Shown here piece by piece: positions 1 through 64,000 of a DNA stretch of 64,000 nt. The translations under genes were made by a program, and so were the position numbers. The DNA comes from Leucoraja erinacea (lineage: Eukaryota), in contig NC_073391.1 in NCBI RefSeq assembly GCF_028641065.1, forward strand, positions 23,994,001 to 24,058,000, written 5' to 3'. The notes under the pieces are model-generated. The model did no database searches, had not been told where the DNA came from, and worked only from the letters and a program-made list of their open reading frames with translations. Each line of letters starts with the position of its first letter. Positions within the stretch are counted from its first letter, which is position 1.

Positions 1-44
1 GCCTGCTGACCCACATTTGTTTTTTCTCCAAACAAAGGTATCAA

Positions 45-385
45 AGGTATTTTATTGGTCACATTCACATACACCTAGGTGTAGTGAAGTGAAATGCTTC
101 TTGCCATTTTGCAGCACATAAAAAAGGAATACAGACATAACATTAATAAGAGTTTTAAACATAAAGAACATCCCCCCACAATGGTTCCCATTATGAGGGA
201 AGGCACAAAGTCCAGTCCCCAACCCCAGTTCACCCATAGTCGGGCCTTTTGAGGCCTCCACAGTTGCCTCTACGGAGGCCCGATGTTCCAGGCCGTTCTC
301 GCCGGGTGATGTTGCTCCGGCGTCGGGAGAATCCTCTCAGCGGCTTGGGAACCCTGGAACGGCCACTTCCGTACTGTTCCGTACA
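45..385 (-). mobile_element. GC-rich non-autonomous retroelement fragment with a Rex1/Babar-like 3' tail
   Basis: Minus strand ends in GCATTTCAC-stem-loop-TGACCAATAAA; GC-rich body similar to other copies in the window. Confidence 0.5.
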
Positions 386-639
386 GTGTTTTGATATAAT
401 TTTCATTCTTGTTTTGAAATTCCTCCAACTCCTTTCCAATTGTTAACATCTGAGATATTGGGGCTTATTTAAATATTGGCACTTTCTCATCTACTTTCAT
501 GGTACTGTCATTGGTGGAAGTCTGAGATTCACTCCAAAACCTCTGTGCATTCTCTTTGTAAGATATTTCTAGAGATCCTAGCAGGTCTTTCGAGCTACCG
601 ATCAACTGCCTTAGATTTTCTTATTTGCTTAATGTCAAT

Positions 640-912
640 TGGGGTGGCACAGTGGTGCAGCAGTCGAGCTGCTGCCTTACAGCACCAGAGACTTGGGTTT
701 GATCCTGACAATGTGGTCATCTGTGTACTTTCTCCCTATGACTTTGCCCCAGAAGCTTCCCACATTCCAAAGATGTGTAGGTTCGTAGGTTAATTGGCTT
801 CTGTAAATTCTCCCTAATATGTAGGATTGAACTAGTGTAAGAGTGGTCATGGTCAGCGCGGACTCGGTGGGCCAAATGGCTTGTTTCCACGCTGTTTCTC
901 TAAACTAAGCTA
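640..912 (+). mobile_element. tRNA-derived SINE (V-SINE/HE1-like)
   Basis: A-box TGGCACAGTGG, B-box-like GGTTTGATCC, body GGTTAATTGG..TGTAAATT, (TAAAC)n-like tail. Confidence 0.7.
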
Positions 913-2164
913 ATCAATTCTTCTTTGATAATGGTTCCTGTAAGAATGCTTTGGACGTTTTGCTGCATCGAAGGTGCTGTGCAATTGACGTTGTTTTTGT
1001 TGAGATCAGCTAGGTTAGAACATTTTATCGACTAACCCTGGAACCTTCCTGTCCTGGGTGACTAATGGATAAACATAGACGACCATTGTGTGGGTGGGAT
1101 AGCCTCCTGTTCAATTCTGCATGTGGATGTGTTTCTCCAATTGATCAACCTAAACTACTTAAGAATTAGGCTGACTGTAAGAGTATTTGAAAGAGAACAT
1201 CCTCAGGGAATTAAAAGTAAACTAACATTGTTCCTCTCGGCTCCACTGAACTTGAAGATCAATATGATTCTACACATAGAGTTTCACTTATTATACTTTC
1301 CATCTTTGAAATAGTATTTTGGTCTGTGTCGTTCCTGGCAAAGATTGCAAGGGAATGATACGTGCACAGAGATCTATTGTTTGCCCGGCAGGTGATAAGA
1401 CCCATGGTTGTGTTGGGACCATGGCCAATGATTCTGGGAGGCAGACATGGGTCAGCAAGTCAGGTACAATAAAATGCCGTCTATTAATCTTCAACGTGCC
1501 ATCTCAAATAATTATTGATTATGATGTTCTAACTGCTGCACTGGAATTTCCAAACATTGGTTCCTGTCTATGGATAAAGATTAGGAAAGGAGTTGGTGCT
1601 CTACCATAACGAGTGAGGAAATGGGGCAGGTATTACCACAGATGAGTAAAGGTACTTGCTTGGTCTCCTTACGCATTTTGCAGTGGAGCTCAGGCACACC
1701 TCCCTGAATTCCAACCCTTATGCCCATCAATGGTGTGGATGTACCCTGAGAGAGGAACTCTCGGTCCCAAGGTTTTCTCAGTGCTTGGAAGATATGTATC
1801 AATGGAGCAGGATTTCCAGCCTTGGAATAAAGAATCCAAGTCTACAAATCAACTCTCAAGGCATTGAGAGTTGAGAAAACAAGGCATGGCTGGTTGTAAA
1901 AGCAGTGAGATAGATTTTAACAGCTTAAAATCTCTCTGACATTCGTTGACATTTAAAAAATATATTACACCTTCCCCATCATATTGCCTCAGCCGAATAT
2001 TGGAGTGAATGGTCTGAAAAAAAGTTAAGTAAAAGTGTCTCAGAAGTCAAAATAAGATTAGTATTGTCCCCGGAATATGCTCCCTCAATATGGTCATGAT
2101 TGATCATTTAGCTCAGAGCCTCTTTCCTGCAGATCCTCTTTTTACCTGAAGACGTGCAATGGGC

Positions 2165-2502
2165 CTTTATTGTCACGTGTACCTAGGTATAGTGATATTC
2201 CTTTATTGAAAACAGTTCAGTAAAAGTTTTACTATATATAGGCAAAAATGATACTCAAATATAAGAGTGTAAGAGTAGTAGATTACACTGGGGCAGTACA
2301 CTAGAGTTGGCATATTTCCGGCACTTTCTTCCACCTTTTCAGGTTCAAAGTTGATAAGAATGAAAGAGTCTTAACTTAACCACTAAGGCCCTTTGTCCTG
2401 GCAGCGGCACTGGGTTGGAGTTGCAGGGGTCGGCCTGGCCTCTGACGACGCAGAAGTGAGCCTCCAGCTCGTTCATCGATATTCCTTTCCTCCGCCACCA
2501 TC
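2165..2502 (-). mobile_element. Short non-autonomous retroelement
   Basis: Minus strand starts AAGATGGTGGCGG and ends with a TACCTAGGTA stem-loop followed by GTGACAATAAA. Confidence 0.4.
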
Positions 2503-3269
2503 TTAAAGTATTAAATTGCGCTCTGACTGCATACACTCTATCAAGCCATGCAAGAATGTTATATTTATGTACTGACTCTAATTGGAATTATACTTATGCT
2601 CTGCCTCTTCCTGACAGGCTGGTTATCACAACTGATGCCATGCTATCTTAACCTCTCACTTTACTTTCTAAATTTCATCTCACCAGAACCCTCTCCTGAC
2701 TATTTCCACTAAAATCTAATCTACGCCCTTAGATAATTTGTCCCAGGCTGATTTAAGTACTTATTTTTACCTGGTACAGTTACTAGTGCCCCGAATTAAA
2801 ATTCATTTCTTTACACCATTTTTGTTTGAGGTTTACATTCATCTGTCTGACTTCATTGATTCAATGCTAATTTGCCCATGTCTTCACTAGTAATTGGATG
2901 ATTATCACTTTTACAGTTTGGCTTCGTACATTGGTCTCTAACAATTCAATTTCCTTCAGTGGGACCTCGTCCTTCATCTATGTTATAACCTATGTTATAT
3001 GTTCCTGCATGGGGAATGATAATTGAATTTTTCCCCTCTCACTTCATGTTCCTCTGCAGTCCTGAGACCATGTCATCAACTCTTGATAGGAGTAGGCAAC
3101 ATATCCTTTGGGTCTAGAATAATATCTAACCACATATTTATACATTTAACATTTTTGCAACAATCCTTTGCACTGCTCCTTTTCCCTCCACGATGTGTTG
3201 CCCAACCTTTCCTGTGGTCTCTGCTTTCATCGACACAGAATGCAAGATTTATACCTCTGCACTACAAGC

Positions 3270-3815
3270 ACAAGTTTGGGCCCTTCAGTCTGCAACGCCT
3301 GTGTTGAACATGTTGCCAAGATAAAGTAATCTCAATTCATAGTTCATTCCCTTCATTTCAATGTGCCTATTTAAAAGCTTTTTAAAAGCAGCTATCATAC
3401 CTGTCTCCATCACCACCACCCCCGGCAGCTTGTTCCAGGCACCCTCTCCACCCACGCTGTGTAAAAAGAAAGCTAGGCTCGTAAAATTCCATTAAACGTT
3501 GCCCCTCTTACCTAAAGCTAGGCCCTTGATTCTTTGACAATTCCACCCTAGGAAAAAAGTTCTGACAGTCTGCTCAATCTATTCCTCTCATAATTTTATA
3601 TACTTCTATCACATTTCCCCTCAACCTCCAGTGCTTCAGAGAAAACAATCCAAGTTTGTCAAACCTTGCCTTGTAGCGAATACCCCCCAAATCCAAGCAA
3701 CATTCTGGTAAACATCTTCAGCACCCTCCCCATAGCATCCACATTCTTCCTGTAATGGGGCAACCAGAACTGCATGTAATACACCAAATGCAGACAAACT
3801 AAAGTAATATAGAGA
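3270..3815 (-). mobile_element. CR1 LINE 3' fragment
   Basis: ORF 3659-3844 contains MQFWLPHYRKNVDAMGRVLKMFTRML (CR1 RT C-terminal region), followed by a CR1-type 3' UTR. Confidence 0.75.
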
Positions 3816-5296
3816 TTTTCACAAGATATGGGCAAGATCGTCATTTATTGCCCATCAATCTCTTGCCTTTTGTCTTATGATGATCAAACATCTTTGGGGA
3901 ATTAAGACATGAGTCACACACTGCAAAATTAGCTACTATGTTGACGTACTGTTGTTGCGACAAGTTGTGTTAAATCTGGTCTGTGATGACATTAAGACAT
4001 TGATATAGGTGATATTAACTGTTTAATTGCCATGTGTACAAGACCTCAAAATTCTCACTACAGCAATACTAGCACATAAAACGCAACAACACAACAAATA
4101 AATTTACAATGAATCATAAGTTATACTAGGTAAACCAGCCCATAATAGTTCAAGCCAAAGTAAATTGAATGTCAATAGATGGTAGTTAGATGATCTTGTA
4201 TGAAATTGTGAAATTATCAATCCTATATATTTTTTCACAGGTTCCTCATTGATCACTGTATTGTTAGAAGATATCATGCATTATGCCATGGTTATAGTTT
4301 AGGGGTTATAGCATCATGGTATTCATGATTGTATGATGGTTTAATTAATCTATTAAAATTATTTATATTGTATCTGCTGGATTCCATATTTATATAAAGA
4401 TTTAGAGAATGTTAATCATTATTATATATAGTTGTACAGGTCCTTTTGTAGTTAACTAATATAAACAACATATCTGTGCAATATAAAAAGTGACTACTTC
4501 TGTGTATATACATGAAAGCTAAGAATAATTATTTTATTGCTTGGTATTCATCTCACATTAAAGAAAATGAATTATGCTGAAAATATGCTTTGATCCAGAG
4601 CTTCACCCCAATGGCTAGCTTATTTTAAAATAACGTTTCTAAAACAAATGTTAAGCCATGTTATATCAAGTAAAGTACTGCTGGACTAAATTTAGAGAAG
4701 AATTCTGTAACCCATGTGTTAACACATGCTCAAATAACCAAATGTTCTAATCTCTGCATCATCAAATTCACTTCTGAATTTAAAGTATCTCTTTGACCTC
4801 TCTCAAAACTAGTAACTAAAATACTTCAAAGCATTCCAAACGAATTGATAAAATTAGGTGCCTTTCAGATATATAGCTGAAATGCTCACTTGAAACCGTG
4901 TATTATACGGAAGACTTAAACTTGATCTTCATTTATATTTGTCTGACCAGTGCTTATGTGAATCGTCTTGGCGTAGTTAATGACGATCCTTTAGACCTCA
5001 GATTTGAGTAATAAATGGTTGCTCACTTAATTCTATTGCTTTAATAACTGGAAACAGTGCTGGACCAGGTAACGCAATAAATGGATTTCATAGGGTGATT
5101 TGTGTGACATTCTGAAAAATGATCTTCAGTAGTGACCTGATTTAATGGAAATCAAACAGCGTGGCCATACCAAACACACTATATCGAAGTCGGAGTGGAT
5201 GGTCTTTTCACTGTGGTATTATGCAGAGTGGTGACTGGAATGTAGTGGAGCCTAATAGAACTCCAATTCAATCATTTCTCATTTTTGTGTTTGCAG

Positions 5297-5421
5297 GTCT
5301 TGCAATAGCCAGTGCACTTATAGATATTTCACAACAAAAGCCAAGTGAGTGCAAAGAGAAGACTTCCGCAGTTAGGAACAGAAAGCAGCTCCCTCCAACA
5401 CATCAAGGAACTTGTGTATAA
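5297..5421 (+). CDS. ATRNL1: Last coding exon of attractin-like protein 1 (cytoplasmic C-terminus)
   Basis: Acceptor tttttgtgtttgcAG ends at 5296. The phase-1 exon reads (G)LAIASALIDISQQKPSECKEKTSAVRNRKQLPPTHQGTCV*, which I recognise as the attractin-family C-terminus. LAIASALIDISQQK and GTCV fit ATRNL1 better than ATRN (LAVASALVDISQQM, GTCI). Upstream exons lie outside the window. Confidence 0.9.
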
Positions 5422-7100
5422 AAACATTAAAAACTGCACTTGTTTATTCTTTCAACTGTTTTCCTTTTTGATATGGCTTTGATTTAAAGCCACCCAGCAG
5501 CCTCAGTTTTTCAAGAGGCGCCAAGATAAGAATATTATTAGAAAATGTGCCCTGTCATCTTCATATGAAGTCAGTGATGGGTCCTGTACCGACCGGTGGA
5601 TAGAGGTCACACACGTCTTCCACACTGTTGGTTTGATTTATTGCATTTTCACACCATTAACCATGTTTGTAAATATGATTGCGGAAATAAAATTAGATAT
5701 GTTAAATGACCACAGATGTTATTTTCATTTTAGCCACATGCTGATGGCAATTGATTGTGGTTTGAATAACTATCAATATTTAAGGATGTTAAAGTATTAA
5801 TGCAAATGTGTTAACAGAAGAATGAATGTTTTTGAAATATGCAGTAGTGCAACCGGTAAATGTGAAGGGGGAGGAAAGAAAGGCATAAATATTGATGCAT
5901 TTGTTACTGTCCCTGAAGTTTCCAATTATTTTCATTCTGAAGAGGTCATGGAATAATTCTGTAGTGTGCAGTTTGATTCATGGTTACTTGCATGTTACAG
6001 TGGTGCTGAATCAATAATTAAAAATCCATTGTATGTTAATCATATGAACAAAATATACATCTGTTGCGATTTATGATATTCCTGGATTCTGCGTTTACAT
6101 TCTTAGGGAATGCATTAATGTATTTTACTGCTCTCTCGTCATTTTGAATCAGGAGAGCATTTGTAAAAAAATATATTATTTATTGCAATCATCTAAGGGA
6201 AAATTGTACATAACTACATTTTCTTCACAGTTCCATTGCACATTTCCTTTTTGGTGGTAAGTTGACCAACAACTAACTTTGATAAGCATTGATTGGCATG
6301 ATAGCAAAGAAATGAAGGACACAGGGTAGAAGAAGCAAGTGAATCGGTGGTCTGTTTTTCAATTCCTAAGTGGTTTAGATAACTGATATGATTACATTAC
6401 AGTTTCACTAGGCAATAAATTCTACAGAATTGTTGTATTTTCTTTCAGGTAGGAAATAATTCTTTTTTCATACATAAAAATGCAATAATTCTGCAACTGG
6501 AACAATCCATTCTACAAAATATCTGTTCTGATTTTCATATTGCAGGTAAATTTAGCAGAATTATAGAAGTCAATGATCTTGGACTACCCACGCTACATCG
6601 ATAGAAAAGGTTCTTTTCATGTAACATTTGTGTTGAATTGCACTGATCTGTGGGAATTTAGTTCTAACCTGCAATGGAATCACTTTTAAGTCATGGTGTA
6701 TTAAGGACAGATGAAAGCTCCACTGTTTTCACGTCTCATAGGAGTTCTGTGATTTTTTTTTTTTTTACTGATTTATGTCTTGCCACCTAATTCATTAATT
6801 TGTAAATTTGCCGCATCTGTAAATACACATCTGACAGCATCAGTCAGGTGATCGCACAAAGAAGTATTTTACACTGAAATGTTTAGATTTATATCATTAA
6901 GGAACAGCTCACATATGTTCTGGACCAATGTAAAACAATTTTGAAGCTTCAACATAATAAAAAAAATCTCAAATCATTTTTTTTCAACTTTCTTTCCTGT
7001 GTCATGGAGAAATTCTTTACCATGTTTTTTTTCAGATTTGTTTTCAATTGTCTTGGCCCCGGGGATGTTAAAAGACATAAAGCTGAATGTGTCCATGAAA
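5422..7100 (+). other. Probable ATRNL1 3' UTR (end uncertain)
   Basis: AT-rich sequence after the stop codon with no recognisable repeats; AATAAA at 5686, 6414 and 6956. Confidence 0.55.
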
Positions 7101-7659
7101 TGACAAAATAGAAATTGTTGGAGAATGTGGATCAATGTTTTACACTTTGAGGTTTTTTTTAATATTGTACCTTGAACAATGTTACCAAACTCATCTCACA
7201 CATAGCAATTGGACATTGCAAAGAAAATGGATTCTGACCAATATACAGCAACTTGCTTGTTTTCAGGGTAACCCTAGTCGAGGAACAATTCAACAGAAAT
7301 AGTGTAATTATAACCATACCAACAATCTGTTGCACAGATTGAATCTCTTCACGTGGTTTGCAGAGGGGTGGGTGGGTGGGTGGGAGGAAGTGGGGGTAAA
7401 CTCCTCTCAGAAGCTAACATTGAAGGTTTAGTTCAAATGGCGAGGCCAGGCTTCACTGCGGAGAAACTTCAACAAGTGAAGATTATCTAAAATCTACGCT
7501 CCACAAGCAACCGATATAATGCAAAAGTATGATTTTTTAAAAGATTTGGCGTTCACGTTTGCGCCAGACAAGAACATCTGCTGATCAAATACACAAGGAT
7601 CCACACAAGAAGGAAACATCTTGATTGTCCAGAATTCCTGTCACAATTTTTGTTAACAG

Positions 7660-7858
7660 TTTTCATGTTGACATGTAGAGGGCATGTTTAAAGTGAAAGG
7701 AAAAAATTTAATAAGAACCTGAGGGGCAACTTTTTTCATACAGAAGGTTGTAGGTATATGGAATATGCTGCCAGAGGAGGTGGTTGAGGCAGGTACAACA
7801 ACATTTAAAAGACACCTGGACAGGTAAGGAAAGGTTTAGAGGGAGATGGGTCAACTAA
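7660..7858 (+). mobile_element. CR1 LINE 3' fragment
   Basis: Motifs tttaaagtgaaagg, ggcaacttttttcatacaga and ctgccagaggaggtggttgaggcaggtac recur in the other CR1 copies. Confidence 0.7.
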
Positions 7859-7865
7859 AAGCCTA

Positions 7866-8169
7866 AAGGGCCTGTCCCACTTTCCCGAGTTACTCACGAA
7901 TTCTCCCGAGTTGTCCCCTTGATTCAAACTCAGAGAATGTCCGTAGCGAGTCCGTAAGAGGGTGTAGCGAGTCCATAGGAGTCTGTAGATATATCGTAGC
8001 GGCTCGTTATGCCAGCCATAGGTAAGTCCGGACGTTTTTTCCAGCATGTCAAAAAAGTCCATGAGTAAAAAGATAGTCGAGAGGAGGAGTTCGTAGATCA
8101 CAAAAATCTTGATTTTTTTTTAGGCCCTTTCAATTCGGCAGAGGACTCGGGAAAGTGGGACAGGCCCTT
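7866..8169. mobile_element. MITE (PIF/Harbinger-like)
   Basis: TIRs AAGGGCCTGTCCCACTTTCCCGAGT / ACTCGGGAAAGTGGGACAGGCCCTT flanked by TA (TAA/TTA); about 300 bp and non-coding. Confidence 0.8.
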
Positions 8170-8602
8170 TAGGCTCTTCGGCCCAATTTGCCTATGTCGA
8201 CCAAAATGCCCATCTAGGTTAACTGTATGACATTATAATTCTACCTGCAAGAGTATGTGCCTTTGGCATATGGCCATCCCCAATTTTAAAACATTAGTAA
8301 TGCTGTTGTTTCAGACTTCCATCTTTGGCGGTGGGTTGGTAATCTCACATTCCTGTCTCAGTTTCTTTGTTCTTGCACTTTCCAAGTATATATTTCTGAT
8401 ATCCCTTTATCTTTCAGCCCTGTGTTTCTATATTCTATAATGATGCTCTAATTTCACCTGGTTCTCGGTATATTGTTTTACATGTAAAAAATCCTCAAGC
8501 TGCCTCTGTAATCTGGATGCTCTCATTATCCCCTTTTCTCCCAGGCACACTTCTCTACTTTTCCTGTGCATTCTCCATTTCATCATCTCAACTTGATGAC
8601 TA

Positions 8603-8635
8603 GAGGCGTGGGTTCGTATACCACTTCTGACACCA
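8603..8635 (+). pseudogene. 3' 33 nt of tRNA-Leu(CAA) including CCA (extended PBS)
   Basis: GAGGCGTGGGTTCGTATACCACTTCTGACACCA versus the vertebrate tRNA-Leu(CAA) 3' end as I recall it, GAGGCGTGGGTTCGAATCCCACTTCTGACA-CCA: 2 mismatches. Confidence 0.8.
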
Positions 8636-8849
8636 TGTAAACAAGAGAGTCACACGATATATAATCCAAGATCATCTTTAATCGTTACGCAAACTATAGC
8701 AGTACAGCAGATTGTTAGTTGTCAGGGCATCCTGACTGCTTCCAGAACCGAGCAGTAAAGGAAGTGGGTGTAAATATAAATGGTACAGTAAGGTGGGGTT
8801 AGTGATGCTAACCTATTATGATTGGTTGTCATGCATAAACCCATCTACA
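8636..8849 (-). mobile_element. Gypsy-type LTR with a PPT on one side and a tRNA-Leu PBS on the other
   Basis: TGTA...TACA termini. On the minus strand it is preceded by GAAAGAGGAT and followed by TGGTGTCAGAAGTGG. Confidence 0.75.
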
Positions 8850-10614
8850 ATCCTCTTTCATAATGTCTTATGTCTTTCATAATCTTCAATCTGTTTGTGC
8901 AGTGAAGAACCATTTTTCTTTTTTTTAAAGAAAAAGCTTTAAAATATCGCATCTCTGATTCATCATTAGATGAACAACAGGAGATCAAGCAGTTTTAAAG
9001 TAAATGGTATAATTTGGCACTGTTCCGTGAATTATTTTGTGTGTGTACACACTGGAACAGAAGGATCACTGGGCAGATTTGGATGAGTACAAAAGGAAAA
9101 CTGATTTCCACTTGTGATGCAATGTATTAACCTTCCTTCATTTCTGCACATTTGGTTAAATTAAAATATTTTGTAGGGAAGGGGGTGGAAATAACGAGTG
9201 AATAGAATAAACAATAGATAGAACAAAAGCGCAAATTTAGTTAATGCTTCACTGCTATCACCAGCCAAATTTAATGCTGTGCTAAAATCTTTCTCAGACT
9301 AAGAGCTCGATTATGGGTCCAACTGGGACTTAAAAGACATCATGCCAGCTATTGCTTACTTGCTGGTGCTTGCCAAGGGATTTCCAAATGTTATTCCTAA
9401 TGCCTCACTTACTAGAAGCCATTGCTAATTCCCCATTGAATTCAAACTGAACTGTGATGGGATCCTGCTGAGTTGCAAAAGCTACAATATCTATCCAAGA
9501 TATGTCTTGAACTATGGAGTTAATGGGATTTAAATATTTTTTGTTCTGGAAAGGAAGTTCAGCCACATATAATGTCCTTCAGTTAAATGTGATATCTTTA
9601 AGATTGTATTTGACAAACATTATTTGGGGGGGAATCTGTGAAGATATTGAATTAGTGTCTTATTACAACAGTTATTTGCAGAGATGCTGATAATTTTAAC
9701 ATGAAATAATCTTAAATGTAATGTTAATCATATTTAACTTGGAATGCAATGTGCTCCAGGTACATCTTTTTGCAACCGGCTAATGTCTATGGATTACTAA
9801 ACTTAATTTGGTCTATTATTGTTATGGCATTAACCAAATTATGATATCTTAGGAAATCAAAGTTAAAATTATATTTGATCAGTGGGGAAAAATGGTGTAA
9901 TTCATAGTTTATTTATTTCCTTCTTGGCAGATTAGAAAACTCATGAAGTGATTTTGTGAAAATGTGCTGTAATGTACTCTGTGAGCTTCAGAGAAGAGTG
10001 ACCAAATTTATGTTTCCACTGTGTGCAAATGTCAATAACGTTCCCAAAGTGAAATAGCGATCATGCATTATACATTAAAGATCATGCCTCACTGTCATTT
10101 TCATCTGGTGGAGAGAAAAGTATACTAACCAGAACAAAGTAAGTGTGGTTAAGAATCTATCAGATAATTTGGACAGAATTGTTATTCATTTATGCAGTCT
10201 AAACAAAGAATGGAGAATATTCTCCATGCATTATCTAAACCTAAACCTGTTCCATATTTTGTATAATTTAGCAAATTACATTTCCTTTTTGTTTGCTGGT
10301 TATGTTTACTCCACAGATGATCACAGTAAAGATTATATGAAAGCGTTGCTAATGTACAACACTTTCAATGCTTCTGGGAAAATAATTATTTTCTCCATCT
10401 ACAAACTTTATTTCACTCTCCTAATATTATGGAGTTCACCTGATGTGCATTCAAAAGAGGTGGGATTCCGTCTTGGGTCGCACGTATTGTAAACTGCTGA
10501 AACTGGAAGATCTAAGAGTCAAATCTTCTCTTGTTCTCAAGTTATCTAATTGTATTTTTAATGAGATATTCCAGCTGTGCACATTTATACATTCCTGCCT
10601 TTCAAATTCTTCAA

Positions 10615-11390
10615 CATTGACTGAGTGGAAGGAGTCTGTGGTACTGGAGGGTTGTTGTACAGATTACAGGTGTGAACAGTAGTGTGTTACAGGTTTCAAT
10701 GCTGGGACCACAGTTGTTTATTATTTATATGAATGATTCAGATGACTGTGATTAGTAAGTTTATGGATGCACCAAAATTGATGGTACAATGAACAGTAAC
10801 AAATATTATAACAGGATTTATATGAAGTGCACAAGATGCACAAGATATGAAGTGCAAATTATATTTAACTCTGACAAGTGCAAGGTATGGCAGTTTGGAA
10901 AGTTAAACCAGGTCAGGACTTGCACTGTAAATGGAAGGGTCCTGGTGTGTTGTACAGCAAAGAGACATAGTGATGCAAGTACATACTGTAGTTCCCTGAA
11001 GGTGGCGACACAGGTGCACAAGGTGACGAAGGTGTTCGGAATACTTGCCTTCATCAGTCAAGGCATTGAGTACAGGAGTTGAGGCATCATGTAACAACTG
11101 TTCAAGTCGATGGTGAGATCACATTTAGAGGACTGAGTGCTGTCCTGGTTGCCCAGCTATCGGAAGGATAGTGTTAACCAAAGATCTTTGGTGTTAACCT
11201 GGAAAAGGTGCAGGGAAGAATCATTAGGCTTTTACTGGGACTGGGGGTGGGGGGGGGCTTGAGTTATAAGAAGAAGTTGGATAGGCTGGGCTGTTTTCAT
11301 TGGAGGTTAAAGGATGAATATATAGAGGTATATAATCATGAGGGGTGAAGATAAGCTAGATGGTCACCGTCTTCCCAGGGTAAAGGAACT
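10615..11390 (+). mobile_element. Degenerate CR1 LINE RT fragment
   Basis: FNSDKCKVWQFG and FGILAFISQGIEYRS in ORF 10789-11082; YRKD..LEKVQ downstream. Confidence 0.8.
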
Positions 11391-11819
11391 TGATGCAGTA
11401 TAACTCCGTGACTCTCTGGCTGATATATTCGCTAATATTAACTGCAGCCAATCAGAATATCAGAGGTACTGGTAATGCATAACTGCTATCAAATTTACAT
11501 AAGTAATTACAAAATTTAAAAAGATTGTCCAATCCTTATTCATTTGAATCCTTGGGCCAGATGTTAATCTCCCATCAATACCATGATTTGACTTTCTAAT
11601 GCAAATATTTTGTGCCATAACCCAATAGAAGTATGAACATATGTTGTGGCATTTGGAGAACCTTGATGCATGGTGAGGCTGGCTATTCTCAAGTCTGAGA
11701 GATAATATGAGGAAAAGAAAGACTGAATTCAGAGCTGAGAGGAACAAAAAGACAATAAATAAAATATTAAAAAATGTCACCAATCATAAAGTGCATCCAA
11801 AAATGAGATAAAATAATCA

Positions 11820-12000
11820 GTTTAGTTTATTGTCACGTGTAACCGAGGTACAGTGAAAAGCTTTTGTTGCGTGCTGACCATTCAGCAGTAAGATGCAACA
11901 TGATTACAATCGAGCCATTTACAGTGTAAATGCATAAGGGAATAACGTTTAGTGCAAGGTAAAGCCAGCAAAGTTCGATCAAAGATAGTCTGGAGGTCTA
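11820..12000 (-). mobile_element. Rex1/Babar-type 3' tail fragment
   Basis: Plus strand tttagtttattgtcacgtgtaaccgaggtacagtgaaaagctttt is the reverse complement of the shared tail. Confidence 0.55.
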
Positions 12001-12189
12001 TTGAATTTATGTGCCAAAGAAGTTGATTAGGACTGCAATCAATTGCCACTTTGTTAAACCCTACAGCAATCAAAATAAATCTTGATTTTTAAATATAATG
12101 TCAATCTCCACGTATCCACTCATGACAGCAGCTCTACCTCAACATCAATATCTCAATAAATTCTACTGTCCAACTACAGACTTCTCATC

Positions 12190-12870
12190 TGCAATTTTTC
12201 ATAGCCAAACCGGATTGTTTATTATCTTGATGCCAACCATTAATCATGAGATGAGGTTTGGACTACTTTCCTACCCCAGCACCTATTTCCACCTCTGTAA
12301 TATCACTTGACTCCACCCCATCCCTTTCTCATCTGCTGAAATATTCATCCATTTGCTGCTTCCAGACTTGGTTTCTTTATTCTAATGCATTACTGGCCAC
12401 CATTGCACAGACCGTGAAATTGAGGTAATCTAAAATAAATCAATTGCAGTCCTAGTTTGTTTGTTCTATTCACTCATCATACATGGGTAAATTGGCTTCC
12501 AGTTAAGCAGCACCTTGAGTTTAAAATCCTCATCCCTGCTTTTGATTCACTCTTTGGCCTCCCAACCAGCCCAATGTCTCTACAAATAAGTCCAGACCTT
12601 CAATTGGCGATCCTTCAATATTGTTTTCTCATGCACCCCTAATATATTTTACTCGTTATGGTGGCTATAACTTCAGCTGTCAATGCCTACAGTATAGAAT
12701 TGCTTTCTTCTCAACCTCAATATCTCTACATCTCTTTTCTCAAAGATCCTCCATAAAGCCTTCCACATTAATCAATCTGCCCTAATGAAGCCGATGTCAT
12801 GTCAAATTTTGTTTGATTATGCTCTTGTAAAGTACTTTGAAACATTTTATTACATTAAAGCATACTAATG
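12190..12870 (+). mobile_element. Old L2-clade LINE 3' fragment
   Basis: WLPVKQHLEFKILI resembles HWLPVHHRINYKILL of the L2 copy at 32.4 kb. Confidence 0.6.
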
Positions 12871-24573: not shown

Positions 24574-25254
24574 CGTGCAGCCAAATATTCGAAAATGTTG
24601 GGGAATTAAGCAATTTTTTTAATTAAAGATTTAACTGTAAAAAATAAGTTACGCATTTAAACATTAGCAGACAATTAAAACCAATTGCATTTAAATCAAC
24701 TCAGTTTAATTAAAAAGAAGGCAAATTGCCTCTGTCTATAATCTTTCTTTCCAATTGAAATAAATGGACCTGTGGGATTAACAAGTCTCCAGGACAATGA
24801 ACAAAATTTGGGAAATCTGCAAACGTTGCACTTCACCCCTCCTACTGAAAATCATGATCAGCTCACTGGTAATTATCCCACAGTAGTTCATCGGCCATCG
24901 GTCCTTTGTCCAAGGGCCCTGTGCTTCTGCCCAGTTATGCAGGCAACATACAGCTTTTGTACGTGGAAGTGGTAGCTGTGAATCTAAAGATCTGAGCTCA
25001 TATTTTTGTTTACAAACAGAAAGATGTTTCACAGATGGTTCTTAAATCCTGCAACGGTAAGGTCAGCATATTTATTTTTAACCTTCCAAGCTGGTTAACT
25101 ATTTTCTGGCATGCTTGCATAAATATTCAAATTGGCTGGCCTTTTATTGTTTATTTCCAAAATGTCAGTGCATAGAATCCCTTTTTTAGTTTAAAAAATA
25201 GCAAATTAGAGAGTGCTGTGATACAATAGTAGCAAAATGCCAATGTACATGTCC

Positions 25255-25498
25255 TGTAATAATATATTTTGGCGAGACAGGCGGTTGAGTAAAACCGATT
25301 TTTATTTGGAAACAACATACAACAAAAGGGAGAACTCGAAAACCGCGTGCTGGGTCAGCCAAATAGTTCCTGCTACTCGGGAGGAGCGCTGTCGACTGAG
25401 GAGAAAAGCCCGGGAAAACTCCCCCAGCGATCACGTGATGGCGCCAGCCAATAACGAGGATTCCAATTTCCCCAAGCCACCCACTAGGTGCTGCTACA
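25255..25498 (-). mobile_element. Gypsy 3' LTR
   Basis: TGTA...TACA termini, directly preceded on the minus strand by a poly-G polypurine tract (25502-25537). Confidence 0.75.
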
Positions 25499-25499
25499 G

Positions 25500-25537
<38 letters not shown>

Positions 25538-26574
25538 AGAACCCGAGGTAAGGAACCGAGCGGGAGGCCAAATGAGGCGATCGGACCGAGTGGAAACGAG
25601 AGGTACAGGCGAAACTGGCGGAACAGAACCTTCAATTGGCAAAGTCACAGGGGAGACAGGCACAACAGGTGCAACCGGAACGGCCAGCGGACGACCTCTA
25701 CGCCGGGGTTGAGCCAATACCACCGGGCTTGAGGCGAGACACTGAAATGATTTCCTCCCGACCCCCGACATCCAAGAGAATATTCGCGACACCGGGGTCT
25801 CAACACCCGGAAAGGTCCTTCACAAGTCCGCTACGGCGGAGTCCGGTGCGAGTCTCTGCGGAGTAACACAAATAAACAGTCCTTAAGCTCTGGCGGCAAA
25901 TATACCGGAGCAACCCCATGCCGAGATGTCGGGATAGGAGCCAGGCCACCCACTTTCTCCCAGAGGTTCGCCAACACAGACAGAGCTGTAGGAAGGAAAT
26001 CCCCAGGCACCCACACTGAGAAGCCATACACGAGCTCAGCGGATGACGTGCCCAAAACCGCCTTCGGGGCCGTGCGGATACCCAGCAACATGCAAGGCAA
26101 CTGGTCGACCCAGTCCGGGCCCGTAAGCCGCGCATTGAGCGCCGACTTCAAATGTCGATGGAAGCGCTCCACCAACCCGTTGGCCTGAGGGTGATAGGCG
26201 GTGGTGTGATGCAGCTGCGCCCCATACAGCCCGAGCCGACCACAAAGCCCAAGTAAACTGTGCACCTCAGTCAGTGGAGATGTCCACAGGCACACCACAA
26301 CGAGCAATCCAGTGGGCCGTGAGAGCCCAAGCACAAGACGCGGCGGAGGTGTCAGCATGTGGAACTGCCTCTGGCCACCTTGTGAAGCGATCTACGATGA
26401 TGATTTTCAATGTCTGACATGGGAATACAGGCCCTGGCCCAGGCTGCAACCTGTTTAGGGAGGCCCAGCCAGATAAACTACTCTGCCACCAAAGCAGAAG
26501 TCGCCCAGATGGAAGGATGGGCCAGACCATGAACAGCATCGAAAACACGTGCCGCCAACCCATGGGGATGATAG
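25499..26574 (-). mobile_element. Gypsy integrase remnant (frameshifted)
   Basis: VDRFTRWPEAVP, WIARCGVPVDISTD and HHTTAYHPQANGLVERFHRHLKSAL (rve core) in ORFs 26267-26581 and 25831-26358. Confidence 0.9.
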
Positions 26575-26575
26575 T

Positions 26576-27596
26576 AGGCATGTTATAATACCTTCAGCGT
26601 CGCTGCAATTCTGCCACTGGCCGTGTGCGCGATTTTGGCGCGTTTGAGAGGGGGGGGGGTTAAAACGTGATTTTTTTTTCCGACCTGTTCCTGGATTATA
26701 TTTGTTGGAGTGCAAGATTTTGCTAAAGAATCGTTCCGACGGCCGTTCTGTGTGTTTTAAAAAAAAATTCGCCCGACTTGTTAATTGCTGGAGTGATTTT
26801 AAAATCAGCTTCTGAAGCCGTAAACGCCAACAACGGGGACAGATTTTATGTAGGGGACAGGTAAAATAAAGTAGTTTATTTTGATGTATAAAAGTGTTTC
26901 TTAAGATGCATTTAATTCACATTTTATGTTGCGAAACGATGATTATTTTCCCCTGATGAACCGGCAGTGTTTTTGCTGCAAATATGGGGACTAAAATCTC
27001 CGCAACCGCCACATTCCAAATGGTCGCGTTCCAGAAAAACCCATTCGCAAGCTGATTTAAATGGCCATTAATTTACAGGTATTAAACATTAAATTCCTTC
27101 CATTTGGCCCATAAACCCATGACAATGAGATTTTAAAAATATGTTATATTGTGAATTCTTGTGTAAATCTTATTTGGACACTTAGGCTATTTAAAATGTT
27201 AATCTATTCTTAAGAAATGGATAGATGTTTAGATCTAGTAATTTAATTTTGTAATTAACTCCAATTAGGTAACTAACTAATTATATGCTTTAATTTCAAG
27301 TCATCTAAGTAAGATTGTTTCATATTTGTTTTAGAATGCTTGAATCTACAATAACTGAAAATTTCTTTCAGTTCGCTTAATTTTTAAGAAAATTATGTGC
27401 TTTTGACTGTTTTCGATCACAGATTTTGTGTTAAGTCAATGAAAAAGCAATAGGGAACAAAATGCTAATTTCCGAGTATGAAAATGACCATAACTTTTTT
27501 AATACTGACGATATGAAAGTGAATGAAGTGTCAAATTAAACTTCTTTTTGTGCTTTATCTGATGGGATAAATTGGAGACTTGATTTTTAAAAGCTC
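26576..27596 (+). mobile_element. Non-autonomous TIR DNA transposon (~1 kb), superfamily undetermined
   Basis: Starts AGGCATGTTATAATA, an imperfect inverse of TATTGTAACATCCCT that ends the related copy at 36109; 27066-27596 aligns with 34250-34445 and 35150-36090. Confidence 0.7.
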
Positions 27597-27699
27597 CGGG
27601 AATTCAGTGAGTATTCAGTGAACAATAGATCTTTTTTTTTTGAGCCATCTTCTGATGGTAAATTGCCTGCACTTATCCCATTGTTATCTTGAACCACAT

Positions 27700-28270
27700 A
27701 CTATCCGAATTAGGAGCTTGAGTAGACCGTTTGCCCCCTGAAGCCAGCTTCGTCATTCAATGATATCCTAGCCGATCTTCTGCCTCAAATTCTATTTTTC
27801 TTTCCAATCCTTTATCCCTTGATTCCATTAATGTCCAGAGATCTTCTAGTCTTGGTTTGAACACAGTGATTGCCAAAGCTATCAATGTCCTCTGGAGTAA
27901 AGAATATTGAAGATTCATTAAACTCTAAATGAAGAAACTTCTCACTTCAGTTTTAAATGGCTTTACCAATTACTTTGATTCTGTGGGTCCTAATTCTAGA
28001 CGCTTTCAGCAGGGAAACACCCTCCTGGCCATCACTCTGTCAAGCCTACATGTCAATGAGATCAGCTTTGACTTTTCCAAATTCTACATAATCAATCCCT
28101 GATTGATTCAATCTCTTCCCATCTGACAGACCTAACATGCCTGGAATCAGTCTGGTGAATCTTTGCTGCACTGCCTCAAAAGAAAATATACCCTTTTTAT
28201 ATAAGGAGCCCAAACTGTACACAGTGCTCCTGGTCTGGTCTTACAAGGCCCTGTACAATTATTCTAATCA
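27700..28270 (-). mobile_element. Degenerate CR1 LINE 3' fragment
   Basis: cctggaatcagtctggtgaatctttgctgcac is the reverse complement of VQQRFTRLIPG coding sequence. Confidence 0.7.
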
Positions 28271-28332
28271 GATAAACAGAAATCTTATTCACATTTGGGG
28301 AGGCATTTTAATAGTAACACTCCCATTTTATA

Positions 28333-29251
28333 TTGAATTGAATTGAATTGAATTGAATTGAATTTCCTTTATTGTCATTCAGACCTTACGGTCTGAACGA
28401 AATTTCGTGCCTGCAGTCATACATACAATGATACAATAATAACAACAATAAACACAAATTAACTTCCACCACAGTGAGTCCTCCAAACACCTCCTCACTG
28501 TGGTGGAGGCAAAAATCTTAGGGTTGCAGTCTCTCCCTCTGCTCCCTCTGCGCTGAGGCGATTCCCCACCGGGCGATGGTACAAACAGTCCCGCAGCTCA
28601 CCGAACCCCGCGAACAGGCCGGTTGAAACACTGCGGCCCGGGGTGGTTGAAGCCGCCGCACCTCCAGTCCAGCACACGCAGCCGCCGGCCCGCGGCTGAA
28701 CCCAGGACTCTGGACACCGCCGCCAGAACGTCGTCCCAGCCACCGGACCAGATCGCCCTCACGTGAGTACCGTTCCACCCTCAGGCTGGGCCACTCCAGT
28801 GAGAGTGCCGTTCCTCCCTCGGGCTGGGCCACTCCGACGGGAGTGCCGTTCCTCCCTCGGGCTGGGCCACTCCAGCGGGCGTGCCGTTCCTCCCTCAGGC
28901 TGGGCCACTCCGACGGGAGTGCCGTTCCTCCCTCAGGCTGGGCCACTCCAGCCCCTCACCATGCTGCTCTCACGGGAGCACCGTTCCATCCCGGGCTGGG
29001 CCGGGAGCGAGCCCAGGACGAGTCCTGTCAGCTGCCTCCAGAGTCCCGAGGTCGCCGGCTCCGCTAGGCCTCAGTGTAGACGGAGGCAAAGAAGGGGGAT
29101 ACGACAAAAAGGTCGTATTCCCCCGAAGGGAGTGACAGCAGCCCCCGTTTCACCCCCCACCCCCCTCCCCACATAAACACATCCTAAAAACCAAAAACAT
29201 AACTAGACAATAACGAAAAAAAACAATACAAAAAAGTAAAAACTGCAGGCG
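28333..29251 (-). mobile_element. GC-rich non-autonomous retroelement with internal 38-bp tandem repeats
   Basis: (AATTC)n tail, 3' stem-loop TTCAGACC-GTAA-GGTCTGAA, T-rich 5' region; homologous to 47625-48420. Confidence 0.75.
28765..28951. repeat. 38-bp minisatellite, ~5 copies
   Basis: Unit GAGTGCCGTTCCTCCCTCGGGCTGGGCCACTCCGACGG. Confidence 0.9.
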
Positions 29252-29749
29252 TATAACCTTTTACGTAAGACTGACAATATCAAAGAAATGTGAAGCTAAA
29301 ATCTGATAGCCAATTGTCTAAGAGTTTGCCTTCCATCACCACAATGCCATACGTAGAGACAATTCAATCATTGATTAACAGGAAGAAAATTCTTGCATTG
29401 CTATGCCAAAGTGTTGAATGATTCATGTGCTGATTTTTTTACAATGTATTAATTTTATAGTCTGAAGAGTAATAAAGGTCATCGGGTGCAAGTCCATATA
29501 AAGGTTTCCTATTTATTCTTCTGGATGTGTGGCTGCATCAAAGTGATGTGTTTCTTATCATCCCATTCCTGAATATTAAGATGATATTTCCATACTTTGA
29601 CATCAATAAAAGTTAGGATCTCTTTCCCTAGCACTGACACTCATGCCTTTCAAGCAAAAGGTTATGGGTTCAATTCCTACTAATTGGATTTCAGTGCAAA
29701 CTTTACACTGATGATCCTGAGCGGTATGAAGGGAGTGTTTCACTGTCAG

Positions 29750-30130
29750 AATCATAGAGCTAACAGCTAAGGAGTTAACAGCTGAGGAAACAAAACCTTT
29801 AGCTCAATTTATCCATGCTGATCAAGTTGTCATTCTGGCATTGTTCCATCTGCTTGCATTTGATCCACATCCCTCCAAACCCTTTTTATCCATATATCTG
29901 ACAAAATGTATTTTTAAAGTCATAATTGCATCCACATCTATGGTTTCCTCTGGCATATCATTCCAGATACAGACCACCCTCTGAGTGAAAATGTTGCCTT
30001 TGAGATCCCTCTTAAATCTTTCCTCTCTCAGCCATAGACTATGCCTTCCAGTTTTACAATCCTCTACTCTGGGAAAAAGACTATAATTTTATATACTTCG
30101 ATGAGGTCACTTCTCAGCCTCCTATGCTTC
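29750..30130 (-). mobile_element. CR1 3' fragment
   Basis: Same tail motifs (accaccctctgagtgaaaa..ctctgggaaaaagact). Confidence 0.6.
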
Positions 30131-31029
30131 TTAGACTGCACATTAATCTAAGATCTGTATGCCCATTCAGTTGACTGTAACAACATTCCATGGTGCTATT
30201 TGGTAAAGAGCAGAGGAGTTGTCTTGGCTTGCACCACATAAGACATAATTTATCTCCTTGACGCCTGTGGAACCTTGCCATCTTAAAACTGGTTGAGGCG
30301 TTCCCTCTCCATTACAAAGAAATTGCAGTGTAAAAATTAAATAAGTGGCTGATGATATATCTAGAGTGTCATGAGGTGCTATAAAATTGATTTCTTTTCC
30401 TTCTGAAATATGTTGACCTCCCCGACTGCATAGGAAATATGTCTCTGAATGATGTTCTACTCTTTCAGAGTATTGGTGCACAACACAGTGCCTAATAGCA
30501 CCGTTGTGGTGAAAATATCTCTATCCAGTCTAATGCCAGACATTTATTATTATACAGAAAATGTGCTAATATATTTGTTTTGTTTAAGTGAGCACTGCAA
30601 TATATTGTCGATTGTCTAGAATGTATTTAGACTTTGTGTTTTAGTATTTTTATGTAAAATATTTTAAACAATTCAGGACAATATTTATCATACATCATTA
30701 CAAATTCTTCAGTTACACAATATTATTGAATGTATAATTGCATGGGCAACTTCATGAATCTGATGCAATTACAATACAGTACTTTGAAGATTCTTTCTGG
30801 TTTCATAACTGGTCAAGGATAGCCAGGTATTTAAAATTTACTTTATAATTCATGCCTTGATTGCAGATCAAATTAGATGGTAATGATTTATGAGAAATTT
30901 GACTTCAGTATTGGTACATTAGTGGAGGCACTGTGCAAAACTTTATTTACATGTATACCATCTTGTTTCCTGAAGTCATTAACCAGCTCCTTCATCTTGC
31001 TGACAATGAGGGAGGTTATTGTCTTGACA

Positions 31030-31525
31030 TTACTTTACTAGGGGATGAGGTTGTGTATACACCCCAGTCAGCATCAATGGTGCCGGTGGAGATAGTGGAG
31101 AGCATAACTATCACTTTGAAGCTACAGCCAAAAGAAAAACACCAATGCTTCTGCTTCCTCAGAAGACTAATGCTGTTCAGCATCTCTCTAATGACTCTTA
31201 CCTGCTACAGATGTTCCATAGAAGGCATCCTATGGAGATGCACCACAGATTGGTTGGGCACCAATTCTGCTCAAGACGGTAAGAAATTGCTGAAAGCTGT
31301 GGATGCAGCCCTGGTCATCACAAAGAACAGTGCTGCCAGTCCTGCCCCTGCCCCCCCTCCCCCCTCCTCACCCCAATCCCCCAATTCATGCTGCCTCAGG
31401 AAAGTGGGCAATATAATCAAGGACCTTTTATGCACTGGTCATTCCCTCCTCCCCACTTCGTCAGACGGTAAATACAGAAGCCAGAATGTACCACCAGATT
31501 CAGGACCAGTTTCTTCACCGCTGTC
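31030..31525 (+). mobile_element. Degenerate Rex1/Babar LINE fragment
   Basis: CFLRRL, YRCSIEGIL and CLRKVGNIIKD within ORF 30933-31685. Confidence 0.7.
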
Positions 31526-32321
31526 ATCACACTACTGGTGCATTCCCAACTCTCAATCTACCTCACTGCCACTTTCTCGGTGGTGCAACATCACATTCCG
31601 CACTCTGGATAGTCACCACCTGCTGGAACTAGCAACAAAGCTGGTCTTATTAAGCCTAATTGTTTTTTTCAGCTATGTCCAATAACATCCTGCAAGACTG
31701 CAGCTTCATTCTTTAACAGAGATCATTCCAGGCAATAAGTGGCGTGAGAGGGCAACAATCCTGCTGTTAACAAACAAAGCAAACGTGTTAACAACCAGAA
31801 ACATGCAATGGCAATTATGAAATCCCGCTACAACTAAATTGGTAATTACAGCATAATTAGTTGCTAATTAGTGAAAATGATGCAATGAGTTGCATCGTGT
31901 GATCAGCTTCTCATTTGCCTCCATACAGGGTCTGACTCTGCACTTAGCTGAGAATTATGGTTTATTGCAAATAAATGAAGACTTTTCAAAATGAATTTGC
32001 AACAATTATTTTTTATATATGGGATATTAAAAAAAAGATTTTGAAAGCAATGTTAGACATTAAACATACATTGGTAAATTTCAAATATTATAAAATCATT
32101 TACATGGCAGTATATCCTCTTTGTTCCTCTCCAAAAATGCATTGTTATTGATAGTCCAAGTTGACAGTATTTGCTGTAAATGTAAATACTTTAAAGTGGC
32201 CCCCTGTGATGTTTCATGTTTGCTGCCTGGAGTTACAAAGATTTCACAATACAGGAGCAGAAGTTAAGGTTAGGCCAGTTGATTTCCTGGGGCATTGTTC
32301 AATACCAAAGCAAAAATGATA

Positions 32322-33723
32322 GGAATAACCTCTATGAACCATTTCAGTCCGGTTTTCGCCACAATCACAGCACTGAAACAGCCTTGGTAAAAATTACAAA
32401 TGATCTCCTTCTCGCAGCTGACACTGGCCACATCCATCCTGATCCTCCTCGACCTCACAGCAGCCTTTGACACCGTCTCCCACCCAATTCTTTTGGAACG
32501 TCTATCTGCCACCGGCATCAACAACAATGCACGACTTTGGTTCAGGTCCTATCTACATGACAGAAAACAGTTCATCCAGGGAAATAAAGTCACATCCATA
32601 ACTGCCACCGTCCCCCATGGTGTTCCTCAGGGATCGGTGCTGGGGCCACTGCTTTTTATCATCTATATTCAACCTCTTGGCAATATTCTCCGTCATTTTG
32701 GAATCAATTTTTACTGCTACGCCGAAGATACACAACTTTACCTCTCCACAAAACCATACACCTCCCTTCCCCCAACTGCCCTCACCACCTGTCTTCAAGC
32801 TATCAGCAGCTGGATGTCACTCAACCTTCTAAAACTCAATGGAAATAAAACAGAAATCATGCTAATTGGCTCAAAGTCCACACTCTCCAAAACCCACCCG
32901 TTCACCATTTCAGTTGATGGCTCACCCATACCCACCTCCTCCCATGTCAAAAGTCGCGGCGTCATTCTGGACAGTACAATTTCCTTTAGCCCCCACATCA
33001 GCAATATCACACGCTCTGCATACTTTCATCTCCGCAACATCTCCAGACTCCACCCCTCCCTCTCCAAAGACAATACAAAAGTTCTCATTCACGCTCTGGT
33101 CACATCCCACATCGATTACTGCAACGCCCTCCTCACTTACACCTCCAATAAACTTCTTCATCGCCTCCAATGCATTCGGAAATCTGCAGCCCGGATCATC
33201 ACCCGCACCAGATCATCGGACCACATCACACCCATCCTCACTCAGCTCCACTGGCTCCCTGTGCACCACCGGATTAACTACAAGATTTTACTGCTGACCT
33301 TCAAAGCCCTACACCACCTTGCTCCCCAATACCTCTCTGACCTGCTGCTACCATACACTGCTTCCCGGTCACTTCGTTTCTCCTCAGCTGCAATTTTAAC
33401 TGTCCCCACATTTAGACTCAGCACCATGGGTGCCAGAGCCTTCAGCTGCTCTGCCCCACGTCTCTGGAACACTCTCCCACCTCCTATCCGTCACCTGGAC
33501 ACTATCGATCAATTCAAATCACAACTCAAAACACACCTGTTTAGATTAGCATACCCGACATAACTTCCACCATGTTCACCCTGATTTTAATGACTTAAAA
33601 TGTTTTGTGTATTTTTTGTTTTTTGTTTTTAATCAACTAGATTTTAATATTGATAAATGCATTCTTATTTTATGTCCTGTAAGGTGTCCTTGGATGTCCA
33701 GAAAGGCACCAGCAAATAAAATG

Positions 33724-33759
<36 letters not shown>
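32322..33759 (+). mobile_element. 5'-truncated L2-clade LINE (RT domain largely open)
   Basis: FQSGFRHNHSTETAL, LDLTAAFDTV, GVPQGSVLGP, YAEDTQLY (YADD mutated) and HWLPV; stop at 33563; AATAAA plus (ATT)n tail. Confidence 0.92.
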
Positions 33760-33905
33760 CTTATCTAGTTTTTGGTGTAATTTCATTTTAATCTGATGAT
33801 TCAAAATATGTTGTTTAGTCCCAATATCGGCCATGCCTTGCCTGCCAGCTGTGAGTGTGAGCAAAATCATGGTGGCAGCCACAATCCAATCTCTGTATCA
33901 TATTC

Positions 33906-34183
33906 CACAAATATCCACTCTCAAAATAATCAAATTCATTACTTTTTGCACAATCATATGAACATCTAAATTAGCTATATTTTGTGTTATTGTCTATCCA
34001 TGTTCAATATTTCCATACTAAATATCTGACTAAAAACTTCCACAGTACATAGTTTTTAGTCAGATATTTAGTATGAAAATATTGATCATGGATAGACAAT
34101 TACACAAACTATAGATAAGTTAGATGTTCTTATGATTGTGCAAAAAATAATGATTTTGATTATCTTGAAAGGGGATATTTGTG
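33906..34183. repeat. Long inverted repeat (133-bp arms, 12-nt loop)
   Basis: 33906-34038 pairs with 34051-34183, with about 12 mismatches by manual alignment. Confidence 0.9.
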
Positions 34184-34199
34184 AATTTTGAACACATGT

Positions 34200-36109
34200 A
34201 TGTGTAAAACGGCCCTTGCCTGCTGCAGTGCTATAAACCAACAGAATAAAATTTATGGGAATTAAACGTTCAATTCCTTCAAATTAGCATAGAAATTCAT
34301 GACAAAATGAGGTTTAAAAATCCTTATATTGTGAATTCTTGTGTGAATGAGATCAGTTTGTTATTGGATACTTTGGCTATTTAAACATTTATTTTTAGCC
34401 TTTTCTTAAGAATGGGATAGATGTTTAGATCTAGTAATTGAATTGAGATGAATTTAAGTGATTTGATGACACTGATGAATATGAATATTTTGTTGGGTAT
34501 TTGCTATTTGTTTTAACATTTAACTTGTGTTAGGCATTTTGTTGAACATTTGAACAAAATCATTTCTTTTTTTTTTCTAAAACTGCAAATAAAAACTTGT
34601 TTCTACTTAATGCTGTTCAGTGGGTTTTTTTTAATTCATTTTTCAGATGTCTCCGAAGAAGCAATGCAAAATTGTCAATCCATATTCCCAGCCTGGCATA
34701 GCTAGAGCTCACCTTGAAGTGAATTTCTCTGTCATGCCCGAGTCTAAGAGGGGTCTTAAAAATGGACACATCTTGTACTTGTATAGCTCCTTTTATCTTG
34801 GTTGGTCTGAATGGGAAAGTAGTGGACAGAAAAGCATGTCAAGAGCAAAAACTTGTAGTTTACAATGCCAAAATGAAAAGTTGAGGAAAAACAAGGTGTA
34901 CAGAGTTGCTTATTGGTTGCAGTCTGAGGATTATGATGATGCTACTGATTATGATATGTCAATGTACCAGCTAGCAACTGATCTCTCCTATTGAAGACTT
35001 GGTCTATTGCTAGAAATTGTAATTTATTTACCTGTCTGTTTCAGACTTACAGCACATAATACAATAATATTAAAGTTCTGATCTTAAGAATACCACATTT
35101 TTGAATCTTCAAGGCAGTCTGGGTGTTTATTACTATTTCTGTCGCAATGGTTAATTTTGTAATTAGCTACTTAATTAGCTAGGTAATTAACTAATTATAT
35201 TGTAATGCGCTCCCTCTGCTTGTGTTATAGGGTACTCACCTGTTTCTGTTTTCTCCTGAGTGCAGGCGTGGCTGTGAGTCAGGAATCACGGGGTTAAAGA
35301 CTCCTGTACCCGATTGGCCAAGCTGCGTCAGGTGACGGGTGACTCATCTGAAGCTTAAACACCAGAAGCTCCCAGGATTCTCTCTCTTCTTCGTCAACCC
35401 TGACCTGTGAGCAGCCTGCTGGTGTGAGCTGCAGAAGGCCTGGCCACATGGCATAGAACTTTGTGTGCTTTCACCATTCCTTGTTAACAAATATTGAATT
35501 GGGACGGATAAGGGCTGACCTTGGTGTTTTTGTGTATTTTGTTTCAGGGTTATATCTCTCTAGGCAGGTTTTAGAATCTCCGGTTTGACAGTCCATCACG
35601 TGGCTGGCTGAAGCATTGTTAAATTGTTTGTCAGTTCATCCATATCCCTGACTGGGTTGTTTGAATCGGGTTTGGGTTTTTGTGTTCCATTGAATAATTA
35701 AAACTATTTTTGAACTTGAACCTGGTTTTTGAATTATGTTACGCGGCTCTGAAGTACTTGCATTCGGGAGTCGTAACAATATACTTTAAGTTAAGTTCAT
35801 CCAAGTAAGGTTTGTCATATTTGTTTCAGAATGCTTCAATCTATAATAACTGAACATTTCATTCAGTTCTCTTAATTTTTAAGAAAGTTATGGGCTTTTA
35901 TGTCAATTGACTGTCCTCGATCACAGCTTTTGGGTTAAGTTAATGGAAAAGCAATATGGAATTTCCGAGTATGAAAATGACCATAACTTTTTTTAATACT
36001 GAAGATATGGAAGTGAATTAGGTATCAAATTAAAGTTCTATTGATGCTTTATCTGATGGGATAAATTACAGGCTTGATTTTTAACATCTCAAAATATTGT
36101 AACATCCCT
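34200..36109 (+). mobile_element. TIR DNA transposon relic with an internal coding remnant (34647-35013) and a nested solo LTR
   Basis: Homologous to 26576-27596 but with an extra ~700 bp internal segment; right terminus TGTAACATCCCT. Confidence 0.7.
35201..35778. mobile_element. Solo LTR
   Basis: TGTAA...TAACA termini with a 4-bp TSD ATAT (35197-35200 and 35779-35782); the host transposon sequence is contiguous once it is removed. Confidence 0.9.
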
Positions 36110-37039
36110 CCAATGTGAGCCACAACATGTGTGAACTGGTAAAGAAGGGTGCATTGGTACAGACCAGCGGCATTGTCGCCTAGTTTTAAAGTGAAATGAC
36201 ACAAAGTGCTGGAGTATCTCAGCAAACTGAATCAGACTAAAGAAGGATCCCGAGGTCATCTATCCATGTTCTCCTGTGATGCTGCCTGACCCACTGTTGT
36301 TCCAGCACTGTTTCTCTTTTGTTTATTAACCATCATCTGCAGTTCTTTGTTTTAAGGAAATATAATAATAATATTTTTCTCGTTATAACAGACAATCAGC
36401 AATCATTGACATTATAATGAGGGTTTACTGTACTTATCTAGTTCTGTATTTCAAATATATATTTTGATATGTTGTCTGGTTTGTCTTTGAGTATTATCAA
36501 TTATTTTTATTTGAAATTTTGCCAGTGGTTCCCTCGTTTCTTTGCTGAATTATTTTGCATTTCTCTCATTACCCGATTCAATTCGTATTCCTTTACTTAT
36601 TGAACTGTATGCATCTTTTGCCTCATTTGTGCAATTACTCCAACATACACTGAAGCTGAAGTTCAGGACCTCCACAAAGTAAACTGGGGAATTCTGTACC
36701 GTCGCTGGATGAGTAAAAATAATGTGATTGAGGTTAAGCATAGCCTTGATTTAGCAGTGGATTGTAACCTGGCTCTCATTCTGAAATAACTCACTATTGA
36801 TTTTTATTTGTGATCATATCACAGCAAATATAATGAATTTTATATAACTATGTATAGCTTACCCCTTTTGCCATTTATATATCCAACCAAACGGAATTTA
36901 TAGTGCTATACCCCTCGTAAAACAATAAATGTGTTTGCTGTACATTGTAAATTATGTAATTAAAAAGGCATCGTGCAATGTGAAACACGCAGCAGTGTTG
37001 TGTCTATCTCTGGCATGCCCTTCGGTAAGTTACTCCACT

Positions 37040-38020
37040 GTGTGCAGTTCTGGTCACCACATTACTGGAAGAGAATGACTTCTAGTTAGAGAAAATAAAG
37101 AAGAGGAGGTTGACAGTGCTGGAGAATTTAGCTTTCCAGAAAGTTTGAATAGGCTGCAACTGTTATCTATGGAACAAAGGTGACCAAGGCGTCATTTTGT
37201 GGCATATAAAATTATGAGATGCCTTGGTCAAGTAAATAAGAAGGATCACTTTCTGGTTAGAAGGAAGGCTTTGACCAGTGAACATTGATTTCAAGTAACA
37301 GTTAGAAAGATTAGAGGGGAGTTGAGGAGGTTTCCTTTATTCCAGACAATGATGCTTTTCCCCTGACAGGGTGGTTGTGTCACAATATTTGAAGATGCAC
37401 GAGTTACAAGCTGACTAAAGCTGGTAAGTGGCATTAGGCTGGAGAGCTCTTTTGTGACCAACACTCACAAATGGCTGAGTGCCCAATTTTCACATCCCAG
37501 CCTTTATGCTTATTTTTTCCTTCAAGCCTACCTTTGTGCAGGGAGTGTGAGGTCAATGGGTTAATGCACCAATTTGGTCCTGCACTGTCCTGCCCACTTA
37601 ATCATTATCATCTCTCTGACATCTGCAACTGAAATAGGTGAACTCAACACTTCGGCATCTCCAGCCCTTGTCAAAGATTCACCATCCTTTGAGTATAGAA
37701 ATATCTCCTCATCTTAATCCCCTTTTTCTAAGACTGTAATGCGTGATGTTAGATTCCATAGCCAGGGGGAACATTTTCCTTGCATCCATTCTGTGGAGCT
37801 CTGTTAGAAATTTGCACATTTTCTCCTCTTATTTTCCTGAACTCCAGAGAATACAGTCATAGACCATTTAAACCCTCCTCAAACCGTACTTCAATCTAAT
37901 ACATCTGTGTTGCACTTTCTCCGACAAGTATATCCCTCATAGGAAAGCGATGAAAACTGTACACAGTACTCCACGTGTGGCCTCTCAATACAATACACGC
38001 AGTTGCAATAAGACTTCCTT
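37040..38020. mobile_element. Two degenerate CR1 fragments in opposite orientation
   Basis: tgtgtgcagttctggtcaccacattac (+, VQFWSPHY) near 37040 and aactgtacacagtactcc (-) near 37955. Confidence 0.6.
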
Positions 38021-38659
38021 TTTTAATTTAATTTTCCTCATAATAGAGATTGAAATATCAACCCCGCTCCCCCCAACCTTTCACTTGTTGCTCAAAGCAA
38101 CATAGTTCCCTTTGAACATTGATCACTTCCATTGCAATTTAATAAGTACCTAGTCTCTCTGTTTTATGCATCAAAGTAAATACCTTCGCATCTTTCCTCA
38201 TTCTAGTCCATCTACCATCTATCGGCCCAGTCACTCAGCTTGTCCATATCTCATTGAGCAATAGAGAAACACAGCTTGCAACAGGCCATTTGGCCCACTA
38301 CATCCATGTTGACCAGTGGGCACTAATTCCATCTCACAGCACTTGACCCAAACTATTCAAGTGCTTATCTTGAGCATCTTCAACATTGTTCGCAACCCAC
38401 TTCAATCACTCACTCTCTCAGGCAATGCAATCCAGTACTTTCCACTCTCTGGGTGAAGAAGATCCCTGCATCCTCTTTATATTCTTCTCCATACCTTCCA
38501 TCCTGCCTAGTTTACTGCCATCAGCCAATTTGGACATTTGGTTCCTCTATGATATGGATAGTGAATACTGGGGCCAAAACATTCGTCACAGCCTGACAAC
38601 CTGAGAAGCTTTGGTTTATCAGTTTGTGGAAGAAAAGTTGAATGACCCACAAATGTCGA

Positions 38660-38960
38660 GTGGAGCAGCTGGTAGGACTGCTACCTCACATGCCAGGAGA
38701 CACGGGTTTGATCCTGACCTCGGGTGCTGATAGTGTTCACCCTGTGACTAGACTGGTTTCCTCCAGGTACTGCAGTTCTCCCACATCCTAAAGATGTGCA
38801 GGTTTGGAGATGAACTGACCTCTGTAGAATTGCCCCTTATGTATAGGGAGTGGATGAGAAAGCGGGCCAACATTGAGCTAGTGTGAATGGGTGACCAACG
38901 GTCAGAGTGTACTCAGTGCGTCGAAGGACCTGTTGCCATGCTGTGTCTCTGAACTGAATG
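38660..38960 (+). mobile_element. tRNA-derived SINE (V-SINE/HE1-like)
   Basis: GGTTTGATCCTGACCTCGGGTGC; body and tail as in 640-912. Confidence 0.65.
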
Positions 38961-39269
38961 ACACTCGAGTTTCATACATTCTCAGCAGGTTAGGCAGCAT
39001 CTGAGACCGATAAATAGCTAACAATTCAACTTGGCGGAATTCCATCAGAACTGTGAATACAGATGAACAGATCTTTAGTTGCTGAGAAAGTGATGTGGGT
39101 TTGGGAAGGGTGGAACAAAAAGGACCGTGAAAAAAGTGGGAAGAGGGAAGTAGCAAGATGATTAAATGGTAAAAAAGAGTATATAGATTTATCTGTAATG
39201 TTAAGATTTTGTGTGTTCTTTTTCTCTTTGTAATGGAATATGCTCAGTAAATTCATTATTTCAAAGAAG

Positions 39270-39551
39270 TGGTAAGACCTTCCACTACCTGCAACCTCCA
39301 GCAACCACCTTCAACTAGCATCGCAACCGGCTTCGACTAAAAAATTACCGATTTTTTAAACGGCAACCTATTTTTAAGTCGCAGCCGGTTTTGAATTTTT
39401 TGAAATAATCGCCGGAACATAGAAGAAGCGGAAACCACTTTTGACCATTAGGGAGACTGACGAAAACCTCCGGGAACCGCATGGAAACCTTGGGTGGGGC
39501 GCAAAGTCTCCAGAGGTTTCCGTTCAGGTTTCCTAAGTGGAACAGGGGCAT
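39270..39551. mobile_element. Truncated Harbinger-like MITE (one end only)
   Basis: End AAGTGGAACAGGGGCA-TTA resembles the TIR of the MITE at 7866. Confidence 0.55.
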
Positions 39552-41877
39552 TAGATATCTAATTTCTGATCTTGGTTCAACCAAATTTAGAGGGGCAGTA
39601 ATGAACACCGATGGATGCTTAAAACACATCTGTGCCACCACAAAATGCTTTTGGAGCGATAGGATGATAGAATGGCCAAGATTCTATTCTGAATGGCCTA
39701 TCACTATACGTCTGTTCTGTAAACCTTTTTGTAAGAAGATTGATTCAAACTTTCTGATTCCAAATGTTTTGAGGCTGCAAGGCATGACTTAGGTGTAATA
39801 TACTATGACAAAAATAAATGGTGTTTCTGTTTTTAATAAAGCTCACTAAACAACATCACTGTAAAGGAGAAACAGTAGATGCTACTTCAGGAAACTACTG
39901 GTTCCAGTACAGTGTGAATGAATAGCCAACGGTTGAATGAGTTATCTTGAATCCTGTTCATAGCATTCCTTGGCTTTCATTGTGGCACTCCCAATCAATG
40001 GCTTATGTTTGAATATAGAGCACCTATAACTTATGGACTGGTAATTAATTATAAAGTGGACATACTTTTTAATCGCGGAATGCAATGGAAACATGCCCCT
40101 GATCTCAGCTGCTTCTTACAGCTATATTTGTTGGCTATATTTTCCATAATTGGAGTATTTAATAAATGGAATTTCCAATAAAGTAAATCAAAAATTCCTG
40201 TGGAATATTGAGAGCAGTACGGATCAAATGTGGCCACAATTGGAGGTTTCAAATTGTCATGCTCAAAAATGTGAAAGCTGCCCCAATCTATGTATTTCAG
40301 GAGATGGGGATGAGATGGTGGAGGATTTGGTCCTTATAGGCCAGCATTTGTTTTCTAAGGGATGGACAATTCAGTCAGGACTGGTTCTTAATGAGACCAC
40401 AGACTAAATTAATGAATGACATTTTGGTCTCGTTTATAAGGTGCACGTGAACCGAATAATGAATAAACTTAAACCTAAAACTAAACTCTACAGAAATAAT
40501 GGAAACACTCATCCCTATTGGGATACCAATACTCATCCAGTCAGCCAGCAACTCTAGAAAGAGAAACAGAGAGTTTGTGTTTTAGAGTAACTCACATGCT
40601 ACCTAACCTGCTGAGTGCATCTAGCATTTTTATTAAATTGCAGATTTCCATCACCTATCATTTTTTTAATATATCATCCAAAAAATTAACTCAATCTCTC
40701 CTCATATTACAGGTTTACTATCCTGGAACCAATCCTTACTGTACTACCAATGTGGCAAATATGTTTTTTTGTTATACAAGGAGATCAATACTGTACAAAG
40801 TTATCCAGGTGGTCAACAATCTAGTCAGACACGTTGTAGTTGGAAAGAATGATAGGTAATCTTCCTGAAACATACTGTCAGGGGGTTTAACAGGAAAAAG
40901 TTGAATTTTGTCATAGAAACTTGTAGTAGAAAGTAGAAAACTGGCAGAATCTAAAATTAGCGGACAAAGTTTCAGAACAAAGAGTTAGAAGGAAAAAATT
41001 AGTTTTTTTTTGTCTGAGGATGATGAATCTTTCAAATTCTTTATTCGAGAAAGCTGCAGATGCAGAGTCATTGAATACATCCCAGGCTGAGATAAATGTT
41101 TAGGCAATGGAGGAGTCAAGGTCACTAAGAAAAGGGGAAAATAGACAATCTCTTAACAACCTTTTATCTGTAACAGCAATAATAATTCATAGGGATCCAG
41201 GAATAAATCCTCATCAGTTTTTTTTCATGTACAGCATGATGTTTGTTTCTTTCACTCCAACACCAATGGGTGCTAACTCGACACTTTGCCTGCTAGGATT
41301 ATTGACCTATTCAATATTTGCCGCAGGCTTTACAGGAAAGGCTGAAAGAGAGTGAGAAAGTGGGGCCAGGATGCAGAATGTCAAGTTACACTCTGCCTTT
41401 TGAGGAGCAATCATTTCAAATGCAGGGCTGGAACAGACTAACATTAGCACAGGATTTAATGACATTTCCCTTTCCTTTAGCCTCAATCCTGTTTGATTTG
41501 TGAGTTCATTGACACCAAAGAACTGTAAATCTCTGCCGGCATTTGTGAATCCTGCTTCTTACAGGTATGACAAGGGAAGCGGAGACATGGGCCAATAACC
41601 AGGAACAATTATAAACTCGGAGCACATCTGTGTCATTCAAACTCACCTTGACAGTTAGCAATGCTAATCCACTGAGAGTCCGATTGAAAGTGCGATGAGA
41701 TGAAGATCTCAGGTGGATGTGACACGGGGGGGGGGGGGGGGGGGGGGAGCAGGAACAAGGTGGCACTTAATAATTGATCATCTCTGTTCAAACAAAGGTG
41801 ATTCATGAGAATTGATCATTAGCCTCAGTAGCAAGCTTATCTGCCAGAGTTTACCACAAAACAGCTGGGCAAAACCT

Positions 41878-42115
41878 AAGGTAGACAAAAATGTTGGAGA
41901 AACTCAGCGGGAGGCAGCATCTATGGAGCAAAGGAAATAGGCAGCGTTTCGGGCCGAAACCCTTCTTCAGACTGATGTGAGGGGGGGGAGGAAGAAGAAA
42001 GGAAGAGGTGGAGCCAGTGGGCTGAAGGAGAGCTGAGAAGGGGAGGAGAAAGTAAGGACTACCTGAAATTAGAGAATTCAATGTTCATAATGCTGGGGTG
42101 CAAACTGCCCAAGTG
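41878..42115 (-). mobile_element. Penelope-like element 3'/pseudo-LTR fragment with a hammerhead-like motif
   Basis: Minus strand CTGAAGA-AGGG-TTTCGG-CCC-GAAAC at 41946-41970; the end of the GIY-YIG coding region is shared with 54740-54830. Confidence 0.7.
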
Positions 42116-42269
42116 AACCTATGTCTATGCAACTGTAACTCTGAATTTACCCTGAGGACCGACGAAGCCCGAGAATGTATGCAATGAAACCCCTATGGCA
42201 ATGAGTCTATGCCAACATGCGTGATGAAGCTGTGTACACCGCAATATAATTATTGCCACATCCGTTACT

Positions 42270-42690
42270 ATCTTTTCTGTCTAATGCCAATCTACGCATG
42301 CAGCAATTACTCTAATTCCATGTTATATTCCCAGTAATGGATCTGAGGCCAATCTATACACATAGTAAAGTCTTTACTACTGTCTATATACATACTGCAA
42401 CCATAGTTTGATGCCACTCTGTATATGAAGCAGGAGATCCATCACTGGTCTAGTGCCAATGTATGCATGTAGCCATGATTTTAATGCAATCTATGTCTAC
42501 AGAATAGCCCTAACACCAGGCTATACACTCATGGTTGGCTCTACTACTATTCTATTTATATAACAATGACTCTAATATGTGGCAATATATATGTCATGCC
42601 AGTCTATTTGCCCAACAATGATTCTAATGTCAATTGATATAGCCAACAATGTATCTATTTCCAGTCTATGCAATCAGCCATAGTTCAAAT
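42270..42690. repeat. Degenerate ~31-bp minisatellite
   Basis: Recurrent TCTAATGCCAATCTATRCA..CAATGAC-like unit. Confidence 0.55.
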
Positions 42691-42734
42691 GCATTACATT
42701 TCATAATTACTGCAGTTCAACCAGACAGCCGTAG

Positions 42735-43305
42735 AGTGATAGTGTGGAAACAGGCCCTTTGGTCCAACATGTCCAAAAGCTATTATTGACATTGTTATCA
42801 TTTGCTCTCCTTAGTTGACCAGAAGATATGCCCAAGCAGGATCTGACAACACTGTCAGGTTGAGTAGGCTGGGTCTCTATTCCTTGGAGCGCAGGAGGGT
42901 GAGGGGTGATCTTATAGAGGTGTCTCTATAAGACACCGGCCAACATGTCCCAGCTACACTAATCCCACCTGCCTGCACTTGGTCCATATCCCTCCAAACT
43001 TGTCCAATCCATGTACGTGTCTAACTGTTTTTTTACGTTGGGTTAGTCCCAGCCTCAACAACCTCCTCTGGCAGATTGGTCCAAAATCCAACCATGATTT
43101 GTGTGAAAAAGTAACCCTTCAGATTCCTATTATATCTTTTCCCCTTTACGTTGAACCTATGTCCTCTGGTCCTCAATTCCCCTACTCTGGGCAAGAGCTT
43201 CTGTGCATCTAACTGACCTATTCCCCTCATGATTTTATACACCTCTATAAGATTATCCCTCATCCTGCTGCGTTCCAAGGAATAGAGACCCAGCCTACTG
43301 AACCT
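42735..43305 (-). mobile_element. CR1 3' fragment interrupted by an inverted templated insertion
   Basis: RLGLYSLERSRMRDNLIEVYKIMRG in ORF 43033-43554. Confidence 0.8.
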
Positions 43306-44691
43306 GGCCATGTTGTCAGATCCTCCTTGGGCATATCTTCTGGACAACTGAGGAGAGAAAATGATAACAATGTCAATAATGGCTTTTGTTATGATCAAAC
43401 TGAAAGAACAGGGATGAGCGATAAATGCCAATAGCTGCAGCGTTTGTCTGGGATAATTATAATGCTGAAATAACTTCAAGGCAATGGCATCCACATAACC
43501 CGTATCGCAACTCCATCCTTTCCAAATGATGCTTTTGCGTGTCAATTGCTGCAACCGCCAGCTTAGCCTTTGGTAATGAGATGTGTGCCTGAAGGTCTGT
43601 TTCTGATGGAATTAATTTTGATCAGGTCGCAAGAAAACTCTGCACACCTTTCGATAACGCTGAAGGTGAGTACCATCTTGCTTCAATATTATCTGAAAAA
43701 TGAACTCAGCACTGAACTAAGTGTTAGACTGGATTTCAGGACCATGCTTTAGCTCTCTCTTAGCTAAAGCATGGTCCTGATCTCTCATCTACCTACCTGC
43801 TTAAGATTCACAATCAAGGCTGCAAACGATTTCTGGCCTGGGAAGGGCCCAAGTGAGCAAGTCACAGCTTTCGTTGGGTGACAGAAATAGATCAATGCTT
43901 TTAGAAAAGCGAGGAAAAATGAAAAGAAGGCAAGAAGGAGAAAATACAACTGTTTAAATTGAGGATCCTGTGAAACCATTTTCTTGGGAATCATGACTGA
44001 TCTCTTCGTTTGGCACCTTCTTACAGTTTAACTTTCCATAATTTGGCTCTGTTGAAGGATAGTGTTTTGCTGCCAAATCTGTTGGCAGTTTTGCTCATTC
44101 ATATAACTCAACTAAAGTAAAATATGTGGCTCGCTCAGAAACCTTTGCTGATTAAAGGAAGAGTGTTTGGATCCTGTCCAAAATCTCCATAACAAACTAA
44201 TCTGCAATCGTTGAAAGGTCAAGAATCCTGTGTCAGATTTTGAGATTAGTTTCAATTGAAATGCAAGACCTAATTGAAGAGTGAAGAGATTGTTGACCCA
44301 AGAGATCACAAGGAGCTTTTGGCAAAAGCCATAAGATAACAATAGGCTTAAGCATTTGCTTTATTTGTCAATAAATTCATTTAAGCACAGGATGGAAAAG
44401 AAGATTTTCAGAAGCTTCTAATAAGGTCTCAGCCAGTTGCAAGAACTGTAGGTTCTTTTCCCATGTAATCTTTATAGGTTCCCATCCAATAATTTTGAGA
44501 GCATTTTCCTTTGTGGGCAGTAACTTCAGGAGGATGACCATTTAACTCCTGATTGACCAATATTGACAAAAACTCTATCCAGCATGAAATGAGAGCACCA
44601 ATGAAAACAAAAATAAAATGCGTTGTGTTGAAGAAACTACAAGACGTAGTGCTTTCCTTTCATAAGCAAAATTAACCCAAGAACATATCAT

Positions 44692-45185
44692 GTCAAGTCA
44701 AGTCAAGAGAGTTTATTGTCATGTGTCCCAGATAGGACAATTACATTCTTGCTTGCTGCAGCACCACATAGTATTGTAAGCATTAATACATAACAGTTCA
44801 GTGTGCCTATATAGCATAAACCATATATATACACATAAATATACAGATAAAGTGCAATAGGCTGTTATAGTTCAGAGTTTGTTGGATGGCGAGTTTAATA
44901 GTCTGATGGCTGTGGGGAAGAAGCTGTTCCTGAACTTGGATGTACCAGTATTCAGGCTCCTGTACCTTCTGCCTGATGGCAGCGGAGAGATGAGTGTGTG
45001 GCCAGGATGGTGTGGGTCCTTCATGATGTTGGCAGCCTTTTTAAGGCAGCGACTGCGATAGGTCCCTTCGATGGTGGGGAGGTCAGAGCCGATGATGGAA
45101 TGGGCAGTGTTCACAACTTTCTACAATCTTTTCCACTCCTGGATGCTCAAGTTGCCAAACCAAGCCACGATGCAACCAGTCAGGA
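44692..45185 (-). mobile_element. Rex1/Babar LINE 3' fragment
   Basis: ORF 44872-45114 is nearly identical to 24012-24374; (ACTTG)n tail. Confidence 0.85.
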
Positions 45186-45189
45186 TATT

Positions 45190-45566
45190 GATTCCCACCA
45201 GTTCAGGTGCAACCCGTCACTCTTGTACAGGTTGCCTGTTGCCCAGAAGAGGTCCCAATCATGGTCCAAAAACATGAATCCCTGCCCCTCTGCACCAAAT
45301 CAATAGACAATAATTTAACTGTCCTATTTTCCTGTTCTCATCCTGACTATCACATGGCTCCAGGAGCAATGAGTAACCTTGAGGTCCTGCTTTTTAACCT
45401 TGTGCCTAGCTTCCTGTATTCCGTCTGTAAAGCCTCATGACTTTTCCTATCAATGTTATTTGTGCCAACATAGACAATGATTTTCGGCTTCTCGCCCCAC
45501 ACCTTTTGAGTGTTAGGAAGCTACTCCAAGGTACCCTGAACCCTGGCTCCAGGTAGGCAACACACA
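45190..45566 (-). mobile_element. CR1 ORF1 (SGNH esterase-like) remnant
   Basis: Minus-strand translation by eye gives VCCLPGARV and IIVYVGTNNID, typical of CR1 ORF1 esterase domains. Confidence 0.6.
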
Positions 45567-45783
45567 TCAGTTGTCAAAAAGATTCCAACTCCATATTATC
45601 CACTGTCGGAAATACATAAAATTCTCAATACGCTGAAAAACAAAATAAAATACTCATTGCAGCATGTAGCCACATGAGTGGCAAGGGTGTTTTGTTTAAA
45701 GATACATGCAAACACTACTGACTATGATACTATTGAATGTACAGGCACTGAGAATGTATGAAGAGCTTTTGCAGTTTTTGTTT

Positions 45784-45789
<6 letters not shown>

Positions 45790-45827
<38 letters not shown>
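45790..45827. repeat. (AT)n microsatellite
   Basis: Direct reading. Confidence 0.95.
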
Positions 45828-45831
<4 letters not shown>

Positions 45832-46789
45832 CTGAATAAAGTTTATTTTTGAAATGTGCCACTTGTACTGGAAAAGTGAAAAGCAGCAGATGCTGCAAAT
45901 CTGAAATTAAAATTGAAACTGCTGGAGATACTCAGCAGGTCAGGCAGTATCTGTGAAGAGAGAAACAGAATTATAGTTTGAGTCCAATGAACAGAGATTT
46001 AGAACTGATGAAAGATTATTGACCTGAAACATAATTCTATTTCTCACCCGATAGATGCTGCCTTAACCTGCTGAGTATTCTATTTGTATTTAATAATTGT
46101 ATTATGCAACCAATTGTTCTTTGTCGTTCAGCATGGAATTTCCCAGAAATTTCCCAGAAATTCCAATGAGAGGGAAGAATAACGCTATCTTGACAAGGCA
46201 AACTTTCTTTATTTAATAACTTGACTTTTTGTTTGCTAGAGTTAATAACTAATTCCCAATATGTTACAGAGAGAAATATCAATACAATCTTTAGACTTGT
46301 ATCTTTATGTCAAACACAATGACTTTATTGAAGTTCCACCATAGCAATTTGTGTCAAGAAAATCTACACAGGTATCAGCAATTGAAATCATGAATCACCA
46401 CTTTTCCAGTCAGTGGTTTTCAAAGCATTCTCAATTGACATTTTATTACTTGTATTCATGAATTCAAGTCCAATGCTAGATTACTGCTGCTTCAACTTGA
46501 GTATGTTAAATGTGTGCTGCTGGTGGCATCACAATACATATTCTCCTGGCTATGATAAAACCTATGAGACACAATTTGCTGTAGTTGATCAGTGGTTTCC
46601 AGTTGTTGTGCTGCAGGTGTAGTTTTTAGTTGGTTCCAGTTGCATCCTATCAACACGTTTGGCAAAAAAAAAACAGGAATGGGTCACAACCTATCCAGCG
46701 TACTCCACCACTGGAATTCCACAGCAACATTAATTGCTGTAAAGTTATTGGAATAATTGCCTGGAAATAATGGAATAAGAACAGCCATT

Positions 46790-47230
46790 CAGTGTGATCA
46801 TAGCTGATCATTCCCAATCAGTACTCCGTTCCTGCCTTCTCCCCATATCCCCTGACTCTGCTATTTTCAAGAGCCCCATCTTGCTCTCTCTTGAAAGCAT
46901 CCAGAGAATCTGCCTCCACCACCCTCTGAGGCAGAGAATTCCACAGACTCGCCATTCTCTGTGAGAAAAAGTTTCCTCGTCTCCGTTCTAAATGGCTTAC
47001 TTCGTATTCTTAAACTGTGGCCCATGGTTCTAGACTCCCCCAACATTGGGAACATGTTTCCTGCCTCTAGCATGCTCAATCCCTTAACAATCTTATATAT
47101 TTCAATGAGATCTCCTCTCATCCTTCTCAACTCCAGAGTGTGCAAGCCCTGCTGCTCCATTCTCTCAGCATATGACAGTCCTGCCATCCCGGGAATTAAC
47201 CTTGTAAACCTACGCTGCACTCCCTCAATA
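46790..47230 (-). mobile_element. CR1 LINE 3' fragment (young)
   Basis: QRRFTRLIPGMAGLSY..RRMRGDLIEIYKI in ORF 46867-47220. Confidence 0.85.
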
Positions 47231-47624
47231 ACAATTGGAGAGTTATTATAAATTTGTTTTTATCTTTGCACACTCAACCCTTTATTATGAGAATGTGACC
47301 ACCAACCTGCACAGGAGACCATGCAAACTCCTCAAAGACAGCACCTAAAATCAGGATTAAATCCGGGTCTCTGGCGCTGTGAGACGTGTTTACCTGCTGT
47401 GCCACTAATCTGCCCCTTTTGGTGCCAATTACAAAACAAAAACATTGATATACTCCAATTTTGCCCTTATCCGCAATCTTTCTGCTTATTTACTAGATTT
47501 GCAGGATGTGGGCTGCGTTGGCAAGGCCAGCATTTATTATCCATCCTAATTTCCCTTGAGAAGGTGATGGTGAGCCATGGGAATCTTTCAAAGCTGTTGG
47601 GAAGGGAATTCCAATATTTAGACT

Positions 47625-48420
47625 TAATCTTAGGGCTGCAGTCTCTTCCTTCCTCTTCTCCCTCTGCGCTGAGGCGATACCCCACAGGGCGATGGTACAA
47701 CCAGTCCCGTGGCTCACCGAACCCCGCAAACGGGCCGGCTCAAACACCGCGGCCCGGGGTGGTCGAAGCTGCCGCCCTCCAGTCCAGCGGACGCAGCCGC
47801 TGGCCCGCGGCTGAACCCCGGTCTCAGGTCACCGCCACCAGAACGCCGTCCCAGCCACCGGAGCACTGTTCCAGCCCCGAGCCGGATCGCACTCACGTGA
47901 GTGCCGTTCCTCCCTCGAGCTGGGCCACTCCGACGGGAGCACCGTACCTCCCTCGAGCTGGGCCGCTCCAACGGGAGCGCGGTACCTCCCTCGAGCTGGG
48001 CCTCTCCGATGGGAGCGCCGTACCACCCTCGAGCTGGGCCGCTCCGACGGGAGCGCCATTCCACACTCGAGCTGGGCCGCTCTGACGTGAGCGCCACAGC
48101 CCCTCACGGGAGAGTCTCAGCCCCACGCCAGGCTGCCCTCACGGGAGCGTCACAGCCCCTCACGGGAGCGCCATTCCAGCCCCGAGCCGGACTGCCCTCA
48201 CGGGAGCGAGCTCAGGGCAAGTCCTGACTGGCTCTGCCTCCGGAGCCTCGAGGTCGCCAGCTCCGCCATTAGGCCTCAGCGCAGACGGAGGCAGAGAAGG
48301 GGGATACGACAAAAAAGTCGCATTCCCCCGAAGGGAGAGACAGCAAGCCCCGTTTCAACCCCCCACCCACATAAACACAACCTAAAAACCAAAAACTTAA
48401 CTAGACAAAATGAAAAAAAT
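47625..48420 (-). mobile_element. Second copy of the GC-rich element with 38-bp repeats (tail missing)
   Basis: Aligns with 28515-29220; repeats at 47898-48090. Confidence 0.8.
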
Positions 48421-48753
48421 ATATATACTTCTAAGTTAAGATGGTGTGTAACTTGCAGCGGGACGTTCGGGTTATTGAGGTGATGACCTGATTGAGGTGT
48501 ACAAAATTATGAGCGGCATAGATAGGAAAACACTTTTTGCCATAGCAGAGATGGCTTAAAAAAAAAGCACATGTTTGGAGTATGGGGTGATTGGTTTAGA
48601 GTTCTGAGGAAGATTTTTTCACCTTTGGGTGATTGAAATCTGAAACACACTACCTGAGAGATAGATACTCTCACAAGATTTAAGAAATATCAAGATGAAC
48701 ACTTAAATGTCGGGGCATAGAAGGCTACAGATCAAGTGCTAGGACTAGGACTA

Positions 48754-49593
48754 TTCCGGTAGGCGGCGCGACTCTCGTCAGCAGCGGCCTCTGCAGCCCG
48801 TCCGCGTTTTTATTATTTTTGTCTATGTTTCTGTGTAGTTTTTGTTATTTTTTGTTGGGGTGTGTGTGTGGGGGGGTGGGAGGGAGGGGGAAACTTTTAA
48901 ATCTCTCCCTGCACGGGAGACCCGACCTTTTCTTGTCGGGTCTCCGTTATCGTTGGGGCTGCAACGAGGTGCGGCCTCCAACAGGAGAAGACCGGGAACT
49001 CTGGTGCCGACGACTCACCGTCACTGTCGCGGGGCTGGCCGAGTCCGGAGCGGGTGGAGCGGTGGAGGAGCGCTGCTGCTGCTGCTGCTGCTGCTGCGGC
49101 CCGAGGAGGAGGAGGCTGCTACTGCGGGTCTGCGGACGGCGGCACCGGGAGCCCGCGGGTCCCTGGAGGGAGACCGCTTTTCAGGGCTCTCGCAATGGCG
49201 ACTTCTCCCGCCCGAGTTGGGGGTCGAAGAGCTCCTTGGGGGCTGACATCACGTTCGCGCGGCTTGGATGGTGCGGGACCTGATTGACGCCGGGGGTAAC
49301 ACCAAATTATGCGAGCTCGCACCAGATAGGCTTTAATGGCCGCTTTTTGCCATCGCCAGAGGGGGCTTAGACTTTGAAGCTGACATGTTTGGAGGGGGGG
49401 GGGGGGGGGTTTAGAGGAGCATGCAGTGGAGAGATAAGTTTTTTGGCCTTCCATCACAGCGATGTGATGGATGTTTATGTAAATTATGTTGTGTCTTGGG
49501 TCTATTTGTTTGTAATGTATGGCTGCAGAAACGGCATTTCGTTTGGACCTCAAGGGGTCCAAATGACAATTAAATTGAATCGTATTGTAATTG
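48754..49593 (+). mobile_element. Full-length GC-rich non-autonomous retroelement with TSD
   Basis: 8-bp TSD TAGGACTA (48746-48753 and 49594-49601); starts TTCCGG; ends ATTTCG-TTTGGACC..GGTCCAAA-TGACAATTAAA; inserted in a CR1 tail. Confidence 0.8.
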
Positions 49594-50599
49594 TAGGACT
49601 ATAGATGGGATTAGTGCAGATGATAGTTTGATGGTCATCATGGAAATGGTGGGCCAAATGGCCTGTTTCTGCACTGTCTGTCTCTATAATTATCACTATA
49701 ATGGAACAAAAGTATTAAACCAAAAACAAATGCACTTCAAAATTATGTGTACAATGTCAGTAGTGATGCTTGATTTATTTGTTTTTCATATGAGGTACTG
49801 ATTGTGGATGATCAGCCATGATCACAGTGAATGGTGGTGCTGGCTCGAAGGGCTGAATGCTTACTCCTGCACCTATAGTCTATTGTTTATAATTCTTGTA
49901 ATTGCAGGATGATATAATATCACTTGCATCTGGTGCAGAGGGTTCAAAGGGAATTTGTGGACCTTTTTAAAGCTTTGACGTCTTCAACTTCAAGTTGTAT
50001 GTATTTTAGGCAATAATGAATTACACGTATGTGTATTATATTTGCTTGCAACTGTAGCTGTTCATTCAGCTAGCTTGTAGACAAAAGAGGTGATCTTTTA
50101 ACCAGAGAAGGCAAATATCACTGCAAATAGTTGCATAACAGGCAATATTTTGCATGTAGTTAAAACATCCACTGCTCTATCAGCAAAGCCTTAGTGACCA
50201 GAGATTAACTGTTTGAGATTAGTGATTAGATCCCATGTAGCAAGCAAATCCATGTCCAATTTGAAGAATTAAAATTGTAGGTGGTTTAATGCACCCAATA
50301 AAAAAATGGCCCAGGACATATGTAAAGATGAAAATCTAAGCTAAAAAGCAAAGCAAAAATGGAAACACTGGAAACCTGAAACAGCAACAAATATTGCTGT
50401 ATATATTCAGCATAATATGGTAAATTCTAACCTCTTTTGTAAACAGGGTCTGGTTTCTCAGCTTCTATATCTGCAATGCGATTGTGGGAGATGTGTTAAT
50501 CTCTTAGAAACTTAATTCTTTCAGACTGGAGCCCAATTATCTTTGTTATCTGTGCTGTCTGAATATCAATAACCATTGACCAGTGGAAGTGGTTGGAAA

Positions 50600-51258
50600 G
50601 AATGTTGGCATGTTGGCCTTCATAACAAGAGGAGTCGAACATAGGAGCAACGAGGTCCTTCTGCAGTTGTACATGGCCCTAGTGAGACCACACATGGAGT
50701 ATTGTGAGAGCACACCTGGAGTGCAGTTGTGGTCCAAATTTGAGAAAGGGCATCCTTGCTATTGAGGGAGTGCAGCGTAGGTTCACAAGGTTAATTCCCG
50801 GGATGGCGGGATTGTCATATGTTGATAGAATGGAGCGACTGGACTTGTATACACTGGAATTTAGAAGGATGAGAGGGCTCTTATTGAAACATATAAGATT
50901 ATTAAGGGATTGGACACGCCAGAGGCAGGAAACATGTTCCAAATGTTGGGGGAGTCCAGAACGAGGGCCACAGTTTAAGAATAAGGAGTAGGCCATTTAG
51001 AGTAGAGATGAGGAAAAAGTTTCTCACTCAGAGAGTTGTGAACCTGTGGAATTCTCTGCCTCAGAATGCAGTGGAGGCCAATTCTCTGGATGCTTTCAAG
51101 AGAGAGTTAGATAGAGCTCTTAAAGATAGCGGAGTCAAGGGATTTGGGGAGAAGACAGGAACGGGGTACTGATTGGGGATGATCAACCATGATCACAGTG
51201 AATGGCTGTGCTGGCTCGAAGGGCCGAATGGCCTACTCCTGCACCTATTGTCTATTGT
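50600..51258 (+). mobile_element. CR1 LINE 3' fragment (young)
   Basis: GMLAFITRGVE, LYMALVRPHMEYC and VQRRFTRLIPGM; intact 3' UTR ending cctattgtctattgt. Confidence 0.88.
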
Positions 51259-52177
51259 CCTGATGCAGTTTGATTTTGTTGTGCTGTATTGAACCTAGGA
51301 ATTCATGTAGGGACATGCACTGGCAGACTTTTCTCCCCACTCCCCAATGTCAGCTGTTGGGGGAATTGGAAGACCACTTTGGGATATTCCTACCTTTGCA
51401 TCTATTTACAAGAGTGGAAACAGGAAATGTCCCGTTTGAGGCCATCTACTGCTGTGAGGTCATTGAACCTAGATTCTGTAAATTGATGAATTACAAGATA
51501 TTGAGCGAAAATCCCAGTGCTACAGGAACTCAAAGGGTCAGGCAGCATCTGCGGAGGGAAATGGACAGGTGATGTCTCAATTCTTCTTCAAACAGGGGTT
51601 TACCTTTTTGTTTAAGATTCCAGGTCTGCAGTCTCTTGCGGCTCCAAGTAAAATACTTTTTTTTTTAAAGGCTATTTGAATTTCCTGGATGTAGCGGATA
51701 GATTTATGAGGTTGTCTAATGTAGATTTGTCAACTAATCTATAGCTACCTGGATTTGGGACATAGCTTCCTGGATTGGGGTATGGTTTCTATTCTTGAAG
51801 ATAAATAAAAGGGTTTTGCTCTCCAATTAAAAAATGTTAGAAATCTGAAATAAAAGTAGAAAATGCTGGAAACATTCAACATATCAAGCAACATCTGTAG
51901 GAAAATAGAATAAACAATCCAGATCAAAGAGATCAGTCTGAAGAAGGATCTCAACCCGAAATGTCACCCTATTCCTTCTCTCCAGAGATGCTAACTGTCC
52001 TGCTGAGTTACTCCAGCATTTTGTGTCTATAAAAGAGATCAAAGATCCTTTGTCAGAAGACATTTTATTTCTGCGTGCTCATGCCGAGCTCCAGCACTTT
52101 CCCGCTGACTGGTTAGCACACAACAAAAGCTTTTCATTGTAACTCAGTACATGTGGGAGTAAACTAAACTAAACTCA

Positions 52178-52520
52178 TGTATAAAGTCATGAGAGGAATA
52201 GATCTGGTAGATGCACTTTTCCAGAGTAGGTGAATCGAGGATCAGAGGACATAAGTTTAAGGTGAAGGATAAAGGATAATCTGAGTGGTATGTTTTTCAC
52301 ACAAAGAGTGGTGATTGTACGGAACAAGTTTCCAGAGGAGGTAATTAAGGCAGGGACTATCCCAACATTTAAGAAACAGGCACATGAATAGGACAGGTTT
52401 GGAGGGATATGAACCAAATGTGACAGGTGGGACTAGTGTAGCTGGGACATGCTGGGGGTGTGGGCAAGTTAGGCCGAAGGGCCTGTTTCCACATTGTATC
52501 ACTCTATGACTCTCTGACTC
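52178..52520 (+). mobile_element. CR1 3' fragment
   Basis: Same 3' motifs and an (ACTCT)-like tail. Confidence 0.7.
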
Positions 52521-54140
52521 TAACTAAATAAACTAAACTGAATAATCATTTGTTTTTAATCAAGATACAAGAAACTGCAGATTATGGAATCTTGAGGGGA
52601 AAAAAATAAACGGTGGAGGACCTCAGTAGGTCAGGCAGCATCATTGGAGAGAATGGACAGACAATGTTTCAGGTCAAGATCCAGAAAGCCAACATCAGTA
52701 TTAAAACTCTTTGGAGCACATGGGCGGTTTTTAGTGATCCAGTTTCTGGTGAACACACTCTGGAAAAACGCACTCTGCTCGCTCATGTTGTGTAGGTGGT
52801 GGAGGCAAGAGGTAGAAATCCCCACATTTGTACAAAGCAATGTTAAGAGATCTATTCCAATCATCCTATTATCTGGAGCATAACTCGGCTGAGAGATTCA
52901 ACTGCTTCACAAAAACCAGAGCATGTTCTGAGATTGAACCTTGGTCATTGGAAGCCATCTTATGTTGTACAGTTGGTAGAACCTCATGTAAGCAGATGAC
53001 TTTATGTTACACGGACTGGTGTCCATTTTGTGTGCTTTAACCTATCAAACGTCTATTAGAATTAAAGATAAATGTGTGAATTTGCACTTTTGTATCTTCA
53101 AAATGACATAATCTTGGTCATATTTCTTGTTCACGAATTCAGCCTGTTCTGGGCTTTTGCAGTCACAGCAACACAGAGCAAGAATGGTTTCAGATTCAGC
53201 AAATGCATCAGAGGGTCCACCGCCCCTCATAGGCAATTAGAATAGATTTTACTTCAAATAAGAAGTATCTTGGAGTGAAATCAAAGTCCTTAAAACCTGT
53301 GCTGTAAACATCAACAATTTAGCTTTCTGGTGTTCCTTGGTAGTAAGATATTGCCGAGCACCATCTTTAAAGTAGGGAGTTTCTTGTGAAAGAAATAAAG
53401 CAAATGGTCTTGTATTTTACGTATCTGGATGCTCTTCAGAAACTGACAGGAATTGAAGAATCTGTAGATAGGCTATTTTTATTCCTTTGAAAACAGAACG
53501 CAGTGCATTTTAAAAGATTGTGAAAGAAATTAAATTCAGGAATAAGAAATAATAAGGAAGCTGCGGGTTACATCATGGCCACTTTATTTCACATCTAGAT
53601 TAGAGTGGGATGCATTACAATAACAACATCTCTGACAATTTGGGGGTTTGATTTGAAAGATTGGGATAAATTTATATTTAACCTGTTCAGTAAAGAAGAA
53701 AAGTATTTTAATTGCACAATACTAAACTATTGATAAGGGAAGTTGTTAAACAATTATACACTTCATAAGTTGTGATAAGAATAAATGAACTAATGTAGAT
53801 TTTCACCTTAAACAATATGATGTATTCTTAAATAAAGGAATGGAAATTATGTAAAGAAGTTTTACTTCTGTTAAAATAATTTATCTATTAACGTTATCGC
53901 AGTCAAACTCCCCAAATTCTTCTTGTGAGCTGATGGTTTAATGGGTTACACTGACTGGTGCAAATTTTGTTTTATTTAATTTGTTAAGATCTGTTCAAAC
54001 CAAAGACAAATGTATGAATTTACATCAGTGTATTTCCAACCAACATCATCTTGGTTATGGGGACACAAGGAACTGCAGGTGCTGGAATCTGTAGAAAAAA
54101 AGTGGTGGAGGAACTCAGCAGGTTAGGTGGCATCTGTGGA

Positions 54141-54695
54141 ATTTATAATGGGGAAACAAGGAAATGGCAGAACAGTTAAACGAGTACTTTGGTTCTGTCT
54201 TCACTAAGGAAGACACTAACTATCCCCCAGAAATATTAGGGGACCAAGGATCTAGTGGGAAGGAGGAACTGAAGGGAATCCACATTAGTCAGGAAATTGT
54301 ATCAGGTAAGCTGTTGGGACTGAAGGCAGATAAATCCCCAGGGCCTGATGGTCTGCATCTCCGGGTTCTCAAGGAGGTGGCCCTATAAAAATTGTGGATG
54401 CATTTGTGATTATTTTCCAATGTTCTCTCGACTCTGGATCAGTTCCTGTGGACTGGAGGTTAGCCAATGTAACCCCACTTTTTAAGAAAGGAGGGAGAGA
54501 GAAAATGGCGTATTATAGACCAGTTAGCCTCACCTCAGTAATGGGGAAGATGCTTGAGTCGATTGTTAAAGATGTTATAGCAACACATTTGGAAACGCAG
54601 TGACAGGATCGGTCCAAGTCAGCATGGATTTATGAAGAAAAATGTTTCTGATGTTGGGGGAGTCCAGACCCAGCGGTCACAGTTTAAGAATAAGG
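54141..54695 (+). mobile_element. CR1 ORF2 internal fragment
   Basis: LNEYFGSVFTKED, KSPGPDGLH and DWRLANVTPLFKKG..YRPVSLTSV. Confidence 0.88.
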
Positions 54696-54699
54696 TTGT

Positions 54700-55440
54700 G
54701 CATAGGATGGTGAGGATGGGAAGGAGATGGGGTGGTGTGGGAGGTATTACCTGAAATTGAAGAATTCAATTGTTCATATCATTGGGTTGAAGCTACCCAA
54801 GCGGAATATAAAGTGTTGTTCTTCCACTTTGCATGCAATCTCACTCTGGCCATGGGTGAGGCACCCTAGGTCATCTGAGATGTCCCCTTTGTTCAGTAAA
54901 TGTGGTTTTCCCCTGCTGTTATAAAAGCCCTCATCGTTGTCTCCACTGTGTCCTGCAGTTCTGTCCTCACCTTTCAGCCAACCAACCTCCTCGTCCAACA
55001 TATCATTCCCAACATTTCCGCCGTCTTCAAAATGATCCTACCACCTGCCACAACTTCCTATCCCCAACCATTTCTGCTTTCCGCAGAGACCACTCCCTCC
55101 ACAACTCCTTGATTTACTCATCTCTGCCTACACAACCCAGCCACTCCAGAGGTTCCTTCCCCTGTAACAACAGGAGATGTAACAACTGTCTCTACACCTC
55201 CTCCTTCATATCCATCCAGTGACCCCAGCAGCCCCCCTCCTCCCACTAGAGGTTCACACGCCCTCTTCAAAACATATCTATTGTATTTGGTGCTCCCAAT
55301 GTGAACTCCTTTACATCAGCGAGACCAAGCGTAGACCAGGTGACCATTTTGCCGAACACTTGCTTTCTCTCCGCCAAGGCCTGTTGGATCTCCCAGTTAC
55401 AAACCGTGTTAACTTCCCTCCCCATTCTCATACAAAAAAT
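54700..55440 (+). mobile_element. Penelope-like element remnant (GIY-YIG endonuclease) with an inverted 5' segment
   Basis: IYCIWCSQCELLYISETKRRPGDHFAEHL (GIY-YIG-like) on +; KVEEQHFIFRLGS on - at 54774-54860, the inverted arrangement typical of PLEs. Confidence 0.8.
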
Positions 55441-55957
55441 ATCACTTGACCATTCTCTCTACTGAGTTCCTCCAACATTTTGTTTGAGCTCATCAACTTG
55501 GGAATAATCGTCAATAAGTTAATTACACTGTTAAAAGGGAATAAACAACAAAACTTTCTAAATTTTCCACGTTCCATAAATCTTCACAATTTCACCAAAT
55601 AAACAATGGAACTACCAGTTGCACCATGGTATAGCTACCAGGGCCACTCTCTTAGAGTACCAAGGGACCTAGGTTCAATCCTGACTTTGGTACTGTTTAT
55701 GTGGAGTTTGCACGGTTGCTCCAGCTCCCTCCTATGTCTCAAAGGCCGCAGTAGGTTAATTGGCTCTGTAAATTTCCCCTGTGTGTAGGTGAATTTGGGG
55801 GGCAGTTGAAGAGAATGTGGGGAAAATAAAAAATGGGCTGAATGTAGGTGTAAATGGGTGAATGAAGGATTGCATGGACTTGACGGGCTGAAGGGCCTAT
55901 TGCCTTGCTGTGTTTCTCTATGAATTTACAGATGTGGCTGCATTATCTACTTATTTC

Positions 55958-56475
55958 GTAATTGTAACCGTAATCGTGATCGTAATTGTAGACGTAATTT
56001 TATTAACCAAGTATGTTTTGCAACATATTGATTTGTCATACAGTCATACCAAAAATACATAAAATTTAACATAACCATCCACCAATAAGGCTCTCCACAT
56101 TCCCCACTGTGATGGAAGGTAAAATGTCGGGGCGATCAAAACTCTGGCGGTTGGAGCACCTGAAGTCGGTCCCCAACTAGGGTCTGCAAGCTCCATGATG
56201 TTGGCCGCAGGCTCCTGTGGTTGCAGCTCCCAAGGTCGATCCCTGGCAAAGGGACCGCCAGCTCTGCGATGCTAGGCTGCAGCGCGGTCGGAGATACGAT
56301 ATGGAAAAAGTTGCATCTCCGTAGGCGAAAGAGATAAAAATGTTTCTCCCACTCCCCACATAATATAAAATTAAATGTTCACTAAAACATACATTTAACA
56401 ACAGACTAAAAATAACAAAGAAGGAACAAAGATGAGACAGACCGTTGGCGTGGCGGCCATTGTTCACACCAACCG
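55958..56475 (-). mobile_element. Non-autonomous retroelement of the GC-rich hairpin family
   Basis: Head ATGGCCGCC, T-rich tract, hairpin at 56289-56321, hexamer-repeat tail. Confidence 0.6.
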
Positions 56476-56589
56476 TTTATAAGACTTGTATAAATTCAGA
56501 ACCACTGGGGCATTGGATGCCTTGGTATTGGTATTGGTTTATTTTTGTCATTGTTGGTTTATATTTAGTCAAAAAGTAAAAGGAAGTAC

Positions 56590-57570
56590 ATGCAAGGTTC
56601 AGAGGATGAAAATAGACAGGGCCTTTGAGGAATATAAAGAAAGAAGCGAAGAACTCAAACAGGCCAAACAAGGTCACAAAAATCTTTGGTCAAGATTAAA
56701 GAAAATCCCAAACAAAGTAAAAACAAAATAACCAGGTGTGGTAAGAGACAGGATAAAGGGAATTGTGCTTCAAAGTCTGTGTTATACCTGAATAAAAACC
56801 AAAGGATAACAGTGAGTAGCGTGGTAATAGCATCAAGGACTTTGAGAGGGGGGGGGGGGGGGGGGTTTGAAGATCATTAAGATAAATAACTGGCGCACTC
56901 TATCCCAGGTTATCTGGAGAAGCAAGAATGCAGAATGCAGGAATTGTGATGAAGATACTTGTGTCTTCCCCAGCCACAGGTTCCTAAGGACTGGAGAGTA
57001 GCTAATGTTCCTTTATTTGAGAAGGATAGTATAGAAAAACAGGGATCAGAAGCTAGTGAGCCTCACTTCACTGGTAGAGAAACTATTGGAGAGGATTATT
57101 CGGGATAGGGTTTACTCCCATTTTGAAGAGAATGCCTGAATTAGGGACAGTCAGCCTGGCTTTATATATGGAAGGTCGTGTCTTACTAGCTTCATCGAGT
57201 TTTTTGACAAAGTGATGGAGGTGATAGATAAGGATTGGGTGGTGGATGTTGTCTACAAGAATTTTAATAAGACATTTGATTAAAATCCCTCATGGTAAGC
57301 TGATCCATAAATTAATGTGCAAGGATTAGAAGATGGAGGATTGTGGTGGAAGGATAATGTTCAGACAGGAGGTCTGTACCAGTGGAATTACACAGGGATC
57401 TGTGCTGGGACCACTGTTGTTTGTGATATAAATAAATGACTTGGACATAAACATAGACAGGTTGGTTAGTGAGTTTGCAGATGAAACCAAGGTTTCTGAG
57501 GTTGTGGACTGTGAGGAAGGCTGTTAACGTATACAGTGGGATACAGATATGGGCAGAGAAATGGCATATT
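56590..57570 (+). mobile_element. Degenerate CR1 ORF2 fragment
   Basis: GRSCLT, VDVVY, QGSVLGPLLFVIYINDLD and FADET read by eye. Confidence 0.8.
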
Positions 57571-58314
57571 TCATAATTCATACTTCCATTTCTTACATGC
57601 TTACGTGTTGAGTGTTTCTGTAGTACCAGTTCCTCTCAAGAGAAGAGAGAGAGCTTATTAGCCTCTCTCCTCGCCCATGGTGAAAGGAGAAATAATTAGA
57701 TGTTTATTATTAGATGTCAACTGCAGCCAGTCGAGCAAAAATAGTTTTGGACCACAGTGACCCTTTATAGACTCAACAGCCAAATGATCATCTTGGCTTG
57801 TTCAAGAGAGAAGCTGAGCAAGCAAACTGTTTTAAAGAGAAGAAGCTATTAGCAAGAATATACGAATGAACCTACCCATATCAGCAGCAAATTATATTGT
57901 AGCGTATGGTAATGTTTGATGCATGGGAAAATATAATTGGAATGTGATGTTGTAGATTCAGCTTGTCAGATCATAAATTCAAAGTAGCCAAGCTTTCACA
58001 GATTGTTTTTGAAATGCACAGTGGGTGGGAGAAACAACATTAGGTGGCATGCACAGAGAAAATTACTTTACATTCCATAATAAACTGATATGTGGTACCT
58101 CCATCTCCACTGAATTCAAAGGAATTATTTAAAAATTTGCCTTTTTCTGCTGAATGTGACAGTCAATTTCAGTGTACACGTTACGGGGAAACAGTTGTTG
58201 AGAAAGTGTGAAAGGAAGGGTATTTGTTTGGTTGGTTTTTCTTTAAGGAACCATATATTTTAAAAAAATTAGCGAGGGCGCCAACCATTTTGCCATCCAA
58301 GCCAAGACTTTACA

Positions 58315-58600
58315 TTAGACCTTGGAGATACAGTGTGAAAACAGGCCCTTTGGCCCACCATACATTATCACTATCCTACACACTATGGACAATTTACAAT
58401 TTTACCAGAGCCATTTAACCTCCAAACCTATACGCCCTTGGAGTGTGGGAAAAAGCCGAAGCACCCGGAGAAAACCCATGTGGTCACAGGGAGAATGTAC
58501 AAACTCCATACAGACAAGGCCCATTGTCAGGAAGGATTGAACCCGGGTCTCTGACATTGTAAGCAGCAACTTACTGTGCCGTGCCACTGTCCCACCCCAA
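58315..58600 (-). mobile_element. tRNA-derived SINE (V-SINE/HE1-like)
   Basis: Minus strand GGGGTGGGACAGTGGCACGG..GGTTCAATCC. Confidence 0.7.
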
Positions 58601-60234
58601 GCTTGATTAAAAAATTCACTTTACAACAGTGACTTTGTGATGACACTAAATATCCATGCACTTTGTGATCATATTTTGTCCATATAGTCAAGAGTAAAGA
58701 GTTTAATTGTCATATGTACCGACACACAAAAATCTTCATATTTGCAGCCACGTAACCGACTGGTAAACACAGTACACATGGATAATATATAATAAGCAAT
58801 AATTCATAAATTAATAAGCCCAGTATAAGTCCAGTGCTAGGTTCATCTTCTGCAGTGTTCAACAGCATGATGGTTGTTTGGAAGAAGCTATTCTTGAATG
58901 TGATGTCATGTGACTCCTGCACCTCTTCCCAATGGTAGGAGTGAAAATTTGAATGGAAAAAATAGCAAATGATTACCCACTCAATTGAATTGAACAGTTG
59001 TTTAGTATGTGAGATCATTTGGCTTTGTATAAATATATACCATCTTATTTGGATTCACTGGAAGTCATAGAGTGATACAGCATGGAAACGGGCTCTTCGG
59101 CCCAACTTGCCCACACCGGCCAACATGCCCCAGCGACACTAGTCCCACCTGCCTGCATTTGATCCATATTTCTCCAAACCTGTCCTATCCATGTACCTGT
59201 CTAACTGTTTCTTAAACATTAGGATAGTCCCAGCCGCAACTACCTCCTCTAACTCAGACCCTCTAGTCCTGGCAACGTCCTCGGAAGCATTCCTACTTCT
59301 GATTCAGAGTGCATTGTCTTAGCTTCTCCCCAGCACAAGGATAGGTCCAAGCTGAAACTTCAGTATAATAATGAGTGGGTGCTGCATTGCTTTAAATACC
59401 ATACTAAATGGAACATAGAACAGTACAACACAGGAACAGGCCCTTCGGCCCACAATGTCCATGTCGAACATGATGCCAAGTTAAACTTCTCTGCCTGCAC
59501 ATGATCCATATCCGTCCATTCCCTACATGCCCAACTAAAAGACTATACACCTACTTAAAAGTAGCTACCTAGCAAGAATAGCTTTGATTCTATCTGCTGA
59601 GATTAACGGTGATAAAGTAAATTTCATGGTAGTTTTAGAAGTATTTCAGGAAAGATGTTCTTGCCAATTTTTATCTTATATTAACAGTATCATTAAACGC
59701 ACATTGAATGGTCATTTATCCTCTTGCTGTTGTGAGATCTTGTGTTCTAATTAGTTCCTCTGTTTGTCTGAATGGCAATTGTGAGTACATTTCAGAAGTA
59801 ATTAATTGGCCAGTAAGTCAGTGAGACATCCTGAGGACATGAAATATAAATGCAAGCTCATTCTTTTTTTCTTTCTAAGTGTGACCTGCATTGTTTAATT
59901 GAAGTCTTGACCCGTACTCAGGCTGTGCTGAGGGAAGCTTGCATGCAGCTGGATCATTGCAGCCATAATGAGTTCAAACCTGGGTTTCAGGGCCAGCATG
60001 GAGAAGCAATATGCCTGCAGACCCAGAAATACACCTCGGGCTTCATTTAAAATTGTCTCAGCCACGTTGTCAGCAAAATGCGCTAGGAACTTGTGCTTGC
60101 CAGTGGTGACCTGTGAAAGCAGGTAGGATTGACTGCTGGGACTGTTAAAATTATTAATTTGTTAATTGTTAAAATTACAACTTTGAGGAAGGAAAAGGTG
60201 GGTGGGAAAGGGACCGTTTAATAATTGCATTTGG

Positions 60235-61105
60235 TTTAGGTTTAGGTTTATTATTGCCACGTGTACCGAGGTACTGTGAGGTGCCACGTGGCGGTGGCCT
60301 TCCCGAGGTACCGCACAGTGTAGGCCTTCCCGAGGAGCCTGCCTGGAGGCTCGTAGGTCGGCGGAGCCCACCTGGAAGGCTTGTCAGTCGGCAGGACTTT
60401 GCCTGAACGTTTGTCGGTCAGAGTGACCAGAAACGCGCCTGAAGACTTGTCGGGGCTCGCCTGAAGTGTCATTGATCGATGGGACCAGAAGGCAGCTGGA
60501 GACATTGGGTGCTAGGAGCAAGGGCTGAACCGGGGTATTACCTTCAGCGCCTTCTAGGTCGGCTGCAGGAGGCAACCTCGGGACACTAAAGTGGCCAGGC
60601 GAGGAGAGGAGAGGGACATTGTTTTGCAGGAACATCTCCAGTTCATCGAGCGCACGAGTTGACCAGGCTTTGAATAATGGCGCCTAAAATGACAGCGCCA
60701 GCACGTGTAATATATGCACAAAGAATTTCACTGTGCAGTTACATATGTGACAAATAACACACGATTGAAAAGGTTTGTTTTGCATGCTATCCAATCAGAT
60801 CAGATAACACAATATTAAATACAATCAAGTCAAACTCCTAGATCAAGTAGATCAAAGGGGAAGATCCAGTGGGCAGAATATAATTCTCAGCAATATAGTG
60901 CGCCAGTCCGTGGACAAAGTCCAATGATCGCAAAGGGGTAGAGATGAATCGGACACCACCCTAGCTAATGGTCGGACCATTCAGAAGCCTGATAACAGAA
61001 GAGAGGAATGTGTTCCTGAGTCTCGCAGTACACGCTGACAAGCTTCCATAGCTTCTGCCCGACAGGAGCAGGGAGAACAAGGAAGTACCAGGGTGGAGCA
61101 AGTCT
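60235..61105. mobile_element. Minus-strand Rex1/Babar 3' fragment with a plus-strand GC-rich element (~60280-60765) nested in it
   Basis: tttattattgccacgtgtaccgaggtactgtga resumes at tgaaaaggtttgttttgcatgc; the insert ends ATTTCACTGTG..GTGACAAATAA. Confidence 0.55.
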
Positions 61106-61599
61106 TCCTCTTGATTTCTGTTTCTTGTTTTATTGTATTACCCCCCTCATGTTTTTCTATAAACCTTCGATTTTAGTTCTTGCTTTTAACTCCCTTATTG
61201 TCATTCTAATACTCAAGGCTTTCGTCTTTCAAATACTATTTGTGCTGCATGAAACAGATTATCTTTGTGCACTTCCAGTCATTTTTCTTAAAATCACAAT
61301 TCCAATTTTCAAAAACACTTTAACAGACTATTAAACCCATTACATACTTCCTTGTGACAGTGCTTAATGTAATTGGATTTTATCAGTTGTCTATCTCCAC
61401 CTTTCATTTTTTCTCGCTCCTATAAGAAGTTACTTTTCCAATTTTGACAAGGTATTTAAACTGTTATTTCTCTGCTTTTGCTGAAAAAACAACGTCTTTA
61501 GTGATCTAATTTTTCAAATATGTATCATTTAATTTCTATCTTTGATTTAAAAAAATCCGAAATAAACTGCTTTATAATTTATCATTCATGGAGCTATAG

Positions 61600-63900
61600 T
61601 ATGTGGAGAGTTGGAAATTAAAATCAGGGGTCAAGTTGTACAAAGTTGCAAATCAGATGGCTTGAGACACAAGTTGTTTGAGAAAGGTGACTAACATTAG
61701 CAGAAGCACTGACAATTACCATTTCATTTGAAGGCATGGGAACCCAGTTTCAGACCATGAGATTGGATGGGGGATGCCATGCTAACAGTATGACATCTAC
61801 TGGCACTGGCAAGGGACATGGAAACGGTAAGGGTCATTCTAAAGCTGAGGGTAACTGTGAGTGTTTTAGATGTAGGATATTTTGATATTTTGGCAAATAT
61901 TCATGCTGTTCTGCCAGGGGTCAAATGTGCAGAAAATGTGGGGGAAAAAGACCATTTTGCAAAGAAGTGTTGAACCCTATGCAAACCAAAGAGAGATGAT
62001 GGAAAGACAAATAGATTTGGAGGAAGAAAGGGGCAGAGAGCATCAAGTCCAAATTTACGCCACGTTCATATGAATGTAAACGTGACGAGTGGATTCAGGA
62101 TATGCTTTTGTGAAAACAATAAGCAAAGGTGCCGGTGACTATTGGAGATGTAGAGATAGACATTATAGTAGACCCTGGAAGTGATAGCAATGTTTTTGAT
62201 AGAGCACTGTGGGCAGACTTGAAAATGGAAAGAGATAAATGCATTTCAAGGAAATGTGATAAGAAATTGTATCTGTAAAACTACTCCAAACTGTTGGATG
62301 TTTCAAGGCAGAGGACCAAGCAGGTGATAAGCACAATATATCTGAATGTGTGGTCATTGAGGTGAAAGGAGAGCCATTTGTGAGCCGAGAGACTGCCAAG
62401 GTAGTAGGTGTGCTACACATTGGGTGAGATGTGAGCTCACTGAAGTCATATACAGACTCAAATGAGGAGTTTGCCAGTGTTTGAAGGCATTGGGAAATTG
62501 CTTGATCGGCAAGTAAAACTCAAGATAGACCAAGATGTTAAGCAAGTAGTACAACCAATGAGACAAACTCCATTTGGATTAAGGGCGAATGAGCCAGATG
62601 GAGTGAAAAATCCAAAAAGACCAAGAAGCTGAGGGAGAGAAATACATGGACAAAGATGCATTTGTCACTTCTGCTTTTAAAAAGTGCGTGGAAAATTATA
62701 AATTTTAAAAAGAAGCTCCAGGAAAGAGCAGGAAAGAAAGAGCAAGAATGCAGAGAAGCAGAGCTGGAGACTTCTTTGGATGTAACTAAACAGAAAGACC
62801 TCAATGGTTTCTACCGATATTTTGTGAATTAACAAGTGGGTGAAGAGGTTATTCCAGGGTGCAGCATGCATGCAACCAAAGGCATTAAAGAAGAATTTGA
62901 TGATAATGACTGTAAAATTCCCAATGGTTTATCAGGGAACAAACCTGACCAATATCTAAATGCTTACAGTGACTTTGACACTGACAGCAATGATGAAACT
63001 TCAGCTGAACATGGCCAAAAGCAAATGTTTTCCATAACAAGATATTATGACGACAATTCAGACATAAATGGAGACAAAGCAAGAAGGTGCCAATACAGAA
63101 GACATGTTGAATCTTCCAGCAAGGAAAAGTCATCATCAACATGTGAGCCATGCGACCAGAGAGAGTGGAAGGCAAGAGTTATTCCAAAACTCATCTGGAT
63201 GCATAGAAAAGCAACAGAACTGGGGAAAATTCAAACCATAAGGAGCACAAATGTGCAAAGGAAAAGCACTAAGAAAAATATCATTCAAGAAAGGAAAAGG
63301 ACCGAGACAGATATTGGGGCAACGAAGAGAGAAAACGTAAGGAGATGAAATTGAAAGACCACATCAGTGGAAGGGTCAAGAGATCATAAGATTACAGAGA
63401 AAGGCATAAGGATAGAGATGAGCAAGAAGTGAGAGATCATGAAACAGAAAATAGAGGGGTATCAAAGCTCTTTGCAGACAGGAGACGAGGTGCCAAATCA
63501 TCTGATGTCACGCCAGGAGATGAGGTGCAGGTGAGAGGAGAAAGAATGGACACACTCTTCCTTTCCATAACCATACACTGATTTCCAGACAAGGAAATAA
63601 GGTGACACTCCAGTCAGCAGAAGGAGTCACATATGACAGAAACACAGCATATATGGAAAAGTCCAGCGATGCTGCAGACTGATGTTGAGACAATGAGGGA
63701 TCAGACCTGAGACTACCAACTTGATGAGCCAGGAATGCACCGGCTTGAGGTGGAGACTATACAAAATCAGAATTGAGATGATGAACTGGTGGAGCAGCAC
63801 GTGCCAGATCTGAATCCAGTATCAGAGTAGACAGCGGCAGAGGCCAGACCGAAGCATCAGAGAGGACCACCCAAGTGATACAAGGATTATGTGATGCTTT
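61600..63900 (+). mobile_element. Degenerate Gypsy internal region (gag, protease, start of RT, end of integrase)
   Basis: CRKCG(E)KDHFAKKC zinc knuckle at ~61928 (one frameshift), IIVDPGSDSNV protease motif at ~62160, QPMRQTPFGLR at ~62552, and RDEQEVRD..VTPGDEV..GVTYDRN..KDYV after 63415. Confidence 0.8.
62580..63420 (+). pseudogene. NSRP1: Processed NSRP1 (CCDC55) fragment inside the Gypsy element
   Basis: KIQKDQEAEGEKYMDKDAFVTSAFKK / KLQERA..LETSLDVTKQKDLNGFYRYFVN*QVGEEVIPGCS matches remembered NSRP1 (DKEAFVTSAYKKKLQERAEEE..LDVTKQKDLSGFYRHLLNQAVGEEEVPKCS); in-frame stops and frameshifts. Confidence 0.85.
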
Positions 63901-64000
63901 CACATGTGGAGGTGATGCATTATCAATGGAATGAACACCATATCCAGAATGGTGTTGGAATGTTCATTTCACAATGTGATGATGGGGAAATCTTTTTTGT

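Follow-up and report, generated by a model that had tools for sequence, protein, structure and literature searches.

An LTR joined to tRNA-Leu sequence in Leucoraja erinacea: a probable plus-strand overshoot product and the genome-wide class to which it belongs

How does a single LTR come to lie against a copy of its primer tRNA? The question is raised by a locus on contig C15 of the 2.19-Gb genome of Leucoraja erinacea, in the window analysed here (the whole stretch of 64,000 nucleotides, NC_073391.1 23,994,001-24,058,000), where, on the minus strand, the complement of tRNA-Leu including CCA directly adjoins an LTR end. In reverse transcription, plus-strand strong-stop synthesis normally copies 18 nt of the primer tRNA, halting at m1A58, and read-through of m1A by reverse transcriptase (RT) is error-prone. 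An earlier reading, made from the letters alone (the sequence-only reading), took the locus for a captured intermediate with a PPT on one side of the LTR and tRNA on the other, in which synthesis had passed into the primer, left a misincorporation mark at position 58, and been integrated without integrase. The features that we distinguish are as follows, with positions counted in the window.

8849-8636, minus strand: LTR, 214 bp, TG...CA, with both ends precise according to family copies flanked by 5-bp duplications of the target site (TSDs)
8618-8635, minus strand: PBS, 18 nt, the complement of positions 76-59 of tRNA-Leu with CCA; one mismatch at 8620
8617, minus strand: base facing A58 of the tRNA; the element strand has A, not T, which is the commonest misincorporation of the class described below
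8602-8616, minus strand: overshoot tract, complementary to the T-arm of the tRNA and to where its variable arm begins, with a mismatch at 8602
8598-8601, no strand: host sequence, found in the empty site, with a match to the tRNA variable loop as well
8602-8849, no strand: the entire insert, 248 bp, replacing 12 host bp without TSD
8850-8859, minus strand: purine tract of host origin, embedded in a more extended purine run of the host and likewise seen in the empty site
8865-8883, no strand: 19 extra bases (an 11-bp direct repeat plus 8), missing in organism F

The LTR and the CCA-bearing 33-nt complement behind it had been recognized correctly, the former being a member of a repeat family and the latter, together with the T at 8617, agreeing with comparison to host genes. 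The match to these genes extends over 33 nt to 8603, with mismatches at 8617 (A58) and 8620 (C61), and can be continued to 8598 if a third mismatch, at 8602, is allowed, hence 33-38 nt; the mismatches at 8620, within the PBS, and at 8602 had been overlooked. The tract is colinear with the mature tRNA from CCA to beyond position 58. The comparison covered 18 full tRNA-Leu genes of the host (13 CAA, 5 CAG), from a search that tolerated a single mismatch in the 5' half and that divergent or unassembled genes with other loop bases could escape. All 18 have A58 and none has an encoded CCA, and therefore the tract was copied from a mature tRNA and does not reproduce a host gene. No tRNA gene was detected at the locus itself by ARAGORN or by Rfam (Rfam scope 7000-10500). 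The 33-nt tract is identical for CAA and CAG genes, so the isoacceptors are indistinguishable from it alone, but CAA is indicated in 30 of 31 informative tracts of the class; the assignment to tRNA-Leu(CAA) in the sequence-only reading is thus probably right, though for a reason that lies in the class tracts. Seven tRNA-Leu(CAA) genes clustered on contig C12 (L187-L193) have A, not G, at position 57.

Four of 24 runs of related organisms were aligned to 8215-9300. The insertion junctions are present in three of these four, the insertion being common to organisms A, B, D, and E, and the empty site is represented by one contig from one run (X20, organism F), which spans the locus without the insert. 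In this contig, position 8601 is linked to 8873 through 16 other letters, four of which realign to 8850-8853, since one 11-base sequence occurs at both 8854-8864 and 8873-8883. It follows from this structure that the insert occupies 8602-8849, that it is accompanied by a 12-bp target deletion and, as had been anticipated, by no TSD, and that the purine tract is host DNA rather than the PPT for which it had been taken. The true PPT of the family, found before the 3' LTRs of its copies, is a different, G-rich tract, and purine richness equal to that of 8850-8859 occurs by chance in five of 81 other insertion flanks. As for the 19 bases at 8865-8883, they may have been left by repair, as a scar, or have been deleted in organism F. 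The tRNA-side junction has 3-4 nt of microhomology (8598-8601) and coincides with the commonest stop point of the class. Both flanks of the insert are single-copy at the search sensitivity used, and neither a second LTR nor element DNA was found within the window or over 10 kb past its start. A solo LTR produced by LTR-LTR recombination was rejected, as the PBS/tRNA tract is present and a flanking TSD is absent.

A genome search with the window LTR yielded 1244 candidates, of which 40 were scored, and there are 31 full-length matches at 86-94% identity. The best 30 family loci include many solo LTRs flanked by 5-bp TSDs, a number of 5' LTRs where the leader follows a normal 18-nt PBS, and a number of 3' LTRs preceded by the G-rich PPT, which does not resemble the purine tract of the window; in family copies, the PPT adjoins TG and the PBS adjoins CA with no spacer. 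Four of these 30 loci (L002, L003, L004, L015) also bear a long tRNA tract, and L078 is a fifth such locus. The ordinary copies (L028, L029, L079, L080) have the 18-nt PBS and then the leader, so a 33-nt tract is not the normal state of the family. In four overshoot copies, Pfam identified domains in the pol order RT-RNaseH-IN; these copies belong to sister LTR families that share the PBS, and the LTR family of the window itself is tied to pol solely via blast of the frames of L070. The source clade may be Mag-like Gypsy.

The LTR-tRNA junction described in the sequence-only reading is real, but it is not a one-off: the pattern composed of the PBS and the overshoot has 425 matches in the genome at no more than one mismatch, while the reversed control has none. 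Exact LTR-end/PBS junctions number 885, and 256 of them continue into the tRNA to tract position 31 (29%, a share among surviving copies and not a rate). The detailed sample comprised the first 100 exact matches of the 425, situated on contigs C1-C8, with 600 bases upstream and 5900 downstream. CA directly precedes the tract in 97 of the 100 loci, and the LTR-like sequence upstream has a homologue at another locus in 93, forming 33 clusters at 80%. Tract lengths span 30 to 49, and a junction is shared by only one pair of loci (L117/L118); apart from this duplicated pair, the sampled overshoot junctions are independent. Three loci (L062, L063, L064) have tRNA-Leu 3' tracts with T at position 58, without CCA or an adjoining LTR end, and are probably truncated overshoot copies.

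The mismatches along the tract are concentrated at few positions. Opposite A58, the 100 loci have T in 50 cases, A in 38, G in 7, and C in 5 (non-T in 50/100). When five positions were left free and counted by eye, mismatches were seen in 52/100 loci at position 58 versus 1/100 at both 59 and 55, which is the enrichment expected in the sequence-only reading; the same count gave 7/100 at 57 and 15/100 at 56 (CpG pair), and seven host tRNA genes themselves deviate at position 57. At tract position 36, which corresponds to the variable-loop C encoded in 13 of 13 CAA genes, a mismatch is present in 33 of 46 anchored tracts, compared to 0-4% at positions 30-35 and 37, and also in ten of 11 young copies (those with LTR pairs at least 97% alike). 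Strictly defined tract ends fall just before the variable-loop C in 23/100 loci and at position 49, just before G37, in 17/100. In none of the 18 tracts anchored to position 49 does the tRNA match continue further: the expected base at 50 is found in seven, and later positions look random.

It is established that m1A, m3C, and m1G produce both mismatches and stops of RT (PMC8062790); in zebrafish, m3C at e2/47d has been reported for Leu-CAG and Ser tRNAs only (bioRxiv 2024.01.30.575011). We infer that the three positions likely correspond to m1A58, m3C of the e2/47d type, and m1G37, the prediction being a modified variable-loop C in tRNA-Leu(CAA). In those CAA genes that contain an intron, position 49 also marks the exon boundary, and the same stop could thus result from a tRNA cleaved into halves. 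The possibility that A at position 58 was copied from the leader base after the PBS, which is often A in ordinary copies, was rejected, because the tRNA sequence resumes at position 57, cases with G and C exist, and so does the variable-loop site. Given the class frequencies, misincorporation is a far likelier source of the T at 8617 than later mutation, although a single copy is no proof; read-through into the primer tRNA with misincorporation at m1A58 is strongly supported by the class and not by this copy alone.

More than half of the sampled copies (54/100) have a full 3' LTR within 5.9 kb, with the median length of 2.3 kb. These are internally deleted Gypsy elements, in which the tract runs into pol, followed by the PPT, the 3' LTR, and a 5-bp TSD. 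The TSD is exact in 35 of the 54 and has one mismatch in nine (44/54 in total, the cross-pair null being 3%), the calls being slightly inflated as the LTR start was chosen as the best candidate within 14 nt; the remaining ten have no TSD within one mismatch, and several of them resemble boundary offsets. Thus, most of the two-LTR copies were inserted by integrase rather than by break capture, and the integrase-free insertion suggested in the sequence-only reading does not apply to the class, while for the window copy it is one of two close options. The landing points of the tract are scattered across the pol frame, 48 having been placed (41 sense and seven antisense). Microhomology of at least 3 nt is observed at eight of 28 clean tract-to-pol junctions compared to 1.9% in the null; here, 11 of the 39 donor-mapped junctions were excluded as unclean, and for all 39 the mean is 1.7 versus 0.33. 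A previous count of such microhomologies (13/39) was based on loosely called tract ends and is superseded by the strict one.

Another nine copies of the 100 have only a partial LTR end, five of these with a TSD within one mismatch, and 37 have no 3' LTR within 5.9 kb; of the latter, 26 go on into element DNA, whereas 11 resemble the window copy in not doing so. Roughly one copy in ten, the window copy among them, is joined straight to host DNA. The base before TG is C in 17 of 35 TSD-proven copies, in line with integrase target bias.

Several individual copies deserve a description. The array L168/L167 (C7:19376184-19376552) consists of an LTR, tRNA overshoot, PPT, LTR, second overshoot, and short LTR end, all enclosed by an exact 5-bp TSD, with A opposite A58 in both tracts; it is a true PPT-LTR-tRNA junction and suggests two passes over an unremoved primer. 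Three copies of about 240-260 bp (L015, L105, L107), composed of an LTR, a tRNA tract, the last few LTR bases, and a TSD, are minimal overshoot products, with transfer onto the LTR end itself. L024 (C4:94199690-94199967) is a fold-back, where an LTR end faces, head to head, a PBS and LTR end in inverted orientation. In L005, L011, and L046/L100, 5' LTRs are followed by a PBS of just about 9-12 nt and then by a common, different leader; in L100, an overshoot tract and then a short LTR end precede this short PBS and leader.

These structures could arise from one faulty step. Plus-strand synthesis would pass m1A58, often with a wrong base inserted, and the over-long strand would stall at the variable-loop C or at G37. 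Its tRNA tail would make the 3' end unextendable at the PBS. The tail could then prime by microhomology at a wrong site of the minus strand, yielding deleted two-LTR copies that integrate normally; it could prime on a template of the opposite sense, yielding inverted segments, or at the LTR end itself, as in L015, L105, and L107. If the tail were left unextended, only the left LTR end would be usable by integrase, and this is the case that the window copy fits, because its U3 start is exact and its tRNA end meets host DNA at the stop point that prevails in the class.

We therefore regard the window copy, with reasonable though far from full confidence, as an overshoot of plus-strand strong-stop synthesis that stalled in the variable arm and was joined to the host by integrase at the LTR end and by host repair at the tRNA end. 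The two parts of this reading differ in strength: an overshoot origin, taken alone, is close to certain, whereas one-ended integration has about an even chance of being correct, and we favour it over capture at a break.

In the latter scenario, end joining would have taken up the same overshoot cDNA at a break in the chromosome, with no integrase involved. We consider this possible but rather unlikely. It would account for the missing TSD, the 12-bp target deletion, the 3-4 nt of microhomology at the tRNA end, and the 19-nt duplication nearby, and it agrees with the fact that none of the host-joined copies has the 5' flank repeated after the tract. The empty site also has a 6-nt match to the PPT/LTR junction of the family; however, the observed junction has one additional T, which makes it one base longer than this microhomology predicts, and the same extra T is seen in two relatives. 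None of the other host-joined copies has a PPT-like flank, and the class as a whole was made by integrase. The U3 start is exact in the window copy and in eight of nine assessable copies scored without downstream element DNA, while end joining is expected to trim some of them. Still, this is not diagnostic of integrase, as strong-stop DNA may begin at TG anyway, because the PPT adjoins TG and the PBS adjoins CA without a spacer.

An ordinary deleted two-LTR copy with a TSD might also have lost, by a later deletion, everything from the tRNA tract to 12 bp past the 3' LTR. Two-LTR copies are the commonest outcome (54/100), and the locus is old enough to be present in organisms A, B, D, and E, but the deletion would require one break to coincide exactly with the class's main stop point and the other to lie at most 17 bp from where the 3' LTR ends; neither a second LTR nor any element DNA is left in the window or in the 10 kb beyond it, and three relatives have the same junctions. 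All this makes a later deletion improbable. As for a long tract inherited in a non-autonomous lineage (an extended PBS, Helenus-like) or a tRNA pseudogene beside a solo LTR, deleted copies retaining both LTRs, PBS, and PPT could be remobilised, and tRNA-like sequence is known in non-autonomous LTR elements (PMC10886601), but this explanation is largely refuted and highly improbable, given a single junction-sharing pair among the 100 loci, 33 LTR clusters, tract lengths from 30 to 49, the 18 nt of ordinary family copies, the position of the tRNA-like part of Helenus inside the LTR, and the 97/100 tracts that start directly after CA.

Comparable events are known from several systems. Deleted or tRNA-containing retroviral DNAs resulting from faulty plus-strand transfer were reportedly described by Pulsinelli and Temin in 1991, Colicelli and Goff in 1986, Olsen in 1990, and Dunn in 1992. 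They resemble the class in that deletions begin at the PBS or just past it and the primer tRNA is joined to the LTR; in contrast, those DNAs are reported as single culture clones, while the class seen here is natural, spans the genome, has TSDs, and preserves a modification profile that can be read. One-ended (aberrant) retroviral integration is said to have been studied by Oh, Chang, and Hughes, and by Varadarajan in 2013. It shares with the window copy one exact LTR end and another end repaired by the host with a target deletion, but in our case, proposed from sequence only, the bad end is a tail derived from tRNA. Similarly, Moore and Haber in 1996 and Teng in 1996 are said to have observed capture of Ty1 cDNA at double-strand breaks in yeast. 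A short reverse-transcription intermediate, the lack of a TSD, and microhomology are common to both situations; the differences are that the window copy and most copies like it have an exact U3 end, and that TSDs accompany most of the class.

A parallel to the stops themselves comes from HIV-1. There, overshoot on tRNA-Lys3 reaches positions 55, 54, and 37 (products P3-P5), loss of TRMT6/61A lengthens synthesis past A58, and the product reaching position 37 is called non-functional as a template (PMC13191261). RT in both systems passes m1A58 and halts at later modified bases, the last being at 37, but the HIV-1 products are minor ones observed in vitro or in cells, whereas in the skate hundreds are fixed in the germ line, rescued by transfer to a wrong site. 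Helenus/Ajax TRIMp3 are small LTR elements with tRNA-related sequence, tRNA-Leu PBSs being among those used, and in them the tRNA-like part is inherited inside the LTR (PMC10886601), while here it lies behind the LTR, is antisense and CCA-bearing, and differs from copy to copy. Membership of the window copy in Helenus/TRIMp3 was rejected: it has one LTR, there is no Rfam tRNA match in 7000-10500, and junctions are not shared. A literature search, conducted largely outside subscription papers and Repbase notes, retrieved no published description of the genome-wide overshoot class; thus, overshoot itself is known (HIV in vitro), and its fixation at the genome scale was not found in print.

Taken alone, the locus is a neutral dead fragment, and the interest rests on the class. 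Its natural germ-line insertions show how often RT gets past m1A58, at which point it halts next, and by what route the over-long strand is rescued, and they provide numerous internally deleted LTR elements with a concrete origin. It is fairly probable that failure of the m1A58 stop is a main route of LTR-element decay in this lineage, with overshoot products making up 29% or more of the PBS-bearing copies that survive in Gypsy families primed by tRNA-Leu, and that these copies constitute a datable fossil record of the germ-line primer, with m1A58, m1G37, and variable-loop m3C in tRNA-Leu(CAA). In this way, tRNA modifications could be read and dated from the genome alone, for species and past times from which no RNA is at hand.

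Some other features of the window were noted in passing. Positions 7860-8175 hold a small MITE-like element whose 30-bp terminal inverted repeats (7860-7889, 8146-8175) match perfectly. A tRNA-Glu(CTC) gene is predicted by ARAGORN on the minus strand at 18368-18440, and two repeat copies, at 28533-29163 and 47649-48368, contain a 38-bp tandem array.

What the first reader, a model, noticed from the sequence alone, without database searches (positions are those of the whole stretch)
62580..63420. Host NSRP1 mRNA fragment replaces the RT-integrase core of a Gypsy element
Seen: Gypsy gag, protease and the start of RT (..PFGLR) switch at ~62580 to NSRP1-like coding sequence on the same strand, then return at ~63415 to the integrase C-terminus. 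There is no poly(A) or TSD at the junctions, and most of pol is missing. The NSRP1 part appears to cross exon junctions as I recall them (around LE/LDV and after CS..) without introns. Established: LTR elements can capture co-packaged mRNAs by double template switching at microhomologies. Inference: LTR-mediated retroduplication of a splicing-regulator gene, now decayed; AAGG and AGAGAT are candidate switch points.
Basis: partly seen in the sequence, partly recalled or inferred. Interest (0 to 1): 0.75.

Follow-up and report, generated by a model that had tools for sequence, protein, structure and literature searches.

The report
Gypsy fossil carrying spliced NSRP1 fragment
A decayed jumping gene (a Gypsy retrotransposon) holds an intron-free piece of the host splicing gene NSRP1 where its own copying enzymes should be, likely picked up when its reverse transcriptase slipped onto the host message and back; it is an old, apparently single-copy and apparently silent example of a known way of copying genes.

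Summary
Observation confirmed. The same Gypsy gag-pol proteins match 61608-62584 and 63417-63896 in order; about 722 codons (RT, RNase H, integrase core) are missing and about 840 nt of NSRP1 coding sequence, same strand, cut at both ends, lie in their place. Two introns are lost: the parental genomic piece in two organisms stops at 62773 and 62882 while parental mRNA reads run through. No poly(A), no TSD above chance; short in-register similarity at both junctions (62583-62591, 63420-63426). Both junctions and the 5' flank are shared by three organisms (copies 2.3% and about 5% apart), depth is single-copy, and 0 of 698 laid RNA reads were 95% or more alike. Best reading (0.8): LTR-mediated retrocopy by double template switch, as in Tan et al. 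2016; main rival, cDNA-patched break repair. No LTR or element TSD could be shown: the 5' end is lost, the 3' end lies past the window. A second intronless NSRP1 piece exists elsewhere. The scan noted the same kind of capture before on other DNA (RBM25, SUDS3), not NSRP1. New member of a known kind; interest 0.3.

The parts
61588..62000 (+). Gypsy gag, C-terminal part with zinc knuckle; decayed; 5' LTR and gag N-terminus absent
   Evidence: tblastn P0125 143-170 and P0126 138-164 at 61608-61691; family contigs join at 61608/61621, depth upstream single-copy; start near 61588 read by eye table 7; gag 1-140 profile finds nothing in the window
62123..62440 (+). Gypsy aspartyl protease region, frameshifted
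   Evidence: Pfam Asp_protease_2 E 5.9e-5; P0127 91% over 47 aa; second-frame profile hit 62272-62475
62477..62583 (+). Start of the Gypsy RT region, ending at ..PFGLR
   Evidence: P0126 to aa 475 at 62584; 4 family contigs of X1 leave the window at 62583
62583..62591 (+). Left switch zone (Gypsy to NSRP1)
   Evidence: By eye from the loose-end cells: host mRNA matches 62591-62599 at 8 of 9 with an 8-nt gap after it; in that register family and host agree at 7 of 9 positions 62583-62591; chance about 0.012; register rests on the assumed gap
62591..63426 (+). Intronless NSRP1 mRNA fragment, sense, cut at 5' and 3' ends, pseudogenised (4 stops in the three main frame segments, frameshifts)
   Evidence: N-terminal 1-112 and C-terminal 530-566 profiles find nothing
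62678..62705 (+). 28-nt insertion with a 7-nt direct repeat, frameshifting the NSRP1 part
   Evidence: FVT-to-DVT spacing 109 nt against 81 in 124 of 124 proteins; repeat 62678-62684 = 62706-62712; RNA loose end at 62706
62770..62773 (+). Lost intron 1 (exon-exon junction, likely phase 1)
   Evidence: parental genomic piece begins at 62773 in X1 and X6; 138 mRNA reads cover 62770
62882..62883 (+). Lost intron 2 (exon-exon junction, likely phase 2)
   Evidence: parental genomic piece ends at 62882 in X1 and X6; mRNA depth 116 across bin 62846-62942; the only variable spacing among four tested in 124 proteins falls here
63420..63426 (+). Right switch zone (NSRP1 back to Gypsy)
   Evidence: host mRNA matches 63413-63426 at 13 of 14 (by eye); Gypsy protein alignments start at 63417-63423 in 9 of 15 long proteins; family contig depth starts about 63419-63424 (rough); chance of 7 nt with one mismatch 0.011
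63420..63896 (+). Gypsy integrase C-terminal region to the end of the ORF, decayed
   Evidence: tblastn P0126 858-1063, P0125 1196-1283, P0231 1222-1304; profile hits 63420-63551 and 63566-63679
63897..64000 (+). Gypsy 3' untranslated part; 3' LTR presumably beyond the window end
   Evidence: family depth highest in the last bin (566, 1472, 228); no second copy of 63850-64000 in the window

Best explanation
This is a decayed Gypsy retrotransposon in which about 840 bases of spliced NSRP1 coding sequence stand in place of about 2.2 kb of pol, likely made when the element's reverse transcriptase switched from its own RNA to a co-packaged NSRP1 mRNA and back at short look-alike stretches. Shown: the two flanks are one family in the right order; the insert is sense, intronless at two junctions and cut at both ends; no poly(A) or TSD; the locus is shared by three organisms, single-copy by depth, and broken by stops and frameshifts. 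Inferred: co-packaging in a Gypsy particle; during minus-strand synthesis a jump from the integrase C-terminal region (63420-63426) onto the purine-rich RE/RD-coding part of the mRNA, copying towards its 5' end across two exon junctions, and a jump back at the start of RT (62583-62591); integration with two LTRs using enzymes supplied in the particle; later loss of the 5' LTR and gag start before the three organisms split. It is now most likely a neutral processed pseudogene.
For: Collinear flanks and 722 missing codons. Family copies that join left- and right-flank sequence in one contig: 62210 to 63660 in X6 and X14, 62038 to 63613 in X14, 61873 to 63913 in X1. Intron loss at two places (indirect support). 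In-register similarity at both junctions, each about 1 in 90 by chance in a window-based null. Replacement rather than insertion, double truncation, no L1 hallmarks and sense orientation match the pattern in Tan et al. 2016 (PMC5131818). Junctions present in X1, X6, X14 contigs.
Against: No LTR and no element TSD were seen: 5' end missing, 3' end outside the window, so integration as a two-LTR chimera is not shown. The left similarity depends on an assumed 8-nt gap, and the window itself matches neither parent well at 62584-62590. Family letters at the right junction were not displayed (24 of 442 loose-end rows shown), so that overlap rests on protein alignments and a rough depth estimate. Both nulls use decayed window sequence and junctions chosen after the fact. 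Left and right scores of 15 long Gypsy proteins did not correlate (rho 0.17, p 0.55; 4 of 15 had no right-flank hit). Internal pol deletions are common in this family, so loss of pol need not be the same event as the capture.
Confidence: 0.8

Rival explanations
1. A double-strand break inside an already integrated Gypsy copy was patched with NSRP1 cDNA by microhomology, with about 2.2 kb of pol lost in the repair (RT-product-mediated break repair).
For: Ono et al. 2015 (PMC4516963) report spliced, doubly truncated mRNA inserts without poly(A) and with short microhomology at breaks in mouse zygotes: the same junction marks. Single-copy depth and absence of LTRs fit equally well.
Against: It needs a chance hit inside a Gypsy pol, sense orientation and a 2.2-kb loss together. 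Replacement of internal ORFs is the rule in LTR-mediated cases, and the scan's notes on RBM25 and SUDS3 (unchecked) describe the same layout more than once.
Confidence: 0.12
2. An ordinary LINE-made processed pseudogene landed in the Gypsy copy, and later deletions removed its poly(A), its 3' third, the TSD and the pol core.
For: A 390-aa open RT frame lies in the window; a second intronless NSRP1 piece with an abrupt 5' end exists in X1 and X6; the VGP preprint credits non-mammalian retrocopies to CR1/Tx1 LINEs. A 6-nt direct repeat sits at 62589 and 63418.
Against: No poly(A); conserved NSRP1 C-terminus absent; the 6-nt repeat is at chance level (1560 of 3000) and its letters are largely explained by the host mRNA; the right junction overlaps both parents in register.
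Confidence: 0.06
3. The join is an assembly chimera, or the NSRP1 part is a genomic single-exon piece moved as DNA.
For: The locus is at the window's edge and repeat-rich; run X1 could be the source of the assembly.
Against: Contigs of two other organisms span the junctions (X6 both in one contig, 38 differences; X14 one each); the fragment crosses two positions where the parental genomic piece ends.
Confidence: 0.02

Closest known systems
LTR-mediated retrocopies of metazoans (Tan et al. 2016, Genome Res, PMC5131818; read: abstract, parts 1-3 of 8 of the text, 12 passages)
   Same: Partial mRNA replacing internal ORFs of an LTR element; 5' and 3' truncation; no poly(A) or TSD; microsimilarity at switch points (25 of 29 fly junctions, median 6 bp); found in fly, mosquito, zebrafish (5 of 7), chicken (4 of 10), mouse and human.
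   Different: Their cases are young, often transcribed with the element and sometimes re-transposed. This one is old (about 16% from the parent in the conserved part), single-copy by depth, lacks its 5' LTR, and gave no matching read in one RNA library. NSRP1 and this host were not among the passages read; their supplementary tables were not opened.
RT-product-mediated double-strand-break repair (Ono et al. 2015, Sci Rep, PMC4516963; read: abstract and 12 passages)
   Same: Spliced, doubly truncated mRNA piece, no poly(A), short microhomologies.
   Different: Target is any break, either orientation; no link to an LTR element's internal region; no replacement of pol expected.
LINE (L1, CR1, Tx1) processed pseudogenes (described in PMC5131818 and in bioRxiv 10.64898/2026.06.26.734816, 10 passages read)
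   Same: Intronless copy of a host mRNA, decayed.
   Different: These keep the 3' end with poly(A) and TSDs; here the 3' end is cut inside the coding sequence and neither mark is present.
HERV-K capture of FAM8A1, maize Bs1 (as cited in PMC5131818; originals not read)
   Same: Host mRNA pieces inside an LTR element, ending as a pseudogene.
   Different: Other element classes and hosts; Bs1 carries three genes.

Membership tests
Ty3/Gypsy LTR retrotransposon | gag-PR-RT-RH-IN order in one lineage of polyproteins | tested here: met
   Best relatives P0125, P0141, P0198 have RVT_1, RNase H, Integrase_H2C2, rve in that order; window parts align in order
Ty3/Gypsy LTR retrotransposon | Two LTRs, PBS, PPT, TSD | tested here: inconclusive
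   No 5' LTR in 61100-61584 (single-copy depth) and no repeat of the 3' end in the window; 3' end lies past base 64000
LTR-mediated retrocopy | Insert derives from spliced mRNA (introns lost) | tested here: met
   Parental genomic piece 62773-62882 in X1 and X6; mRNA reads cross both ends
LTR-mediated retrocopy | Insert replaces part of the internal ORFs; flanks discontinuous and of one family | tested here: met
   722 codons of P0125 missing; family contigs join both flanks; score correlation over 15 proteins not significant
LTR-mediated retrocopy | Microsimilarity at the switch points | tested here: met
   Right 6 of 7 at 63420-63426, left 7 of 9 at 62583-62591, read by eye; null about 0.011 each; left depends on an assumed gap, right on protein-level family evidence
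LTR-mediated retrocopy | No poly(A), no TSD around the insert, both ends truncated | tested here: met
   no A-run of 6 or more; 6-nt repeat at chance level; NSRP1 1-112 and 530-566 absent
LTR-mediated retrocopy | Integrated as a unit with both LTRs | not testable with these tools
   No whole genome held; window ends at 64000; 5' end lost in all three organisms
LTR-mediated retrocopy | Co-transcription or further transposition of the chimera (common, not required) | tested here: not met
   0 of 698 laid reads 95% or more alike in one library, 5% of the run read; depth over the insert equals flank depth in X1 (23.2 vs 20.4) and X6 (49.9 vs 53.2)
LINE-type processed pseudogene | Poly(A) tail and intact 3' end | tested here: not met
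LINE-type processed pseudogene | TSD with continuous target sequence | tested here: not met
   target discontinuous by about 2.2 kb; repeat at chance level

The most novel reading that the evidence does not exclude
The capture is not a one-off: this Gypsy lineage has a purine-rich landing site in the integrase C-terminal codons that resembles RE/RD-coding sequence, so it repeatedly captures mRNAs of mixed-charge nuclear proteins (NSRP1 here; RBM25 and SUDS3 in the scan's unchecked notes), and the second intronless NSRP1 piece is a sibling of the chimera. Gypsy, not LINEs, would then be a main and sequence-biased source of retrocopies in this vertebrate lineage. For: the block starting at 63427 is in the top 2.4-2.8% of 1388 Gypsy blocks for likeness to the insert. 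Against: it is not the best block, the left junction ranks mid-field (0.38-0.47), and the family deletions listed re-enter elsewhere (63613, 63660, 63913).
Probability: 0.15. Interest if true: 0.6.

Novelty: new member of a known kind. Interest (0 to 1): 0.3.

Why it matters
It is a clean, old fossil of LTR-mediated gene copying with both junctions, two lost introns and cross-species orthology still readable, where Tan et al. found no LTR remnants beside 96 old fly retrogenes. A recent survey credits non-mammalian retrocopies to LINEs; cases like this suggest some are Gypsy-made, which can be counted. The locus itself shows no sign of function, so its value is as one data point for that count and as a presence/absence marker among the related organisms.

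Tried and rejected
No whole genome is held, so parental gene, empty site and 3' LTR could not be read directly. Cluster membership of the NSRP1 hits could not be looked up. No cartilaginous-fish NSRP1 was named among the 7 and 120 proteins listed (many unnamed), so tetrapod proteins served as the protein reference. A homolog search with the 48-aa right flank found nothing (weak evidence). No RNA holder listed in the run index; not used as evidence. The 6-nt repeat at 62589/63418 was rejected as a TSD. The rank correlation of left- and right-flank scores was uninformative. Paper searches for NSRP1 exon coordinates gave none (PMC8633036 not held); the human exon lengths that agree with the 112-nt exon (109 nt, phase 1 to 2) are recalled, not from a call. 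Searches for Gypsy-made retrocopies in cartilaginous fish returned 0 papers holding all terms and nothing on point among 15 of 28 listed; NSRP1 does not occur in the VGP preprint's main text (its supplements are closed and may list it). The scan's own notes held no look-alike sequence and nothing from this genome. A general re-entry hot spot at 63420 got only weak support.

Full report
Verdict. The mechanism is known (LTR-mediated retroposition), and this copy is old, broken and apparently inert. Interest 0.3; new member of a known kind.

The Gypsy part. A search with the read-through frame 61859-62587 returned 253 proteins at E up to 0.001, 150 listed. The best long ones are gag-pol polyproteins with RT, RNase H, integrase zinc finger and integrase core in Gypsy order (P0125, P0141, P0198). 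P0126 aligns at 61608-62584 (aa 138-475, ending on PFGLR) and again at 63417-63896 (aa 858-1063); P0125 at 61608 onward (aa 143-473) and from 63420 (aa 1196-1283). P0126 itself lacks RNase H, so P0125 gives the size of the gap: 722 codons, 2166 nt. A profile of that pol core finds nothing near the locus, only an unrelated integrase remnant at 26017-26434 on the other strand. That both flanks are one family is shown at DNA level by other copies whose contigs join left-flank to right-flank sequence (62210 to 63660 in X6 and X14; 62038 to 63613 in X14; 61873 to 63913 in X1, 15 of 59 joints shown plus table 5c). A protein-score correlation over 15 long proteins was not significant (rho 0.17, p 0.55), although the three best right-flank matches, P0126, P0125 and P0231, rank 3, 2 and 4 on the left. 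The element is cut at its 5' end: family depth starts in bin 61585-61681, 61100-61584 is single-copy, and a gag 1-140 profile finds nothing in the window. The 3' end runs off the window. So no LTR, PBS or element TSD is shown.

The NSRP1 part. Pfam NSRP1_N scores above cut-off (E 3.2e-7); all 7 homologs found are NSRP1-family proteins; tblastn places them at 62595-62684 and 62704-63138. Laid at 80% likeness, 698 reads of RNA run X24 map, 693 under 90% alike, 5 at 90-95%, none at 95% or more; they tile 62600-63403 and are the parental mRNA (4 of 24 listed runs were laid, about 5% of X24 read). Profiles of NSRP1 residues 1-112 and 530-566 find nothing, so the copy is cut at both ends. It lacks the C-terminal region that holds the human nuclear localisation signal and part of the coiled coil needed for splicing activity (PMC3105421, abstract and 12 passages). 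It has 4 stops in the three main frame segments, a 28-nt frameshifting insertion with a 7-nt direct repeat and further indels. In 62749-62876, 15 parental differences are listed (40 of 675 rows shown) and 5 more are visible in a host loose-end cell, so at least 20 of 128 positions differ, about 16%.

Intron loss. In DNA runs X1 and X6, contigs carrying the mRNA's letters form a piece whose ends, computed from the from_end column, are 62773 and 62882 in both organisms. The mRNA reads run through both points (138 reads at 62770; mean depth 116 over 62846-62942). The aligner can cross the double mismatch at 62770/62772, since an X14 contig does. The simplest reading is a parental exon of about 112 nt, phase 1 to phase 2 (for phases), with an intron on each side that the window lacks. 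Among 124 NSRP1 proteins three spacings are fixed (124, 124 and 123 of 124) and the fourth, right at the second junction, varies (1, 3, 5, 8 residues), as expected at a sliding splice site (indirect). A 109-nt human exon with the same phases is recalled, not checked; papers searched gave no exon coordinates. Such a copy is seen independently: X1 record 8 and X6 record 23 align at 62845-63031/63038, cross 62882, lack two letters that mRNA and parental exon share, and have 174-177 unaligned bases on their left.

Junctions. No A-run of 6 or more lies in 62560-63500; the longest direct repeat between the junction zones is 6 nt, which 1560 of 3000 random pairs reach. Right junction: the host mRNA's loose end at 63403 re-matches the window at 63413-63426 (13 of 14, by eye), while Gypsy protein alignments start at 63417-63423 in 9 of 15 long proteins and family contig depth starts at roughly 63419-63424. 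The overlap is 63420-63426, 6 of 7 alike to the host, and the likeness continues with two 3-nt gaps to about 63444. Left junction: family contigs leave the window at 62583 (4 contigs of X1); the host mRNA matches 62591-62599 at 8 of 9 if 8 nt are missing after it; in that register family and host agree at 7 of 9 positions over 62583-62591, though the window itself has decayed there. A null from random pairs of window Gypsy and window NSRP1 positions gives 0.011 for 7 nt with one mismatch and 0.012 for 9 nt with two (19169 draws); the junctions were placed after the fact, so these are indicative.

Reality, age, copy number, expression. One X1 contig spans 61941-63941 (10 differences), one X6 contig 62306-63941 (38, 2.3%), and X14 contigs span the left (61924-62724, 43, 5.4%) and right (63287-63941, 31, 4.7%) junctions; the unique 5' flank and the 5' truncation are shared too. 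X1 may be the assembly's own source; X6 and X14 carry other organism labels and other studies. So the capture and the 5' loss predate the split of three organisms, and the distance to the parent is about three times the deepest split (inference). Depth over the insert equals flank depth (23.2 vs 20.4; 49.9 vs 53.2), against several-fold to over 25-fold more on the Gypsy parts; the tool warns that summed depth is no copy number, so 'single-copy' is an inference. No read matching this copy was found in one oligo-dT library; germline, embryo and small RNA are untested. The host is a vertebrate; its repeats recall cartilaginous fishes (from memory, not tested). Of 122 ORFs of 80 aa or more outside the locus, 3 hit Pfam, none a clear host exon.

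Mechanism. Best reading (0.8): an NSRP1 mRNA was packaged in a Gypsy particle; reverse transcriptase left the element RNA in the integrase C-terminal codons, copied about 810 nt of spliced mRNA, returned at the start of RT, and the product integrated as a pol-less element, later losing its 5' end. Anatomy, splicing, orthology and decay are shown; packaging, switching and integration as a unit are inferred from Tan et al. 2016 (PMC5131818), whose cases show replacement of internal ORFs, double truncation, no L1 marks and median 6-bp microsimilarity. Rival (0.12): cDNA-patched break repair in a resident copy, which leaves the same junction marks (PMC4516963). Rival (0.06): LINE retrocopy plus later deletions. 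Artefact or genomic single exon (0.02) is contradicted.

Novelty. [quoted passage not shown] I found no paper on this locus or on Gypsy-made retrocopies in cartilaginous fish (open-access library only; supplements not read). The VGP preprint counts 14,081 retrocopies in cartilaginous fishes, credits CR1/Tx1 LINEs for non-mammalian retroduplication, names SUDS3 among top parents and does not mention NSRP1 in its main text. The scan's notes describe RBM25 and SUDS3 captures by Gypsy elements in other genomes, said to have multiplied (unchecked); this copy apparently did not. The boldest open reading is a biased landing site that favours RE/RD-coding mRNAs (probability 0.15, interest 0.6): the block at 63427 is in the top 2.4-2.8% of 1388 for likeness to the insert, but it is not the best block, the left junction is unremarkable, and listed family deletions re-enter elsewhere.

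Noticed in passing
X1 record 8 and X6 record 23 (align to window 62845-63038); X14 contig aligning to 62741-62816: A second intronless NSRP1 piece elsewhere in these genomes, at single-copy depth, with an abrupt left end; sibling chimera or independent processed pseudogene, unresolved.
   Followed up: partly
joints: 62210 to 63660 (X6, X14), 62038 to 63613 (X14), 61873 to 63913 (X1): Other copies of the same Gypsy family carry large internal deletions with different breakpoints; one is shared by two organisms.
   Followed up: partly
window 62678-62712: 28-nt insertion flanked by a 7-nt direct repeat inside the NSRP1 part; gap counts suggest X6 shares it.
   Followed up: partly
window 63544: A 9-nt stretch present in contigs of X1, X6 and X14 is missing from the window: a deletion private to this haplotype.
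   Followed up: no
window 25978-26434, minus strand: Integrase-core remnant of another, more distant LTR element.
   Followed up: no
window 32391-33560, plus strand: 390-aa open frame with RVT_1 (E 3.4e-22), with a 260-aa open frame upstream at 30903-31682; probably a fairly young LINE.
   Followed up: no
window 23889-24371: Pfam ALKBH8_N hit (E 7.3e-10) overlapping a 315-nt inverted repeat whose other arm is at 44872-45186; recalled as a LINE-derived profile rather than a host exon.
   Followed up: no
window 28533-29163 and 47649-48368: Two copies of a GC-rich repeat element, each with an internal 38-bp tandem array.
   Followed up: no
window 61585-62554: Low-depth RNA reads under 90% alike show that other members of this Gypsy family are weakly transcribed in run X24.
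   Followed up: no
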